Part shown: piece after piece, positions 1-64,000 of the stretch
Position numbering within the stretch: position 1 is the first letter of the stretch
Layout: every line of letters starts with the position of its first letter
IMG/VR virus record: IMGVR_UViG_3300044673_000278
Location: 59,694 to 123,693 of that record
Length of the DNA stretch: 64,000 bases
Source: a virus
Lineage: Duplodnaviria; Heunggongvirae; Uroviricota; Caudoviricetes
Reading direction: 5' to 3' (one strand)
The notes under the pieces: model-generated
What the model was told of the DNA's origin: nothing
Database searches by the model: none
Seen by the model: only the letters and a program-made list of their open reading frames with translations
Translations under genes and position numbers: made by a program

Positions 1-351
1 TACAGCCGCTTTGATTGCATCCTCGGCCAGGATGGAGCAGTGAATTTTTACAGGTGGTAGGGCCAGCTCTTCAGCAATCTCACTGTTCTTAAGGGCAGCA
101 GCTTCGTCTAGTGTCTTGCCTTTGACCCATTCGGTTACAAGGCTGCTGGATGCAATCGCACTGCCACAACCGTAAGTCTTGAATCGAGCATCAGTGATGA
201 TACCATCTTCTACTCGGATTTGCAGTTTCATTACATCCCCGCAGGCTGGCGCACCTACCATGCCTGTGCCTACGTCAGGATCGTCCTTGGCAAAGGATCC
301 GACATTGCGTGGATTTTCATAATGATCGACTACTTGTTGCGAATACGCCAT
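1..351 (-). CDS. iscU: Fe-S cluster assembly scaffold IscU (3' end outside window; not in ORF track)
   Basis: Manual translation MAYSQQVVDHYENPRNVGSF...GAPACGDVMKLQI...FKTYGCGSAIASSS...LPPVKIHCSILAEDAIKAAV; has the three Cys ligands and the LPPVK HscA-binding motif; AGGAG SD upstream. Confidence 0.97.
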   Translation of the reverse strand, partial: MAYSQQVVDHYENPRNVGSFAKDDPDVGTGMVGAPACGDVMKLQIRVEDGIITDARFKTYGCGSAIASSSLVTEWVKGKTLDEAAALKNSEIAEELALPPVKIHCSILAEDAIKAAV

Positions 352-408
352 GAGAAAGCTCCTTATTGAATTATAAGGTATTTACGCTGAATTGTCTAGA
401 GATTTGGG

Positions 409-765
409 TTAGATGCCGCGATTTTTTTTGGCAGCTTTTTTGGCAGCAGCAGCCACTATGTCCTGGGCTTTGTTAACAGGCATTTGAGTAGGACCTATGT
501 CGGCACCCTTGAATGTGATTTGATCAGAGTTGGGATCAAAGGGTTCCAACACATTGTTCAATGGCGGCTTGTCAATGATAGCTTGCAAATTGTTGGCATT
601 GATGTTGATGCCAAGATTGCGAGCCATTTGTATAAATGCATCCTTGCTGATCTGCTTAGTAGCATTGGTATCTTCGGCACGACCTGCAAGAAACTCTACC
701 AAGCCCAGGAGTTTGTCTGGGCTTGGAGTAGGAGCAGCAGAAGTGTCAACTTCAAGTATTCGCAT
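409..765 (-). CDS. Hypothetical protein, probable virion/head-associated
   Basis: 118-aa ORF abutting the upstream gene; N-terminal MRILE resembles other putative protease-processed N-termini. Confidence 0.7.
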   Translation of the reverse strand: MRILEVDTSAAPTPSPDKLLGLVEFLAGRAEDTNATKQISKDAFIQMARNLGININANNLQAIIDKPPLNNVLEPFDPNSDQITFKGADIGPTQMPVNKAQDIVAAAAKKAAKKNRGI

Positions 766-1679
766 TATCGACGTGCGCGGCCCAGTACTTCGCCGCCGGC
801 TTCTTCATCATCGAGATCGGCACCAGCGTCAGCAGCCACAGCGTCTAGATCGTCTCCGACATCTGCACCAGCTTCGGCGCCAGCAGCAGCACCTAGTTCA
901 GCACCAGCTTCGGCACCTAGTTCAGCACCCAGAGCAGCGGCACCAGGAGCAGGAGCTTGTCCAGTAACTACACCCAGGGCAGCGTCCATTTGCATCTTGG
1001 CTTGTTGCAGATTTTGCATCAATCCGCTGAGAGCAGCAGAGGCGTCTGTGTTGAATTGTTGAGCTTGATCAATGCCCACTTGATTCTTGATTGAATCAAC
1101 TAGAGCAGGCAGCTCTTTGAATTGTAGTTCGGAAACATCTTCTAACATGGCTTGCATTTTGTCAACCATGTCTTGTGCAGCCAACACAACCTGAGCTTGC
1201 TGAACTTCGCTTTCTTTCAGCATTTTGTAAGCACGAGCCAACTTGCTTTCAGTTTTCATCAGTGCAGCACCAGCAACCATCTTTTGCTCGTCGGGTGTTA
1301 ATGTTTGACCTTTGCTGGCCTTGGTCAGTGCAGCCTTGAGTTTGGGATCTTTGGTTGTGGCAATTGTAGCAGCAGCTTGGCCAACTTGCTGTTGTTGAGC
1401 AGCGCCAGGTGCTGTGGGAGCCACAGGAGCCATTTCGGCTAGACGTGCAGTCAGTGCCTGCTCAACCATAACAAGCTTGAGATAACCAGGATTGCGTTCG
1501 CTGGTGTGACGAGCTGTTGAGTTACGGTGTTCGGCAATAACTCCTTGCACACGTTTCAACATGGCCTGTGCTTGTTTAGCAGTCAAGCGTTGAACATCAA
1601 TGCGACTTCCAAAGTAACTTTCAAATACTTTGGAAATTTGTTGTGTAGGTTTAGCCGCGGCTATGTCTTGCAGTTTCAT
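765..1679 (-). CDS. Hypothetical coiled-coil, Ala/Gln-rich protein (possible head core/internal protein)
   Basis: Start reassigned to ATG 1679 (AGGA SD, TAAATA at 1703-1708); acidic low-complexity C-terminus. Confidence 0.75.
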   Translation of the reverse strand: MKLQDIAAAKPTQQISKVFESYFGSRIDVQRLTAKQAQAMLKRVQGVIAEHRNSTARHTSERNPGYLKLVMVEQALTARLAEMAPVAPTAPGAAQQQQVGQAAATIATTKDPKLKAALTKASKGQTLTPDEQKMVAGAALMKTESKLARAYKMLKESEVQQAQVVLAAQDMVDKMQAMLEDVSELQFKELPALVDSIKNQVGIDQAQQFNTDASAALSGLMQNLQQAKMQMDAALGVVTGQAPAPGAAALGAELGAEAGAELGAAAGAEAGADVGDDLDAVAADAGADLDDEEAGGEVLGRARR

Positions 1680-2124
1680 TTGAGAATCCTCTAAGTTGTA
1701 GATATTTAGCCGAATTAACACATTTTTCAAGTTCAGCTTTTATGGTATTTAAGTAACGAATCTTGGGCTCTAGTTTGGTTTCAACTATTTCACTAAACTG
1801 CTCTCTCTTGCTGCGATTGGACATTTGCTGTCTAGCATAGATGTCAGCTGAGAGTTGCGCCTTTTTGGCATCCAGAACACGGATATCAAAACTAAGTTGA
1901 TGTTGGCGATAACGTTCTGCTACACACCAACTAATAGCAGTACGTTTGCTGCTGAATGTTGCCACAAAGTCTTCGTAGAGATAAACATCGTAGGAGTTAC
2001 CATTGGGTTGTAAATTGTATTTTCCAAACACAAGGTATCCTGGATCCAAAGGAATGATTGCATTGTCCAACACATAACGTGCTGATCTGTGTGCAAAAGA
2101 TTCTAATTTTTGATCGTAAGTCAT
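1651..2124 (-). CDS. Hypothetical protein
   Basis: 157-aa ORF with ATGA-type overlap to the upstream gene. Confidence 0.7.
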   Translation of the reverse strand: MTYDQKLESFAHRSARYVLDNAIIPLDPGYLVFGKYNLQPNGNSYDVYLYEDFVATFSSKRTAISWCVAERYRQHQLSFDIRVLDAKKAQLSADIYARQQMSNRSKREQFSEIVETKLEPKIRYLNTIKAELEKCVNSAKYLQLRGFSNETARHSRG

Positions 2125-2387
2125 TTATTAAAAACGTGTGTGGCCAACAAATAACCAATGACAGTAATCAATGTACCAATGACGCCTATGCCCCAGTTGA
2201 TTAGCTGTGTGTTTCTTTTTTCTGCCAACTTGTTTACCAAGTCATGGGTTTTTTCTGATAGTTCTTTGACTTCACAGATGTCTTTTTTTACTTCGGTGAA
2301 CTGAGTTTCCAAGGCACGATAACGTTCTGCACAAAGCTCAACGTGTGCTTCTAGGCTTTTCTTTTCAATGTCAGTGGTCTCGGCCAT
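2121..2387 (-). CDS. Small coiled-coil protein with a C-terminal transmembrane helix (XhlA/holin-like architecture)
   Basis: Coiled coil followed by hydrophobic LINWGIGVIGTLITVIGYLLA; GGAG SD. Confidence 0.6.
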   Translation of the reverse strand: MAETTDIEKKSLEAHVELCAERYRALETQFTEVKKDICEVKELSEKTHDLVNKLAEKRNTQLINWGIGVIGTLITVIGYLLATHVFNK

Positions 2388-2392
2388 TTCGT

Positions 2393-2821
2393 TTACTCCA
2401 ATCCTATATTTATGGTTTCAAACCAAATGTTTTGATCCGTTCCTAGCGCACTCAGCACTGGCTCAATGTCACTGGATTCGTTGAGATTCACAATCATTGG
2501 CACACCTGTGCAGTTTTGTTTCAAACCTCCCAAGGGGTCAGAACTGTTGTTGGCAAACACATCAGCAGATTCCACACGAAATTCAAACTGCCAAACGCCG
2601 TCGTTGCACTGCGGAGGCACAATGTCTTGCGGTTGTGTATTCAAGCTGATCAACTGCATTATGGTTTCCCAGTTGCGTTGTTGATTTCTAGACTTGTTCC
2701 AGTCTGCAACTTCGTTTATTTTTTGTCCAGCACGATCAACAAAAGGAATCTGCCCAGCCTTGAAGTTGCCGGTGACTCCTGTGTAGGTGCAATCAAACAA
2801 TGTTTTACATATGATCTTCAT
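2393..2821 (-). CDS. Hypothetical late protein
   Basis: 142-aa ORF; TAAATA 6 nt upstream of the ATG. Confidence 0.7.
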   Translation of the reverse strand: MKIICKTLFDCTYTGVTGNFKAGQIPFVDRAGQKINEVADWNKSRNQQRNWETIMQLISLNTQPQDIVPPQCNDGVWQFEFRVESADVFANNSSDPLGGLKQNCTGVPMIVNLNESSDIEPVLSALGTDQNIWFETINIGLE

Positions 2822-2838
2822 TGTTGATATTTACGCCC

Positions 2839-2868
2839 AAAAGAAAACCCTGGAATAAATCCAGGGTT
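2839..2868 (-). terminator. Intrinsic terminator
   Basis: AACCCTGGA-5 nt-TCCAGGGTT stem followed by a U-rich tract on the minus strand. Confidence 0.8.
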
Positions 2869-2890
2869 GACTGTTAACTAAGTTTAAAAA

Positions 2891-3307
2891 TTAAACGTTA
2901 GTGAATGTGGCTGAACCAGCAACGTTGGCAGTAGGAATACCAATGTTGAGACCGCCGGTGGCGTTGGCTGTTTGAGCAGCAGCAACCAGGGTAGCGGTGG
3001 TGTAAGCGCCAGTTGGGTAGATAGCAATGTTCAACACAGCAGGTGCGCTAGGTGTAACTTGGTACATAGCGATTGTGCCGTTTTGCTGAATAGCTTGCAG
3101 AACGTTGTTGATGTAACCAGTAGCGTTGGCAGCACCAGAAGCGCTGAGGGCGCTGTTGGCTGTCAAGCTGAAGAAGTCCAGGTGAGGACCGGCAACTTGT
3201 ACTGGGCCTTGAGCAGCGATGTTAGCTGTGTTAGCGATTGTACCGTTCTGTACGTCGATGGCAAACACCGGTTGGGTGGTGCCGTTTACTTTAGTGATTT
3301 GTGCCAT
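2891..3307 (-). CDS. Probable abundant small virion protein (decoration-like)
   Basis: Ala/Thr/Asn/Gly-rich, strong AAGGAG SD, own terminator. Confidence 0.6.
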   Translation of the reverse strand: MAQITKVNGTTQPVFAIDVQNGTIANTANIAAQGPVQVAGPHLDFFSLTANSALSASGAANATGYINNVLQAIQQNGTIAMYQVTPSAPAVLNIAIYPTGAYTTATLVAAAQTANATGGLNIGIPTANVAGSATFTNV

Positions 3308-3372
3308 TTTAAGCTCCTTAATATGTGGTCTCGGTGGACCTGCTTTTATTTATACAACTGACAAAAAAACGG

Positions 3373-5304
3373 TTACTTGGGGTTGTTTCTCTGTCGGTTT
3401 TGAGCAGCAAATGCTTGGGGATCAAAGCGGCTCACAGCCTTGGCATAGCCTGCAGGGGTAGCCATGACCCAGCCTTCTTGTCCAGGATGCTGTGTATCTG
3501 CTTGGCGTAACAAGTCCATTTTGAGTTCGTGCAACAGTTCAAACGCCACAAAAGTTGAAGCCAATGCTTCTTGGTTAGTACTGGGATTTTTGAGATATTC
3601 CACAATGTTGTTGAACTTGCGTGGAGTTACTCTGCCTTGCAGCCACTCGCCAAATTCCACAATAAGCTTGTTGGCTGGGTCCAATGGGCCGCCTACTTTG
3701 GTGTTGATAAAATCCACAGCCAATTTAAACAAGTCAGTGACTTGTTGTGCTCGCAGCTCAGCAGGGTTAAACAATGCTTTCATGTTTGCGCCCTGTGTTC
3801 TTGCAATGGTTTTTAACTGCTTGACAATGGCTTGATTTAACTCAAGTGTGTTTGGGGTAGCAGGACGCTCCAGCATCAAACCTGGAACATCGTTGAACTT
3901 GACTCCGCTCAGGGGTTGACGTGGTTCACCTGCATCAGCATACATGGAGTGTACTGCAACACCAATGTTGCTGTTGCCTATGCGTTGACCCAAGGAACTT
4001 TTTACAGGAATCTTGTATGTCACAGTGTTGGGGCGGAACACATAGTTGCCTGCTTCAACAGGAGGCGTGTCCATGTACAGCAAATCACCCTTGACGTAGC
4101 CACGGAAGTTGGTGGGCAAACTGGCTTCCAGCACTGGCCACAGTGTCTTATACAAGTTGATTAGGCCTTCGCGTTCACCTGCACGTCGACGCTGTATGTC
4201 AGCCATCATGGCAGGGCTGGTAGCAAGACCATCATAGCCTTTGGCTTCAAAACCTGATCCGTCAGTGAGTACAAATTCACCTGTGGAGGGCTTGCGTCCC
4301 CAGATCACAGCAGGCTTGCCGTCCCATTTGGCTGTGACAGTTCGGGGCTGCTCTGTGGCATGTTGAGCAATGTCCAGAGCTTGTGTGATACCTGCTGCAC
4401 CGTGACGGAACACAAGATCTTCCAAGTGTTCAATGCCCTTGGCTCTGCCACCCACTCCGCCTGCTTCTGCTTCGTACAGTCGATATGGGTTGGCTGAATC
4501 TGCTTCGATCAGCGGGGTCATGCCTTGGTTCACAATACGATCACGCAGACGTGCAAGGAAGCCCACGTCGCTTTCGCTTACAGTGTCGGGCTCTTTGACA
4601 CCTTCGCGGGCTAGATATTCACGGAAGTCTTTGAGTTTGGCATCACGATCGGGATGATTGGCCAGGGCTTTGTAAATGCTTTCAACGTTTTTCAAATTGC
4701 CACGCTTCATGCCTGGGCCCAACAGTATTTCTGCTGCGCGGTCAGGGTCCATGGTAATCACGTTGTCTGTGGTTCTGCTGGTAATGCCCTTGGCACTGGC
4801 CTTGAGTCCCTGTGCTTTGGCAATAGAGCTCATCAGCACATTTCTAAACATGCCTTTGTATTGAGAGTCCACACCACCTGCCAGGAAAAATGCACCCCAG
4901 TCAACATTGGGCATGAACATGAAATCTGTTTGTACAAACCCGTTGTTGGCATCGCCGCCAATAGGGGTTTTGAAATGCACCGCTTCACCGCTCATGCGAA
5001 CAAAGTCTCTGGGATCTTGCTTTTGCTGTGTGACATAACGGTCCAGGGCTGCTTTGAGTTCGGGCTTGGTAATCTTGCTGGTTTCTACAGCTAGGTCCAA
5101 GTCGCCGGAGTCGGGCTTTTTGCCTGTGCTGCCCAACCATTTGGTGGGATAGCCTGTGGCAGGGTCTGTTTCGCCGTGTAGATCCAAATTGGTAACAGAT
5201 TCCAACCAGTTGATTGTGTCAGGAATTTCAGCCTGTTTGATGCGTCGGGTCAGCGGTACACCCATTTTGTCTTTGAATACATTGCCGCCTTCGAATATGT
5301 TCAT
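3373..5304 (-). CDS. Two-domain protein: Pol-beta-type nucleotidyltransferase plus ATP-dependent ligase-like (DUF6267-like) domain
   Basis: GSTGKKPDSGDLDLAV...VQTDF in the N-half; TAKWDGKPA, GDLLY, EGWV and KAVSR in the C-half; start reassigned to MNIFEGG. Confidence 0.7.
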   Translation of the reverse strand: MNIFEGGNVFKDKMGVPLTRRIKQAEIPDTINWLESVTNLDLHGETDPATGYPTKWLGSTGKKPDSGDLDLAVETSKITKPELKAALDRYVTQQKQDPRDFVRMSGEAVHFKTPIGGDANNGFVQTDFMFMPNVDWGAFFLAGGVDSQYKGMFRNVLMSSIAKAQGLKASAKGITSRTTDNVITMDPDRAAEILLGPGMKRGNLKNVESIYKALANHPDRDAKLKDFREYLAREGVKEPDTVSESDVGFLARLRDRIVNQGMTPLIEADSANPYRLYEAEAGGVGGRAKGIEHLEDLVFRHGAAGITQALDIAQHATEQPRTVTAKWDGKPAVIWGRKPSTGEFVLTDGSGFEAKGYDGLATSPAMMADIQRRRAGEREGLINLYKTLWPVLEASLPTNFRGYVKGDLLYMDTPPVEAGNYVFRPNTVTYKIPVKSSLGQRIGNSNIGVAVHSMYADAGEPRQPLSGVKFNDVPGLMLERPATPNTLELNQAIVKQLKTIARTQGANMKALFNPAELRAQQVTDLFKLAVDFINTKVGGPLDPANKLIVEFGEWLQGRVTPRKFNNIVEYLKNPSTNQEALASTFVAFELLHELKMDLLRQADTQHPGQEGWVMATPAGYAKAVSRFDPQAFAAQNRQRNNPK

Positions 5305-5305
5305 G

Positions 5306-5554
5306 TTAACTGTCCAAGTGTGTACGTTTGACTGATCTGGAAAACTTGCCAGCATCCTTGGATCTAATGGCATTCAGCAGTTTGCGAGTTAGATTTTCTG
5401 CTTGTTCAGAGGAATATTCTGCTTCGATCTGTTCGATAAGACGAATAGCAGACTGTATAACATTGGTAGCACGATTCTCGATCAGTATTTTACGATCGCG
5501 CTCAATGTACAAACTATCTAATTCTTCTAGCAAACTGCGGGTCTTTTTTTGCAT
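5306..5554 (-). CDS. Hypothetical helical protein
   Basis: 82-aa ORF downstream of TAAATA at 5575-5580. Confidence 0.7.
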   Translation of the reverse strand: MQKKTRSLLEELDSLYIERDRKILIENRATNVIQSAIRLIEQIEAEYSSEQAENLTRKLLNAIRSKDAGKFSRSVKRTHLDS

Positions 5555-5574
5555 GGTTTCGGGGACCTTTGTAT

Positions 5575-5604
5575 TATTTAGCGATTCTGGGCTGGGAATA
5601 AATA
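5575..5604. promoter_or_regulatory. Back-to-back late-type promoters (TAAATA)
   Basis: TAAATA on the minus strand at 5575-5580 and on the plus strand at 5599-5604, between divergent genes. Confidence 0.65.
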
Positions 5605-5628
5605 TCTAATGCTCCACAAGGATATCTT

Positions 5629-7257
5629 ATGACCAGTCAAATCAATCCCAACAACATCGATGGGACTTACCCAGTAGCCGGCGTGCCCAACAACACGCAA
5701 GGCATGCGTGACAATTTTACTAATACTAGAACAAATTTTCAATATGCAGCGGACGAAATAACCGAGCTTCAGAGCAAAGCCCTGCTCAAAGCTGCTATCA
5801 CCGGAACCACTCTTGACAACAACATGAACAATCAAGAGATCTATGCTGTTCAATTGCGTGATCTCAGTTATGCATATTCTCAACTCACAGCCACTGCTGG
5901 CACAGTTAACATTGACTTTTCTGTGGGCCAATTTCAACAAATCAATCCTTCTGCACCTGTAAGTTTGAATTTTTCAAACTGGCCCACAGCAGGCACAGCA
6001 GGCTTGCTGTATCTTTTGATCAACATTACCAATGTAAGTCAAACTGTTACATTCCCCGCAGCAGTAAATCGCGGAATTGAAAAGATTGCTGGATCTCTGC
6101 CCGGCACAGCCGGAGTATCCAATACTGTTACTTTTGGTGCAACAGGTTATTATGCATTTCAACTTTTGAGCACAGACGGTGGCGCCAATATCTGGATTTT
6201 TGATGATGTTCGGCCCCCAGATACCTTTACATCCAACATTACCATTGCCAACACTTCTGTGAGCACTAGTACCAGTACTGGCGCCTTGGTAGTAACCGGT
6301 GGCACTGGTATGCAAGGCAATCTCAATGTGGGCGGCAACTTGAGAACTTACACCAGTGGTGGCAACATTGCATTCCAAGCCGATGTCAATGGGTTTGTCA
6401 CTATCAATGCCCCCACTGTTCCTGCCAACACCACAGGTGCATTGCAGGTAGTGGGCAGTGCAGGTGGTGCTTATCAACCAATTCTCAATGCCGGCGGTAT
6501 GGTACACGTAACCGGCAATGACGGTTCTGCATCTAGAATTACCAACGACAGTTTTGGTGCTGCTGCCAATGCTTATCCCCTAATGGTCCAACGTCGTGGT
6601 CGTGGCACTGCTGCCTCGCCAACTGCTGTGCAAAGCGGGGATATACTGGCTCGCTACGGCGGAACTGGCTATGGCAACGTTGGTTATGTATTGGCTGCTG
6701 GTAACGTTGCGACCAACACTATGGATGTTGTGGCCTTAGAAAACTACACCACAGCCAATGGCGGCGCCTCTTTTCAATTCTACACTAGCCAAATTGGTGT
6801 GGTCAACCGTACGCTCAGTGCCAACATCACTGCCAACGTTACCACATTCCCTGCCAACGTAGCCGCGGCCAACGTTGTGGTTTCTGGCACAGGCGGTGTA
6901 TTCCTTGTCGACGGCGGCACCATGGGTTACGGTGCGGGTGCAGGTGGTACTGTGAGTCAAACTGGTAACAAGAGTTCAGGTGTTACATTGAACAAGCCCG
7001 CAGGCGAAATTACCATGCAAAACACAGCATTGGGTGCCGATGCTACAGTTCAATTTACTCTAACCAACAGCGCCATTGGCGCCCGAGATGTGTTGTTAAT
7101 GAACATTGTAGGTGGCGTTGCTACAGGTGCTGCATACAACCTGGATGCCAACTGTTCTGCAGGTTCTGCTGTTGTCAGTGTGCGAAACATCACCGGCGGC
7201 TCGCTGAGCGAAGCTATTGTGCTGCGCTTTGTTGTGATCAAAGGATCAATTACTTAA
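5629..7257 (+). CDS. Tail fibre/baseplate-type structural protein
   Basis: N-terminal YPVAG..NNTQG.RDNF anchor-like motif; STSTSTGALVVTGGTG repeat typical of phage fibres; Gly/Thr/Asn-rich. Confidence 0.75.
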   Translation: MTSQINPNNIDGTYPVAGVPNNTQGMRDNFTNTRTNFQYAADEITELQSKALLKAAITGTTLDNNMNNQEIYAVQLRDLSYAYSQLTATAGTVNIDFSVGQFQQINPSAPVSLNFSNWPTAGTAGLLYLLINITNVSQTVTFPAAVNRGIEKIAGSLPGTAGVSNTVTFGATGYYAFQLLSTDGGANIWIFDDVRPPDTFTSNITIANTSVSTSTSTGALVVTGGTGMQGNLNVGGNLRTYTSGGNIAFQADVNGFVTINAPTVPANTTGALQVVGSAGGAYQPILNAGGMVHVTGNDGSASRITNDSFGAAANAYPLMVQRRGRGTAASPTAVQSGDILARYGGTGYGNVGYVLAAGNVATNTMDVVALENYTTANGGASFQFYTSQIGVVNRTLSANITANVTTFPANVAAANVVVSGTGGVFLVDGGTMGYGAGAGGTVSQTGNKSSGVTLNKPAGEITMQNTALGADATVQFTLTNSAIGARDVLLMNIVGGVATGAAYNLDANCSAGSAVVSVRNITGGSLSEAIVLRFVVIKGSIT

Positions 7258-8720
7258 CCAGTTTTGATCTTGCCCAACAACTGCTTGAGTTTGGCACTTT
7301 GAACATCAGCAGTGACTTTGGGCGCATCATCTAACTGGGCCATGGGCTTGTCCCAGGCATGTGTTCCCCCGGTAGGTTTTTCCCAACCCGGGGGTTTTTC
7401 TTCTCCGCCTTCTGCAGGCTTTACACTGGCCTTGGCTTTGATTGCTTCCATTACGCTGGGCTTGGGGCCTCCACGGAAAGTGTCTTGCTCGTCGCCGCCT
7501 GCGTCAGTGATGCGCATGGTATCAATGTTGTACTCTAAATCGATCTTCTGTCCCACGCCTGTGGAACTACGACTCTTCATACACTGAATCTGATACTTGC
7601 CACGCTCTTTCATAGCACGACTTGTAAAGATACCAAACACGTTGTCTGCTGTGTTGATCTTACTAATACCACCTGAAATATGACTGTGGTCAAATTCAAT
7701 TTCTTCCACAGCTGATCGATTCAACTGCGATGCTGTTACCAGCAAGATGCCCAGCTCTTTGGCCAAGTTACGCAGTTCTTCAGAAACATACTTGTCCTTA
7801 ACAAACAAGTCGTTGGGGCTGACTTTTGCACTCACAGGCATCAACAAGTCCAAGTAGTCTACCATCATAAAGTCTACTTTGTGCCCGGTCTTGATCTGAT
7901 ACTCTTTTAAAAACGCACGGATATCGTTGATATTGCTCTGTGCTGGCAATGCTTTGACTTGATAGCTACCTGCTTTCTTGCCCACCATTTTGACTTTGAG
8001 TGCTGCTGTGGATTTGTCCTTGCGAATGTCTTTGGTTGACATGTCAGTCAACATGGCCGCGGTACGCAAGCCAGTTAGCTCTTCTGAAAGTTCTAAACTG
8101 ATATATACACCATGTAGTCCCATTTGCACCCAGTTCAGTGCAATGTTCATCATCACTAGACTCTTACCAGAACCCGAGCCACCAGCAAAGATGTTGAGTT
8201 CGCCTCGACTGAATCCGCCATACAGCAATCTGTCCACTTGTGGCCAACCTGTGCTTACCTGTCCACCTGCATCAAAGTACTTGGTGAACATGCCTTCGGG
8301 ATCAGCCCAAAAGTCTGTGCCAAGATCCTTGGTCAACGAGATCTGCACAGCATCCTTGACCAGTTTCTCCACTGGTTCAAACTCGCCTTTTTCCAACAAG
8401 TCTGCTGCTTTTAAGATCGCACGTTCCAGTTCTTGACGCTTGGTAAAGCCTTCAAACTCTTCCATGAACCAGTTGTAGTGACCCTCGTTGAGATCTGGCA
8501 CTGGTTGTAGTTTGATACCTGTGGCTGCTGCAATCTGTGTTCGGTCTGGCAGTGTACTGAACTTGGCACTGTGTTCTTTGATAAACTCTGCTGCCTTGCG
8601 CAGACTGCGGTCAAAGTTTTCTGGATTGTAGATATTCTGAACACGCACATAGCTCTGTGCATCTTCTAACATCATTTCCAGGAACAGTCTCTGTACGTCA
8701 ACTCCGTAGTCTTTTAACAA
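7254..8720 (-). CDS. gp41: Replicative DnaB-family helicase (T4 gp41-like)
   Basis: Walker A GGSGSGKS, YISLEL, MVDYLDL, TASQLNR, ADNVFGI. Confidence 0.95.
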   Translation of the reverse strand: MLKDYGVDVQRLFLEMMLEDAQSYVRVQNIYNPENFDRSLRKAAEFIKEHSAKFSTLPDRTQIAAATGIKLQPVPDLNEGHYNWFMEEFEGFTKRQELERAILKAADLLEKGEFEPVEKLVKDAVQISLTKDLGTDFWADPEGMFTKYFDAGGQVSTGWPQVDRLLYGGFSRGELNIFAGGSGSGKSLVMMNIALNWVQMGLHGVYISLELSEELTGLRTAAMLTDMSTKDIRKDKSTAALKVKMVGKKAGSYQVKALPAQSNINDIRAFLKEYQIKTGHKVDFMMVDYLDLLMPVSAKVSPNDLFVKDKYVSEELRNLAKELGILLVTASQLNRSAVEEIEFDHSHISGGISKINTADNVFGIFTSRAMKERGKYQIQCMKSRSSTGVGQKIDLEYNIDTMRITDAGGDEQDTFRGGPKPSVMEAIKAKASVKPAEGGEEKPPGWEKPTGGTHAWDKPMAQLDDAPKVTADVQSAKLKQLLGKIKTG

Positions 8721-9684
8721 GATTTTTCTTCCTTAATTCAATTTTGATTCTGCTGGTTTCTCTAGCTTGCATGATACTTAGTACGGTGGCCAAGCGACCA
8801 TACTTCTTCACAGCATCATTGACATCCTTGCAATCTTCCCAATTGGGTATGCTCACTGCCCAACCCAACTCCACTGCACGATCAATCAGTTCCAAACCTG
8901 CTTGGTCTTGATCAGGTACCACTGTGACTTCTCGATCCAGGCTGCGAATCAGTCTGGCCTGCGCATCACTGATGGTGTTGTGCATCACTGCCAAGCCGCC
9001 AATGCTGAGAGCATCAAATATACCTTCCATGACCATGACATGTTGCCAAGATTCATGCTGTTGATCTATGCCAAACACATAGCCAGGTTGACTGTGATTG
9101 ATGTACTTTGGTGATTTGTTGTCTAAGAATCTAGCAGTCCAGCCAATCAGTTTGTTGTCATAGGTGAATGGCACAGTGACATGTGGGCGAACCCAATGGA
9201 TTCCATCATTGCGTATGGCCGTGAGCATAGGAAAGTCTTCAGGCACACGTCGATCTCTAATGTAGTTCCAATACAAGGGCATGTCTGGTGTTATCAACTC
9301 CGATCCCGGTGGCAAATCATCTGACTCTTTGAACTCGATGCCTTGGATAGCATCTGACACACGCTTGCGATCATCGATGATGCCGTGTATGCTGCGATGC
9401 CTCAAACTTTCCAAATTCAACACATCTATTTCAGCTTCGGGTACGCCCAACCAGCTCAACAGTCTACGAGCTTTGAAAGTTACTGTGCGCCCAAGAATAA
9501 AACTGGCTGTGTATCCGCAGTTGAAGCAATGATAGCTCCAACCCGATTCGTTGACTTTGAGTCCGCCGCGCTGACGTCGATCTGGATTTTGTCCGTTGTG
9601 TTGACAACATACCGCATTGAAACTGATCCAGCCGCTGGGGCTGGATTTACGTTTTGCTGGCAAGTAAGTTTGTATGTCAAGCAT
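8698..9684 (-). CDS. gp61: DNA primase (T4 gp61-like)
   Basis: Zn-binding CC...HCFNC, TOPRIM EGIFDA and PDQDQAG, KDVND; adjacent to helicase. Confidence 0.92.
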   Translation of the reverse strand: MLDIQTYLPAKRKSSPSGWISFNAVCCQHNGQNPDRRQRGGLKVNESGWSYHCFNCGYTASFILGRTVTFKARRLLSWLGVPEAEIDVLNLESLRHRSIHGIIDDRKRVSDAIQGIEFKESDDLPPGSELITPDMPLYWNYIRDRRVPEDFPMLTAIRNDGIHWVRPHVTVPFTYDNKLIGWTARFLDNKSPKYINHSQPGYVFGIDQQHESWQHVMVMEGIFDALSIGGLAVMHNTISDAQARLIRSLDREVTVVPDQDQAGLELIDRAVELGWAVSIPNWEDCKDVNDAVKKYGRLATVLSIMQARETSRIKIELRKKNLVKRLRS

Positions 9685-9690
9685 CTGCTT

Positions 9691-9719
9691 ATTTTAACAG
9701 ATATTGACAGCGATATCAA
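9691..9719 (-). promoter_or_regulatory. sigma70-type promoter for primase-helicase (leaderless)
   Basis: TTGATA-17 nt-TAAAAT-6 nt-ATG, with TG extension. Confidence 0.6.
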
Positions 9720-10786
9720 CGATATTGGAGATTGGTTATGGTACCGTTGTCAATCAAAACTGTGGCTGCTACAGTGCCCTGATACTGCAAAGGCAAGTAA
9801 CCTGCTCCACCGCTGACAATGAATATACCTGCCACTTGACTGTTGTCGCCCAAAGTGGTATAGGCCTGTGCACCAGCGCCATTGCCCAAAATTTGCAGTC
9901 GGGGTGGTGCAACATAACCTTGTCCAGGATTGGTCAGTGTGATAGCAGTGACCACACCGTCTGTGACAGTGGCATTGGCTGTGGCACCAAAACCTAGGCT
10001 GTTGTTGAATGCCAAACGAATCAAAGGATGAAATCCTTCTACGTTCAAATGCCAACGTTTGGTTTCGTTGAAGAACTCGTAGCTGGCAGTGACATCGTAC
10101 CAAACACCCAAATAATCCTGTGCTGCTTGAGCTTTGATTGTGCCAGTGTAGTGGTCCAGATCCATGCTGATGGTTGTGAGTTGCTGGCCATTGGTTGGAA
10201 GTTCGCTGCTGTAGAATTCTGTGTTCTGTGTGGTGTTCACAGGCTCAGGTTGCAGTGCCCAATCTGGCCAATTTGTGGGGCCGGGCTGTAGCTGCTGTGC
10301 TTTGCCATAAATGGTAGGAATGGTCAGCTCTTGGCTGGGCACAAACTCTGGGAATACTGAGTCCACAATGTTGCAGTTGCCGCGGGCACCCGAATTGTCG
10401 TCCACAAATGCCGATTGTACATAGCTGCCTGCTGTGCGCTGAATGCTGTAGCTGCCGGGCTGTGCAACGACTTCAATGGTATCTGCACTGTTGAGCACAA
10501 CTTTGACCCGCCCAGTGGTTGCACTGAGTATGTCCATGTTTTTTTCCAGGATCAGTCTGTCCCCAGTTTGGTTCAGCAATCTAAAAACAAAACTGGATCC
10601 AGTGATGTTTACAGGCTTTTGGTCCTGATTAATGAATTCAAAGAGTAACACATTGTCTACTCCTTTGTTGATAGTAAGTTGTTTGGCGTACACTGGATCG
10701 TACCTCGCTGTGAAATAGCCACCGCCGGTGTCCACTAATAACACCCGAGTGATTTGTTGATATAGATAAACGGTGGTAGAATACAT
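9716..10786 (-). CDS. Probable structural protein (BppU-like N-terminus, fibre-type C-terminal repeat)
   Basis: KGVDNVLLFEF..QDQKPVNITG; C-terminal GVVTAITLTNPGQGY...P motif; TAAATA upstream. Confidence 0.6.
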   Translation of the reverse strand: MYSTTVYLYQQITRVLLVDTGGGYFTARYDPVYAKQLTINKGVDNVLLFEFINQDQKPVNITGSSFVFRLLNQTGDRLILEKNMDILSATTGRVKVVLNSADTIEVVAQPGSYSIQRTAGSYVQSAFVDDNSGARGNCNIVDSVFPEFVPSQELTIPTIYGKAQQLQPGPTNWPDWALQPEPVNTTQNTEFYSSELPTNGQQLTTISMDLDHYTGTIKAQAAQDYLGVWYDVTASYEFFNETKRWHLNVEGFHPLIRLAFNNSLGFGATANATVTDGVVTAITLTNPGQGYVAPPRLQILGNGAGAQAYTTLGDNSQVAGIFIVSGGAGYLPLQYQGTVAATVLIDNGTITNLQYR

Positions 10787-10817
10787 CTACCTATTTATCC
10801 GATTATAAATACCTCCG

Positions 10818-11195
10818 ATGGGCAATAACTTATTTGAAAAGCTGACTGAAAAATACCCGTTTATAACGCTGTGCATATATGCCAACGTTGAATACATAGG
10901 TGTAGTACAAAACAGAGATGATGCTGTGACCACTATCTACGACTTTGGTGCAGTGCAAAGTCAGCAAGACAAGTTGGATTTCCTAGAACTGGCCAGTCAA
11001 TGGTGGTGGGAAAGCAACAGATCTATACCCATCAACATATTCTTACGCGGTGATTGGGACCGTTTCAAAGGCACCTTGCGTACCTTCTCAAACAAAGATC
11101 TTGAAATCTTACACGGGCCTATATGCAGCCTTCAAGACATAGCCCGCAAAAAATCTAAACGCAAATCAATTACGCTGGTTCGTCGCATGGACTGA
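10818..11195 (+). CDS. Hypothetical protein
   Basis: 125-aa ORF preceded by a perfect TATAAATA at 10804-10811. Confidence 0.75.
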   Translation: MGNNLFEKLTEKYPFITLCIYANVEYIGVVQNRDDAVTTIYDFGAVQSQQDKLDFLELASQWWWESNRSIPINIFLRGDWDRFKGTLRTFSNKDLEILHGPICSLQDIARKKSKRKSITLVRRMD

Positions 11196-11748
11196 GCAGA
11201 TTCATATGCAATGCCACAAGCCTTGCGTATGATACAGCATGTGACTTCTTGAACACAAATCCGCGGCTGGCATCTCCATCCCATACTGACGCAAATACTT
11301 CTGCCCAAGGCCTACGTTGCAAGTGTGCTTTGCCCGGACGAATAATACTGATAAATGCAGCCATTCTGGGAATAGAGTCGGGTCGCATTTGTTGCAGCAA
11401 ATCTGTGTAGTTTCCTACGTGTACCAATTGAGCAGCCCAGGCACTGTCAGTCCATAAACGCTGCCAATCGGGTGTTTGTGCTAGCACTTGTTCATAATGC
11501 TCAGGACTCTGCACCAAACTGTACACACTCATATTCAGCAAGTCGATTTTGAAATAGCCACGCTGTTCTGCTGTTTCATAGTCCAGTGCTGCACATCCAT
11601 GCACAGGATCTTGTGGTATGTCAGTGACATAGATGCCCGAGTTATGATGCCGCGGTCGTCCATTGACTTCTAGGCGTGCAGGTACATGGCGGATCAACGC
11701 CAGCAATTTATCCCTGTCGGGCATGTCGATGTCAATGTCTGCACTCAT
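11170..11748 (-). CDS. Miniature DNA polymerase III alpha (DnaE/C-family) catalytic-core protein
   Basis: Ordered DnaE motifs ADIDID, HNSGIYV, GYFKIDLL, ISIIRPG, FKKSHAVSYA within 192 aa. Confidence 0.85.
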   Translation of the reverse strand: MSADIDIDMPDRDKLLALIRHVPARLEVNGRPRHHNSGIYVTDIPQDPVHGCAALDYETAEQRGYFKIDLLNMSVYSLVQSPEHYEQVLAQTPDWQRLWTDSAWAAQLVHVGNYTDLLQQMRPDSIPRMAAFISIIRPGKAHLQRRPWAEVFASVWDGDASRGFVFKKSHAVSYARLVALHMNLLSPCDEPA

Positions 11749-12497
11749 AACTTTTCCAATTGAGGTATAATAATTTTTTCTGCAAAGGCTCTGTGTGCGT
11801 CCACTGAATAATGACCAATCAAGGGTTGATCCTTAAAATCGATAGGCTCAAATCCTTGCTGATGGCACCAAGTTGTAAAACTGAACTTTTCAAAGTCAAA
11901 AAAGTTTTCTTCGCTGAGCTGTGATTTAAAAAAGTCCAGTAAATATTCTTCTTTCAGTTCCTCAGACATTGGTCCTTGAAAAATTAAAAATTTAATATCC
12001 AACTGTTTCATCAAAGTCTGAAACATCACAAGATCACACATGAGATTTATGCGTTCTGCATACGGGCTGTAGTAGTATGCACGACCTTGATAGTATTTGT
12101 CAAGAAAATCATTTTGGTACTTGTTTGCAATCTGTTTTCCTCCCAACAACAAATCTCGCCAATTGTTTTTATGGGAAAACATGTGAGGACAAAAGTTAGA
12201 CTCTGCCGGATCGGCGTTTGTTACATCTTCGTGCCATAATTCAAACCTTAATTCAAAAGACAACGAAATCAATGCAATTATTTTTTGTTCCGGATTCAAC
12301 TGTCTTTGCTGAATTAGATCATGCACAGAAGTTCTGACGATGCGTCTATTACAGCTTCCCCTGATTGCATTATTAATCACAAACCCATTGAGATGCTGCC
12401 CAACCACGTGAGCATAGGTATTTTCTTTAAGCGCAGGAAAAAAATTTTGATCGCTGTAACTGTCACCGTTACAATAAACCAGCGGATGATCGTTCAT
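11745..12497 (-). CDS. SGNH/GDSL-like hydrolase or acyltransferase
   Basis: NGDSY, NNAIRGSCN and C-terminal GHYSVDAH. Confidence 0.6.
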   Translation of the reverse strand: MNDHPLVYCNGDSYSDQNFFPALKENTYAHVVGQHLNGFVINNAIRGSCNRRIVRTSVHDLIQQRQLNPEQKIIALISLSFELRFELWHEDVTNADPAESNFCPHMFSHKNNWRDLLLGGKQIANKYQNDFLDKYYQGRAYYYSPYAERINLMCDLVMFQTLMKQLDIKFLIFQGPMSEELKEEYLLDFFKSQLSEENFFDFEKFSFTTWCHQQGFEPIDFKDQPLIGHYSVDAHRAFAEKIIIPQLEKL

Positions 12498-12530
12498 TTT
12501 GTACACAGTTCTATAGTCATAACGGCACGT

Positions 12531-13670
12531 TCATGCTCTAGTAGGGAAATAATCTTGTCTGGTCCCGGTCCTATCCAGATCAGTGGTTACACAGTGTATG
12601 CCGCCATCCCAAAAATATCTGTGCCTAAGTGGAACCACATGCGGAGTCATTCCGTATCTCCCCAGCGCATCAAATACAGATTTGTTGTAGTTGAAAACTA
12701 TGACATTTTTTGGATCGACGATCAACATATTGACATCAAATACTGTTTCCTCCACATACCCTGTCCAATGCTTTAGCCATTGCTCTACCACGTTGATGAC
12801 ATCTTGATCGTGTTCAAAACCTGGTATCCACCAACGACCGTTGTTTTTCTGTTTTAAATGAAGAAAAGAACTAACTTTTTCCCAGCTCTGACTTGGTAGG
12901 TATACTACTTCCCATCCAGGGAACGTGTCTGCATATGTGGGCACGTCTTTAAGACTAATGATCAAGCCTGGCGCAACTGGACAGAATACACCATCGCTAT
13001 GACCTCCTGTATTGACTACATGATTTCTAGTGGTAGTGAACTCTGAGTCTATCAATTTCTGATACTGTTGTCTATCTTGAGTGTACGAATCTGTACCAAA
13101 ATACAAATCTTTACCAACCCTGGTTATTAAAGCTCCAGGTGCTGTACTGATCCGCTGATTGCTTACAATCTTATTTCCTGATTTTTCTATTGTATCAAAT
13201 ATTTTATCATAACTTGAATAAAATTTCTGAAATTTTGATAGATTGTGTAACTCGTTGCATTCATCTTGAATTCGCTGTGGCAACGAATTGAACTCTTCAA
13301 CAGAAGTACATTTTGGCCAAGACGGATCTTTGACTGCTTCGTAAAATTTCTCAATGTTCAGTTGATAACCTTTGTAAAAAACTTCGCCTATCATGATCAT
13401 GTGATCCCTGGGCGTCATTGGTGGAGGCAAATATTTGCCGCCTATAAAGATATCTTTGAACTCAGGAAGCTCGGGCCTCAAAACTCTAACGCCAAATTCT
13501 TCGAGCTTTTTAATTAATAGTTGATAGTCTTCTTCGGTTTCCTGTGCTATCTTCTCAAACAGTTTTCTTACATGTGGTTTAGTTATCCACTGATAGTATT
13601 CGGGTGGGTATGTTTGTCCTACCACACACAATTTTAAAGGATCCCAGTGCTGATATACGCTTAATGTCAT
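12531..13670 (-). CDS. Amidinotransferase (glycine/inosamine-phosphate amidinotransferase family)
   Basis: WDPLK.CVVG, TPRDH, HSDG, FDVNML, GGIHCVTTDL.R with catalytic His, Asp and Cys. Confidence 0.88.
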   Translation of the reverse strand: MTLSVYQHWDPLKLCVVGQTYPPEYYQWITKPHVRKLFEKIAQETEEDYQLLIKKLEEFGVRVLRPELPEFKDIFIGGKYLPPPMTPRDHMIMIGEVFYKGYQLNIEKFYEAVKDPSWPKCTSVEEFNSLPQRIQDECNELHNLSKFQKFYSSYDKIFDTIEKSGNKIVSNQRISTAPGALITRVGKDLYFGTDSYTQDRQQYQKLIDSEFTTTRNHVVNTGGHSDGVFCPVAPGLIISLKDVPTYADTFPGWEVVYLPSQSWEKVSSFLHLKQKNNGRWWIPGFEHDQDVINVVEQWLKHWTGYVEETVFDVNMLIVDPKNVIVFNYNKSVFDALGRYGMTPHVVPLRHRYFWDGGIHCVTTDLDRTGTRQDYFPTRA

Positions 13671-14020
13671 TTTGTATCAGTGTCGCACAATGCCACAGCA
13701 ATACGCACAGCATCTTCTGCACGATCACGAGCCAACAATGCATCAGCCACAGTGGGATGCTTTTTCGCCATCGCCAGCATGTGTTTTTCTTCTTCCATTT
13801 TGCGGCGTGCCCATTGCACAGTTTCCATGGTAAGCCCGTCAAGTTCGATTTGTGGATAGCTTGATTGCATGGGCAACCATGAGCTGCCGTCATACACTTC
13901 GAGATTGCTACCGGTGTAGCGAACCATGCCCGCACTGGGACGACTCATGTCAACATATGGTTGATTGTAGATATTGCCCGAAATGTGTATACCCGGCCCG
14001 CTTGTGATATTTCTAATCAT
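13667..14020 (-). CDS. Hypothetical protein
   Basis: 117-aa ORF in a tightly packed operon. Confidence 0.7.
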   Translation of the reverse strand: MIRNITSGPGIHISGNIYNQPYVDMSRPSAGMVRYTGSNLEVYDGSSWLPMQSSYPQIELDGLTMETVQWARRKMEEEKHMLAMAKKHPTVADALLARDRAEDAVRIAVALCDTDTK

Positions 14021-14021
14021 A

Positions 14022-14696
14022 TTACCATCCTGCTGTTGTTAGTATTTCTCTAGCATAGGCTAGATCTTCTGCACTGGAATCAAACTTGCTTTGCCACACA
14101 TCACTGTTGATGTAGGGCCACACAATCTGTAGTTGCTCTGAACTCAACTGTGTCAAGAACTCTTGTCCAGATTCTGAATTGTAAATTACCCAAGGACTGA
14201 TACGTCCTGTGGTAATAGCATGGCACGTACCGTTTGCACTGCCATATCTCAAACAATCCTGTGGCCTTGCAGCATTGCGTTCTGCCCAGTCTATGCTGTA
14301 TTCTACACTGCGAGCCAAGGCGTCTGCAACTGATTCGGCCTGCAAGTACCAAATCAAATACTCTGTGTAGATTCGATCACTGCACCATTGATCAATTTTC
14401 TTTTGGTTTTTCAGCAACCAATCGATCATTCTGGCCGGATTGATCACCACCGTGTCCACACAGTAACGTCCGAACTTTACAAATGCTCGGTAGTACGGAG
14501 ACTCAGCAAAGTCATCGTAAGTACGTGACTTGGTGCTTTTGTTCATGAGCCTGTAGAACTCAAGATATGCTTGAAACCCAATCTGAACTCCACGTTCGTG
14601 CTGTTGCATTCTACGCCGCTTGGGCTCGCACATGTGTGCAACAATGGTGCTTTCTCTAGCAAATGTTTTGTGACAGAACTCACACTGGTACGTCAT
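14022..14696 (-). CDS. Hypothetical protein with an N-terminal C2HC zinc finger
   Basis: CEFC...F......HMC; start reassigned to MTYQC. Confidence 0.7.
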   Translation of the reverse strand: MTYQCEFCHKTFARESTIVAHMCEPKRRRMQQHERGVQIGFQAYLEFYRLMNKSTKSRTYDDFAESPYYRAFVKFGRYCVDTVVINPARMIDWLLKNQKKIDQWCSDRIYTEYLIWYLQAESVADALARSVEYSIDWAERNAARPQDCLRYGSANGTCHAITTGRISPWVIYNSESGQEFLTQLSSEQLQIVWPYINSDVWQSKFDSSAEDLAYAREILTTAGW

Positions 14697-14697
14697 T

Positions 14698-15150
14698 TCA
14701 CTTGCGTTCTTGGCCTGCAGACTTAAAGTAAGCATCAATTTCTTTCTGTGATACCAACTGCATCATCACATCAATTTCATCGTCTTTGTAAGTGGGATAT
14801 ATTTCTTGCAGTGCTTTGCGCTTGGCACTGGCCCCGGCTTCTTTTTTCTTGGGCGGGATCCAGTTGTGCTTGGGTGTGCCCATGTCTGGACTCACTGTGG
14901 TTGCCAACAGCCATTGCAGCTTTTTGTGTGCGGCTGTGTTCACTGCAAAGAAGTGTTTGTTGAGTCGTTCGTTGGTAGAGATCACGTAAAACTCTTGCAG
15001 ATCACGTGAACCTTCCACAGCCGAACCCCAACGAATCATGAGATAGGGCGAAAACTTTTTGCGTTCTTCTTCTGTGAGTTCGTCGTAGAATCGTCGATTC
15101 TTGCGATCGAACTGTCGCATTTCGTTGCCGATGTTTAGTTTATCACTCAT
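14698..15150 (-). CDS. Putative clamp-loader small subunit (T4 gp62-like)
   Basis: Size and pattern (F.PYLM.RW.S...NE.LN...LQW...WI) reminiscent of gp62; similarity is weak. Confidence 0.5.
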   Translation of the reverse strand: MSDKLNIGNEMRQFDRKNRRFYDELTEEERKKFSPYLMIRWGSAVEGSRDLQEFYVISTNERLNKHFFAVNTAAHKKLQWLLATTVSPDMGTPKHNWIPPKKKEAGASAKRKALQEIYPTYKDDEIDVMMQLVSQKEIDAYFKSAGQERK

Positions 15151-15388
15151 TGGGTTTCTTTAGATTATACAACACAAACAGCTTGTCTAGCAACTCCCGC
15201 ATTTCCGGATCTGACTCACACATCTGCAATATATCATTCATTTCACTGGCGTATTCACGCATGGCCAGGCTAGTTGGGGTGTCAGTCCAGCCCACCAACT
15301 GACGCTTGGTCTCACCGAACTTACGAGCATATACTCTGTTGTCTACACGCTCATAAACATAGGTTGCGCCCGGAGTCAGTGTACCCAT
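15143..15388 (-). CDS. Hypothetical protein
   Basis: 81-aa ORF overlapping its neighbours. Confidence 0.7.
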   Translation of the reverse strand: MGTLTPGATYVYERVDNRVYARKFGETKRQLVGWTDTPTSLAMREYASEMNDILQMCESDPEMRELLDKLFVLYNLKKPNE

Positions 15389-15723
15389 TAGTGATTCCTT
15401 TTGCCGTCAAACACACAGTTAAACAACAAGTTCATTTCGCCGTCATTGATCACACGATGAAATGCACCGTCGGGAATTAGTATAACGTCACCAGCATTGA
15501 CTCTAAACTTTTCTTCGTCCACAATCATCATGCCTGTGCCTTGCACAAAGAAATAAACTTCTTCTTGTCCAGCATGACTGTGTCCGCGAGTGGCCTGACC
15601 TCGATACAGTTTGGTAGAACTCAGCACAAGATTTTTCAGTGTCTTGTTGTCTTTGAGCAAGTAGGTTTCGTTGTCTTTGACAACTTCGCCGCCGACGTCG
15701 TGTATAGTGTATTTGATATTCAT
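15388..15723 (-). CDS. Cupin-domain protein
   Basis: GHSH...EEVYFFVQGTG...GDVILIPDGAFH. Confidence 0.9.
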   Translation of the reverse strand: MNIKYTIHDVGGEVVKDNETYLLKDNKTLKNLVLSSTKLYRGQATRGHSHAGQEEVYFFVQGTGMMIVDEEKFRVNAGDVILIPDGAFHRVINDGEMNLLFNCVFDGKRNH

Positions 15724-15724
15724 G

Positions 15725-16225
15725 TTACCAGGCCTTGTTGTAATCTACAATTTCACAGTTGCGACTGACATCTTTGACAAAGTAAACACACGCAGGTTTA
15801 TCGCCGTCGTCAAGAGGTACAGCCAACATCTGTCCATTTTTTAACTTGGGTGCATACCAGTTTACTTCGTGATACACATCCAGGATCTCGATGTCTGGAA
15901 AACTGGGTCTAAAGCTCGAAAGAGGATTGAATTCAAATACCTTGAATCCTCGATCATTGATTGATGTCAATGGTAGCACTTCTAGGTCACCAATCTCAGG
16001 TTCACCAATTAAGATTTGCCAGTCCATAGGCATGCGGATTGTGTTGTGACCTATTCTCAGTACCAGTGCAGGAGATGTAAAGCTCTCTAAAAATATCAAG
16101 GGTATAAAGTGATAGTCCGGGTCTGCTGGATTGGAATTATCTAATATAGCAAAACGCATGTCATCTATTTCATCGGGCAAATGATCTAGATCATAATGTT
16201 GATTGTCTAAGGTTAATATACGCAT
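15725..16225 (-). CDS. Conserved hypothetical protein
   Basis: 166-aa ORF; TTGACA-17-TAAAAT promoter immediately upstream. Confidence 0.75.
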   Translation of the reverse strand: MRILTLDNQHYDLDHLPDEIDDMRFAILDNSNPADPDYHFIPLIFLESFTSPALVLRIGHNTIRMPMDWQILIGEPEIGDLEVLPLTSINDRGFKVFEFNPLSSFRPSFPDIEILDVYHEVNWYAPKLKNGQMLAVPLDDGDKPACVYFVKDVSRNCEIVDYNKAW

Positions 16226-16245
16226 ATGGTTTTATTTTACTTGGT

Positions 16246-16941
16246 TCATTTCACATTGTCAACAATTTTACGATGTATGTTGGCAGCAATGATCTCCTGA
16301 GTTGCTCGGTCAGTATGAAATGGGGAGTCGTAATCTCTGTTGGCAGCACTAAAATCGTATGCTGCTTGTCCAATGTCTGCATCTTTGAAATTCAATGGCA
16401 AGATTCCTGTGGCTTGAATTCGATTGTGCCAGTACTCAAAAACCCACTCGTCGCGTTGAGCACAAACTGAATCATTGTACATGTATTTGAGATATAGTTT
16501 AACTGCTTTGATCTGCTCAGCAGTTAAATTAAAAAATGGGTTGTTTTCAAGGTCTTGCCACACTGTACTGACTACCATACCTCCGTCGGTTTCTACATCG
16601 TCAAACGAGCCAACATACGGTGTGCCAGAGCTAGAGTAACAAGGATTGTAGTATATGAAGTTTTTTAGAGGAGCATGTTGATTATAAAATTTATCTTTTA
16701 AATATACCTCGACCCTGCTGCTCCAAGTTTTTCCATACACAATTACACTGGGATTGAGTTTCAAAGCCTGATCAATTTGAAACCAAATAGCAGTATTGCT
16801 CATGCCTCCGTGTGCAAGATTCGTTACTTCGTAACCGTACTGGTCTTCTAGTATCTGACTAAAATGAGCCCTGGGCCCAGTGGTCTGAATTGTTTGAACA
16901 GTGCTGGCACAAAAACTATCGCCGCATACAACGATCTTCAT
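16246..16941 (-). CDS. SGNH-like hydrolase or acyltransferase
   Basis: CGDSF, NLAHGGMSN, C-terminal DSPFHT. Confidence 0.6.
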   Translation of the reverse strand: MKIVVCGDSFCASTVQTIQTTGPRAHFSQILEDQYGYEVTNLAHGGMSNTAIWFQIDQALKLNPSVIVYGKTWSSRVEVYLKDKFYNQHAPLKNFIYYNPCYSSSGTPYVGSFDDVETDGGMVVSTVWQDLENNPFFNLTAEQIKAVKLYLKYMYNDSVCAQRDEWVFEYWHNRIQATGILPLNFKDADIGQAAYDFSAANRDYDSPFHTDRATQEIIAANIHRKIVDNVK

Positions 16942-18407
16942 GCCAGTTTCATCCACTCTAGTTTTTCAGCAGTAAACGGGTAGTTGGCTTCCTTGTAGTA
17001 GGCCTTGCGCTTGGTCAAATGGCGCTTGGCGAACTTGCATGTTGAAGTTATGTCCCAAATTTCTACGTGGTCTTTGTCCTCGGCTTTGCGGATACCACGA
17101 CCGATACTTTGAATAACCCGCACAAAACTCTTTCCTGGCTCCACCAGAACCAAGTTAAAGATCCTAGGTATGTTAATGCCCACAGCAGCCACACCGTATG
17201 TTGCCACAATGATTTTGTCTGTTGCTTCGGCCACTGATTCGTATTCTGTTTGCCTGTCTTTGGATTTGGTTGCGCCAGAAACAAACACTGCACGATCACC
17301 CAGTCGTTCAACCAAGGCGTGTCCAGCAGCTACACGATCCACCAAGACCAGGGTATTGCCAGTTTCGTTGACCTGTTGAATCAGTGCTGCCATTGCGTCC
17401 AACCTGCCAGACTCTTCCAACAGGTATTTTAACTCACTTTGATAGTCTTTGAACTCTACATGGTCCACCAACTGCACAATATTCACATGGCACTGTGCCA
17501 GTACACCTTGCTGTTGTAGTTCGTTGGCTGACAGTTTGCTAACAACAGGACCCAAGCTGACCAGCAGTGCTTGGCTTTCGAACTTCTCTTTGGGCACTGT
17601 GCCTGTGAGGCCCCAGCGAATTGGCACTCTCGCCATTACACCTGTGAGCAAGGTTTTTAGTGCATCAGCTTTGGCCATGTGTACTTCGTCAACCATGACG
17701 CATACTACATCTTCAATGAAGTCTTGTATGGTGATGTCTGCTACACCGTTCTTGGTATTCTTCATCAGCACGTTGAGGCTTTGCCATGTGCAGATGGTGT
17801 GTCTGTGCCCGTGTTCTTTTCTATCGCCAAAGTACACACCCACGTCCAGGCCAACGTTGCGATAGTCTTTTTCTGTTTGTCGCACAAGATCTTTGTTGGG
17901 CACAATCACTATGCTACGACCAAATGGCTCCACTGCGGCGCTCAGCGTGGCAGTCATGATTGTTTTGCCTGCACCCGTGGCCACTTCCTGAATGCTCTGT
18001 GGATTTTCCAAGAAGTTGTTGACAATCTCCACCTGATAGTCGCGCAACATAATAGGCTGTCCTTCTGCAGGATGCCCTTTGGGCCATGTCTTGTGTGCCC
18101 AGCTGTGTTCTGTTACTTGTGTAAATTCAAATGTGTTGCTGTAGTCTCGTTGATCATCTAAGTCAATGTCGTATCCCAACTGCTCTAGCACAGGAACGAT
18201 ATCCGGCAAGAGATTTGTAAAGGTACTTCCGCCCAGTTGGAAATAGCTGACTTTGCCGTCCCAGCGTCCTAGCCTCACAGCAGGAAGGTAACGTGCATAT
18301 GGCACATCGTATTTGAAAGCGTTTACTAAACGTTTGCGAGCGTCAAGATCCAATCCTTCGATTTTGATGTTAACCTCGTCCTTGATAACTATGGTTGCTT
18401 GTTTCAT
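16938..18407 (-). CDS. uvsW: SF2 DNA helicase UvsW
   Basis: LRDYQ, ATGAGKT, DEVH, LTGT, GINIP, QSIGRGIR; start reassigned to MKQAT. Confidence 0.93.
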   Translation of the reverse strand: MKQATIVIKDEVNIKIEGLDLDARKRLVNAFKYDVPYARYLPAVRLGRWDGKVSYFQLGGSTFTNLLPDIVPVLEQLGYDIDLDDQRDYSNTFEFTQVTEHSWAHKTWPKGHPAEGQPIMLRDYQVEIVNNFLENPQSIQEVATGAGKTIMTATLSAAVEPFGRSIVIVPNKDLVRQTEKDYRNVGLDVGVYFGDRKEHGHRHTICTWQSLNVLMKNTKNGVADITIQDFIEDVVCVMVDEVHMAKADALKTLLTGVMARVPIRWGLTGTVPKEKFESQALLVSLGPVVSKLSANELQQQGVLAQCHVNIVQLVDHVEFKDYQSELKYLLEESGRLDAMAALIQQVNETGNTLVLVDRVAAGHALVERLGDRAVFVSGATKSKDRQTEYESVAEATDKIIVATYGVAAVGINIPRIFNLVLVEPGKSFVRVIQSIGRGIRKAEDKDHVEIWDITSTCKFAKRHLTKRKAYYKEANYPFTAEKLEWMKLA

Positions 18408-18414
18408 TGATACA

Positions 18415-18443
18415 AGTATATAGTTATCTTGCACAAAAGTCAA
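18415..18443 (-). promoter_or_regulatory. sigma70 promoter of uvsW (leaderless)
   Basis: TTGACT-17 nt-TATACT-7 nt-ATG. Confidence 0.7.
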
Positions 18444-18467
18444 AAAAGCAGGCACCGAAGTGCCTGC
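18442..18467 (-). terminator. Intrinsic terminator with a cUUCGg loop
   Basis: GCAGGCAC-TTCG-GTGCCTGC-TTTTTT on the minus strand. Confidence 0.9.
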
Positions 18468-18513
18468 TGTAAAGCCCAGGGCCGGAGCCAACCGTTTGTT
18501 GCCCTGGGAAAAC

Positions 18514-18624
18514 TTAACTCATGTCCGCTACACGAACATCAAATCCTGACTCTGTGTATGTATCTGCTTCACTGGCGTCATCTACAGAAAACAAGAACAA
18601 ATCACCATCCCAAATCTCGTACAT
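18514..18624 (-). CDS. Small acidic hypothetical protein (36 aa)
   Basis: MYEIWDGDLFLFSVDD...; AAGGAG SD; below ORF-track cutoff. Confidence 0.6.
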   Translation of the reverse strand: MYEIWDGDLFLFSVDDASEADTYTESGFDVRVADMS

Positions 18625-18633
18625 ACTGTCTCC

Positions 18634-18786
18634 TTAAAAAATGGCATTTGCGGCGGCCGCAGCATTCCACGCACTGAAAAAAATATTCATCCAGCCTAGC
18701 TTGTTGTTGCCGGCTTCAAAGTCTCGTTCAGCCCATTTCCACATCAGCCAAGCAAGAAAAATATTGATCACAACCCAAAAGCTCAT
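18634..18786 (-). CDS. Small membrane protein (50 aa)
   Basis: MSFWVVINIFLAWLMWKW...; ATGA overlap. Confidence 0.6.
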   Translation of the reverse strand: MSFWVVINIFLAWLMWKWAERDFEAGNNKLGWMNIFFSAWNAAAAANAIF

Positions 18787-18890
18787 GCCATCACCGCAAT
18801 CAAAAAGATAAAAAACGCTGCCACAGGATAGCCAAACAACAGGGCCATCATTGCTAGTATGGTTCCAAAGAAAGCCTTGTCACTGCTCAT
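18783..18890 (-). CDS. Small membrane protein (35 aa)
   Basis: MSSDKAFFGTILAMMALLFGYPVAAFFIFLIAVMA. Confidence 0.6.
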   Translation of the reverse strand: MSSDKAFFGTILAMMALLFGYPVAAFFIFLIAVMA

Positions 18891-18892
18891 AA

Positions 18893-19015
18893 TCAATGCA
18901 CTTGAAACTTGAACCAATTGTGTTCAACGATTAGCAATATCGAAGTGAGCAGCAAACCCCAAATCAGATTACCCGACAGAGCCAATGCCAACACCGCAAG
19001 CCATCCAGTAATCAT
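18893..19015 (-). CDS. Small membrane protein (40 aa)
   Basis: MITGWLAVLALALSGNLIWGLLLTSILLIVEH... Confidence 0.6.
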   Translation of the reverse strand: MITGWLAVLALALSGNLIWGLLLTSILLIVEHNWFKFQVH

Positions 19016-19016
19016 G

Positions 19017-19181
19017 TTATTTCTCTCTACGGTTTGCAAACCAGACCAGCGGAGCAAAAATCACTGCCATAAAGATCAACCACGGCACAATCACTTCAAC
19101 AAACATTGAGCCACCCAACACCCACAGCATATAGATGCTGAACGCAGTAAAGGTATAGATCAAATATACAGTGAGACTCAT
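19017..19181 (-). CDS. Small membrane protein
   Basis: Two hydrophobic segments and a basic tail; AGGA SD. Confidence 0.55.
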   Translation of the reverse strand: MSLTVYLIYTFTAFSIYMLWVLGGSMFVEVIVPWLIFMAVIFAPLVWFANRREK

Positions 19182-19183
19182 GA

Positions 19184-19366
19184 TCAGTCCTGCTTCAAGC
19201 AAACAAACCGGACTTCTTTGGTAGTGCGTTTACCAAGTGCTTCGCTCTGTTTACCAGCAGCCAGACAGGCAGCTTCGGACTTGAACCCTGGCACTGTAGT
19301 CAGCGCCATTGAATCTTTTTCACTGAGCATGCCTGCATGCAAAAATAAAATCAAAACGTATGTCAT
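19184..19366 (-). CDS. Small exported protein with a Cys pair
   Basis: Hydrophobic N-terminus, F.SEAAC...C pattern. Confidence 0.65.
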   Translation of the reverse strand: MTYVLILFLHAGMLSEKDSMALTTVPGFKSEAACLAAGKQSEALGKRTTKEVRFVCLKQD

Positions 19367-19572
19367 TCTTCGACTCCGAAACCAAAATGTTCCAAGATGC
19401 CCTTAGGGCCATCAAACGCAAGTGTAGCACATTCCCGAACAATCAACTCGGCGAACTTGGCCACATCCAGTTTTTCTGTGGGCTCGTCCAAGCCCTTGGA
19501 TAGAGCGTAGTCCTCTGCTTGATCGGCAGGAACGGCACTCAGCTTGATCAGTTCTTGAATTCGTTCGTTCAT
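19363..19572 (-). CDS. Small paralog family member (MNERI...KFAELIV.EC...HFGVEE)
   Basis: Motifs shared with 19569-19817 and 20131-20325. Confidence 0.75.
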   Translation of the reverse strand: MNERIQELIKLSAVPADQAEDYALSKGLDEPTEKLDVAKFAELIVRECATLAFDGPKGILEHFGFGVEE

Positions 19573-19817
19573 TGTTCAACTCCGAAATGTTCCAGCAACT
19601 CTGTTCGCACATCGTCGCAATCCAACATCTGGTTACCGTCGTCGTCACAAGTAACCAGGTCATCAATATGGTCAGCACATTCCTTGACAATCAACTCGGC
19701 GAACTTTTCTTTAACCACTTGAAGATACTCCTTGCCTTGATATAGCCCATTGGCATCGCAAACACCCAAAGCATATTCCACGGCCTGCGCATCAAGTTCT
19801 CGAATTCGTTTGTTCAT
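19569..19817 (-). CDS. Small paralog family member
   Basis: MNKRIREL...EKFAELIVKECA...EHFGVEQ. Confidence 0.75.
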   Translation of the reverse strand: MNKRIRELDAQAVEYALGVCDANGLYQGKEYLQVVKEKFAELIVKECADHIDDLVTCDDDGNQMLDCDDVRTELLEHFGVEQ

Positions 19818-19820
19818 AGT

Positions 19821-19943
19821 TTAACTCCTAATTCTACGCCATACAACTTCAAATGTAGTTGGCTTTAACATAACTTCCCAACCTTGAGGAATATGTTCAG
19901 GGAATAGACTTGTTTTACCGTTGCTGTGTTTGTACAGTTTCAT
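19821..19943 (-). CDS. Small hypothetical protein (40 aa)
   Basis: MKLYKHSNGKTSLF...; GGAG SD and ATGA coupling. Confidence 0.55.
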   Translation of the reverse strand: MKLYKHSNGKTSLFPEHIPQGWEVMLKPTTFEVVWRRIRS

Positions 19944-20134
19944 TCTTCAACTCCACAAAGTTTTAAAATCTCTGCTCTATACCGGCCGCCTTCAAAGTTG
20001 TCGGCAATGTGATACATTAGTGTATAGCAACCCATTGCGGCTATAGCATCGTGCTCTGGACGATATTCAACACCGGCAAGACTGGCAAACTCTGGCCCCC
20101 AGTATTGTTTGCGGTCCTCAATGTAGTTGCTCAT
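19940..20134 (-). CDS. Small hypothetical protein sharing only the GVEE 3' end with the paralog family
   Basis: Ends LKLCGVEE; coupled on both sides. Confidence 0.65.
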   Translation of the reverse strand: MSNYIEDRKQYWGPEFASLAGVEYRPEHDAIAAMGCYTLMYHIADNFEGGRYRAEILKLCGVEE

Positions 20135-20325
20135 TCTTCAACTCCGAAATGCTTATTCAGTTCATCAAATGCTGATTCGTGCCCAGTAATGAACAAAGTT
20201 TGCATCACCTCTTCTAACAATAAATCGGCGAACTTTTCAACGTTAACCTCGTTCATCGGACCATCATCGCTGTCGTAGTCAGGATTGGTGGCCTGCTTGA
20301 TAAGTTCCCGAATTCGTTGGTTCAT
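20131..20325 (-). CDS. Small paralog family member
   Basis: MNQRIRELIKQA...EKFADLL...KHFGVEE. Confidence 0.75.
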   Translation of the reverse strand: MNQRIRELIKQATNPDYDSDDGPMNEVNVEKFADLLLEEVMQTLFITGHESAFDELNKHFGVEE

Positions 20326-20384
20326 TTGTCATCCTTTATCGAAACGGGACTTATTGGCACTGCCCGTTACGCACACGGCAGGGG

Positions 20385-20564
20385 TTAACCCTGGAATCCC
20401 ACACAGGACTCGAATACTTCAATGAGTTCTTCGTCCGTCATGCCGTCAAGTTCGGCTGGGTCAGTGATATGATCTTCCTCGTCACAATCAAAGCAACGAG
20501 GAATTCCATAACCATCACTGTCTTTGACAAAGGCTTTGAGACGATTGATGACAAGTTCACGCAT
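20385..20564 (-). CDS. Small acidic hypothetical protein (59 aa)
   Basis: MRELVINRLKAF...; AAGGAG SD. Confidence 0.6.
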   Translation of the reverse strand: MRELVINRLKAFVKDSDGYGIPRCFDCDEEDHITDPAELDGMTDEELIEVFESCVGFQG

Positions 20565-20574
20565 GGTTCTCTCC

Positions 20575-21603
20575 TTAGTCAGCAGCCTTCATGCATGTGG
20601 TCTCTGCCAAACGCTTCCAGTTCAGCGGGCTCAGCTTGCGCAGGTCTGCAATCTTCAGCGCCATACGCAGGCTCATTTCACGCAGACGAGTCTGCTTCTC
20701 CGACATGAAGTCGATGATCTCGTCTTGCACACACTGATCAAAGTCGTAGTCCTGGAACAACACACCGTCCTTGGCAATCTGACGAATGCGCAGGATCTTG
20801 TCACGCATGGTGTCCAAGGTCAGGTCCAGATAGTGACAACGGCTCTGCAGAGCGTCAAGGTGATCGCGCAGTTTCTGGCTCTTCATCTTGTCGAACTTCA
20901 AGTTGGTAATGAAGATCACCGAGCCTTTGAATTCAAAGCTGTCGGGGATGCCTTCTTGGCGCAGGATGCGGCTGTCAGCCAGCCACGAAATCTTACGCTT
21001 CTTGCCAGAGTCCAGGGCACCCTTCAGCAGGTTCAGTGCAACGTCATCCAGCAAGATGCTGTCACAGTCGTCAAACACAACCACGCAATTGGGGTCACTA
21101 TATTTGTACAGAGTTTGATACAGGCCAATGGGAGTGGCCGAACCTTTGACAACCTCAGCTCGCAGTCGCTTGCCGGCAATCTTGTCAAACATGCAAGCCT
21201 TGTCAATCTCTTGCTCCACGCCAAAGCTCTTGCCAACACCCGGAGGGCCTGAAACAATCATAGCACGGATGTCGCCGCCGACACAGGCACGGCTCATTTC
21301 AGTCAGAATGTCAAAACGCTCACGGATACGATCCATGGCTTGTTCGTCAGTTTCTTGCACAGCCACAGCAGGCTTTTCGATGTGAATGGTGTTGTCTTGT
21401 GTCATGCCGCTAGTATACTCGATATCTGCGATGTTGTCAACGCGGACACGAATCGTATCAGGGCAACGAGGAAAATTGTCACCGTTTTTCACAGTAACGT
21501 AGCTACCTTTGGCTCCAGTTTGAAAGCCAGACACCAGTTCAAACACAGTGTCTTTGATAGCAATACCGCGGTAGTTACCGTTGAGAATTCGAATGGTGGA
21601 CAT
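20575..21603 (-). CDS. AAA+/P-loop ATPase (early gene)
   Basis: GPPGVGKS, VVVFDDCD, FITN, LQSRC arginine finger. Confidence 0.88.
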   Translation of the reverse strand: MSTIRILNGNYRGIAIKDTVFELVSGFQTGAKGSYVTVKNGDNFPRCPDTIRVRVDNIADIEYTSGMTQDNTIHIEKPAVAVQETDEQAMDRIRERFDILTEMSRACVGGDIRAMIVSGPPGVGKSFGVEQEIDKACMFDKIAGKRLRAEVVKGSATPIGLYQTLYKYSDPNCVVVFDDCDSILLDDVALNLLKGALDSGKKRKISWLADSRILRQEGIPDSFEFKGSVIFITNLKFDKMKSQKLRDHLDALQSRCHYLDLTLDTMRDKILRIRQIAKDGVLFQDYDFDQCVQDEIIDFMSEKQTRLREMSLRMALKIADLRKLSPLNWKRLAETTCMKAAD

Positions 21604-21662
21604 TGTGGCTCCGTTTTGTTACTGTTCTTGTATTATAGCAAATGATGAATTATTGGGCAACC
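21604..21662 (-). promoter_or_regulatory. Early sigma70 promoter/leader repeat, copy 1
   Basis: TTGCCC-17-TATAAT, TG extension, leader ...AAGAACAGTAACAAAACGGAGCCAC. Confidence 0.8.
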
Positions 21663-21790
21663 GTTTGCTGTTGCTCAAGCTCTTGTTGCGAAAATACAAC
21701 ACCGCCGTAGGCTTGTTGGAACTGCTCTGCTACTGCACGAAGGAAAAAAGTGTATACTTTACCTTTACTGGTAATCAGAGTGTACTGCAT
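21650..21790 (-). CDS. Small early protein (46 aa)
   Basis: MQYTLITSKGKVYTFF...; own promoter and AGGAG SD. Confidence 0.65.
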   Translation of the reverse strand: MQYTLITSKGKVYTFFLRAVAEQFQQAYGGVVFSQQELEQQQTVAQ

Positions 21791-21848
21791 GTGGCTCCTT
21801 TTTGCTACTGTTCTTATATTGTAGCAAAAAGGTTATTTTTGGTCAACC
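21791..21848 (-). promoter_or_regulatory. Early sigma70 promoter/leader repeat, copy 2
   Basis: TTGACC-17-TACAAT; leader nearly identical to 21604-21645. Confidence 0.8.
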
Positions 21849-22060
21849 GTTTTGTTGAATTCTGCGTCAAATTTTGCTTGGGTCAGTTTGATATCGTAGA
21901 TCATTTTGGTGCCAAAGCACAGGGCCGCGATGCCCAAAATGGTACCCAGTACCTGCATTGGTACAAGAAAAATTATAGCAGGCACTGCCACGCTGATAGC
22001 TGCCAGGCCCAGGCAAGTTTTGGCTGTTTCTTTGATGGCTGTTTTTTGGATCTGATCCAT
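21833..22060 (-). CDS. Small membrane protein
   Basis: Two hydrophobic helices; promoter at 22088-22115. Confidence 0.7.
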   Translation of the reverse strand: MDQIQKTAIKETAKTCLGLAAISVAVPAIIFLVPMQVLGTILGIAALCFGTKMIYDIKLTQAKFDAEFNKTVDQK

Positions 22061-22087
22061 GATGATTCCTTTGTGTCTATGCGCTAA

Positions 22088-22142
22088 TTATAGCACTTGC
22101 CGAATTATTGGTCAAACTGCAAAGGTAATACTCAAGTATTAC
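22088..22142 (-). promoter_or_regulatory. Early promoter with an upstream perfect palindrome
   Basis: TTGACC-17-TATAAT; GTAATACT-CA-AGTATTAC at 22125-22142. Confidence 0.75.
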
Positions 22143-22342
22143 TGAGCCAGAGTTTGCAGGAACATGTTTTTGAGCTCTTCTACGTCCTCGTACTCAACAT
22201 AAAAGTCGGTAGTAGGATCGTAGTACTTTCCCTCTTTGGGATCGTAGTACAAGACCTGACCGTTGGGGTAGAAGAAAGGACCTTCCAGACCCTTGCGTGG
22301 TTGCCATTTTGTATCACGCTCACGCAGAACTCGATATCCCAT
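22139..22342 (-). CDS. Small early protein (GLEGPF...YYDPKEGKYYDP)
   Basis: AAGGAG SD and own TTGACC-17-TATAAT promoter. Confidence 0.75.
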   Translation of the reverse strand: MGYRVLRERDTKWQPRKGLEGPFFYPNGQVLYYDPKEGKYYDPTTDFYVEYEDVEELKNMFLQTLAQ

Positions 22343-22388
22343 GTCAGGCTCCTTTGTTGTTACAGCCCTAATTATAACCGAAATTCGA

Positions 22389-22661
22389 TTATTTGGTCAA
22401 CTCAGCAGAAAGTAGTATCAAAGTAAGATCCGCTTCGTTGCGAAACGAAATCCAGTAGAGACGAGGGGAAAAGGGATCAGGGCGAGATCCGTAACGGCCG
22501 TGCCAGGGACCTTGTGCGTCCCAACTGCTGGTTTTGAACTTTTCTTTACAGATCCTTTCGATCTCCCTGGCGTTGCGATTAAACTCAGTGAACCGCAGAG
22601 CCACAGTGTGCCTGTGCTCTCGGAACATTTTGTATCTGCCGTTTAACTTGACAATTTTCAT
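22389..22661 (-). CDS. Hypothetical early protein
   Basis: Leaderless promoter TTGACC-17-TACAAT-6-ATG (22668-22696). Confidence 0.7.
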   Translation of the reverse strand: MKIVKLNGRYKMFREHRHTVALRFTEFNRNAREIERICKEKFKTSSWDAQGPWHGRYGSRPDPFSPRLYWISFRNEADLTLILLSAELTK

Positions 22662-22692
22662 GCCCTAATTGTAGCACTGAGCGAATTATTGG

Positions 22693-23430
22693 TCAACGCC
22701 AGTGTGCTTCAACAATGGGATCATTGACTTGATGTGGTTTGGGTTGACCGTGAAACACAATTACACTGGCATTGGGGTCGTGCTGTGCAGGTGTGCCCGG
22801 TGCGCGATGTCTGCGGCGTGGGAAATCATAGCCGCCTTCTTGACACTGCCAGCGCCAACTTTGAAAATGTTGATCGGGCCAAAAACGTTTGTATTGATGT
22901 GATATCACAGTGTCAAGATAGTCCTGGTCGCCGTGGTATCTTTTTACAATCATTTCTCTGGACTCACGATTGAAGTCGTGCCATACATGAGCAAACTTAC
23001 TGACATTCCACCACATCATGCTGGAGTTCATTTTACTACAGGGATGCTGTAGATATCTAAAATCTCTTATGGTCCAAAAGTAATCTGTATTTGATTGTGC
23101 AACCCAATCAAGGCTGTTGACAACGACCACATCCAAGTCCAAGTACAGCAAGTTACCGGCGAAGTGCTCAGGATTGAACAATTGCATTTTGTTCCACCAA
23201 GATTTTTTCGGTCCCTGAGCTTCGGGCCACGGTTCCAAACAATGCTTGATCATGTGTGGGGGCACTGGCCTGTCTGCTTCGGTGTACACATGAAAATTGA
23301 TGCCTACAGACAACTGTCGACTCAACATACTGTAAAGTCGTTCAACGTAGTCCCAACTGTAGCCAGACCCGTGTATTACACAAGCACAGTTTATGGGACC
23401 TGTAATGCTGGGCGTATTCTGTTTAGCCAT
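22693..23430 (-). CDS. GT-A glycosyltransferase (GT8-like)
   Basis: WWNKMQLF, LYLDLDVV (DxD), NSSMMWW, GDQDYL, FHGQPKP. Confidence 0.8.
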   Translation of the reverse strand: MAKQNTPSITGPINCACVIHGSGYSWDYVERLYSMLSRQLSVGINFHVYTEADRPVPPHMIKHCLEPWPEAQGPKKSWWNKMQLFNPEHFAGNLLYLDLDVVVVNSLDWVAQSNTDYFWTIRDFRYLQHPCSKMNSSMMWWNVSKFAHVWHDFNRESREMIVKRYHGDQDYLDTVISHQYKRFWPDQHFQSWRWQCQEGGYDFPRRRHRAPGTPAQHDPNASVIVFHGQPKPHQVNDPIVEAHWR

Positions 23431-24254
23431 GTTCCTGTTATGATTTCTTCTACTGTGTATTCTGTGTGACAAATTTCTACCAACCACTGAGCGCGATCTA
23501 CATCGTAGGGCTGTTCGATGTTGGCAAGATTGATTGCCACAGGTGCAGCCAAACTTGATTGATCAACCACGGGTCTACATCCTGCAACAGCAGCTTGTAT
23601 ACCCGGGCCTGAATTGTAGTTGATCACAGCATGACATCGATAATGCATGTCGTAGCTGTCGTAGGTATTGGTTAATTTTTGTGGTTGCACAACCTTTACA
23701 CCTGCTGGTAACTCGCCGAGCGGAAGTCTTGACCTAGGATGTGGACGCACAACAATGGGCCTGTCTGACACTGCACGAATATTTGTAATTTGTTGGTGAA
23801 CCCAAACAGGCATGTTGATATTTTCAGTTTGCAAACTCAGCGGGTGTTGTGCTGCAATTACAATTTCTTCTGTGTGGACGGATTGTGTTGCTAGGCTGAT
23901 GTTTAATTTAGCAGGACGATCCCAATCTAAATCTTCAGTGTGTCCATAATACCCTGCTGAAGTTATGTTATTGACTGCAATTTTCCAAGTATGCCCACGA
24001 TACAATGCGCCTACTTCCACAATGATCACGGGTTTGTTTTGAGTGCGATAGTGACGATACACTGCTCGATTGGCTGTCATGCGCCCATTCCAAAGCACAG
24101 ACCAAATCACTGCTGCATCTGCTGACATTGAGTTTTCCTGTAATTTGATTCCTGCGCCCACGGCACTGTCTAGCACAGCTGACATCACTGGTCCAGAATT
24201 CAACGCACACTGCAAAGGAAAATAAGCCAAAGTCTTGATCACTAAATATCCCAC
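23391..24254 (-). CDS. KpsC/KpsS-like (Capsule_synth) GT-B glycosyltransferase
   Basis: IVVRPHP...NYNSGPGIQAAVAG.P; true start may be GTG 24242. Confidence 0.65.
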   Translation of the reverse strand: MGYLVIKTLAYFPLQCALNSGPVMSAVLDSAVGAGIKLQENSMSADAAVIWSVLWNGRMTANRAVYRHYRTQNKPVIIVEVGALYRGHTWKIAVNNITSAGYYGHTEDLDWDRPAKLNISLATQSVHTEEIVIAAQHPLSLQTENINMPVWVHQQITNIRAVSDRPIVVRPHPRSRLPLGELPAGVKVVQPQKLTNTYDSYDMHYRCHAVINYNSGPGIQAAVAGCRPVVDQSSLAAPVAINLANIEQPYDVDRAQWLVEICHTEYTVEEIITGTWLNRIRPALQVP

Positions 24255-25058
24255 ATGAAATACACTGTAGTTACCACATTTTCAGCCGACGGTTATAAAC
24301 GTTATGGCCAGCGCATGATACAGACATTTTTGCAAAATTGGCCACAACAAGTTGATCTGCTGGTCTATGCAGAAAATTGCACAGTCACAGAAACAGCACC
24401 CAATCTGCAGGTGTTTGATTTGGCCACTGCCAGCCCCGAACTAGTCCAGTTCAAAACAAAATGGCAAGGAGTGCCCAAGGCCAACGGTGACGTCAGCGAC
24501 GATCCAGTCAGACGCCAGAGAAAAGATGCTGGCAAAGGTTTTAAGTGGGACGCTGTGAGATTCAGTCACAAAGTGTATGCTATATTTGCTGCTGCTCGTG
24601 TATGCAAAACAGATTGGTTGATCTGGATGGACGCAGACACAGTGTGCCACAGCCCGCTGGACATTGAATTTCTCCATCGTATGTGCGATACCAAAAGAGA
24701 TATTTGTTATCTGGGTCGTGCCAAAAAATACACCGAGTGCGGACTGTACGCAATGAACCTCCGCAGTGCAGCCACACAAAAATTCTTACACGAGTTCCAA
24801 CGCTATTACGACGATGCAGAACAGGGAATCTTTACTCTAATGGAGTGGCACGATAGTTTTGTGTTTGATCATGTTAGAATCAACACTGGACTACAGGGAA
24901 CAGACTGGAGCAGCCATTTGATTTCAGGTGAAGGCCATCCACTGATCAACACTGAATGGGGTGCGTACCTTGATCATCTCAAAGGTGATCGCAAGGATCT
25001 AGGACGCAGCAAAGTCAAAGACCTAAAGGTAATAAGAAAAGAAGGCTATTGGCAGTGA
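24255..25058 (+). CDS. GT-A glycosyltransferase-like protein
   Basis: RFSHKVYA, WMDADT (DxD), EWHDSFVF, DHLKG; TAAATA upstream. Confidence 0.75.
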   Translation: MKYTVVTTFSADGYKRYGQRMIQTFLQNWPQQVDLLVYAENCTVTETAPNLQVFDLATASPELVQFKTKWQGVPKANGDVSDDPVRRQRKDAGKGFKWDAVRFSHKVYAIFAAARVCKTDWLIWMDADTVCHSPLDIEFLHRMCDTKRDICYLGRAKKYTECGLYAMNLRSAATQKFLHEFQRYYDDAEQGIFTLMEWHDSFVFDHVRINTGLQGTDWSSHLISGEGHPLINTEWGAYLDHLKGDRKDLGRSKVKDLKVIRKEGYWQ

Positions 25059-25732
25059 AGTCCTATATCATACATCTCAGTCGTGTACCTGCTAGCCTAG
25101 CATCTGCTGAACGATTGCAAGCAGAATTAAAAGACTTTGGCCAGGAATCTGAGTTGTTTGAAGGCAGCTACGGGGATCAAACACTCGAACAATATCAAGA
25201 AATCAATAGGCAATGTCACGACTGGGGACTCAAGGGGCCCGACAATCCATTTACAGCTGAACACAAGGTCGAACTTACCACTCCTGGTATTGTGGGCTGC
25301 TTTGACAGTCATTACAGACTTTGGCAACACTGTGCGGACATACAAGAACCCATAATGATATTCGAAGATGATGCGCATGTTATACGACCGTATGTGCCTG
25401 TGTTGTGGACTGACGTGTTGATTGTGGCTTCTAGTCATACAAAGAAAATGGGCAGGTATCAACAGTACATTAACAATCCAACTGAAGATCCTCCACGGGC
25501 CATGCCATATGGACAAAGCACACTGCCCGGCGCTGCTGGATATGCACTGCACCCTGCTGCTGCTGATAAATTAGTAAAATGCTATCGTCGATCTTTTTTA
25601 CCAGCCGACAATGCTGTGAATCAATACCTTGTGAGAATACAAATACACAGCCACATGATAGGTTATGCAATAGACAGAGACAAAACTGACGGCAAAAGCA
25701 GTTTGATACGAACAAAATACTGGGACAAATAA
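25049..25732 (+). CDS. Glycosyltransferase family 25
   Basis: YIIHL, GIVGCFDSHYRLW, IFEDDA, AGYAL, PAD. Confidence 0.85.
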   Translation: MAVKSYIIHLSRVPASLASAERLQAELKDFGQESELFEGSYGDQTLEQYQEINRQCHDWGLKGPDNPFTAEHKVELTTPGIVGCFDSHYRLWQHCADIQEPIMIFEDDAHVIRPYVPVLWTDVLIVASSHTKKMGRYQQYINNPTEDPPRAMPYGQSTLPGAAGYALHPAAADKLVKCYRRSFLPADNAVNQYLVRIQIHSHMIGYAIDRDKTDGKSSLIRTKYWDK

Positions 25733-26283
25733 TGGGATATAGTTTAAGCACAGGCAAAGCCGAAACACTGGCATGGTTCCAACAGCACGGACCATTTCAA
25801 AGAATACTAGACATTGGTGCTGGATCAGGCACCTATATCAATTTGATTAAGATAAAGAATCGTGTTTGTCAAGACGCAGAGTGGGTAGGTATCGAAGCCT
25901 GGGCTGAATATGTTGAAAAATTCAATCTACAACACAAATACAATCGTGTGATAAATCAGGATGTAAGAACTGTGGACTGGAACAGCATGGGTAAATTTGA
26001 CGTTGCCATTGCCGGAGATGTGTTGGAACACATGACCAAGTCCGAGGCTGTTGAATTGGTAGAACACATATTGGATCATTGTGCCACGCTGATCATCAGC
26101 ATACCTATCATACACATGCCACAGGATGCAATTGAGGGCAATCCCTATGAAGTGCATGTCAAAGACGACTGGAGTCACGACGAAGTAATGGCTACCTGGC
26201 CCCAGTATATTCAGGAACACTATCGCAAAAGTGGCAAAAGCAAAATTGGCGTATACTGGTTATCAAAACAAAATGCTCATTAA
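25732..26283 (+). CDS. Class I SAM-dependent methyltransferase
   Basis: ILDIGAGSG, GIE, FDVAIAGDVLEHM. Confidence 0.88.
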   Translation: MGYSLSTGKAETLAWFQQHGPFQRILDIGAGSGTYINLIKIKNRVCQDAEWVGIEAWAEYVEKFNLQHKYNRVINQDVRTVDWNSMGKFDVAIAGDVLEHMTKSEAVELVEHILDHCATLIISIPIIHMPQDAIEGNPYEVHVKDDWSHDEVMATWPQYIQEHYRKSGKSKIGVYWLSKQNAH

Positions 26284-26797
26284 ACAACACCTACATCACT
26301 ATCAACGAATCAAATCATACTGTGCAGGCAAGTCCATGCTGATGCTGGGCAATCAGTATACCAAAGTGGGCCCAGCAGCTGAGTTGTTTGAACTCAACAA
26401 ATACAAGACACTGGATCCTGACGGCGGAGACTATGCCATTGACATTCAAAGCGATCTATCGTTCATGGATCAGCAATGGGATGTTGTTTTTAATTTGGGC
26501 ACTATTGAGCATGTGTGGGACGTTCACCGGGCATACAGCAACAGTGCAAGGCTTGTGAAGGTAGGTGGATATTACATAGGACATGCACCTGTGGAAAACT
26601 ACAACAATCACGGCATTCACGTTACCAATGCCAAAGCCATTCTTAAATTCTTTGAAATGAATGGATTCGAAATGGTTGAATACTGGACCAGTGACTCTGT
26701 AATTTTGTGGCACGTTGCTCGCAAGATCAAACATGTGACAGAATTTGTTAGACCGCAACAGGTGTGGATTGATGGCGAAGCAGACCATTTTGAATAA
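26273..26797 (+). CDS. Methyltransferase-like protein
   Basis: WDVVFNLGTIEHV...VKVGG. Confidence 0.7.
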   Translation: MLIKQHLHHYQRIKSYCAGKSMLMLGNQYTKVGPAAELFELNKYKTLDPDGGDYAIDIQSDLSFMDQQWDVVFNLGTIEHVWDVHRAYSNSARLVKVGGYYIGHAPVENYNNHGIHVTNAKAILKFFEMNGFEMVEYWTSDSVILWHVARKIKHVTEFVRPQQVWIDGEADHFE

Positions 26798-27440
26798 ACC
26801 ACTAAACGTAGTATGTGTACTGCGCCAAGGTGGCAAAGTAGGTTACAGTGCATCGTGGGTCGAAAAGCTCATGCATGGTGTGCAAAGAAATCTCACACTG
26901 CCGTATCAATTCACTTGCTTGAGTGACTGCGATGTGCCTTGCAACAGAATACCACTGGAATCCACTGGCACAGGATTTTGGTCCAAGCTACAATTATTTC
27001 GTCCAGGGCAGTTTGACGGCCCTGTGCTGTACATTGATCTGGATGCTATTGTATGTCAGAACATTGATGAAATTGTACACAGAGTCCAAGATCAGAATTT
27101 TGTAATGTGGCTAGAACCACGTACACACGCACATTCAAGTGCAATCATGTGGTGGCAAGGTGATCACAGTCACTTATGGGATCTGTACAAGTCCCAACCC
27201 GAAAGTCATTGGCAGCAGGCGCACACTGAGAAACACAGTTACGGCGATCAAGGGTTCATTGCCGACCACGTCAAACACACGTTGTTTCAAGATCACATGC
27301 CCAACTCATGGTTTCATCTTGCTAGCAAACGAGACAATGAGTTTGACTTTGCAGAAGTAAAAATTCTACAGTTTATCAAAACTCACACCAAACCCAGTAC
27401 ACTGCCCGATCACCCCATGGTGCAGCAACACTGGCATTAA
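26772..27440 (+). CDS. GT-A glycosyltransferase (paralog of 22693-23430)
   Basis: FWSKLQLF, LYIDLD, SSAIMWW, GDQGFI, KP. Confidence 0.8.
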   Translation: MAKQTILNKPLNVVCVLRQGGKVGYSASWVEKLMHGVQRNLTLPYQFTCLSDCDVPCNRIPLESTGTGFWSKLQLFRPGQFDGPVLYIDLDAIVCQNIDEIVHRVQDQNFVMWLEPRTHAHSSAIMWWQGDHSHLWDLYKSQPESHWQQAHTEKHSYGDQGFIADHVKHTLFQDHMPNSWFHLASKRDNEFDFAEVKILQFIKTHTKPSTLPDHPMVQQHWH

Positions 27441-28330
27441 ACGTACTGTCGGAAATGACGCCACGCTGCACCTGACGCCAGTTCAGGCTTGCTCCAATGA
27501 CACATTGCCAGTTTCTCAATCCACTGCTGACGATCTGGCATATGTGGTGACTCAATCCTAGACAAATCAGTGTTGGCCACAGCATGTGCCTGACTGTTGG
27601 CTGGTTGCGGGTCTGTGATAAAAGCAGGTATGCCTTCGATTGCAGCAGCCACTGCTGGTGTGGAGTTGTATGTGACCACTGCCCAGGCATTGGCAAAGTC
27701 ATTGACCAACTCAACGTTTTTGCTGATGTCTCTGCCAGCTAGGTATTGGGCAGCAGATTTATCTCCCGGATGTGCTCTAATGCGTATGGGACGATCCGAA
27801 AATTGACGTATGGCAGCAATGGTTTGATCTAACCAATTCACAACATTTTGACCTTGCATGCTCCAACCACCATTGCGTTGAGTACAAATCAAAATATGAC
27901 TGCCTTGTGTTCGCCAGTCTCGCAGCACAATGCCAGTGTCCTTGCTGACTTGTTGCCAACGAGCAGGATCCACGGTGTTCCAGAAGTATGTGCCGGTGGT
28001 AGGAAACACACCGTCAAAACTGTATCGGTGGTAGGCATTGTGGCCGCGATAATTAAACAAGTTGCTGTCTACTACCAGTAATCGTCGGTTCCTGGCACGT
28101 TGATAGTCAATAACCTGCTGTCTCAGTGCAAGATGCGGGGCAGACTTACCGTGTTCGTGTTGCCAACCTTGTATGAACGCCACATCACAGTCCACTAGAT
28201 TTCTGCCTGTGTGCAATATACCTTGGTCGCCGGATGCTGAAACACCCTGAGCAAACAAACGCAGCATTTCGGCCTTTTCTGGATTTTTATTGCTAGGCGG
28301 TATTCCCGCCAAATACGATACAACTTTCAT
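27437..28330 (-). CDS. KpsC/KpsS-like GT-B glycosyltransferase
   Basis: IRIRAHP...VTYNSTPAVAAAIEGIP. Confidence 0.65.
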   Translation of the reverse strand: MKVVSYLAGIPPSNKNPEKAEMLRLFAQGVSASGDQGILHTGRNLVDCDVAFIQGWQHEHGKSAPHLALRQQVIDYQRARNRRLLVVDSNLFNYRGHNAYHRYSFDGVFPTTGTYFWNTVDPARWQQVSKDTGIVLRDWRTQGSHILICTQRNGGWSMQGQNVVNWLDQTIAAIRQFSDRPIRIRAHPGDKSAAQYLAGRDISKNVELVNDFANAWAVVTYNSTPAVAAAIEGIPAFITDPQPANSQAHAVANTDLSRIESPHMPDRQQWIEKLAMCHWSKPELASGAAWRHFRQYV

Positions 28331-29223
28331 CGTATGGCCTCCCAGAAATCCTGTGTAGCAGATTGACATTCGTCTAGTGCATCGCTGTGTATCACAGCAT
28401 TGTCAATTGCATCGCGCCATTCTGAAACTGTGTCAACAAAGGCTGGTTGATGTTTTAGATACTTGAATTTTGAGCTCCAGGCGCCAACTACAATCACTTT
28501 GCGTTTGAGCAGTGTTGCCCAGTATGCACCATGATAACTGTTGGTCAGCACAACCTCTGCTGATCCCAACAGCTCAATGGTCTGTTCTATATTGGAACCC
28601 GAGTTAACAAATCTCGGAATTGAATCGCTGCCAAATACTTTGTCTTTGATCAACTGTTTTTTGTGTTCGAACCAGATCACAGGATTTCTAATGCTGTATG
28701 TTTTGTCAAATGCTGGATGCATACAACTGGCACAAGGTGCCCACTCATAGTATTGCCCAAAGTCTCTTATGCCCACACGATCGAACTTTTTCATTTCTTC
28801 AGGATACTCAAAGTCATCTGCAGAACTATTTTGTCCGGCTCCCCAAATATATCTAGGTGCAGTTGGTTTGGGCAGTTTGTCTCGGATTTCGTTAAGCAAA
28901 TCACTGTAGGTATTTTTGAATTTTTTATGCAAATCTCGATTGCGATCGTCAATTACATGCCAACGTGCTGCCGACAGTGCATCGATTTGTAATCTATCGG
29001 GTGTGCTCAGTACTTTGGCTGCAACATTGCCCATGAATTCGTTGCCTATCAATCCACCGCCACCTAATATCAGCGGAACATTCAATGGGTAATCCACCCC
29101 GCCAAAGTCAGCAGCGTCAATGGATTGATACTCATCGGGCTTGAGAAAATACTGCAAGGGATTGGATGCCATATCCCCAACATTGTTTTGATCTCGGCGA
29201 TGAACTACTACAAATTTAACCAT
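28327..29223 (-). CDS. Polysaccharide pyruvyl-transferase-like protein
   Basis: NVGD, LGGGGL, WGAG, GIRD, TNSYHG. Confidence 0.7.
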   Translation of the reverse strand: MVKFVVVHRRDQNNVGDMASNPLQYFLKPDEYQSIDAADFGGVDYPLNVPLILGGGGLIGNEFMGNVAAKVLSTPDRLQIDALSAARWHVIDDRNRDLHKKFKNTYSDLLNEIRDKLPKPTAPRYIWGAGQNSSADDFEYPEEMKKFDRVGIRDFGQYYEWAPCASCMHPAFDKTYSIRNPVIWFEHKKQLIKDKVFGSDSIPRFVNSGSNIEQTIELLGSAEVVLTNSYHGAYWATLLKRKVIVVGAWSSKFKYLKHQPAFVDTVSEWRDAIDNAVIHSDALDECQSATQDFWEAIR

Positions 29224-29989
29224 ATTGTTTTAGAATCCTTAGTGCTGCACCATTGTTTAATTCTGATGTGTGAAACTGACCGTAAGCAAGATGACATGCC
29301 CACTGGTATCTCAAGTCATCGTCTGCATACAATGGTGTTTCAATCTTGTTGAGATCAGATAACGCAACGGGTGCAGCAGCATGTGTGGGTGCTAACACAA
29401 ATGCTGGTATGCCGCTGATTACACTTTCGACTGCTGCAATGCTGTTGAACGTAACCACAGCAAATACATCCTGTGTCAACGCTTGTGCAAAACTATTGAT
29501 TTGACGATCACTTCTTTTTGGCGCACGTTCTCTAACAATTATAGGACGGTCTGTGACAGATTTTAAATGACTGATGGTTTTATCAATCCATTGCTGTCGA
29601 TCTATGCCATAAAATCTACAAGGCTTGTCATCGGGCAGAGCTAACAAAATGTTCTTTCCGCTGCGATTCCACGACTTCATTTGTATACCTTGGCGGCGCC
29701 AACGATCGTCTGGCACAGTTCTTAGTTCACTGTGTTGTAAATCATTGCGTACTATGCGGTGCCATTGCTTGAACCCAGTGTTGCCAAAATAACCTGTGTC
29801 CATGTAGTAGAAATCACGACGGTCTTTCCAGCAACGTTGCATGATTTTGTATTTCAGTATGCCTCTCAATACCAAAGGCTCCGTGCTGGATTCATACACA
29901 AAGTCGTTGAGATTGATAGCACGTTGCCCGCAGCCCTGGGCAAACGTATTGATGTATTCGTCCTGGCCGTCCTTGCTGATAAAAATCAT
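29216..29989 (-). CDS. KpsC/KpsS-like GT-B glycosyltransferase
   Basis: YMDTGYFG, RPIIVR, VTFNSIAAVESVISGIP. Confidence 0.65.
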   Translation of the reverse strand: MIFISKDGQDEYINTFAQGCGQRAINLNDFVYESSTEPLVLRGILKYKIMQRCWKDRRDFYYMDTGYFGNTGFKQWHRIVRNDLQHSELRTVPDDRWRRQGIQMKSWNRSGKNILLALPDDKPCRFYGIDRQQWIDKTISHLKSVTDRPIIVRERAPKRSDRQINSFAQALTQDVFAVVTFNSIAAVESVISGIPAFVLAPTHAAAPVALSDLNKIETPLYADDDLRYQWACHLAYGQFHTSELNNGAALRILKQYG

Positions 29990-30669
29990 ATGTCCCGCTG
30001 CTGACAGTATTCGGTGAGAATGCGTTCCCGGTGCCATTCGTTGCCTTGCGGTGTATCAGCAAACTCCTGAAAGCATGGCGTGCCAAGTGTGTAATGCAGT
30101 AACTTGGCGTCGGCATTTGGCCCGTATTCATCGGGCAACCAGTTCCATTCTTTGGGGAGTTCACCAATTCGAGCATCATCTAACCACGAGAAGCGGTGGA
30201 GGAAACTGCCGGTGCTGTGTTGGACGAAGTCAGGGGTAAGTTTCCGGTTAGGAAAGCTAGCACAATTCCACAGAATAACACTACTCCAATTTTTTCTAGG
30301 ATAGTTTTCATTTTTTGCCCCAAGGTATTTTACAGGCATGCGAGTTTGGTAATCGTGTTTGACCACTTGCACATCACAGGTATGATCACGCATGTTCCAG
30401 AGTTCGGCAATGTCGCCACGCACGATCATGTCTCCGTCAATGAAAATAGCATGACCTTCGTAGTCTTGTAGGTATGGTACTAGAAAACGTGTGTAGATAA
30501 AGTGATTGCTGCCGTCGGTGTGCGTTTCAGAATATTCTTTGAACAGATTCAGTGCAACTGGTACGATGGCCACTGGTTGGCTTGAGTTGCGAATAATAGA
30601 GTTCGCACACACATGATAGGCTATGGCTTCTCTGGGATCATACCCTATGAATACTGGAATTGGTTTCAT
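29986..30669 (-). CDS. GT8-like glycosyltransferase
   Basis: FIGYDPRE, F.YTRFLVP, FIDGDM, RKNWSS, EWN.L, LHYTLGTP. Confidence 0.85.
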   Translation of the reverse strand: MKPIPVFIGYDPREAIAYHVCANSIIRNSSQPVAIVPVALNLFKEYSETHTDGSNHFIYTRFLVPYLQDYEGHAIFIDGDMIVRGDIAELWNMRDHTCDVQVVKHDYQTRMPVKYLGAKNENYPRKNWSSVILWNCASFPNRKLTPDFVQHSTGSFLHRFSWLDDARIGELPKEWNWLPDEYGPNADAKLLHYTLGTPCFQEFADTPQGNEWHRERILTEYCQQRDI

Positions 30670-31096
30670 TGTTACACACTGACAAAATATAACTGCCGTG
30701 CCTATGATGTTCTACTGTGGAGAAAAATTTACGCAGTAACTGGTCAATGCTGACATCGTCAAATGCTTGTCGCCACTCGGGCTTTTTCTTTACCGCCAAT
30801 GTTACAACTACAAAACTTTTGGCACAACCTGCAATGTTATTTAATGTCGCCGCAGGATCGTCAAGGTATTCCAAAACTCCCAACAACAAGCCAAGATCAA
30901 ATTGTTCTTGTAGTTTCACGGGTTGATCAAGGTCTGCAACAATGTCAGCAGTGTCACAGCGATCAATACCCAGGTACTTGGAAGGTTTTACGTAGTCTAA
31001 AACTTCTCGATTGCCGCAGCCAAAATCCACTATGCTAACGTTGTTGGGTATGTAGTCTTTGACAAATTCCCAACGATCGCTCCAGGGATTTTTCAT
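30638..31096 (-). CDS. Class I SAM-dependent methyltransferase
   Basis: VDFGCG, YLGID, FDL..LLGVLEY. Confidence 0.8.
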   Translation of the reverse strand: MKNPWSDRWEFVKDYIPNNVSIVDFGCGNREVLDYVKPSKYLGIDRCDTADIVADLDQPVKLQEQFDLGLLLGVLEYLDDPAATLNNIAGCAKSFVVVTLAVKKKPEWRQAFDDVSIDQLLRKFFSTVEHHRHGSYILSVCNNETNSSIHRV

Positions 31097-31857
31097 CTGC
31101 GTTCAATGTCCTCTTCTACGCAATTTGTACCGTATTGGATTTCGATCAGTTTCAGTGGTTGGTCAGTTTCGTTGCACAACTGATGCCATTCTTGACAACG
31201 GATGAAAGTATGCTCATGCACGTCAAGATGACACTTGACTTCAGGATCAGTGCTGGCTTGATCCAGTGTGTACACTGTGGCTGTGCCTTCGGCCACAAAC
31301 CAAAATTCAGCACGTTGGTCATGTCGTTGCATGCTCAAACATGTTTTGGGCGCTACTGTAAGTTCTTTGAGTTTGGTATTGGCACCTACTTCGTGCAGCA
31401 CACGATAGTAACCCCAGGTTCGTTGAGTCTTGGGCTTTTTCCAATCTTCAAGAATCCAGCTAGAACTGTTCTTTTTGTCCTCGCCGCCTACCCCAAACAC
31501 AAAACTCAATCGAGATCCTGCAAGATCCATCTCGGGGATATTGTCCTTTGTACGGTCACCACCGTTGGCAAAGATAATTTCTGCATCAGGATACTTTTGT
31601 CTCACACGGATTATAGCATCCTTGCTGGATCCGTCATCGTCGTTGTATGTAACAACTTCGTCAACAATGCGCAAGGCGCTGACCAGTGCAAAACGTTCGC
31701 TCATAGGCATGAATGGTCGACCTTTTTTACGAGTCAACCATTCATCTGAGTTGAGTCCCACAACAAGCTTGTCGCCCAGTTGTTTGGCTGCATGAAAGTA
31801 TGCTAAATGCCCGCTGTGAATGGGATCAAATCCCCCGGTAACGATTACGATTTTCAT
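31093..31857 (-). CDS. Cytidylyltransferase (TagD/RfaE-like) fused to a mannose-6-P isomerase-type cupin
   Basis: TGGFDPIHSGH (HxGH), ANGGDR, R.WG.Y, LSMQRH..RAEFW, IEIQYG....EEDIER. Confidence 0.88.
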   Translation of the reverse strand: MKIVIVTGGFDPIHSGHLAYFHAAKQLGDKLVVGLNSDEWLTRKKGRPFMPMSERFALVSALRIVDEVVTYNDDDGSSKDAIIRVRQKYPDAEIIFANGGDRTKDNIPEMDLAGSRLSFVFGVGGEDKKNSSSWILEDWKKPKTQRTWGYYRVLHEVGANTKLKELTVAPKTCLSMQRHDQRAEFWFVAEGTATVYTLDQASTDPEVKCHLDVHEHTFIRCQEWHQLCNETDQPLKLIEIQYGTNCVEEDIERR

Positions 31858-31882
31858 AGTGCTATTTACAGGCTTAGCTGTA

Positions 31883-32335
31883 TCACACTGTAATATCTTC
31901 CATGCCTGCTGTGCGCAGTTTGGTGATGTGACCCAGTTGCCATTGCTTGGTATCTAGCCCTTTCATGATACCCAACCAACGATTGCGCAACAGTGCTACT
32001 TCGTTGATAATGGTTTCAAAGTCAATGACTTCATCCTCACCGTCTACGTATTTTTCAGCGTCCCTGCTGGTCAGCGCACGGGCATAGGCTTCCAAGTACT
32101 TTTGGAAGTGCCTACGACGAATTTTTCTCAATTGTATATTGAGAAAATTGAGCACCGCTTCAATCTCTTGTAACTGATTAAAACGGTGCTCTGTGATACC
32201 CGGCAGCTCTTTGACGTTTTTTTCAACCAAGCCGCCAATGCGACAATCGCGTTTGGCTTCTTCGAGTTCGCGTTCATAGTGCTGAATGAAATCAGGTATG
32301 TTACCTAGGTCAGCTACTACTTTGCTATACCACAT
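31883..32335 (-). CDS. uvsY: Recombination mediator UvsY-like
   Basis: Helical protein with KYVDGE and GIMKGLD.KQWQL; near uvsX. Confidence 0.7.
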   Translation of the reverse strand: MWYSKVVADLGNIPDFIQHYERELEEAKRDCRIGGLVEKNVKELPGITEHRFNQLQEIEAVLNFLNIQLRKIRRRHFQKYLEAYARALTSRDAEKYVDGEDEVIDFETIINEVALLRNRWLGIMKGLDTKQWQLGHITKLRTAGMEDITV

Positions 32336-32583
32336 TACTCTTCCCAATCTTGGTCGTAGTCTTCCTCGTCCTCGTCGACTTCTTCTTCTTGGTCGTCTTC
32401 GATATATGACGCAAGGGCTCGTTTGATATCTGCGTCGCCTTTGAACGCATCACGAATATCCCCAGCATCCTCATCATGATCGATCAACAGAGAAACAAGA
32501 GTTTCTGCTGCTTCGGCTCGATCCACAGTGTTGACGTACCGCTTGAGTTCGCCCCAAATTTCACTAGCAATGTCTGAATACAT
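32335..32583 (-). CDS. Hypothetical acidic protein
   Basis: 82-aa ORF, GAGG SD. Confidence 0.7.
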   Translation of the reverse strand: MYSDIASEIWGELKRYVNTVDRAEAAETLVSLLIDHDEDAGDIRDAFKGDADIKRALASYIEDDQEEEVDEDEEDYDQDWEE

Positions 32584-33644
32584 TAAACCTCCTCGTTTTC
32601 AGAATCAGTGGTACTTACCTTGTCTGCTTGATTGGCAAAATCTGCCATGATCTTGTCCAAGCATCCATCTTCGTTGTTTTCCCAAGCTTTGCGGAACTGT
32701 TTGATAATCTCGCCATCGCTGGTCACAAACATCAGTCGGTTACCGTCCTTCTTGAGCATGCCCTTCTTTTCAGCAAGATCAACTAGACCGCTGTAAGGGC
32801 TCATACCTTGCTCATAAGGGATCTTGACCTGCACACCTTCAAAGGGCTTGGCATAGCGAGTTTTCATTACTTTACAGGCCGAGCGAATACCCATGACGTC
32901 TGTGACTTTGTTGCCATCTTCGTCTTCTTTGAGTTTGAGCTTGCGCATAGCAACCACAATAGAGCTGGCGTAAATGAAGCCTTGACCGCCTGAAATCTTG
33001 TCATCAGGATCAAACATGTCCTGGCTTGCATATGTGTGGTTAGTACACACCAGACCAACGTTGTAGCTACCAAACATGTTGACACAGTTACGAACCAATG
33101 CAGTCAGAGCTTTGGGTTTACGGCCTAGGTCACCTTTGAGGTCGCCGCCTTCAAACTGGTTGATGTCGGTAGGAGTCAACAACATGCCCAGAGAGTCAAT
33201 GACAAAAAGAACTTTAGGACGTTCACCATCAGGCAGGGCTTTGTAATCGCTCATGAACGTAGCAATGGTCTTGGCTACATCGTCAATCATGGCCATGCTT
33301 AGTTTCAGCAGTTTGCTTTCATCTGTGCTTACACCCAGGGCATGCAGCCAGGCTTCGTCCAGTGCGTTTTCACTGTCGATTAGCACAACATAGATGCCTT
33401 GTTCCTGTGCGTTCTTGATGATGTTGCCGCTGCAGATGTAGCTTTTGCCTGCGCCGGATTCACCAGCAAACACTGTAACTTTGCCCAGCGGCACACCTTT
33501 GTTGAAGTCGCCTGAAATAAGATAGTTCAGTGCATAGTTGCCTGTTGAGATCCAGTCTGTGGGATCGTTGAAGCCGATACTAAGGCCGTCAATGCTTTTA
33601 GTGATTTCCTTACGGAACTTTGAAATGTCAAATGGTTTACCCAT
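32583..33644 (-). CDS. uvsX: RecA-like recombinase UvsX
   Basis: ISTG, GESGAGKS, IDSENA, VIDSLG, NHTY, SGG. Confidence 0.95.
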   Translation of the reverse strand: MGKPFDISKFRKEITKSIDGLSIGFNDPTDWISTGNYALNYLISGDFNKGVPLGKVTVFAGESGAGKSYICSGNIIKNAQEQGIYVVLIDSENALDEAWLHALGVSTDESKLLKLSMAMIDDVAKTIATFMSDYKALPDGERPKVLFVIDSLGMLLTPTDINQFEGGDLKGDLGRKPKALTALVRNCVNMFGSYNVGLVCTNHTYASQDMFDPDDKISGGQGFIYASSIVVAMRKLKLKEDEDGNKVTDVMGIRSACKVMKTRYAKPFEGVQVKIPYEQGMSPYSGLVDLAEKKGMLKKDGNRLMFVTSDGEIIKQFRKAWENNEDGCLDKIMADFANQADKVSTTDSENEEV

Positions 33645-33646
33645 GA

Positions 33647-34945
33647 TTAGTCCTTTGTGTATATCCAACGAGATAGCTCATTGCTAAATGTAGATTTTAC
33701 ATCCAATTTATGCCTTTTGCTATATTCTAAAACAAAATTTTTGAAATCAATTTGTTCTAAATGCGAAGTACTGGGCGAGCCCAGCAGTGAAACAATTTGA
33801 TCTATGTTGATTGCCAATAACTCAGAATCTAGATTTTTGCGATGTTGTTGTACCCACGATTGAAGTTGCTGCATATAGTATTTTTTTAAATGCTCAGGCA
33901 ACACAGATATCGCTTGAAAATTAGGCCATCTTACAACACTGACTTTTGAGCTGAGTCGATTGGGCCAGCGGCGTTTGATTTCCAAATACCAGTTACAATA
34001 GTCAATCAACCCATCCAGTGCCAAAATATTTAAAGTTCCCAAAAAGTCTAAGTTGACTTCGGGATACTTTGTTAGCACATGATGCACGTTGGTGTTAAAC
34101 TCTTGCCAGTCTAAGCCGTATCGAATGAACTCGGATTTTTTATCAGTGCCATCAATGCTGATAGACAACTTAATTTTTTTAAACCTCGAACGATATGATA
34201 GAAATTTTTCAATCATCGCCTGGTTACTAAAATTTGTAACAATCTGAAGATTCAAATTACTGGTGTCATACCCTTCCAATCGATCCATTAGTTTCCAAAA
34301 TTTTGGATTAATGGTTGGTTCGCCGCCTAGCACATTTAACTTCCTGATGGTATCTAAGTTTTTTGTTATCATCTCAACCACGCGATCAAACAGCAGATTT
34401 TGTTGTTGTTCGTCGAGTCGGTCTTTTGATCCCAATCGTTGATACGTTTTCTTTGGATCAGTGGCCGTTTTGTATGGTCCGTTGATTTTTAAATCTGTGG
34501 CCCAGCTTGTGCTTTGAGTTGGATCGCAATAGCTACACACAAAATTACAATAATTATCAATCATTATAGTGATAAGTTCCGGGACAACTGTATTACTGAG
34601 ATCAAACTTGGTGAAATCTTTGTGTTTGTGGTGTTCGCTGTAATAGACCCTATCGCTGATCACATCGCTGTTGGTGTTTTCGATGTTCCAACAATTAGAG
34701 CATTCCGCCGGTTGAACACCCAGTAGCATTTGCTGGCGTTGCGAAATCTTTTGCCTGGTGTTGTGTACTGCCAATAGATTTGACTCAATCTCCAGCAGAT
34801 CAATTGGACCGGGCACAGGATAATGACAACTACTAGTCTGACCAGTATGCAAATATATGTCTGTAGACATCCATTTTGCAGCACAAAAAGTTGGGCTAAC
34901 AGGATCTAGTCTTTCAATTTTGAAAGTTTTCAGCTGCTGACTCAT
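33647..34945 (-). CDS. Radical SAM protein with an N-terminal twitch/SPASM domain
   Basis: FCAAKW...SCH...ECSNCW, then CNFVCSYC, GGEP, SIDG. Confidence 0.9.
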   Translation of the reverse strand: MSQQLKTFKIERLDPVSPTFCAAKWMSTDIYLHTGQTSSCHYPVPGPIDLLEIESNLLAVHNTRQKISQRQQMLLGVQPAECSNCWNIENTNSDVISDRVYYSEHHKHKDFTKFDLSNTVVPELITIMIDNYCNFVCSYCDPTQSTSWATDLKINGPYKTATDPKKTYQRLGSKDRLDEQQQNLLFDRVVEMITKNLDTIRKLNVLGGEPTINPKFWKLMDRLEGYDTSNLNLQIVTNFSNQAMIEKFLSYRSRFKKIKLSISIDGTDKKSEFIRYGLDWQEFNTNVHHVLTKYPEVNLDFLGTLNILALDGLIDYCNWYLEIKRRWPNRLSSKVSVVRWPNFQAISVLPEHLKKYYMQQLQSWVQQHRKNLDSELLAINIDQIVSLLGSPSTSHLEQIDFKNFVLEYSKRHKLDVKSTFSNELSRWIYTKD

Positions 34946-34952
34946 AGAATAT

Positions 34953-34976
34953 ATCAAGGCCCTTGCGGGCCTTGAT
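34953..34976 (-). terminator. Stem-loop after gp32 (terminator or stabiliser)
   Basis: ATCAAGGCCC-GCAA-GGGCCTTGAT; weak U tract. Confidence 0.65.
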
Positions 34977-34980
34977 AATT

Positions 34981-35991
34981 TTACTTGCTTTGTCTTGCGC
35001 GAATCATTGCAAGAATGTCTTCGGCTTTCTGTGCAGGCTTGGCTGCGGATTGCACAGGTGCTGTAGCAGCAGGTGCATCGTCCACATCAAATGGAGGATC
35101 TTCTGCAACTGGAGCAGCCTTGGTCACTGCGGGTGCTGCTGCACGTGGTGCAGGTGCATCTTCATCAGTGTGTGCTGCGCCGCCGCTGGAACCAGCAGGG
35201 GCCTGCAGACCAGCAGGACGGTAGTACTGACCCCAACGATCGGGATCATAAGGTTGACCGTCAACACTTGCTTCGAACATTTCCTTGATCACGCGAAGCT
35301 CAACGTCAGTGGGCTTCTTGGGCAGGAATGTGCTCAAGTCAAACAGACCGTGTGCTTCCACAGCAGCTTGTTCTGCTTCTGTGAGTGCAGACTCTTTACG
35401 TGCCCACTTAGAAGTGTTGTAGTCAGCATAACCACCTTTGGAGGTCTTGGTAATGCGGAAGTCCAGACCACGCATGTAGTCGGTTGGCAGTTCTTCCAGA
35501 TCAGGATCCATCAGTGCGGATTTGATCAGGGTAAACAGTTGAGGTCCGATAATGAATTTACGGATTGGGTTTTCGGGAGTGACGTCATCACTCAAGGGGT
35601 TCTCACGAACAAAGCCTTGGAAAATGTAGCTGCGCTTCTTCCAGTACTTGCGACCCATTTCTTCAAGGCTCTTGTCCTTGAACCAGGTACGCACTTCGGT
35701 GAGGATAGGACAGGTTTCGCCCCACATTTCCACGCAAGGGACCTGAACCATAACTTGTTTGGATTCCATTTCGCCTTTGATGCCCGAGAAGGGTAGACGA
35801 ATCATTGCTCGTTCTTGCCAGAAGAACGTGTTTTTGGGGTTGCCGTCTGGAAGAAAACGGAGTGTGGCGCTTTGGCCTTCTTCCATGTTCCAGTGAGGGT
35901 AAATCGAGCGATCGCCGCCGCCTCCGGAACTGTCTTTGCCTTTTGTTTCAGCTGCCTGTAGTCTTGCTCGAATTTCTGCTAATGATGCCAT
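34981..35991 (-). CDS. gp32: ssDNA-binding protein (T4 gp32-like)
   Basis: LRFLPD, C....G..CP, YWKK, GGYADY..S.W, Ala/Pro-rich tail. Confidence 0.92.
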   Translation of the reverse strand: MASLAEIRARLQAAETKGKDSSGGGGDRSIYPHWNMEEGQSATLRFLPDGNPKNTFFWQERAMIRLPFSGIKGEMESKQVMVQVPCVEMWGETCPILTEVRTWFKDKSLEEMGRKYWKKRSYIFQGFVRENPLSDDVTPENPIRKFIIGPQLFTLIKSALMDPDLEELPTDYMRGLDFRITKTSKGGYADYNTSKWARKESALTEAEQAAVEAHGLFDLSTFLPKKPTDVELRVIKEMFEASVDGQPYDPDRWGQYYRPAGLQAPAGSSGGAAHTDEDAPAPRAAAPAVTKAAPVAEDPPFDVDDAPAATAPVQSAAKPAQKAEDILAMIRARQSK

Positions 35992-36093
35992 AGTATTTTC
36001 TCCTTAATAAGTTGCCTATGTAGTGTTGCCTATCTAAAAATTTAGATCTAAGTTGCCTGTGACACACAAACAAGAAAGCGCATACACCCAGTA

Positions 36094-36122
36094 AGTATAT
36101 GCGCCTTGTGCCTTGGTGTCAA
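36094..36122 (-). promoter_or_regulatory. sigma70 promoter of gp32
   Basis: TTGACA-17 nt-TATACT; TAAATA also at 36126-36131. Confidence 0.7.
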
Positions 36123-36128
36123 TACTAT

Positions 36129-38009
36129 TTATGTTCTTTTGACAAAAGCTAATTTTTTCAGTCTGTCCAGATCTTCGTAGAAGCTGTCTGTGACTGCACC
36201 GCGGTGATCCATGGGATCGGTTGAGTCTTCCGCTGCTACTTGTCGATCTTTGACGATTCTGTAGGTTCCCATTTTGGTCTTGACTACTCTGCCGCCAAAC
36301 TCATTGGCAATTTCTTTGGCAGCACTGGGGCTGTCAACTGTGACCAACATGGGCCCAGAACCAGTTCCACTCTTTCTTGTTACATCATGTAGATAAAGAT
36401 ATTGTTCTTTTCCAAACTTGCTGGGCAAGAACTTGCCTGCTGGAACACTGGTATGGAATTCATAACTATCTAAATTTTCCGTCAGATCCGAATAGTTGGC
36501 ATAGTACTCATCGTACACAGAGTCGTCGCCGTGGTCCATGGCTGCATCAGCAGCACGTTTGCCAAAACGGGCGTCAATGTAGCTGTATAGCTCATCCAAG
36601 AAGCGCTCGCGATCTAAACCTGGCATGCTGACTCGCAGGTCTTCAATGGCATTGCCCACATAGTCGCTGGAACCTTCTTCCAGCGGAGCAACAGCACCTG
36701 CCACGGTACCGCCCGTGCTTTCGTCCATGTCGCAACCGGCTTCGAAAGTGGCCAAGTTGTCGCCTTCGTTAACTTCGGGTTCGGGCTTAACACCCGGAAC
36801 TTCCATGCCCATTTCTTTCATACGAGCAATGATCACGGGTCTAGCATCAGCGTCGGCATCGCGGTCAGCCAGTTCGCCCAGTCGATCAAACAGTTCGTCA
36901 TCGCCTAGGATGTCATACAGTTGTTCTGTGGCATTGGCAGCATCAGGACCCACTGGCAGTTCCTGTGCCAACAAACTGTAGAGCTTGTCTTTGGCTTCAG
37001 GTGTTTCGGGCAAAGCCCAGGTACCTTCGACCAACTTGTTGGCCCATGACTCAAATTCGTTGGCTTCTTTCATTGTGCTTCCTTGTATCTTTGCCAGTGT
37101 GGGCAATGCTGCTTCAATTCTGGTGTCCAGTGTTTGTTCAATAAACATGGTCTTGAGATCTTCAACCAGGGCTTCTTGTACGCCCACATCAGCTGGAGTC
37201 CAAGACTCAAAATAGTTTTGATAGCCACGAGCTGTGCCCATGTGCTTTAGATTGTTCTGTAGATTGTGATAGTATTCACGAGCAGCTTCTACCAACTGCT
37301 GTGTTTGGCCTTCAAACATTTTGTTTTGGCTGGCTCTATTGAATCTGGCCAGCACAGCCATTTCGTTCACAGTTTCAGCAATGTGAACACCGCGCACATC
37401 ATAGGGCTTGCCGCCGTGACGCACATGTTCCAACATGGCTCGACCGCCTACTAGCTTGGTAAATGGTAATTTAAAACGTTCGCCATCGGCAGTTTCAATA
37501 AACAAACTTTCCACATAGCGATAACGCTTGTCATCTTCGCCGATCAATCGATTGTGTTTGATTACTAAACGTGCATCTGTGGCTTCACCCATGTAGCTCA
37601 CACGGCGATTGCCATAGTAGCCTTCAAACAAACCTTCTTTGATAGCGGCCATGCCTGCCATGGTATGTTTGATTGCGTTTAGATTCTTGGGTGTAAATGT
37701 GTGGAAGTTATGGCGTGTGGCAAATTTACTGAGTTGTTGTAAGAAGCTGAACCATTGGTCTTTGTCACCTTCGTCTTCCATGCTCTTGCCAAGATTGTCA
37801 CCAAAAAACAGCATGAGCTCTTTGTCGTCTCCAATCAGTGCAACTGCGGTACCGTAGTTTTTGCCCGAAGCACCCATGTAGTCAAATTTGAAAACTGAGC
37901 CTTCATCGGGTGTGGTTTCCCGGCCTTGTGCGTCTGTGACTTGGGGGTCGAAGTTTTTGCTGACCAGTAAGTCATACAAATCTTTGCTGATGTTGATATC
38001 TTGTGCCAT
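36129..38009 (-). CDS. Large acidic late protein, putative protease-processed internal head protein
   Basis: TAAATA-7-ATG; many hydrophobic-x-E|G/S/A sites; modular C-half. Confidence 0.65.
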   Translation of the reverse strand: MAQDINISKDLYDLLVSKNFDPQVTDAQGRETTPDEGSVFKFDYMGASGKNYGTAVALIGDDKELMLFFGDNLGKSMEDEGDKDQWFSFLQQLSKFATRHNFHTFTPKNLNAIKHTMAGMAAIKEGLFEGYYGNRRVSYMGEATDARLVIKHNRLIGEDDKRYRYVESLFIETADGERFKLPFTKLVGGRAMLEHVRHGGKPYDVRGVHIAETVNEMAVLARFNRASQNKMFEGQTQQLVEAAREYYHNLQNNLKHMGTARGYQNYFESWTPADVGVQEALVEDLKTMFIEQTLDTRIEAALPTLAKIQGSTMKEANEFESWANKLVEGTWALPETPEAKDKLYSLLAQELPVGPDAANATEQLYDILGDDELFDRLGELADRDADADARPVIIARMKEMGMEVPGVKPEPEVNEGDNLATFEAGCDMDESTGGTVAGAVAPLEEGSSDYVGNAIEDLRVSMPGLDRERFLDELYSYIDARFGKRAADAAMDHGDDSVYDEYYANYSDLTENLDSYEFHTSVPAGKFLPSKFGKEQYLYLHDVTRKSGTGSGPMLVTVDSPSAAKEIANEFGGRVVKTKMGTYRIVKDRQVAAEDSTDPMDHRGAVTDSFYEDLDRLKKLAFVKRT

Positions 38010-38019
38010 AGTTGTATAT

Positions 38020-39600
38020 TTAGCGCATTACAATAAAGGGCAAGGGTTCAACTACACTGTCAGAATGGTCCCGCAAATGTGTGTCTAAGTCACTGTGATA
38101 GCTCTGCAACAGCATCAGCATACGCCCAACCAACAATGTAGCCATTACAAGATCGTCTGTTTCTCCCATTTTGGCAGCATAGCTAGATCCGTTGGCCACA
38201 AAGTTTTTAAACTCGCTGATCAAGGGCTTTGAACGCAGTTTCATACGCCCTGATTCTATTAGAATCTTTACTTTGTTACAGGCAGTGAGCTTGGCTTTGT
38301 TTGTGGTGTTAAAGCCCTTGCGGAATCTGCGGCCTGTGCCTGCTACTACAGTGTTGTCACTTAGGAAGTAGCCAGGGATATTTTCTTCGCCGTATTCTGC
38401 GATACTGATCAGTGCTGCTTCACCAATGGTATTGTTTTCCACTGAGTAATACACACTCTTATTGTCACGAGTAACAGCATAAAGTTCTTTGACAATGTCT
38501 GCCAGTATGCGAACTTGATTGGGAATGTCTGTTTTGTTGTGTTTCCACTCAGCAATCTGTTCTGTGGTTCTGGCTTCGAACACTTGTATAGCAGCAGGAT
38601 CTCCACCTGTGCCCAAACTGGGATCCATGGCTACAACATAGATTTCTCCTGCACGTGGTTCCCTGTACCAACGCACTTGTCCAGATTTACGTATGGGTTC
38701 TGTTCCTTCTAGCTCCAACAATTTAATAGGACTGATCAGTGTTTCGTCATTGATCACAAACTCGCAGTCCATTTCCCTGCGGAAACGTTCTTCGCCCAGC
38801 TGTGCTCTCTGCTCGTCGGCCCATTTTTCATCGCGATCTGGGTGTTCTCGCCAATAAGCACGGTAAGCTTTGAAGCCGTTAATGCCCACACCGCCGGGAC
38901 GCGGATTACCGTACTCGTCCTCAACTTTGTTGGCACCTTTCCAAATCAACGCAAACTGATCTTCGTCTGAGTTTGGTGTTGACGTAATAATAGCTTTACC
39001 ACCTGTTGACAGCGTAGGCGTAATAGAAGTCCAGAATTCCGACGCAATAGTGGGACGCACGAACGCAAATTCGTCTAGGTACAGCAGTGTGATAGACATA
39101 CCCCGGCCGGTGTTTTCAGTTGTGGTCTGACTGACAATACGACTGCCGTTTTCAAATTCTATCGAGCCCTTGTTGTAACTGGTAGCGCCTGCGCGAATGT
39201 GGTTGGGGCACAGTTCGTATGCGTATCGAATACGCTGCATGATTTCCTGTGCGCCCAAATATTTGTGTGCCGCAATAAGAATTGTCGAGTCCGGCACAAA
39301 CATTGCGTACCACAACAGGTATCCTGCTGCTGAAGTTGACTTACCTGTCTGTCGAGGCATCAACGATATGGAGAAACGATTGTTGTGATAGTTTTCAATC
39401 AGTCTGCGCTGATACTCAAAAGGATGGTACAGCATCTTACCACGTGTGGGATGCTGGATGTAGAAGAAGTTGTCCATGAAATACATGGGCCCGTTGATGG
39501 GATCAGCGCATAGCGCAAATTCTTCTAGTTCTTGTTCAGTATATGTTTCACGCCTATGCGGCGCTTTGACTAGCACTGTTTCAAGATTTTTGGGTTGCAT
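38020..39600 (-). CDS. terL: Terminase large subunit (T4 gp17-like)
   Basis: RQTGKST, LYLDEFAF, ITSTPN, RFRREMDCEF, nuclease DPS.GTGGD, TDDLVMA. Confidence 0.97.
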   Translation of the reverse strand: MQPKNLETVLVKAPHRRETYTEQELEEFALCADPINGPMYFMDNFFYIQHPTRGKMLYHPFEYQRRLIENYHNNRFSISLMPRQTGKSTSAAGYLLWYAMFVPDSTILIAAHKYLGAQEIMQRIRYAYELCPNHIRAGATSYNKGSIEFENGSRIVSQTTTENTGRGMSITLLYLDEFAFVRPTIASEFWTSITPTLSTGGKAIITSTPNSDEDQFALIWKGANKVEDEYGNPRPGGVGINGFKAYRAYWREHPDRDEKWADEQRAQLGEERFRREMDCEFVINDETLISPIKLLELEGTEPIRKSGQVRWYREPRAGEIYVVAMDPSLGTGGDPAAIQVFEARTTEQIAEWKHNKTDIPNQVRILADIVKELYAVTRDNKSVYYSVENNTIGEAALISIAEYGEENIPGYFLSDNTVVAGTGRRFRKGFNTTNKAKLTACNKVKILIESGRMKLRSKPLISEFKNFVANGSSYAAKMGETDDLVMATLLVGRMLMLLQSYHSDLDTHLRDHSDSVVEPLPFIVMR

Positions 39601-40366
39601 ACCAATCATTTAATATCCTATCTGCAATTCTACGATGTGCTTCGGGGCCGCCGTGCATAGCATCTCTGGCATAGCCTATTTCTTCTCTGGACATTGACAT
39701 GAAATCCATCGATCTCAAAACAATACACGGTATATTTAATTCTGCACACAGTTGTTTGACGGCGCGAATATTTTTACGCTGATTTATCCAAGCATTTTCG
39801 TCATTTAAAAACCAATGCTTGACAAATTCATCTGCGCCGGCGCCATTGATCAGCGACCCTGGCATGTATACATCAACTGGTATGTTCCTTAAATGTGCCA
39901 CAGATGGTTCATCTAGCAGCAGTTCCATTCTGTCCTCTGGTGGAGTAAACATCACTACCAGTTTGGGCATCAGTTCAGGTACCCAGTATTCGGCCATACG
40001 ATAACAAGTGTCTGCCGACGATCCTCCCCAAGAAATATTAGCTACCCGTAATCCAAGTGCTCGACCCACCAGCTCTGGCCATATGGTGTCTAGTGGAAGG
40101 CCTATGCCATTGGTAAAACTACAGCCCAGTGCCACAAGGTATGGTTCGCCCTTTACAATTTCGTCACATCTGAATCCGTGGCTGTTGATTTTGTATGTAA
40201 TGGCGCCAGGTAGATGCCAGCCCCGAGATTCAAAATATGCGCGATGCACGGGATCTTGACAAAGTCTCTGAAACGATTCTTCAGTGTCTGTTGGTAGCCA
40301 ATTCAGGGTCTGCCCTGCTACTCCGATGCCAGGGAAAGGTGGTGGTTTAATTGTATTGTCTATCAT
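39581..40366 (-). CDS. SGNH-like hydrolase or acyltransferase
   Basis: Y.INSHGFR, LGCSFT.G.G, NISWGGSS, ARDAMHGG. Confidence 0.65.
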   Translation of the reverse strand: MIDNTIKPPPFPGIGVAGQTLNWLPTDTEESFQRLCQDPVHRAYFESRGWHLPGAITYKINSHGFRCDEIVKGEPYLVALGCSFTNGIGLPLDTIWPELVGRALGLRVANISWGGSSADTCYRMAEYWVPELMPKLVVMFTPPEDRMELLLDEPSVAHLRNIPVDVYMPGSLINGAGADEFVKHWFLNDENAWINQRKNIRAVKQLCAELNIPCIVLRSMDFMSMSREEIGYARDAMHGGPEAHRRIADRILNDWYATQKS

Positions 40367-40376
40367 GGCTTTGTAA

Positions 40377-41522
40377 TTATTTTCTGAGTTTGCTTACTAA
40401 ATCCGGCCACAATTCTTGAAAGGTCTTTTGTTTTTTTAACACACTTTCAATCTCCGTGTGCCACTCTAGTACATCTATTTCTTTGTCTTTGTTAAACAAA
40501 TAACTGTTATCAACCAACGAGTTGATGTATCCTTTTAGTGTATCTAACGCAAGATTATTTTTGGTCGAATATTTTTCCACTGTTCGATTGATTTCGTCGA
40601 TAGCCTGTTGTCGAATTTCTATTGGTAGTCGACGAACATCAAGTTCGTGCGGATGAGTCAGTTCGCACCAAAACATGTCAAGTTCGTTGTCAACACAAAA
40701 GTCATAATATGGAACCAACTCAAACGCACAATAGATGCTGTATGCAGGATGTGCAACAACATGTTGATTGTCTTGTTTCATTTGTGCAATGTTGGCAACA
40801 AATTGATCCCAGTTGGCCCCATTGCGAACGTATTCAAACTTGTCTCGGTCCACATTGTCAAAACTAATCAACCAGTCAACTTTTTTCCATTTTTTCAATT
40901 CTTGATACACAGGGTTATTTTTAATATCAACACTGAGATTTGTTGTTACCATAACACTGGTAGTTTCAGAATCAAGTTGCTGTAAAAACTCTGTCAGGCC
41001 CCTCTGCAGCAGAGGCTCGCCTCCGCCCAACGAAAGTCCCTTGATATTTTTCCCATGAGTTTTGGCCAACTCTATCAAGTCATTGTGCTCATTTTTGTTA
41101 TGCACTATGGGAATTTTTCGAACACTTTGCCAAGCGGTAGAAGTATGCGGATTACAATACACACAAGTTAGATTACACAGATTACTCCAGTTTATAACAA
41201 CGTCATTGAGAGAGAACCATTCAATGTCTTGATCAATGTTTTGTTTGACTTCGTCTGATGCGGCACGCATTGTTCTTCCGCTGCTGCGACCGTTTGACTC
41301 AAGGTCTTGGCATATATTACATGCAGAATGCCATTCTCCCTGTGCAATGGTTTGTCTTAAATCTTGCAGCGGCTTGTCTTTTAAAATTTCCTGTATGGAT
41401 TTTTCTTTAAGGCTACCTAGCTCATAGCTGCTGTGCATACACGGTAGCACCTTACCAGTTTGATCAATGTTCAAAAAAGTCCACGGCGAGGAACAGAACG
41501 TTTTGCTTTGACTTATTGACAT
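40377..41522 (-). CDS. Twitch-domain radical SAM protein
   Basis: FCSSPW...PC...CNIC; CNLTCVYC; GGEP. Confidence 0.9.
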   Translation of the reverse strand: MSISQSKTFCSSPWTFLNIDQTGKVLPCMHSSYELGSLKEKSIQEILKDKPLQDLRQTIAQGEWHSACNICQDLESNGRSSGRTMRAASDEVKQNIDQDIEWFSLNDVVINWSNLCNLTCVYCNPHTSTAWQSVRKIPIVHNKNEHNDLIELAKTHGKNIKGLSLGGGEPLLQRGLTEFLQQLDSETTSVMVTTNLSVDIKNNPVYQELKKWKKVDWLISFDNVDRDKFEYVRNGANWDQFVANIAQMKQDNQHVVAHPAYSIYCAFELVPYYDFCVDNELDMFWCELTHPHELDVRRLPIEIRQQAIDEINRTVEKYSTKNNLALDTLKGYINSLVDNSYLFNKDKEIDVLEWHTEIESVLKKQKTFQELWPDLVSKLRK

Positions 41523-42655
41523 AGATGTGCTAGCTCCGGCCATAGTTCCACAAACTTACCTTGTTGGTCCCGGTGATACTTGCTTTCAATTTCGGCAATG
41601 TGCTGACGGAATTTGTGTTCGATCCCCGGCTTGGCAGCATCTACGTTTTTGTAGTTTTGCAAGCTTTGGTCAAAGAACTGTCGTTCTGCATCTGTGGCCA
41701 GACCTGTTTGATAGAACTTTTCTATTTCTTCAGCCGCTGCCTTTGCAACTTCGGGACCATGTAAGAAAGGATCAAGATAGTCTGGCTGGAACAAATTCTG
41801 CCACAGCACTGTGGTATCTGTTTCGTGAGCAAACTGTCGCAGTTCGCAGACTCGTGTGGCACTGTAGATGTTGTACACAGCATGGATACCGCCCCACTGC
41901 CCTTGTGACTTCATTAAATCTTTGATTACTGCAAGATTGTTTCGTATTGTATCCCAGCTTGCGCCGTGACGCACATATTCTAGTCTGCTGCCCACATTGT
42001 CAAAGCTCATAGACCAGCCTACTTTGTTGCGAGTGGCAAGCTTTTGGAATATTTTGTTCTTTTCAAAATCAACATTGAGATTGGTAATCAATGTAACAAT
42101 AGCGTCTTTGGGTATAACATCCAACAAACGTTCGTTTTCGGGCAACAACAAGGGTTCTCCACCTACCAGTGCAACTTCGTGTATGTGATCGTGGTGCTGT
42201 TCTATAAAGTCGCAGACCTGATCGTAGTAGGGCCTGGCGCCAGATTTAAATGGAATGTTTTTGAGACTAGCCCATTTGCTGCTGCATGCTTCACCACAGT
42301 AGTTACAGCTTAGGTTACAAGTGGTGTTCCAACGCACATCTACGATCACAGGGTAGTGATACAGATCTCCAGCTGTGGCAAAATCAAAGTCTGGGTTTAC
42401 ATCGTTGTGCCATTTGCGTTCCGAGTCAGCACCAAAGCGTTCAGCACGAACACAATTGCTACAATACTCGTGTGGTTGTCCTTGGGCGAGACTTTGGCGT
42501 ATTTCGGCCATTAAGTCACTGTTGAGAATTTCAACAATACTTTGTTGATTTAGATTGCCCAGCATGTTAGGGTTGCCAGCACAGCAAGTTTTGACATCCC
42601 CACGTGGATTGATATGTAAGCCGCGCCAAGGTGCAGCACAGAAAAAATTACTCAT
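41513..42655 (-). CDS. Twitch-domain radical SAM protein
   Basis: FCAAPW...TCC...CSNC; CNLSCNYC; GGEP. Confidence 0.92.
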   Translation of the reverse strand: MSNFFCAAPWRGLHINPRGDVKTCCAGNPNMLGNLNQQSIVEILNSDLMAEIRQSLAQGQPHEYCSNCVRAERFGADSERKWHNDVNPDFDFATAGDLYHYPVIVDVRWNTTCNLSCNYCGEACSSKWASLKNIPFKSGARPYYDQVCDFIEQHHDHIHEVALVGGEPLLLPENERLLDVIPKDAIVTLITNLNVDFEKNKIFQKLATRNKVGWSMSFDNVGSRLEYVRHGASWDTIRNNLAVIKDLMKSQGQWGGIHAVYNIYSATRVCELRQFAHETDTTVLWQNLFQPDYLDPFLHGPEVAKAAAEEIEKFYQTGLATDAERQFFDQSLQNYKNVDAAKPGIEHKFRQHIAEIESKYHRDQQGKFVELWPELAHLCQ

Positions 42656-42673
42656 CCCGTATTTACGGGCAGT

Positions 42674-43108
42674 TTATTGGCACCAGGATGTTTTGGCTTC
42701 GCCGAAGTATTCTCTAGCAAACCCATTGGCAATCAAACCGGCACGCAGACTACGACCGTCTAGAATGATATCTCCCAGGACACGGCCACCGAACTTATCC
42801 CAGGCATATAGCGTGACTTGTCGTTTTTGACTAGCTGCAACTGCATTTTTGGTAAATTGGGTAGCGGCTTGTCCTCGTTGATCTTCTGAAGGGCATTGAG
42901 CACGGAATCCTTTTTCAGGTGTGTCAACGCCAAAGATTCGGACAGCGAGTTCGGGCTTGAGTGGAGCAGGTAGAAAGGGTGCAGAGATTACCACTGTGTC
43001 CCCGTCGTTGACGCGAACAATTTGTGCATCGTAAGTTACGCCTTGAGGTGTTTTTTGTGCCAGTGCCAGAACTGGCACCAACAGCAATGCTGCAATAATT
43101 TTTTTCAT
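42674..43108 (-). CDS. Thermonuclease (SNase-like) with a signal peptide
   Basis: RVNDGDT, VRIFGVDTPE, DKFGGRVLG; MKKIIAALLLVPVLALA. Confidence 0.9.
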   Translation of the reverse strand: MKKIIAALLLVPVLALAQKTPQGVTYDAQIVRVNDGDTVVISAPFLPAPLKPELAVRIFGVDTPEKGFRAQCPSEDQRGQAATQFTKNAVAASQKRQVTLYAWDKFGGRVLGDIILDGRSLRAGLIANGFAREYFGEAKTSWCQ

Positions 43109-43509
43109 CTTGGATAGCCTTTGAATGCTTTGATTGGACTTTGCTTATCAACAAAATTGGGTTCTTCGCTGGGTGCAGTACTGACCATTTTCTTGCCGCC
43201 AGGTGTTTTGGTCATTTTCAATGCTTGATCAATTACAGGCTCAATGTTGTTGTTGAATCCAGCAATGACTGCGTGCTCGCCAAATGCTGTTTCGGCAGTC
43301 CACTCGGGCGTGAAGGGATCAATGTTGTCGTTCAATGGGCTCTGCTTGGAAGCATAGTCGGCTCTGGCTCGAGCCAGTGCCACACCAAATCTATAATTCT
43401 TATAAGGGTCTGCTGCACTCAGTCCGGGTAACACATAAGTGTAGCGCATAGGGTCAGCATACTCGGGTGGCAGCTCTCGTTGCTCTCTGATAAATTCACG
43501 AGCTCTCAT
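43105..43509 (-). CDS. Hypothetical protein, paralog of 43506-43877
   Basis: MRAREF...KQSPIKAFKGYPR. Confidence 0.75.
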   Translation of the reverse strand: MRAREFIREQRELPPEYADPMRYTYVLPGLSAADPYKNYRFGVALARARADYASKQSPLNDNIDPFTPEWTAETAFGEHAVIAGFNNNIEPVIDQALKMTKTPGGKKMVSTAPSEEPNFVDKQSPIKAFKGYPR

Positions 43510-43877
43510 CGTGGGTATCCTTTGAATGCCACAATGGGACTTTGTTTGTTTGTTGAATTGACTTCTTCTGAGTCCATGTCGCCGTGATTAAGATCTTCCC
43601 AATCTGCCCCAGCAGCTTTATAGGCTTGCTTGAGCATTTTTTGTTCTTCTTTGGTATATGGATGTGCAGATCGACGTGTGCCAATCCAGCTCATGTCTTC
43701 AATTTCTACTGGCTTGTCTGTGCCATCGGCACAGGCGGCGGCCATCATCACACGGTTAAGAGTATAGTCGCTGTTGGTTTTGCGCTTGTCTCTAAACAAA
43801 TTTAGGCCGCGAGTAGCCTGCTGAATTCTGTGACTAGGCTTACCAACTTGTTCTGCAACAAACTCACGTGCTCGCAT
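43506..43877 (-). CDS. Hypothetical protein, paralog of 43105-43509
   Basis: MRAREF...KQSPIVAFKGYPR. Confidence 0.75.
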   Translation of the reverse strand: MRAREFVAEQVGKPSHRIQQATRGLNLFRDKRKTNSDYTLNRVMMAAACADGTDKPVEIEDMSWIGTRRSAHPYTKEEQKMLKQAYKAAGADWEDLNHGDMDSEEVNSTNKQSPIVAFKGYPR

Positions 43878-44206
43878 TATGCGCTTCCTACACCTTTGGA
43901 CGCAGCTTGAGCCGAACTTGCTGTTCCTAGTTCTTGAACTGTGAAGTTAGCACCTGTGATAGTTAACTTGTTGCCTACGCCTACATAAATGTCTTGACGA
44001 CTGTTAGCTGGCACAGCCACTGCATTGCTGTAGATGTTACCAACAGGAGTTCCTACGTTGGCAGTGTTTCCGTTGGCAGGATTGACATAGGTCAACTGAA
44101 CTGCTTCAACTTGAAACGTAACAGCAGTGTTGCCTGTACTAATTCGGGCTTTGTCTGTGAACCACGATTGCGCTGATGCACTGGTATAAACGTTTGCTTG
44201 TGGCAT
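43877..44206 (-). CDS. Small beta-rich probable virion protein
   Basis: Thr/Asn/Ala/Val-rich; AAGGA SD. Confidence 0.6.
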   Translation of the reverse strand: MPQANVYTSASAQSWFTDKARISTGNTAVTFQVEAVQLTYVNPANGNTANVGTPVGNIYSNAVAVPANSRQDIYVGVGNKLTITGANFTVQELGTASSAQAASKGVGSA

Positions 44207-44373
44207 TATGAATTATCCTTGTTAGGCTGAGAAACCACTGGTTTGAACAGCTCTCGAGTTTGATACAGCACGCCAGGAATTTCTACTGGTTGTTGTTTGT
44301 ATCCGTTGGTAGCAGGGCTGTGCGGATTTTGTTGCACAGGAGTATTAGGGACAGGGTTAAATGGTGTGTACAT
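44206..44373 (-). CDS. Small Pro/Gln-rich protein (55 aa)
   Basis: MYTPFNPVPNTPVQQNPH...; AAGGA SD; fills the gap exactly. Confidence 0.6.
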   Translation of the reverse strand: MYTPFNPVPNTPVQQNPHSPATNGYKQQPVEIPGVLYQTRELFKPVVSQPNKDNS

Positions 44374-44382
44374 ATTGTTTCC

Positions 44383-45513
44383 TTACCAGGCTCGGCAGCT
44401 CCAATAACGTGCTTTCCAACGTGGACCTGGATTGTCGCAGTTGTGACGAGCACGGAAGTTTTTGCGGCGGCCTGGAATATTCTTCTTGATCTTCATGCCT
44501 TTTTGGCCAAAGTTAACTTTGACCACGTTGCCCTTGGGACCACGCACATAAACTTTTGATTTCTTAACATCGCCCTTCATGGGCTTGCCCAGCGGAACTT
44601 CACGGCCTCGATACTTGGCTTCTGTTACATCGTTCTGCAATGCATACTCTAACTCTGATGTATGAATTGTTCCATTGATAACACTTTGTATCATCTCGTT
44701 ACGATCAGCATCTGGTTCAATTTTTAAAATATATTCGTCAATTAATTCCAGTGTTTCTGGATGTAATTGTTCGGAGCCTTCCGCCACACCTTGCTCATCA
44801 AGGGGTTCATCGGGCAGTTCTGCCAACATGCGAATAACATCACGAGTCCAACCACTGACATCACTGGAGCCAATTTCATCATCGGGACCAATGTTAACAT
44901 AGTCCGCTAGCTCATCAATGGCATCCATGACTTTTTCTGGGCCGTGTGTGGCCAGCACGCCAGGATGTTGCATTAGGATTCTATTGAGCACTGCACGGGC
45001 CACTGGATTGGGTTCGTTGTTGTCTTCGCTGACATAATCATCTTTGTTGCTTTCGATATAGTCAGCAGCAGTGTCTAAGTAGTCAGCAGCTTTGTTGATT
45101 TTGCTCTGTACCCACTCAGGCATGTTTTCATTGTCATCTAGCATGCCAGTGAGTCTACGAGCAGCACGAACAATGGTTTCAAGATCATCTTTGGCCATGT
45201 CGCCTTCAAAGTCATACTCACCAGCATCGGCCATAGGTACATCTTGGGCTTCCATACTAGCAATAGGCTTTACAGGAGCAGCAGCTATGTCTTTTTCTAG
45301 TTGACTAATGTCGCCGTCGCTCAAGAAGCCATAGCTTTCTAACAAGCCCATCATCTTTTCGTCAGCATGCAGCACAATACCATCGTCGGTTTCGTCAACA
45401 ATGTATGTTTCCAGCAAGCATTCTTCGCGAATATTGATAGCGAAGTTGTCGCCACGTACTGGGCGACTGTACTGATCTTCGGATTCTTGTAGATATTCGC
45501 GCAGTGATTTCAT
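44383..45513 (-). CDS. Modular probable internal head protein with a basic C-terminal domain
   Basis: MKSLREYLQE|S; PEWVQSKI module; C-terminal VNFG...FRARHNCD...ARYWSC.W. Confidence 0.7.
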   Translation of the reverse strand: MKSLREYLQESEDQYSRPVRGDNFAINIREECLLETYIVDETDDGIVLHADEKMMGLLESYGFLSDGDISQLEKDIAAAPVKPIASMEAQDVPMADAGEYDFEGDMAKDDLETIVRAARRLTGMLDDNENMPEWVQSKINKAADYLDTAADYIESNKDDYVSEDNNEPNPVARAVLNRILMQHPGVLATHGPEKVMDAIDELADYVNIGPDDEIGSSDVSGWTRDVIRMLAELPDEPLDEQGVAEGSEQLHPETLELIDEYILKIEPDADRNEMIQSVINGTIHTSELEYALQNDVTEAKYRGREVPLGKPMKGDVKKSKVYVRGPKGNVVKVNFGQKGMKIKKNIPGRRKNFRARHNCDNPGPRWKARYWSCRAW

Positions 45514-45515
45514 GA

Positions 45516-47423
45516 TTAGCCCTTGTATGCTTTCCACAGATTGTTCATGCTTTCGCGAACTTTTTCAAGATCGCCGTCGCCGTCTAAATCAGCTTCTTTC
45601 TTGCCAGCAGCACGAGCCTTGGCTAGGTTGCCAGTAAACTTGTTGCCTTCTTCTACGTCATCTTCTTCAACTTTTTTGGCTTCAGTTTTGATACCAGCCA
45701 TTTCCATCATACGACGGATGGCATCTTCTTCCATTTCAGCATAGCTGTGTTGACGTTCTTCTTGGCTAGCAATCACAGGCACAGTGGTCTGGCCAGTTGC
45801 CTTGGGCTTGTTGATACCGCCTGCATATTGCAGTGCATCGTCACTGGTTTCTGTTTCTGTGGGATAGTCAGGAGCGTTTTCTGTGGGTGTTGTATCACCA
45901 TAGGCTTCGTCCATTTGTCCGTCGCAACCGCATGATGCTTGGCCGCAGCTGGGGCAAGCTTCTGCGCCTTCGCCACCTACACCAGCCATCTTCAACAATT
46001 CGCCTAGTTTTTCAGCATCGTCATCGGTGGCAGTTACTGTGAGGCTCTTAGTAGGGCCGCCCATTGCGTCATTGTTCATGTTCATTGAAACATTCATTGA
46101 CTCAGCAATCATGTCTTCAATTTCACGATTCATGCTGTCATAGATGCCTTTGCCAAAGCTGAATCCGCTGCTGGCAGTGGGTGTACCTGAGCCGCCGGCT
46201 TCTTCAGTTTTTTCTTTCTTGGCTTTCTTGGGCTTGTCGGCAGACTTGTCTGCTTCCTTATCCTTCTTAGGGGCCTTTTCTGGCAAACCTTTGTGCTTGG
46301 TCGCAGCAAAGTCTTTGGCATCTTTCTTGCCCATGCTCTTGGCTACTTTGGCAACTTCCTTGCTGGCAGGCTTTTCGCCTTTTTGTGCAGCATGGACCAT
46401 GCCCATGAACTTTTGCTGTTTCTTGCTTACTGCTTTTTCGTCCAGCTCTTCTTCGCCGTCGCTCATCATTTCCAACACGCCTTGAATAGCATTGCCTAAG
46501 GCGTTTTTACCTTCCGCAAATGCTTGGTCCATTAGACGTTCAAGAACTTCACGATCTTCGGGTGTTGCTGATTCTTTGACTTTTTCGCCAGGCTCTTTGT
46601 CGCTGAGCTTGTGCTTGGTAACGTTGCCTTTGTGAGCAGGCAGTTTGACTTTGCCAACACCAAATGCTGACCAGTCGGGCTTGAGTTCAGCGCCTTGTTC
46701 AGTGTCAGTGGACTTCTTGGGACGACCGCGGCCACGTGGTGCAGCAGGCTTGACCTGTGGCTCATCATCTTTCTGAGCAGCGCCGCCATAACGCTTGCCA
46801 GCAATCTTACGAGTAACAGCACCTTTCATTGCTTCAGCAGCAACGTCGCCTAGCATTTCGTCAACTTCTTTTTTGGCGCCGGCAATCTTGTCAGCAAATG
46901 TGATCTTGTCAGCAGGGGGTGCTAACTTGGCAAATTTCTTTTGCTTGGGTGTCATAGGAGCCGCAGCTTCCTTGGCCAGTGGTGTACGTGGCTTTTCGCC
47001 TGTGGCAGGCAAACCCATTTTACGTTGTAGGTCTTTGCGCAGATCTTCGTCTGAACCGTGGCCCAGTGTGTCAAGAGCTTTGCTGCCAACTTTCTTAGCA
47101 ACAGCAACACCCTTGCGAACTACATCGCCCAGACCTTCTTCTACGCTTTCATTCTTGCCACGCAGTTTGGCCAACACAGCACCAGCTACTTTTTCGCCGC
47201 GCTCTTTGCTGCCATACTTTTCACCAGCTGACTTGGCAATCTTTTCAAAGTTTTTTCCTGGCTTGCCAATGTCCTTGCCGGTACGAGCCTTCTTGGCTGA
47301 GTAATCACCAGTGGAGCCTTCGGCAACAGCAGGTTGAGCACCTTCGTTGAGGTTCTGGTGTACACTCTTAGGAGTGTCTAACACTTCTTTGAGTTTTTTG
47401 TTGATGTCGTAAAAGAATGTCAT
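45516..47423 (-). CDS. Large Lys/Glu-rich modular probable internal head protein
   Basis: Short modules separated by xxE|G/A/S sites; KAVSKKQQKFMGMV module; DLDGDGD. Confidence 0.7.
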   Translation of the reverse strand: MTFFYDINKKLKEVLDTPKSVHQNLNEGAQPAVAEGSTGDYSAKKARTGKDIGKPGKNFEKIAKSAGEKYGSKERGEKVAGAVLAKLRGKNESVEEGLGDVVRKGVAVAKKVGSKALDTLGHGSDEDLRKDLQRKMGLPATGEKPRTPLAKEAAAPMTPKQKKFAKLAPPADKITFADKIAGAKKEVDEMLGDVAAEAMKGAVTRKIAGKRYGGAAQKDDEPQVKPAAPRGRGRPKKSTDTEQGAELKPDWSAFGVGKVKLPAHKGNVTKHKLSDKEPGEKVKESATPEDREVLERLMDQAFAEGKNALGNAIQGVLEMMSDGEEELDEKAVSKKQQKFMGMVHAAQKGEKPASKEVAKVAKSMGKKDAKDFAATKHKGLPEKAPKKDKEADKSADKPKKAKKEKTEEAGGSGTPTASSGFSFGKGIYDSMNREIEDMIAESMNVSMNMNNDAMGGPTKSLTVTATDDDAEKLGELLKMAGVGGEGAEACPSCGQASCGCDGQMDEAYGDTTPTENAPDYPTETETSDDALQYAGGINKPKATGQTTVPVIASQEERQHSYAEMEEDAIRRMMEMAGIKTEAKKVEEDDVEEGNKFTGNLAKARAAGKKEADLDGDGDLEKVRESMNNLWKAYKG

Positions 47424-47429
47424 TTGGTA

Positions 47430-48038
47430 TTATCCTCGAGGTTGGGCGCCAGTGGCTGGTTTTGGTGGACGCTTGATTGTGGTCATCGGGCTCTTGACGC
47501 CCTGAGGCAACTCATTGGTTGTCTTGGCTGGTGCAGTGCGTCCGCCAGCCACGGTAAAGTCTGAACGATAAGCATTTTTCAATACGTCGTGGTCGTAAGG
47601 ACCAGTGGCATAATCTTTGCTCAAGGCTTTTTGTTCTCGATCTGGTGCAGGATAATCTGTGTCCTTCAGCAGGTCTTTGTTTTCGTCAGCGATCTTTTCG
47701 TACTCCTGAACCATGCCGTCGTTGTAGTTACGAGTGCTCATGATCACACGGTTAGGGTCAATGCCCAGCAACTGTGCTAGTTGCTTGATCTGAGGTTCGA
47801 TGGCAGGGTAACGGAAGCTCACATCGAACATGCTCACTGACTCGTTCTTGAAGTTGGGAAAGTCAGTGGGAATGGCTTGTACAGGTGTGGTCTTGAGATC
47901 TGTCATATTAACTGGATCAAATTGATCCAGCTTTTGTTTGAGTTGGCGAACAGCGTCAGCATCTACTTTACCGCAGATTTTGATGCGATAATCATAGGTT
48001 CTTTGGCTTTCGGCGAGGTAATTGGCGAATGTTTTCAT
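47430..48038 (-). CDS. Hypothetical late protein
   Basis: MKTFANYLAE|S N-terminus like T4 internal-protein propeptides; TAAATA upstream. Confidence 0.7.
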   Translation of the reverse strand: MKTFANYLAESQRTYDYRIKICGKVDADAVRQLKQKLDQFDPVNMTDLKTTPVQAIPTDFPNFKNESVSMFDVSFRYPAIEPQIKQLAQLLGIDPNRVIMSTRNYNDGMVQEYEKIADENKDLLKDTDYPAPDREQKALSKDYATGPYDHDVLKNAYRSDFTVAGGRTAPAKTTNELPQGVKSPMTTIKRPPKPATGAQPRG

Positions 48039-48058
48039 TTCGATATCCTATGCTATAT

Positions 48059-48565
48059 TTATTCTTTTGTGTCGTTTTGCTTGTTGCCGCCAATGATTCT
48101 AGCCAGCAAATCGTTACGACTCAGTACCACACCTGTGCCTTGTTGCACAGGCCCTTCTGGCTCTTCTTTGGCATCTAGTGCCGCTTGCTGTTGATCCAAA
48201 CGCATTTTTTTCATTTGCAAATCAATCATCTTGAGCTTTTTGTCTAGTTTGGCAGTCTTGGCTGTGATAGCATGTCCCAGCATGTTAGATGCCACTGAAA
48301 AGATTTCGCTAGCAAAGCGACTGTCAACTTGCATGCCTAGATCCATGAGATCTTTGTAGCTGCCTGTGGCCATCTTGGCCAGTTCGTCCATTTCACTATC
48401 GGTTGCATCCAAGCCCTTTACAGCAGGCAGTGCTTCGTCGATTTTGTCAATGGTTTCGTCCAGTGCTGCCAATGTTTCTCGGTTAGCAGGCAATTCGGGA
48501 ATAGCAGCATCTACTTCGTCCGAAGTAGGCGGTAGATCAAACAGTTCTTCAAGTTTTTTGGTCAT
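48059..48565 (-). CDS. Putative terminase small subunit (gp16-like)
   Basis: Size, helical coiled-coil pattern and position next to gp4; weak similarity only. Confidence 0.45.
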   Translation of the reverse strand: MTKKLEELFDLPPTSDEVDAAIPELPANRETLAALDETIDKIDEALPAVKGLDATDSEMDELAKMATGSYKDLMDLGMQVDSRFASEIFSVASNMLGHAITAKTAKLDKKLKMIDLQMKKMRLDQQQAALDAKEEPEGPVQQGTGVVLSRNDLLARIIGGNKQNDTKE

Positions 48566-48580
48566 GCCATATTTAGTGGC

Positions 48581-49012
48581 TTAATTTGACCCGTTGCGAA
48601 ACATGTCGTTTTCGGTTATGACTCTGAAGTGTATGCCTTGCTTGGCGCACCATTTGGTTGCTGCGTCCCATTTGGCATAGTTGATAGCAACCACAGCACG
48701 ATCTCTACTGCTCATTTTGCTTTCGATTACACTTTGTTTTTTGGGTTTAATTTCGATCAGTTCTGCTCGCATGGTATTGTTGCGGGTACGATATGTGATC
48801 AAGAAGTCTGGAACATAGATAGTTTGTTTGCCTGTGAGCGGATGTCTGTAGGGTATTTGTATGGCTTCTGACGCCCATTGCAACACATTGTCGTTGGTGT
48901 CACAAAAGCGCATAAAGCTAAGTTCCCAGCCCGATCGATACCTGGGAGTTTTGTTCCCAACATATTTGTCAGGGTTTTGTACAGTGTAAAATCCTTGTGC
49001 CCACTTGCTCAT
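48581..49012 (-). CDS. gp4: Head completion nuclease (T4 gp4, TnsA-like)
   Basis: NPDKYVG, YRSGWE..FM..CD, WASE..IPY, Y.PDF, EIKP, AKW.AA, F.VITE. Confidence 0.93.
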   Translation of the reverse strand: MSKWAQGFYTVQNPDKYVGNKTPRYRSGWELSFMRFCDTNDNVLQWASEAIQIPYRHPLTGKQTIYVPDFLITYRTRNNTMRAELIEIKPKKQSVIESKMSSRDRAVVAINYAKWDAATKWCAKQGIHFRVITENDMFRNGSN

Positions 49013-49374
49013 TGTATCACATTTCTTGCAGCATAGGCGTTGGGTGTCACTGGAACACCAACCCCCAACAATGTTGCAAGACTACGAATTTGATTGAGAT
49101 AATAGGCCAACGTAACGTTCAGGTTTACACCATTGGTACCTTGGAATTCCTGCAGCAAAGTCAGCGGGGGGACACCGGTAGATTCGGCAATTCTAAACAA
49201 GCTGACTGTGAAGTTTCCAGCAGCCTGTTTGTTTTTCATAGTTTGTAAAAAATAGCTATGAACTACATCATACTCTGCTGCTGGAACATTAACGTCATAA
49301 TCATAGAACTGATCAAAAATTCTCACAGTTTGATCTGTGTTGAAGTTTGTGTTGTTAACTGATCCTGTTGCCAT
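49009..49374 (-). CDS. Hypothetical protein (tail/baseplate region)
   Basis: 121-aa coupled ORF. Confidence 0.7.
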   Translation of the reverse strand: MATGSVNNTNFNTDQTVRIFDQFYDYDVNVPAAEYDVVHSYFLQTMKNKQAAGNFTVSLFRIAESTGVPPLTLLQEFQGTNGVNLNVTLAYYLNQIRSLATLLGVGVPVTPNAYAARNVIQ

Positions 49375-50519
49375 TATTGTCCACCTGTGTTGTTTCCTGG
49401 AGCTCGAGGTGTGGGAATAAACACACCTGTTGGTCTATTTAACACTGGGCGCACAGCACCCGGCAATGATTTGATAATTTCGTTGGTACCCAGTCGTACA
49501 GTTTCGCTCTTGGCAATGGCTTGTAAATCTTTGCCTTTGAATGTGTTGTACACTGTGCCTGCTTTTTGTGCAGCACCAATCAGGCCACCGAGGTTGCCAC
49601 TCTGTAGGTCTTTGATAGCGCCTTCGGCAGCATCCAACAATCCGCCTTGGCCAAACACTGTGGCGTTGGAACCAGGTCTAGCAATGCTACTCAATCTGGT
49701 ATCATAGCGTTCAGGTCCGCCAAATCCTTGTACGTTTTGATCAGCCTGACCACCCTTGCTCATTGAACCTTCGTAGTACTTCACAGTTTCATATTCCACA
49801 GTCATTGAATGTTGCATTATGCCATTGCCTTGAGTGTAGTCATAGGTATCGTGATTCCAGGCTTTGATAATAGGGTTAATAAGAATGTACTCAGCAAACT
49901 TGCGCTGATCCATGCCATAAATTCTGATGTCTTTGAAGAATGGTGGCTTTCCATTGACGTTTGAGTTTCCGGCTTTCCAAGTTTCTCCAGAATATCCCCA
50001 GTCCTTGACTTGCAATGTATCGCTGTAGATGTCATTTCGAGGGTATCCAAAACCTGTGGTTCTGTTTTGACTTGCACCCACACTGCCGTTGGTTACGTTG
50101 GGATTTAAATATTGTTGAGAAGGGTCGTTGTAATAATAACTGAAATAGTAATACCACAGTCTACGTGCATTGTCTCCACCGTCATCGTGGAAAGTTATGT
50201 TAATGGGTTGATACTCAATTTTTGTTTGAACCAGTCGCTTGCGATTGTACTGATTCATTGTTGCTGTTTGAATATTGTACTTGGGAAGATCTACTGTTTT
50301 AACCAGCAGGCTGAGTTCAGCAACGTCACCGCTACCAAAAACACCCTTCAAGAAAGGAATCTCTGTGTTGATAGAGAAACTCACATGAAAGAGAAACTTG
50401 TAGCGAGGCTTGAGTTCAAAGGCGTTGGTAGTAAAAGTTCGGCTTGCGTGAGTATAATCACGCAAGCCTTGCCCTGTGCCTAAGAACCCTTTTAAAAAGT
50501 TCTGGCCAAAATCTGCCAT
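49374..50519 (-). CDS. Tail tube-like baseplate protein (gp54/gp48-like)
   Basis: VDLPKY, NQYNRKR, YQPINITFHDD tube-fold motifs; follows the tube gene. Confidence 0.7.
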   Translation of the reverse strand: MADFGQNFLKGFLGTGQGLRDYTHASRTFTTNAFELKPRYKFLFHVSFSINTEIPFLKGVFGSGDVAELSLLVKTVDLPKYNIQTATMNQYNRKRLVQTKIEYQPINITFHDDGGDNARRLWYYYFSYYYNDPSQQYLNPNVTNGSVGASQNRTTGFGYPRNDIYSDTLQVKDWGYSGETWKAGNSNVNGKPPFFKDIRIYGMDQRKFAEYILINPIIKAWNHDTYDYTQGNGIMQHSMTVEYETVKYYEGSMSKGGQADQNVQGFGGPERYDTRLSSIARPGSNATVFGQGGLLDAAEGAIKDLQSGNLGGLIGAAQKAGTVYNTFKGKDLQAIAKSETVRLGTNEIIKSLPGAVRPVLNRPTGVFIPTPRAPGNNTGGQ

Positions 50520-50532
50520 GTGCTAGCCCGCC

Positions 50533-51183
50533 TTATTGGCCTTGGCCTGCACCAGTTACTGCGCCAGCAATGGTCTGACCAAGAACTGTGCCAATACCAA
50601 TACCGCCTTGTGCAACATCACCAGCCACTTGGTTGGCGTTGTCGTAAGCAATAGTCAAACTCACTGTAACAGGAGCACTTTCACCGTAGTTCAATGCGCC
50701 GTAGTCAGCACCTTTGAGGTAGCAACCGTACAGTTCCCAAGTTTCTAGAACTACTGGAGCAACAGCACCGTTGCCACCGTCGAGAATCTCGATACGAGTT
50801 GTAAACTTGTAATCAACACCGCTGGCTGCGGAGGCCATTTCCAAGAAGTCCATTTGCTTCTGCATCTGCTCGCCAACTAGGCGGCTAACTTGACCTGAAG
50901 CATCGTCGCGAATTTCTGTGGTGCAGTCTGCCCAAGTGTGCTTACCAGCCAACTTCAATGTTGAGTTGTAAATTGGCAGAGTAATTTCTTCAAATGTCAG
51001 GTTAGGACGGCTGAAGCTCATTACCTGCTTGGTCAGTTCAGTTGTGGGTTTAGATACACCAAAGTTTTCGAAGAACACGCGGAAGCGATATCTTAATTTT
51101 GGCATCAACAGACCTTGAGCTCCACCGCCTGCGGCGTCTGCTCCTACGGGCACTGTCATTTTGTTTAGTGATGCACTTGCCAT
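50533..51183 (-). CDS. gp19: Tail tube protein (gp19-like)
   Basis: RYRFRV.F, RP, AGK.TW, WELYGCY, L.Y, IAYD. Confidence 0.88.
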   Translation of the reverse strand: MASASLNKMTVPVGADAAGGGAQGLLMPKLRYRFRVFFENFGVSKPTTELTKQVMSFSRPNLTFEEITLPIYNSTLKLAGKHTWADCTTEIRDDASGQVSRLVGEQMQKQMDFLEMASAASGVDYKFTTRIEILDGGNGAVAPVVLETWELYGCYLKGADYGALNYGESAPVTVSLTIAYDNANQVAGDVAQGGIGIGTVLGQTIAGAVTGAGQGQ

Positions 51184-51215
51184 AAATTTCTCCTATATGT
51201 TTATTTACCTTAAGA

Positions 51216-51240
51216 AGAGAGTCCTTGCGGACCCTCTTTT
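51216..51240 (-). terminator. Stem-loop between sheath and tube genes
   Basis: AAGAGGGTCC-GCAA-GGACTCTCTT on the minus strand, then TCTT. Confidence 0.6.
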
Positions 51241-54200
51241 TAGGCGGCTGCTCCAGAGATCTCTCCAGTGTTCTTGATTCGCAGAGGAATGTAGATGAAT
51301 TCAACTGCTTTCACTGGTTCGATGGCAATGTCAACCCATAGTTCGTTTCTGTCGATTCGAGCTGGTGTATTGTTGCTGGTATCGCAAACAACCAAGTAGT
51401 CATAAATGGCTCGCTTGGCAGTCAAGTCGATCATCAGGCTGTTGACTGTGTTGGTCATTTCCTGACGTGTGATCTCGTCGTTGGGTTCAAACAAGAACAA
51501 CTTGCCAATCTGTTCCAAACGTCCACGCAAGAATGCAACCAGTCGTGCAACGTTGATTCGATCCAACGCTGTAGTAGTTGTGGTTGTAGTCTTGTTACCA
51601 AAGTTGGTAATACCTACACCTGGGATAAAGGTAATTGGGTTGATGTTGCGCTCGTACAGGATATCGCGAATGCTCTGTCCCATGCTCAACTGCACAAATT
51701 CGCCTGTGGCAGCATCAATGAAACCAATAGCCAGTGCGTTGTCGACAACACCACGACGTGTACCAGCTGGTGCTAGCCACGGATAGCTTACAGCATCACT
51801 GCGCAAGATTGTACGAACCATCATGTGGCTTGGAGGAGCCACAACAGTGTTACCGCTGAGGTCAGTGGTCTGGCAGCTTGGATAGAATGCAGCAGCATAG
51901 TTACTGGTTGCAATCTGACCATCTTCTGTGGCCAATCCAAGACCGTTGTTGTTGGTAGCCCAATTAACCAAGCTGGTACCACTTGAGTCCAGACGCATTG
52001 GAGTATCTGCTACAACAAACAAGGTATTGCCACGCTCATTGCTGAGAGCAATCATGTTTGGTGTGAGTTCAGGGTATGCAGGAGCAGCAATCAGGTTGAA
52101 TTCTGTTTGCTCTTCTCTAGCTGCTAGGCTAGTATCAATACCTGACTTCATTGCAGCCACAACCATTCTACGCTGTGCCTGGCGTCCTGACCACATGCTT
52201 CCGTCATCTTTGTTACCACTAGCGGTGAGCCAGGTATTCTTCTGGCTCGGCAGAGTGTCATCAGGGAAGCTAGCAGCATTGAAATAGTTTTCTTGGAAAC
52301 TCTTGACATTGTAACCACTGCGGCGTGTGTTCCACAACAGCATACCTTGTGGATACAGGGCTGAATCAGGAGCATCTAAGTCCAGGTAGTTGCTGGTCAA
52401 CAAGCTCTGAATTGTTGGGAACGGGTCACTCACAGGGTCTGTGGTGCCGTTTGGTGCCCAACGTGCGTCAGCAAACAACACACCGTTTTCAGTAACTTGG
52501 TCTGTGGTATCTACTGCTACCCATTGATCTGTACCGTTAACTGGTTCCCAACGGTAGATGCGTGGATAATTTTCCAAATCGCTGGAATCGATCCAAAGAT
52601 CGCCGTACTGCAGAGGACTCTCAGCAGAATCGTTCTGTGTAGTTGGTGCTGTAGCAGAAATGATCGGGCCGCTGGGGTTGGTCTGTGTCAAATCAAAACC
52701 ACGAACATCGTTGGTAACGTTTTGATAACCGCGCCATTGTCCGTTGTCCTGAATCATGATATCCACATCGCTGATGCTGCTGTAGAACCACAAACGGCCA
52801 TCAGCTGGATCTACATCAGGTGCAGTATCGCTGGCAGTGTATGTAAACTCCGGAGAAGTTACCCAGTTACTCAACACCAGAGCTGATGTCGATGCACTTT
52901 GACGGCACAACAATGTGGCCAAAGTAAATCCGGCAGTGGTAATTGGTGTTCCAACAGTGTTTAAAAGTGAGATTGTACCGCCCTGGCTGTGTGTAAACAC
53001 AATATTTCCAGCTGAGTTGACGCTGGCAGAAACATTTGGTATGTTAGCTGCACTGACGGCTGCGATAAAGTCAGCTGCTGTAGTGCCACCCAAAGTAGCA
53101 GTACCTGACACAAAGTTAGCTTGACCTGGTTGGCTAGCTGAAATAGTAAAGGCATTTCCGTTGACAAATGTTGGGTTAGCAACAGTACCGGTGACTATGG
53201 TTGCTCCCAGTGCATATCGAGACAGAATTTCAAATGATGTTGTAACATTTGGTGTTGTCTGATAAAAGTTTGCATTCCACTGAACATAGGTAGTTCCAAC
53301 TGGGATATTCTTACCACCGCCAGACGGATCAAGCGCAAACAATGCTGCACCGTCACCAGAGTAGGCATTGGTCACTTGACTTACCCAGTCTCCCAATGCA
53401 GTGCTGTAACGCTTTATTTTTAAACTCAGACCATTGTTTGCAGAACTCATATTGTTCCAAACAGAACCGGTTGGGCGTGGACCATTGTCGGTGGCTCTCC
53501 AACGCGGTGCCTGATAGCTGTATGACGGTAGGTATGTAGGAGCAAGGTATTCACCTGCAGTAATACCTAGAGCAGTTAACAATGCTGCACCGTTGTTTGG
53601 ACCTGGGTCAATTGCTATTACGCCGCCGCCAGCTGTGGATCCATCGTTGGTTGCATCGGAGTCTGCATACAACGCAAGACGACCGCTTACTGCTGCTGCT
53701 GTAACGCCAGAAATTGCAGCGGTGTTAATAGCAGCGGCTAGGCCAGCAACAGTGTTTGTCACAGGTACGGCAACCAATGTATCGTTGATAAAAAGGTTAT
53801 AACCTTGAGTCAGCGAACTTGGGCTTGCAGTACCAGTTATGGTAGGCCAAGAAGATTTCCACTCGTCGTCACCAATTAGTACCCAATTGTTGCTGGAGTT
53901 TTTGTAATATCCCTTTTTGTTAACATCGACTGTAACTATCGCGTAGTCGCCGATGCTGCCAACTGAAGACAATGGAGTGACATCGCCGCCTTCGGCATCA
54001 ACAACTTGATCGGGATCTGTGATTACGATAGGAGTTTTGACTGTGAATGTATTGGTAGTTTGGTTCCATTCCTGGATGCCCCAAGTGGTCTCTGATACAT
54101 CTAACCATACTGTACCGTCAGCAGGTTCGCCCACAGGACGATTCAAGCTGGCAGTAAGCTCAGTTAAGTCAATATCAACACGTTGTACATACGCACGATT

Positions 54201-54512
54201 GGTAACACCAAGAGCACTGTAAGCAGCAAGCAAACCGTACTCGTTGAGTTCGTAACCGTTGATAGGAGTACCTGTGGTAGTGTTGTAGAAAAACGGTACA
54301 CCAAAGGTAGCAGCCAAATCTCTCTGGCTGGTAATGAGATATGTTTTATTGGCGTTGGCGGCCAATGTTCCAGCAGCAACAGTTACGCCGTCAGCTGATA
54401 CTTTGTTTTGCGCGGTTGCAACCAAGAAATAAGGTACTGAGTTAACAGCACTTGGGATGTATTGACTTTCGTCAATTACGGTTACTTCTACGCCGGGTGA
54501 TACTAGAGCCAT
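51240..54512 (-). CDS. gp18: Tail sheath protein (gp18-like) with large insertions
   Basis: MALVSPGV...IDES, W.APAG..RG, INPI, DRINV.RL, LFEPND, P.KAVEFIYI; TATAAATA at 54538-54545. Confidence 0.95.
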   Translation of the reverse strand: MALVSPGVEVTVIDESQYIPSAVNSVPYFLVATAQNKVSADGVTVAAGTLAANANKTYLITSQRDLAATFGVPFFYNTTTGTPINGYELNEYGLLAAYSALGVTNRAYVQRVDIDLTELTASLNRPVGEPADGTVWLDVSETTWGIQEWNQTTNTFTVKTPIVITDPDQVVDAEGGDVTPLSSVGSIGDYAIVTVDVNKKGYYKNSSNNWVLIGDDEWKSSWPTITGTASPSSLTQGYNLFINDTLVAVPVTNTVAGLAAAINTAAISGVTAAAVSGRLALYADSDATNDGSTAGGGVIAIDPGPNNGAALLTALGITAGEYLAPTYLPSYSYQAPRWRATDNGPRPTGSVWNNMSSANNGLSLKIKRYSTALGDWVSQVTNAYSGDGAALFALDPSGGGKNIPVGTTYVQWNANFYQTTPNVTTSFEILSRYALGATIVTGTVANPTFVNGNAFTISASQPGQANFVSGTATLGGTTAADFIAAVSAANIPNVSASVNSAGNIVFTHSQGGTISLLNTVGTPITTAGFTLATLLCRQSASTSALVLSNWVTSPEFTYTASDTAPDVDPADGRLWFYSSISDVDIMIQDNGQWRGYQNVTNDVRGFDLTQTNPSGPIISATAPTTQNDSAESPLQYGDLWIDSSDLENYPRIYRWEPVNGTDQWVAVDTTDQVTENGVLFADARWAPNGTTDPVSDPFPTIQSLLTSNYLDLDAPDSALYPQGMLLWNTRRSGYNVKSFQENYFNAASFPDDTLPSQKNTWLTASGNKDDGSMWSGRQAQRRMVVAAMKSGIDTSLAAREEQTEFNLIAAPAYPELTPNMIALSNERGNTLFVVADTPMRLDSSGTSLVNWATNNNGLGLATEDGQIATSNYAAAFYPSCQTTDLSGNTVVAPPSHMMVRTILRSDAVSYPWLAPAGTRRGVVDNALAIGFIDAATGEFVQLSMGQSIRDILYERNINPITFIPGVGITNFGNKTTTTTTTALDRINVARLVAFLRGRLEQIGKLFLFEPNDEITRQEMTNTVNSLMIDLTAKRAIYDYLVVCDTSNNTPARIDRNELWVDIAIEPVKAVEFIYIPLRIKNTGEISGAAA

Positions 54513-54609
54513 AGTGGGTTCCTTTTCAAGTTTCTAATATTTATAGATTATGGCCAAAATCACGCCGTTACGGTGCCCTTACGGTAAGGTCCGTGCCATA
54601 AATATTGCT

Positions 54610-54954
54610 ATGAGACCCATTTGTCCAGTGTGTAACCAGCGTCCTAGAGCAGTAAATTGCCACAGAGGTGATCGAATTTACTATCGCAGCAGATGCGAAG
54701 TTTGCACTAAGAAAAACAAAAAAATAAAGCCACCTGTTCCTAGGTGGCAGTTATCGGGCTACAAGAAAAAACCCACATGCGATCGCTGTGGGTTTAAAGC
54801 AAAACATCGTGACCAACTAATAGTGCATCACATCGATGGGGACTTAAATCATTGCGAGTTTAGAAATTTGCGCACAATTTGTCTCAACTGTGCTGTGGAT
54901 GTTAGACGCACAGAAATTACTTGGCGTCCTGGAGACTTGGAACCCGACGTTTGA
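54610..54954 (+). CDS. HNH endonuclease with an N-terminal Zn ribbon
   Basis: CxxC pairs, VHHIDGD..H....NL..IC.NC; TAAATA-5-ATG. Confidence 0.8.
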   Translation: MRPICPVCNQRPRAVNCHRGDRIYYRSRCEVCTKKNKKIKPPVPRWQLSGYKKKPTCDRCGFKAKHRDQLIVHHIDGDLNHCEFRNLRTICLNCAVDVRRTEITWRPGDLEPDV

Positions 54955-55450
54955 GTAGATTACTGACCAGTTCCCTGGTGTTGCGTTTTAAATCTTCCAG
55001 TGTACCGTTGTTGTCAATTACAAAATCAGCCATCCAAATTTCCAAACTCATGCTACTACGATCTTCAGCAGGCAAATGATCGCTGCGGTCTACCCAAATA
55101 GCATGATCAAATACACCAGTGTTACGCATGGCATGAAACTCTGCTTTGTTGCGCAGGCCACAATAGATATCGTTTTCGGCAAAAATTTCCCGCCCTAAAC
55201 GGGCATAATCATTCTTGCAATAATCATGAATCATGTCATACCATTCTGCTCTATGGTTATGACGATCTTCAAAGCACTGCTGGTATGTTGTGTATCCGTA
55301 CTTTTCTTTCAGTGCAGCATAGATAAAACGCTCAGCACAAAAATCTGAACTGGATCTAAAACTGTAGTTGAACTCATCCCGTAGTATTTCACACACAGTA
55401 TCTTTACCGTGGCGTGCATTGCCGATGATCAATAGTTTGGGTAGTGTCAT
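54917..55450 (-). CDS. Deoxynucleoside monophosphate kinase (gp1-like)
   Basis: IIGNARHGKDTV, R...EF, D..IDNNGTLEDL. Confidence 0.75.
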   Translation of the reverse strand: MTLPKLLIIGNARHGKDTVCEILRDEFNYSFRSSSDFCAERFIYAALKEKYGYTTYQQCFEDRHNHRAEWYDMIHDYCKNDYARLGREIFAENDIYCGLRNKAEFHAMRNTGVFDHAIWVDRSDHLPAEDRSSMSLEIWMADFVIDNNGTLEDLKRNTRELVSNLLKRRVPSLQDAK

Positions 55451-55965
55451 ACAAGTTCTCTTACTTTGAGATATTCCAGTGCATCGTGCAGCAGATCGAT
55501 TTGACGCCGACAATCTTCCAATGCATGATGACTAGCAGGGTATTTTTGCAAACTGGGAACCAGTCCGTAGATGGTACGAGTATCGCGGATTTTGTAGTAT
55601 TGCCAAGGCAGTGCCATGTTATAGCTTTTGTAAGCATGCTCTAATATATTGGCATCGTATGTGGGGCCGTTCATCCAAATACGATTGCATTTCCAGCACA
55701 GCCGATGCAGTTCTTCTAGAGCTTGTTTGAGAGGAATACGCCCTTGTTCTGCAAAGGCTTCGGCTTGTGCTTCTTTTTGAGTGGCCCACCAATCTATAGT
55801 ACCTTGCTCGATCTTGCGGTCTTCCTGGCTTTCCAATGTGACTCGGGCATAATATTTGTGCTCAAAATATCCGCGAGTCAACGGATCAAAAGTTTGAGCA
55901 GCAATGGTTAAAATAGTTGCGTCTGGTCCTGTGGCCAAACCTTCGATGTCGATCATTACGTCCAT
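55447..55965 (-). CDS. DEDDh 3'-5' exonuclease (DUF5051/DexA-like)
   Basis: MIDIE, W.NG..YD, RDTRT, HHALEDC. Confidence 0.88.
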   Translation of the reverse strand: MDVMIDIEGLATGPDATILTIAAQTFDPLTRGYFEHKYYARVTLESQEDRKIEQGTIDWWATQKEAQAEAFAEQGRIPLKQALEELHRLCWKCNRIWMNGPTYDANILEHAYKSYNMALPWQYYKIRDTRTIYGLVPSLQKYPASHHALEDCRRQIDLLHDALEYLKVRELV

Positions 55966-55970
55966 TCTGC

Positions 55971-55999
55971 ATTGTAGCAGAATTACGTTTGCAGGTCAA
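55971..55999 (-). promoter_or_regulatory. sigma70 promoter (leaderless) of the exonuclease-kinase pair
   Basis: TTGACC-17-TACAAT-5-ATG. Confidence 0.7.
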
Positions 56000-56714
56000 T
56001 GTTCATGGCCAGCTGGAACCAGTCAATTATGGCATTTCTGGTTGGATGGTACTGGTCAGACTCCAATCTACCAGCACGTTTGGCCCATTCATACGGGCTA
56101 TCAAATTTGGTAAACCTGGTCCAATCCACTGCACTGTACAATGGTGTGTCCTTGCACATTATACCATGACTGTGTTCTTCTTGCTCGCCGGGTATACTGC
56201 GTTGAGTGTCGTATATGAATCCCATTTGATATGGAATTTTTGCTCGGTCTAACACTGCTTGAGTTGATATAATACTCAGCAAAGTGAGTTCTGACAGATA
56301 CTGACTACCCGAAGTTGTTCCAAGATATTGTGCCTGAAAAAATTTCTTGATCACTTCGGGTGTAGCAGTTAGATCACCTGTGCCCGATCCTAACATTCCA
56401 CCAGAATGAAACCACACCATGCTACCAACATTACACCGAGCTATCCACGCATCGGGTTTGTTTTCTGGATATGTGCGATTGAGTTCTTCGCTGATTGGAA
56501 AGTCAAGTCTATTGATGCCTGACCACAATACCACAACTTGATCGTATTTGTTTTGAGTTACTTCGTAGATTGTTCTAGCAGCCAGAGCCTGATTGCCCGA
56601 GCCAGGGCTGGCCAACACTGTGTATTTTTGAGCATTGACATGATAGTCGCTGTCGCTGAGCCTATAGGTAAGCCTTGCTAAAAAACTACACCCAACCAAC
56701 AGTGTTTGTGACAT
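55983..56714 (-). CDS. SGNH-like hydrolase or acyltransferase
   Basis: VGCSF, LASPGSGN, VLWSGINRLD, DQYHPT. Confidence 0.6.
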   Translation of the reverse strand: MSQTLLVGCSFLARLTYRLSDSDYHVNAQKYTVLASPGSGNQALAARTIYEVTQNKYDQVVVLWSGINRLDFPISEELNRTYPENKPDAWIARCNVGSMVWFHSGGMLGSGTGDLTATPEVIKKFFQAQYLGTTSGSQYLSELTLLSIISTQAVLDRAKIPYQMGFIYDTQRSIPGEQEEHSHGIMCKDTPLYSAVDWTRFTKFDSPYEWAKRAGRLESDQYHPTRNAIIDWFQLAMNIDLQT

Positions 56715-57484
56715 TAGCCAATTACCCAAGTCAAGGGCTGGCTTCCATCAATGTAGTTTTTAAGATCTTCTAATAGTTTGTCCATAGCTGCTTGTGCTTC
56801 TGATTTCATTGCAGCGCCATTTAAACTGGTACCGCCTTGTGGACCAGCAATGCTGGCAAACTTTTCACGTGCTTCACCAATGATCATTTTGCAGTTGGCT
56901 ACCATGTAGTCTTTGATCCATTGCTGAATCTGATAGTCGCTCAACAGGTTGATTTCAGGCTTGAGGTTGTAGGTCCAAATCAGCACAGCTTCGCCGGTGC
57001 CTTTGGGGTCACGAATCAACTGCAACTTCTTGGTCACAGGATTCCAGGTGTAGTTCATATATGCACCAAACATACGACCTGCTAGTTCAACATACTGCGA
57101 GTAGAAATCGTAAGTAGCGAGGCCGCCAGCAACGTTGAAGTTCATGAGATACACGTTCAAACTGGCCTGACTAAACGGGTCAAAGTTTGAAGCATACGGG
57201 CCTGTGGCATCACCAAACGTTCTGCGGAAAATTTGACGAACGCTGATTACTTCTTGTGGCAGCTGATACACGTTTTCGTCCTTGACCAAACGCATAAACA
57301 AGTAACTTTCCTCGTATGCATTGTTGGCTCGTTGACGGTAAGTGCCGATTGTGCGCTGATATGCAGCTTCGTAATGCTCTGGATCAAGTTCCAGATCAAC
57401 AATTTGACTGCCCAGCTGAAGCTGGACATAATCAATGAGATTTTGTTTGAGTGTGCTTAGTGTATCTTGCTGTTGTTCGGCCAT
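56714..57484 (-). CDS. gp13: Neck protein (gp13-like)
   Basis: L.DY...LG..IVDLEL, WIKDY..A..K...G...KF..I.GP.GG.SLNG. Confidence 0.85.
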   Translation of the reverse strand: MAEQQQDTLSTLKQNLIDYVQLQLGSQIVDLELDPEHYEAAYQRTIGTYRQRANNAYEESYLFMRLVKDENVYQLPQEVISVRQIFRRTFGDATGPYASNFDPFSQASLNVYLMNFNVAGGLATYDFYSQYVELAGRMFGAYMNYTWNPVTKKLQLIRDPKGTGEAVLIWTYNLKPEINLLSDYQIQQWIKDYMVANCKMIIGEAREKFASIAGPQGGTSLNGAAMKSEAQAAMDKLLEDLKNYIDGSQPLTWVIG

Positions 57485-57506
57485 GGGGGATCTCCGTCCC
57501 CCTTAT

Positions 57507-58646
57507 TTACCAGGCCCTAAGCACCACAAGGTTCTCGCTGCCACGGCCGTTCCAGGCTGTTTCTGTGGCTTTGATGTCTTTGAATGCTTTGCGAGCTGCT
57601 GGCTTGCCTGCTGTGACAATGGCCTTGAGCTGCTCTGCAGGCTTGCGCAGTGTTTTCTGCAGGGTTTCTGTGGTTGAGAACCCTACAATGGAGTTGTTTT
57701 TTACAGTAAACACTTTGGCATATTCATCAGCAACCACGTGGATCAACTTGCGCTTTTTGCTGTCGTACAACCAAGCTTCGGTTTTGTCCACCAACTGTGC
57801 AGCCGGCAACGATTTGAGTTTGAGCTCAGGAACTTCGGCACAGATCTTGAATTTGGCTGCTTTCTTTTCTGGGCTCACAGGCTTGACCTTGCGAGGCTTG
57901 CGTTCCACTTTCTTGATTTGCACATAGCTACCGCAGTCTGTGATCACAAGCTCGCAGAACTTCACACAGTTTTTGAGCTGTGTTTTGGTCATGAAGTCAT
58001 AGGCTTTTGCAAGGTCGGCATCTTTGCCGGCCACTGCTTCCTCGAACTCAGCTAACTTGCGAGTCCATGTGTCTTTGACTGTGGAGATCATTTGCGGGGC
58101 AATGTTCATGCTTCGCATCAGGCTCACGGGTTTGTAGTCTGCATTGAGTTTGGCTCCGCTGGCTACAAATTCATCAAACAAGCCATCGAGCTCGCCTAGG
58201 CATTCGCTGACCTTTTCGCGCAGACGATCCTGGATAGTGGTCTTGGGCACTTCGGGCTCGTCTGTGCTGACTTCTTGCTTGGGAGCATCTTTGATAGCCA
58301 GCAGTTCAGCAATCATATTGTCCAGTTTGATTTGCTCTTGCTCGCTCAAATCTAGGCCCATCATGCTCATTCGGCACAACCAACCTGTGGTCAGTCGAAC
58401 TTGGCTGTCGCTGAGAGCTCGAATTTTCTTTGCGTCTCGGCCACGGTCGTGAGTTTCCAAATAGGCTGCAACAAAGTCTTTGGCTTCTTTTTTGCCGTAG
58501 AAGTAGTTGTACCAATTGAACGCACGACTCAGGGCAGTGAAGCGATCTTCTGTGGGCTGTTTGCGCCACAGCGGTTCGTCCCCTACATACTTGGTGTCGG
58601 GACTACGGGGATTCAGCGGTTTAATACTTTTTGCTACAGCAACCAT
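57507..58646 (-). CDS. Conserved hypothetical early protein
   Basis: 379-aa ORF with sigma70 promoter TTGACT-17-TATAAT (58672-58700) and AAGGAG SD. Confidence 0.8.
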   Translation of the reverse strand: MVAVAKSIKPLNPRSPDTKYVGDEPLWRKQPTEDRFTALSRAFNWYNYFYGKKEAKDFVAAYLETHDRGRDAKKIRALSDSQVRLTTGWLCRMSMMGLDLSEQEQIKLDNMIAELLAIKDAPKQEVSTDEPEVPKTTIQDRLREKVSECLGELDGLFDEFVASGAKLNADYKPVSLMRSMNIAPQMISTVKDTWTRKLAEFEEAVAGKDADLAKAYDFMTKTQLKNCVKFCELVITDCGSYVQIKKVERKPRKVKPVSPEKKAAKFKICAEVPELKLKSLPAAQLVDKTEAWLYDSKKRKLIHVVADEYAKVFTVKNNSIVGFSTTETLQKTLRKPAEQLKAIVTAGKPAARKAFKDIKATETAWNGRGSENLVVLRAW

Positions 58647-58721
58647 GTGGGCTCCTTGTGACTATTGTGTAATTATAGCACTTCGCCAATTTGAAGTCAA
58701 ATCGCCCATAAATAAAACACT

Positions 58722-60032
58722 ATGCCCAGATTAAGTCTTTATCGCCCAAATCGTACTCGTGATTATCAGTTTTTGGATAGAACCATTCACGAAATGTACA
58801 CTGTTGGTGGGTTGGATATCTACGTTCACAAATATCTGGGCCCAACACCCGGTGGAGAAGATTCAGCATTTTCGGGCAACGCCGATGCAACTCAACCAGT
58901 TTATGATGATTTGAATCCGCTGAATATTCAAGATTTGCTGTTGCTAGAAAACAGAGACAGAGTTTATGCACCAGATGTTTATGTCATGCGTGGTGTTTAT
59001 AATCAACAAGATGTTGATTTTGATTTAACACAGTTTGGATTGTTTCTAAACAACGATACTCTGTTTATCACGTTTCACTACAACGACATGATCGACACAT
59101 TTGGTAGAAAATTAATGACAGGCGATGTTTTGGAATTGCCTAATTTGCGTGATTTTCATCCACTGAATCCCAATTTGCCACGAGCATTACCGAAGTATTA
59201 TGTGATTCAGGATGCTGCTTTTGCCAGCGAGGGCTTCAGTCAAACATGGTTGCCACACTTGTGGCGTGTCAAAGCCACACCACTCACAGACGCACAAGAA
59301 TACAATTCAATCACAGACAAGCCCATGGTACAAGAAAACATTTGGGACAACGGCAACTTCTATCCTGCAGGCACTGTGGTTAACTATGGTGATGTTTACT
59401 ATCAATCTACACAGAACGTTCCTGCTGGGACAGACATAACTGATACCAGTTTCTGGTCTGAGTACACTCCCAACACCATCAGCGATGTACAAGGCACAAG
59501 ACAAAAAGATTACGAAATCAACGATGCTATTCTTACACAAGCTGATGTTGAAGTGCCACTGTCGGGTTACGATCCCACAAAGTTTTATATTCTTCCCACA
59601 CAAGACGGACAACCTGCCAACCCCGATGGCCTCACTGCTGACAGCACAGTCACAGTAGACGGCACACAAGGAGGTATGGGCGTTACTCCCAAGAGCGATG
59701 GGTACACCATTGGTTACCTTACCGGCGATGGCATTGCACCCAATGGATTGCCTGTTACCCCTGGAGTAAGTTTTCCTATCAATCCTGTGGCCGGCGACTA
59801 TTGTTTGCGCTTAGATTACAGACCCAATCGTTTGTTCCGCTATGACGGTGCTCGCTGGATCAAGCTCGAAGATCGAGTTCGTACAGACCTCAACAATGGA
59901 CCAGACAACAAAACACTGCGTTCGAGCTTTGTTAATAACGACGCAACTGTTAATACCACAGATCGAGGCCCAATACCAAGTCGTCAGAGCCTCAGCGAAC
60001 TACTCAAACCCAGGGCCGACAACGGCGGTTAA
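58722..60032 (+). CDS. gp14: Neck protein (gp14-like) with insertions
   Basis: Y.VGG.D.Y, DL.QFGLF...D...I, GDVL.LP; between gp13 and gp15. Confidence 0.7.
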   Translation: MPRLSLYRPNRTRDYQFLDRTIHEMYTVGGLDIYVHKYLGPTPGGEDSAFSGNADATQPVYDDLNPLNIQDLLLLENRDRVYAPDVYVMRGVYNQQDVDFDLTQFGLFLNNDTLFITFHYNDMIDTFGRKLMTGDVLELPNLRDFHPLNPNLPRALPKYYVIQDAAFASEGFSQTWLPHLWRVKATPLTDAQEYNSITDKPMVQENIWDNGNFYPAGTVVNYGDVYYQSTQNVPAGTDITDTSFWSEYTPNTISDVQGTRQKDYEINDAILTQADVEVPLSGYDPTKFYILPTQDGQPANPDGLTADSTVTVDGTQGGMGVTPKSDGYTIGYLTGDGIAPNGLPVTPGVSFPINPVAGDYCLRLDYRPNRLFRYDGARWIKLEDRVRTDLNNGPDNKTLRSSFVNNDATVNTTDRGPIPSRQSLSELLKPRADNGG

Positions 60033-60035
60033 CAT

Positions 60036-61436
60036 ATGCAGCAATATTTTTACGATGAACAAATACGTCGATTCTTACTTCAGTTCACAAGAATCTTTTC
60101 AGGGTTTCAAATTGAATACGGACGCGACGAAAACAATCCAGAAGCTGCTGCTCTGCTGAGAGTACCTATTCGCTATGGTGATTCCAGCCGCCAAGCACAG
60201 ACCATCTTGCAAGAAAACTCAGCCAGCAGTTTGCCTTCAACACCGCTGATGACGTTTTACATTGCAGCACTGAATTACGATCGTCCGCGTATGCAGGAGC
60301 CTTACTTTGTGAGCAAAGTAAATGTGCGCCAACGTACCTACGACACTGCTACAGAAACATACGAAACCACACAAGGCAATGCTTTTACCATTGAGCGACT
60401 GATGCCTGTACCGTATGCTCTGACACTGAACTTGGATCTATGGACCTCTAACACCAATCAAAAACTACAGCTCATGGAGCAGATCCTTACGCTGTTCAAC
60501 CCCAGCCTGGAAATTCAAAGCACAGACAACTATCTGGACTGGACCAGTTTGAGTGTAGTAGAATTAGAAAGCGTAAACTGGAGCAGCAGAACCATTCCCA
60601 TTGGCACTGAAAATCCCATTGACATTGCTACTCTGCGTTTTAACTTACCAATCTGGATTAGCCCTCCAGCCAAAGTCAAGAAGCTGGGTGTTGTGGAACG
60701 AATCATTGCTTCCATGTACGATGCCCAAGGTGACTTGGTCAATGCTGTGGTCAACAACGACTTACTGTTGGGCACACGACAAGTTATCACTCCGTACAAC
60801 TATGCTACTGTACTAATTGGCAACAAAATACAATGTTTGCAGCAACAATATCTTGCACAAGAACCTGACAACGACAGCTTGCAAGAAACAGTTATTGTCC
60901 CTGACAGCAACTTGCTATGGCCTGCTGTAATCAACTTGTATGGCACACTGAGACCAGGTATCAGTCAAATGCGATTGGAGCAGCCCGACGGGTCGGAAGT
61001 GGTCGGCACGATCTCTATAGATCCCAACGATGATAGATTCTTGTTGTACACTGTGGACGAAGACACTGTTCCGCAAAATACTTTGGCCCCAGTTGACGCT
61101 ATTATCAATCCTCAAGCAACAGGTCCTCGACCTGAAGATTCAACATTGGCCGGTGTTAGATATTTGTTAACCGAAGGCACAGGCAGTGGCGAAAATATTG
61201 CTGCCGCAAGTGCATGGATTGGCGAAAACGGTCGTCCCTTGGTCGCTCAAGCCAATGACATTATTGAATACACTTCGCAAGGATACTGGCGTGTGGTGTT
61301 TATTGCTGCGGCACAAACTGCAACCCAGTACGTAACTAACATAACTACAGGTACACAATATTTCTGGACAGGCGAAGAATGGATCAAGAGTTATCAGGGC
61401 GTGTACCCCGGCGGAAAATGGAGACTGGTTCTGTAA
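60036..61436 (+). CDS. gp15: Tail terminator/sheath stabiliser (gp15-like) with a C-terminal extension
   Basis: YFYDEQIRR...F..IFS, VPI.YG, MPVPY.L, LQL.EQIL.LFNP. Confidence 0.88.
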   Translation: MQQYFYDEQIRRFLLQFTRIFSGFQIEYGRDENNPEAAALLRVPIRYGDSSRQAQTILQENSASSLPSTPLMTFYIAALNYDRPRMQEPYFVSKVNVRQRTYDTATETYETTQGNAFTIERLMPVPYALTLNLDLWTSNTNQKLQLMEQILTLFNPSLEIQSTDNYLDWTSLSVVELESVNWSSRTIPIGTENPIDIATLRFNLPIWISPPAKVKKLGVVERIIASMYDAQGDLVNAVVNNDLLLGTRQVITPYNYATVLIGNKIQCLQQQYLAQEPDNDSLQETVIVPDSNLLWPAVINLYGTLRPGISQMRLEQPDGSEVVGTISIDPNDDRFLLYTVDEDTVPQNTLAPVDAIINPQATGPRPEDSTLAGVRYLLTEGTGSGENIAAASAWIGENGRPLVAQANDIIEYTSQGYWRVVFIAAAQTATQYVTNITTGTQYFWTGEEWIKSYQGVYPGGKWRLVL

Positions 61437-61861
61437 GAGCTGTAGGCGTTTGGTTTCGCAGTGCCGAAACTGGACGTTATCTTTATCTGTTGCGCAACGA
61501 CACCAAACATCCGGGGACCTGGGGCTTACCGGGTGGCAAAGTAGAGTCAGGCGAAACACTGCTAGGCGGCATGGAACGCGAGTGCATCGAAGAACTGGGT
61601 TTCTTCCCCGAATATCAGCACCTGGTGCCTCTAGAAAAATTCACATCATCAGACGGACAATTTGAATACAACACTTGGGTGTGTGTTGTAGCATCAGAAT
61701 TTCGCCCCAATCTCAATCACGAACATCTAGGTTACGCTTGGATCGATCGTGGCAACTGGCCTAGACCCATGCATCCAGGGCTGTGGTCAACTGTAAACAT
61801 TGATGCAGTTCAAGGCAAGATAGACACTGTAGAGCGCTATCTTGCCGAGCATGCCAATTAA
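61418..61861 (+). CDS. NUDIX hydrolase
   Basis: GGKVESGETLLGGMERECIEELG Nudix box. Confidence 0.9.
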   Translation: METGSVRAVGVWFRSAETGRYLYLLRNDTKHPGTWGLPGGKVESGETLLGGMERECIEELGFFPEYQHLVPLEKFTSSDGQFEYNTWVCVVASEFRPNLNHEHLGYAWIDRGNWPRPMHPGLWSTVNIDAVQGKIDTVERYLAEHAN

Positions 61862-63999
61862 GCCTGGCTTTCGAAATACTGCAACTGAATTTCAGCCAGC
61901 GGGTTAGATACTGTTGTCAATGCTGTTAACTGAATTGCCAACACTTCTGGTCCGTTGGGGTAAACGCCAGTACCAGGAACTGCCGAAGTACCCATTTGTT
62001 TAACTGAACTCAAATCCAATGTACCCGAGTTAGTGGTACTAATCGGGATAGCAAACAATCTTTCACCACCAGTTAGTTCTGTAGTAATAGCAGTCACTGT
62101 TAGGTTCAGATCATTAGCCGGAGTAGATCCACCAATGACGTTGCCTAAAATTCTTAGGGTGTCGCCAATTGCATAACCAGTGCCTGGGTTTTGCACTGTG
62201 ATCTGAACAGTGTTGTTGTTGTAAGTGGTGCCAGTGGCTGTGAGTTGCACTGTGAGGTTGGCTCCCGAACCTGAGCTCGACACCACAGTAGGCGTTAAGT
62301 TAGCATAGGTACGAGAATTACCAAAAGTCGGCTTGGTACCGCTCTTGGTAAAGCCACCAACGGATCCATACGACGAGCCAGTTAAACCACCGGTTGTTTC
62401 GTCAGTGTAGTTTGGCGCAGTTGAGAACTCGCACAAACTAGGTTGATAGCCACCACCTAAGTTGTTGATGCCTGTCCATGCTGTGCTTGCGGCATTGATG
62501 TTGCTGGGGTTGAGAATACCTTCAACTAGATAACGGCCAGCGGTGATGTTGATAATCATGTTCTTCAGTGTGACTTGAGCGCGGTTGATCAGGTCACGTT
62601 CGCCAAGATCGCCGATGACACCGTTTGATACGCTGGGGCTGAGTCGCATACAGAATGCCACTTGCTTCTGGCCCACGGTGGCTGGCAGACCATAGTTCAC
62701 GCGGTTGAATGTAAATTGATAACCTTCGTCGCCATCAAAGTTACCGTCCATGATTACTGAACTACCCCAGTGGTTAATCAACGGAGTACAAGTATTGGAG
62801 ATCAAGATAACACCAGTGTTGGCGTCATGGCTGGTAGCTGCAGAACTAGTAAAGCTGCGGTTAGCACCTTCGATCCACTGTGTAAATGTTGCTGCACGAG
62901 TACATCCAGTAAGGTCGTTACCACTCTTGCCCGAGTACTTGATGATTTCACTGTCGATCATCACATATGCAGGATATGTTACACTAGCAGGCGGGTAATA
63001 CGTAGCATCTACGAGAGAGATTGTGGTTTGACTTGCGTCAATTGCACTGGCCAAACGGTTCACTGGAGTTTCGTTAATGGCTTCGTAGCGAGCAGGCAAG
63101 TTACCTGAACGCATGTAAGCTTCATAGTTAACGTTGTTGTTGGGACGACGATGGCAAGGAATCATTTCGCCTGTTTGTCCACGAATCATCCATTGTGCAT
63201 AACCTGCACCATACCATGAATATTCAATACCCAACATCTGCATGCGGCCTGTGTTGAGTGTGTAGCCACTGGGTCCTGTACCGTCAAGTGGGTCAATGTT
63301 GAAGTCTGCTTGTTTGACACGGATTTCCTGGCGCAAGCACATCTTCACACGGTTCTGGTTAGATACACCTCGATACACAGGCACCACAGTCATACGTTGT
63401 TCATCCAAGATACTTGTCACAGTGTGTGTCATTCCTCGGATCACAACCACGTCGCCGTTGTTAAGCTGTTCTTGGAAGCGACTGATTTCGTTGCCCACAA
63501 CCAAGTTAGATCCTGCACCCACGGACACTAGACCAGCAACTTGGAAGGTTGAACTGCGTTGCACTGCATTGATATTTTGTCCGTCACACTCCCAGAACAA
63601 TCCGTTTTGATCATCAAAGATACCTGCACGAATAGATGCGCCTTGCCAGGCTTCCATGTTGACTCGTGGCTGAGGAGCTAGTTCAGGTGTAGTAGAACCA
63701 AGAGTTTCTTGTGCTTCAACTGTAAAAGTTAAATCGCTAACAATGCTGGTCACAACATAGCCAGTGTTGTTGTATCCAGATGTGCTCACACCAGAAAGTT
63801 CAAGCACAGCGCCTGGATTCAGACCATGTTCAAGATCAGTTGTAACGGTAATGGTACTACCCGCTACTGTACCACTAGCAGTAATTGATGTGATATCAAA
63901 TGTAGGTTTGAGCATGGTACCTGATGTGAACAAGATACCCTTACCAGACTGATAGCGGAAGTATTTTTTGGTCTGTCGTGCGGCACTGGCACCACGAGT
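61858..63999 (-). CDS. Large virion structural protein (fibre/baseplate-associated; 5' end outside window)
   Basis: Frame open to the window edge (RQTKKYFRYQSGKG...); YSWYGAG lectin-like segment; NPGTGYAIGD repeats. Confidence 0.75.
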   Translation of the reverse strand, partial: TRGASAARQTKKYFRYQSGKGILFTSGTMLKPTFDITSITASGTVAGSTITVTTDLEHGLNPGAVLELSGVSTSGYNNTGYVVTSIVSDLTFTVEAQETLGSTTPELAPQPRVNMEAWQGASIRAGIFDDQNGLFWECDGQNINAVQRSSTFQVAGLVSVGAGSNLVVGNEISRFQEQLNNGDVVVIRGMTHTVTSILDEQRMTVVPVYRGVSNQNRVKMCLRQEIRVKQADFNIDPLDGTGPSGYTLNTGRMQMLGIEYSWYGAGYAQWMIRGQTGEMIPCHRRPNNNVNYEAYMRSGNLPARYEAINETPVNRLASAIDASQTTISLVDATYYPPASVTYPAYVMIDSEIIKYSGKSGNDLTGCTRAATFTQWIEGANRSFTSSAATSHDANTGVILISNTCTPLINHWGSSVIMDGNFDGDEGYQFTFNRVNYGLPATVGQKQVAFCMRLSPSVSNGVIGDLGERDLINRAQVTLKNMIINITAGRYLVEGILNPSNINAASTAWTGINNLGGGYQPSLCEFSTAPNYTDETTGGLTGSSYGSVGGFTKSGTKPTFGNSRTYANLTPTVVSSSGSGANLTVQLTATGTTYNNNTVQITVQNPGTGYAIGDTLRILGNVIGGSTPANDLNLTVTAITTELTGGERLFAIPISTTNSGTLDLSSVKQMGTSAVPGTGVYPNGPEVLAIQLTALTTVSNPLAEIQLQYFESQA

Positions 64000-64000
64000 A

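Follow-up and report, generated by a model that had tools for sequence, protein, structure and literature searches.

The open reading frame at positions 11170-11748 of the DNA analysed here almost certainly encodes the C-terminal half of a split, minimal form of DNA polymerase III alpha (Pol III alpha), the C-family polymerase known from bacteria as DnaE or PolC. This DNA (hereafter the window) is a stretch of 64,000 nucleotides from an uncultivated jumbo phage, the genome of which is represented by one 251,693-bp IMG/VR contig estimated to be 72% complete. The gene lies on the minus strand, starts with ATG and encodes a protein of 192 aa belonging to phrog_11778. The best explanation for it, and one that we consider probable, is that its product belongs to the two-piece 'minimal DNA polymerase III alpha' found in T4-related jumbo phages of group 2.2, as the C-terminal unit of that enzyme. 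This unit will be called the C-half, and its partner, a separate small protein in related phages, the N-half.

A preliminary description of this DNA had recognized a series of DnaE-like motifs in the gene. Its coordinates and every motif string that it quoted are exact, and the strand, which it did not give, is the minus strand. The protein begins MSADIDID and carries, in order, ADIDID (residues 3-8), HNSGIYV (35-41), GYFKIDLL (64-71), SIIRPG (134-139) and FKKSHAVSYA (166-175). The candidate catalytic aspartates are D4, D6 and D69, and the motifs of the fingers are R137-P138-G139 and K167/K168-S169-H170. In an alignment of 81 diverse homologues D4, D6, K67, D69 and P138 are invariant, while D8, H35, G38, R137, K140, K167, H170 and A175 are nearly so. 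The start codon overlaps the stop codon of an upstream 253-aa open reading frame (plus-strand positions 11745-11748 read tcat, that is, ATGA on the coding strand), as had also been claimed.

Neither a Pfam search with the 192-aa protein, which matched no family, nor a single-sequence search against PDB chains, which returned no match, leads to DnaE, which is thus reached only by family profile and by fold. In PHROGs, residues 3-186 align with positions 7-192 (of 197) of the phrog_11778 profile, annotated as 'DNA polymerase' (E 2.5e-51). When a profile of the 81 homologues was compared with PDB sequences, DnaE chains alone were matched (E 6e-6 to 1e-4), and the alignment places KIDLL on E. coli K553/D555, IRPG on R639-G641 and FKKSH on F756-H760; DIDID falls on D401/D403 of E. 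coli DnaE by way of a weak third stretch of the same alignment. Comparison by hhalign of the 81-sequence alignment with a full-length metagenomic DnaE gave a probability of 91% (E 1e-6).

The fold leads to the same enzymes. The AlphaFold2 model of the 192-aa protein is a confident one (pLDDT 95.6, pTM 0.88), and its best 18 matches in Foldseek are all C-family polymerases (18/18; E around 2e-3, TM approximately 0.4-0.5 by query). With VIA-align, the model superimposes on PolC of G. kaustophilus (3f2b; Z 9.7, 188 residues aligned, rmsd 3.8), on Taq DnaE (3e0d; Z 9.2, 187 aligned, rmsd 4.4) and on E. coli DnaE (2hnh; Z 7.9, 183 aligned, rmsd 4.2), residues 1-189 of the model corresponding to 399-780 of the E. 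coli chain, and the first unrelated row falls to Z 3.3. The predicted fold is therefore that of the second part of the DnaE palm and of the proximal fingers (Z 7.9-9.7 against 3.3 for the next unrelated structure), which was the fold check proposed in the preliminary description, and the homology read from the motifs is real, the PHROG, the profile, hhalign and the fold all pointing to C-family polymerases.

The alignment to residues 399-780 also bears out the earlier statements that the corresponding span of DnaE is roughly twice as long and that the PHP domain, the GRGS part of the palm, much of the thumb and fingers and the clamp-binding and OB regions are missing. About 190 residues of the mini-DnaE take the place of about 382 in the E. 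coli enzyme: the thumb region (approximately 418-537) is reduced to some 33 residues, and the segment 642-738 of the fingers (about 97 residues) to some 10. The C-half has no equivalents before E. coli position 399 or after approximately 780, and lacks the PHP domain, the clamp-binding motif, the OB fold and the tau-binding tail. It shares with bacterial DnaE and PolC (2HNH, 3E0D, 3F2B) the palm strands with their three aspartates, the identical order of KxD, RPG and KSH, and a fold that can be aligned along the entire 192-aa protein, but differs from them in that its polypeptide is interrupted inside the palm. The G-S loop is missing from the 192-aa protein, and the Pol-beta-type core is thus incomplete in this one polypeptide; it would be whole only in the predicted heterodimer, or in a fused form described below.

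The missing part is encoded by a separate gene in relatives. They carry an N-half of approximately 170-180 aa that passes Pfam PF07733 and has the C-terminal pattern GVGRGSS...EFL(R/N/K), GVGRGSS being invariant among N-halves. Matches to PF07733 above the cut-off are separate small open reading frames in Sinorhizobium phage Phosso (about 177 aa), in Pseudomonas phage PAC2 of the PA5oct group (about 169 aa) and in three close uncultivated relatives, G001 (300 kb), G002 (343 kb, 99% complete) and G003 (210 kb). The N-halves of Phosso and PAC2 end ...WGVGRGSSVASYVLFLIG...(D/K)EFL(N/K) and are encoded tens of kilobases from the C-half; in the close relatives the distance is roughly 90-100 kb. G001, G002 and G003 each have, along with the N-half, a family B polymerase of about 900 aa, and Phosso and PAC2 also possess a family B polymerase, whereas two shorter relatives (43-51% complete) have neither the N-half nor this polymerase. 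In PAC2 (PP408249.1 202949-206726; loci L003, L005 and L007) the family B polymerase is found in two separate frames, one of 825 aa and the other of 379 aa, with about 2.5 kb between them, which suggests either a split gene or an interruption by a mobile element.

A model of the N-half (pLDDT 80) has its best match to a PolC-type entry (Z 10.8), and its residues 64-176 align with 271-393 of E. coli DnaE (Z 8.7, 104 aligned, rmsd 3.0). The two halves thus abut on the map of E. coli DnaE, the N-half covering 271-393 and the C-half 399-780.

Both halves are widespread. Homologues of the C-half at 35-41% identity occur in 96 records of the phage collection (from the PA5oct group, Atu_ph07, Phosso and GAP32/CBB/RaK2-like phages) and the N-half in 110, with near-identical counts per genus: these are equal for Escherichia (34), Pseudomonas (11), Erwinia (8), Salmonella (8), Xanthomonas (4), Yersinia (4) and Agrobacterium (2), and stand at 10 N-halves to 11 C-halves for Klebsiella. 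Among the extra N-half records are weak, partial matches to phage genes for DnaE of the ordinary, full-length kind. An exhaustive search of representative sequences placed the C-half family in 352 clusters at 50% identity, nearly all of 185-215 aa. Among the 8,000 candidates scored per half, at least 7,960 protein clusters reached E <= 0.001, and the family is present on at least 575 viral contigs.

In one case the two halves are found in a single chain. A word-indexed search returned no longer relatives of the C-half, and the exhaustive search of representatives gave one, a 375-aa protein (P0172, matching PF07733) encoded at L117:1066-2193 (+) on a low-GC metagenome contig of 2.4 kb from ENA. 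Residues 15-180 of this protein correspond to the N-half of G002 (BLASTP E 2e-20) and residues 190-372 to the C-half of the window, the two being joined by a linker of about 10 residues, as in DnaE. It is the single example, scans of viral and metagenome contigs having yielded no second fused form. Those scans also returned two ordinary DnaE genes. In one of them, a metagenomic DnaE (L120:1366-5382, plus strand), the PHP domain is on a separate 382-aa open reading frame directly upstream of the 933-aa polymerase frame, a different and adjacent kind of split in the same enzyme.

Co-folding of the two halves, which had been suggested as a check in the preliminary description, was carried out with both entered as alignments, the N-half being taken from G002, whose C-half is 80% identical to that of the window. 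The pair scored 0.91 against 0.01 for the best of three controls and so passes them; a mark of 0.91 is reached by 58/80 solved complexes and by 2/110 mismatched pairs. At least 94% of contacts are shared between the runs, and the pLDDT of the partner is at least 90. The predicted interface is formed by residues 137-150 of the N-half (a strand and the GRGS loop) and residues 2-10 of the C-half (the DIDID strand), and a second predicted contact lies between the extra N-terminal region of the N-half and residues 41-66 of the C-half. As the halves belong to one solved fold, the result may be an echo of full-length DnaE structures; what the co-fold shows is compatibility of the halves rather than binding, and the binding of the N-half to the C-half is a prediction of the model. 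The separate PF07733/GRGS protein of the relatives, the abutting fold maps, the fused form and the co-fold together support the earlier suggestion that the gene encodes one subunit of a split enzyme.

The idea of a split minimal Pol III alpha is itself already published, as a prediction from comparative genomics (Iyer et al. 2021, Viruses 13:63, PMC7824862). According to sections 3.4.1 and 3.5 of that paper, group 2.2 jumbo phages pair a family B polymerase with a phage-specific minimal Pol III alpha that comes in two pieces, an N-terminal protein that binds the NTP and a C-terminal one that binds Mg2+ and the template. The genes for the two pieces lie at distant loci, and the split enzyme is proposed to aid the synthesis of one strand, or repair. 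The gene of the window agrees with this system in its family (E 2.5e-51), its length, its start at the DxD strand and its conserved site beside primase and helicase among T4-like replication genes, and relatives of the phage agree in encoding the N-terminal unit separately and in having a family B polymerase. It differs from the phages described there in coming from an uncultivated phage, its product being 35-41% identical to the proteins of the isolates; in that the partner half and the family B polymerase are not on the incomplete contig; and in that a variable two-gene insert parts the C-half from its usual upstream neighbours. The single-chain 375-aa form is unmentioned in the sections of Iyer et al. 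cited here. The literature searched contained no bench study of any member of the split family, and the PA5oct omics paper makes no mention of it. Full-length phage DnaE, as in group 3.2 jumbo phages such as Bacillus phage G, in Mycobacterium phage Patience and in Cellulophaga phiST, also represents a phage-encoded C-family core; unlike the split mini-DnaE, these are host-like enzymes that include a PHP domain and serve as the main replicase, and they give only weak partial matches to the N-half. As this kind of protein has already been published as a prediction, the copy in the window adds little by itself. What is added here is the abundance of the family, the structural map of the two halves (271-393 and 399-780), the natural fusion and a co-fold that passes its controls.

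The mechanism that we propose follows from where the chain is broken. The break falls at a point equivalent to E. coli DnaE residues 393 to 399, after the helix that follows the G-S loop and before the DxD strand. The C-half supplies the palm strands with all three metal-binding aspartates (D4, D6 and D69) together with a reduced version of the fingers in which the RPG and KSH motifs are kept. The elements that grip the nucleotide triphosphate, namely the first palm strand, the G-S loop and the helix, are on the N-half (about 176 aa). Since the break lies inside the core of the Pol-beta-type nucleotidyltransferase fold, neither half should catalyse alone, and the two would be expected to rebuild a single C-family active site as an obligate heterodimer, a mechanism that draws on homology, fold mapping, the fused form and the co-fold model. 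That the C-half is obligately paired with an N-half in the complete genome of the phage seems very likely.

The pair would add nucleotides to a 3'-OH, and we infer that it acts as a DNA polymerase of low processivity, auxiliary to the family B replicase. Its fixed place beside the primase and helicase suggests primer extension or the filling of gaps. Template-directed DNA polymerase activity of the pair is predicted with a chance that we put slightly above even. Without a thumb, a clamp-binding part or a proofreading module, the stable binding of primer and template is left unexplained. A bolder proposal, which we regard as doubtful, is that the pair, or the 375-aa fusion, is a working minimal C-family polymerase that dispenses with the thumb, the PHP domain and the clamp-binding part and, in the manner of Pol alpha, extends primers with the primase and helicase before handing over to the family B replicase. 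If this were true, it would be the smallest C-family polymerase known, and it would offer a model of what the bacterial replicase was like in its ancestral state.

In the main rival reading, which was the second option of the preliminary description, the pair would have kept its two-piece C-family chemistry and lost the copying of DNA, having been repurposed as a nucleotidyltransferase for untemplated addition, for making a nucleotide-derived small molecule or for nucleotidylation of macromolecules, for example in host takeover or counter-defence. Other nucleotidyltransferases of the Pol-beta fold have non-replicative roles, which lends this reading some weight, as do the loss of the thumb, of the clamp-binding motif, of the OB fold and of about 100 residues from the fingers, and the presence of a complete family B replicase in the phage lineage. 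We nevertheless consider it improbable, because the invariant or near-invariant residues (RPG, KSH, K67 and the aspartate triad) are specific to C-family DNA polymerases rather than generic to the superfamily, because in four lineages the gene is part of a conserved replication module with primase, helicase and UvsW, and because defence or counter-defence genes were not seen among its neighbours.

Of the T4-like replication genes that the preliminary description had named, helicase, primase and UvsW are confirmed in this module: a DnaB-like replicative helicase (7254-8720, minus strand) and a Toprim DNA primase (8698-9684, minus strand), both in conserved synteny with the C-half, and an SF2 helicase of the UvsW type (16938-18491). 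A convergent 125-aa open reading frame of unknown function (10818-11195, plus strand, phrog_11637) overlaps the mini-DnaE gene by 26 nt at its 3' end, and a convergent small open reading frame follows the C-half in Phosso, PAC2 and GAP32 as well. The core order of C-half, convergent small open reading frame, intervening gene or genes, primase and helicase is found in Phosso, PAC2, GAP32 and G002, the intervening genes being annotated as virion structural protein in GAP32 and Phosso. On the other side of the C-half, a C2H2 zinc-finger protein (14022-14738, minus strand, phrog_11058 in the window) is immediately upstream in PAC2, and in G002 a 117-aa gene alone lies between the two.

In the window, two open reading frames of 253 aa and 379 aa (11745-13670, minus strand) are inserted upstream of the C-half. 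The 253-aa frame has an N-terminal 'NGDSYSD' (GDS-type, SGNH-like) and a weak match to DUF6071, and is unmatched in G002; the 379-aa frame (phrog_25854) has a homologue elsewhere in G002, at 130.7-131.7 kb. As these two constitute a variable insert, the ATGA coupling is not to a conserved partner. The 253-aa frame was considered as the partner half and set aside, being unlike the N-half and missing at this site in relatives.

Further along, at 18600-20570 (minus strand), an array of small open reading frames of about 2 kb is missing between the UvsW-type helicase and an AAA protein in G002. Four frames of this array (64-82 aa) are paralogous, starting MN(E/K/Q)RI(Q/R)EL, with a core FAEL(I/L)V.EC and an end HFG(V)E(E/Q), and a further paralogue lies about 70 kb away (genome 9794-10039, L009). 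There are no tRNA genes in the window.

The preliminary description had called for a search of the rest of the genome for a small GRGS-containing open reading frame and a B-family polymerase; neither was found in the contig, and both are present in relatives (G001-G003, Phosso and PAC2). Searches of the 251,693-bp contig with PF07733 and by tblastn with the N-halves of relatives gave no N-half, and those with PF00136 and by tblastn no family B polymerase. A scan of all open reading frames of the genome for G[RKP]G[SA] brought up a 148-aa frame (genome 6852-7298, 'WPGRGSV'), which has no PHROG match and no significant tblastn match to true N-halves, and the motif was put down to chance. A DnaQ-like exonuclease (PF00929) was likewise not detected in the contig; in GAP32 the same module includes a gene for an epsilon-like (DnaQ-type) 'DNA polymerase exonuclease subunit' (NC_019401.1 208050-208895; L118:726-1571), just upstream of the UvsW-type helicase.

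An ORF-by-ORF comparison accounts for the two absent genes. The contig is collinear with G002 over 0.2-144 kb (G002 213-342 kb) and over 155-242 kb (G002 2.5-96 kb), and the segment of G002 at approximately 96-213 kb, which holds both the N-half (190.4 kb) and the family B polymerase (141.2-142.4 kb), has no counterpart in it. Because the two genes lie in this segment, their absence from the contig is best explained by incompleteness, as far as the comparison with G002 allows us to infer. The contig spans both ends of G002 (342 kb, then 2.5 kb), and G002 is thus circularly permuted relative to it. About 11 kb of lineage-specific sequence outside the window (genome 144,000-155,000) has no match in G002.

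The want of an N-half in all 251,693 bp is what would favour a 192-aa protein working without one, or persisting as a non-catalytic DNA-binding remnant. This we judge very improbable: what the contig, at about 72% completeness, is without is exactly the part of G002 (about 96-213 kb) that is home to the N-half and the family B polymerase; a nucleotide site cannot form alone where the first strand and the G-S loop are missing; and an invariant aspartate triad argues against a non-catalytic remnant.

Conservation of the gene bears on whether it is functional at all. The preliminary description held that it is no decayed pseudogene, and proposed dN/dS across related phages as a check. All of the IMG/VR relatives fetched (80/80, 75-83% identity) have intact frames of 184-195 aa and keep the DxDxD start, the aspartate triad and KxDxL, no frameshift being seen. 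Pairwise dN/dS of these relatives against the gene of the window is approximately 0.05-0.14 which, dS being saturated, is a qualitative sign of strong constraint only. Decay of a full-length DnaE taken from a host, which a length of about one sixth of DnaE might suggest, has a negligible probability in view of these intact close relatives under strong purifying selection, the length of 184-216 aa kept across the 352 clusters, the clean internal deletions and the compact, confidently predicted fold.

If the pair of C-half and N-half is active, the mini Pol III alpha would mark out the smallest catalytic core for a replicase of the bacterial type, and the replisome of these phages would be one that mixes polymerases of the bacterial type with those of the archaeo-eukaryotic type.
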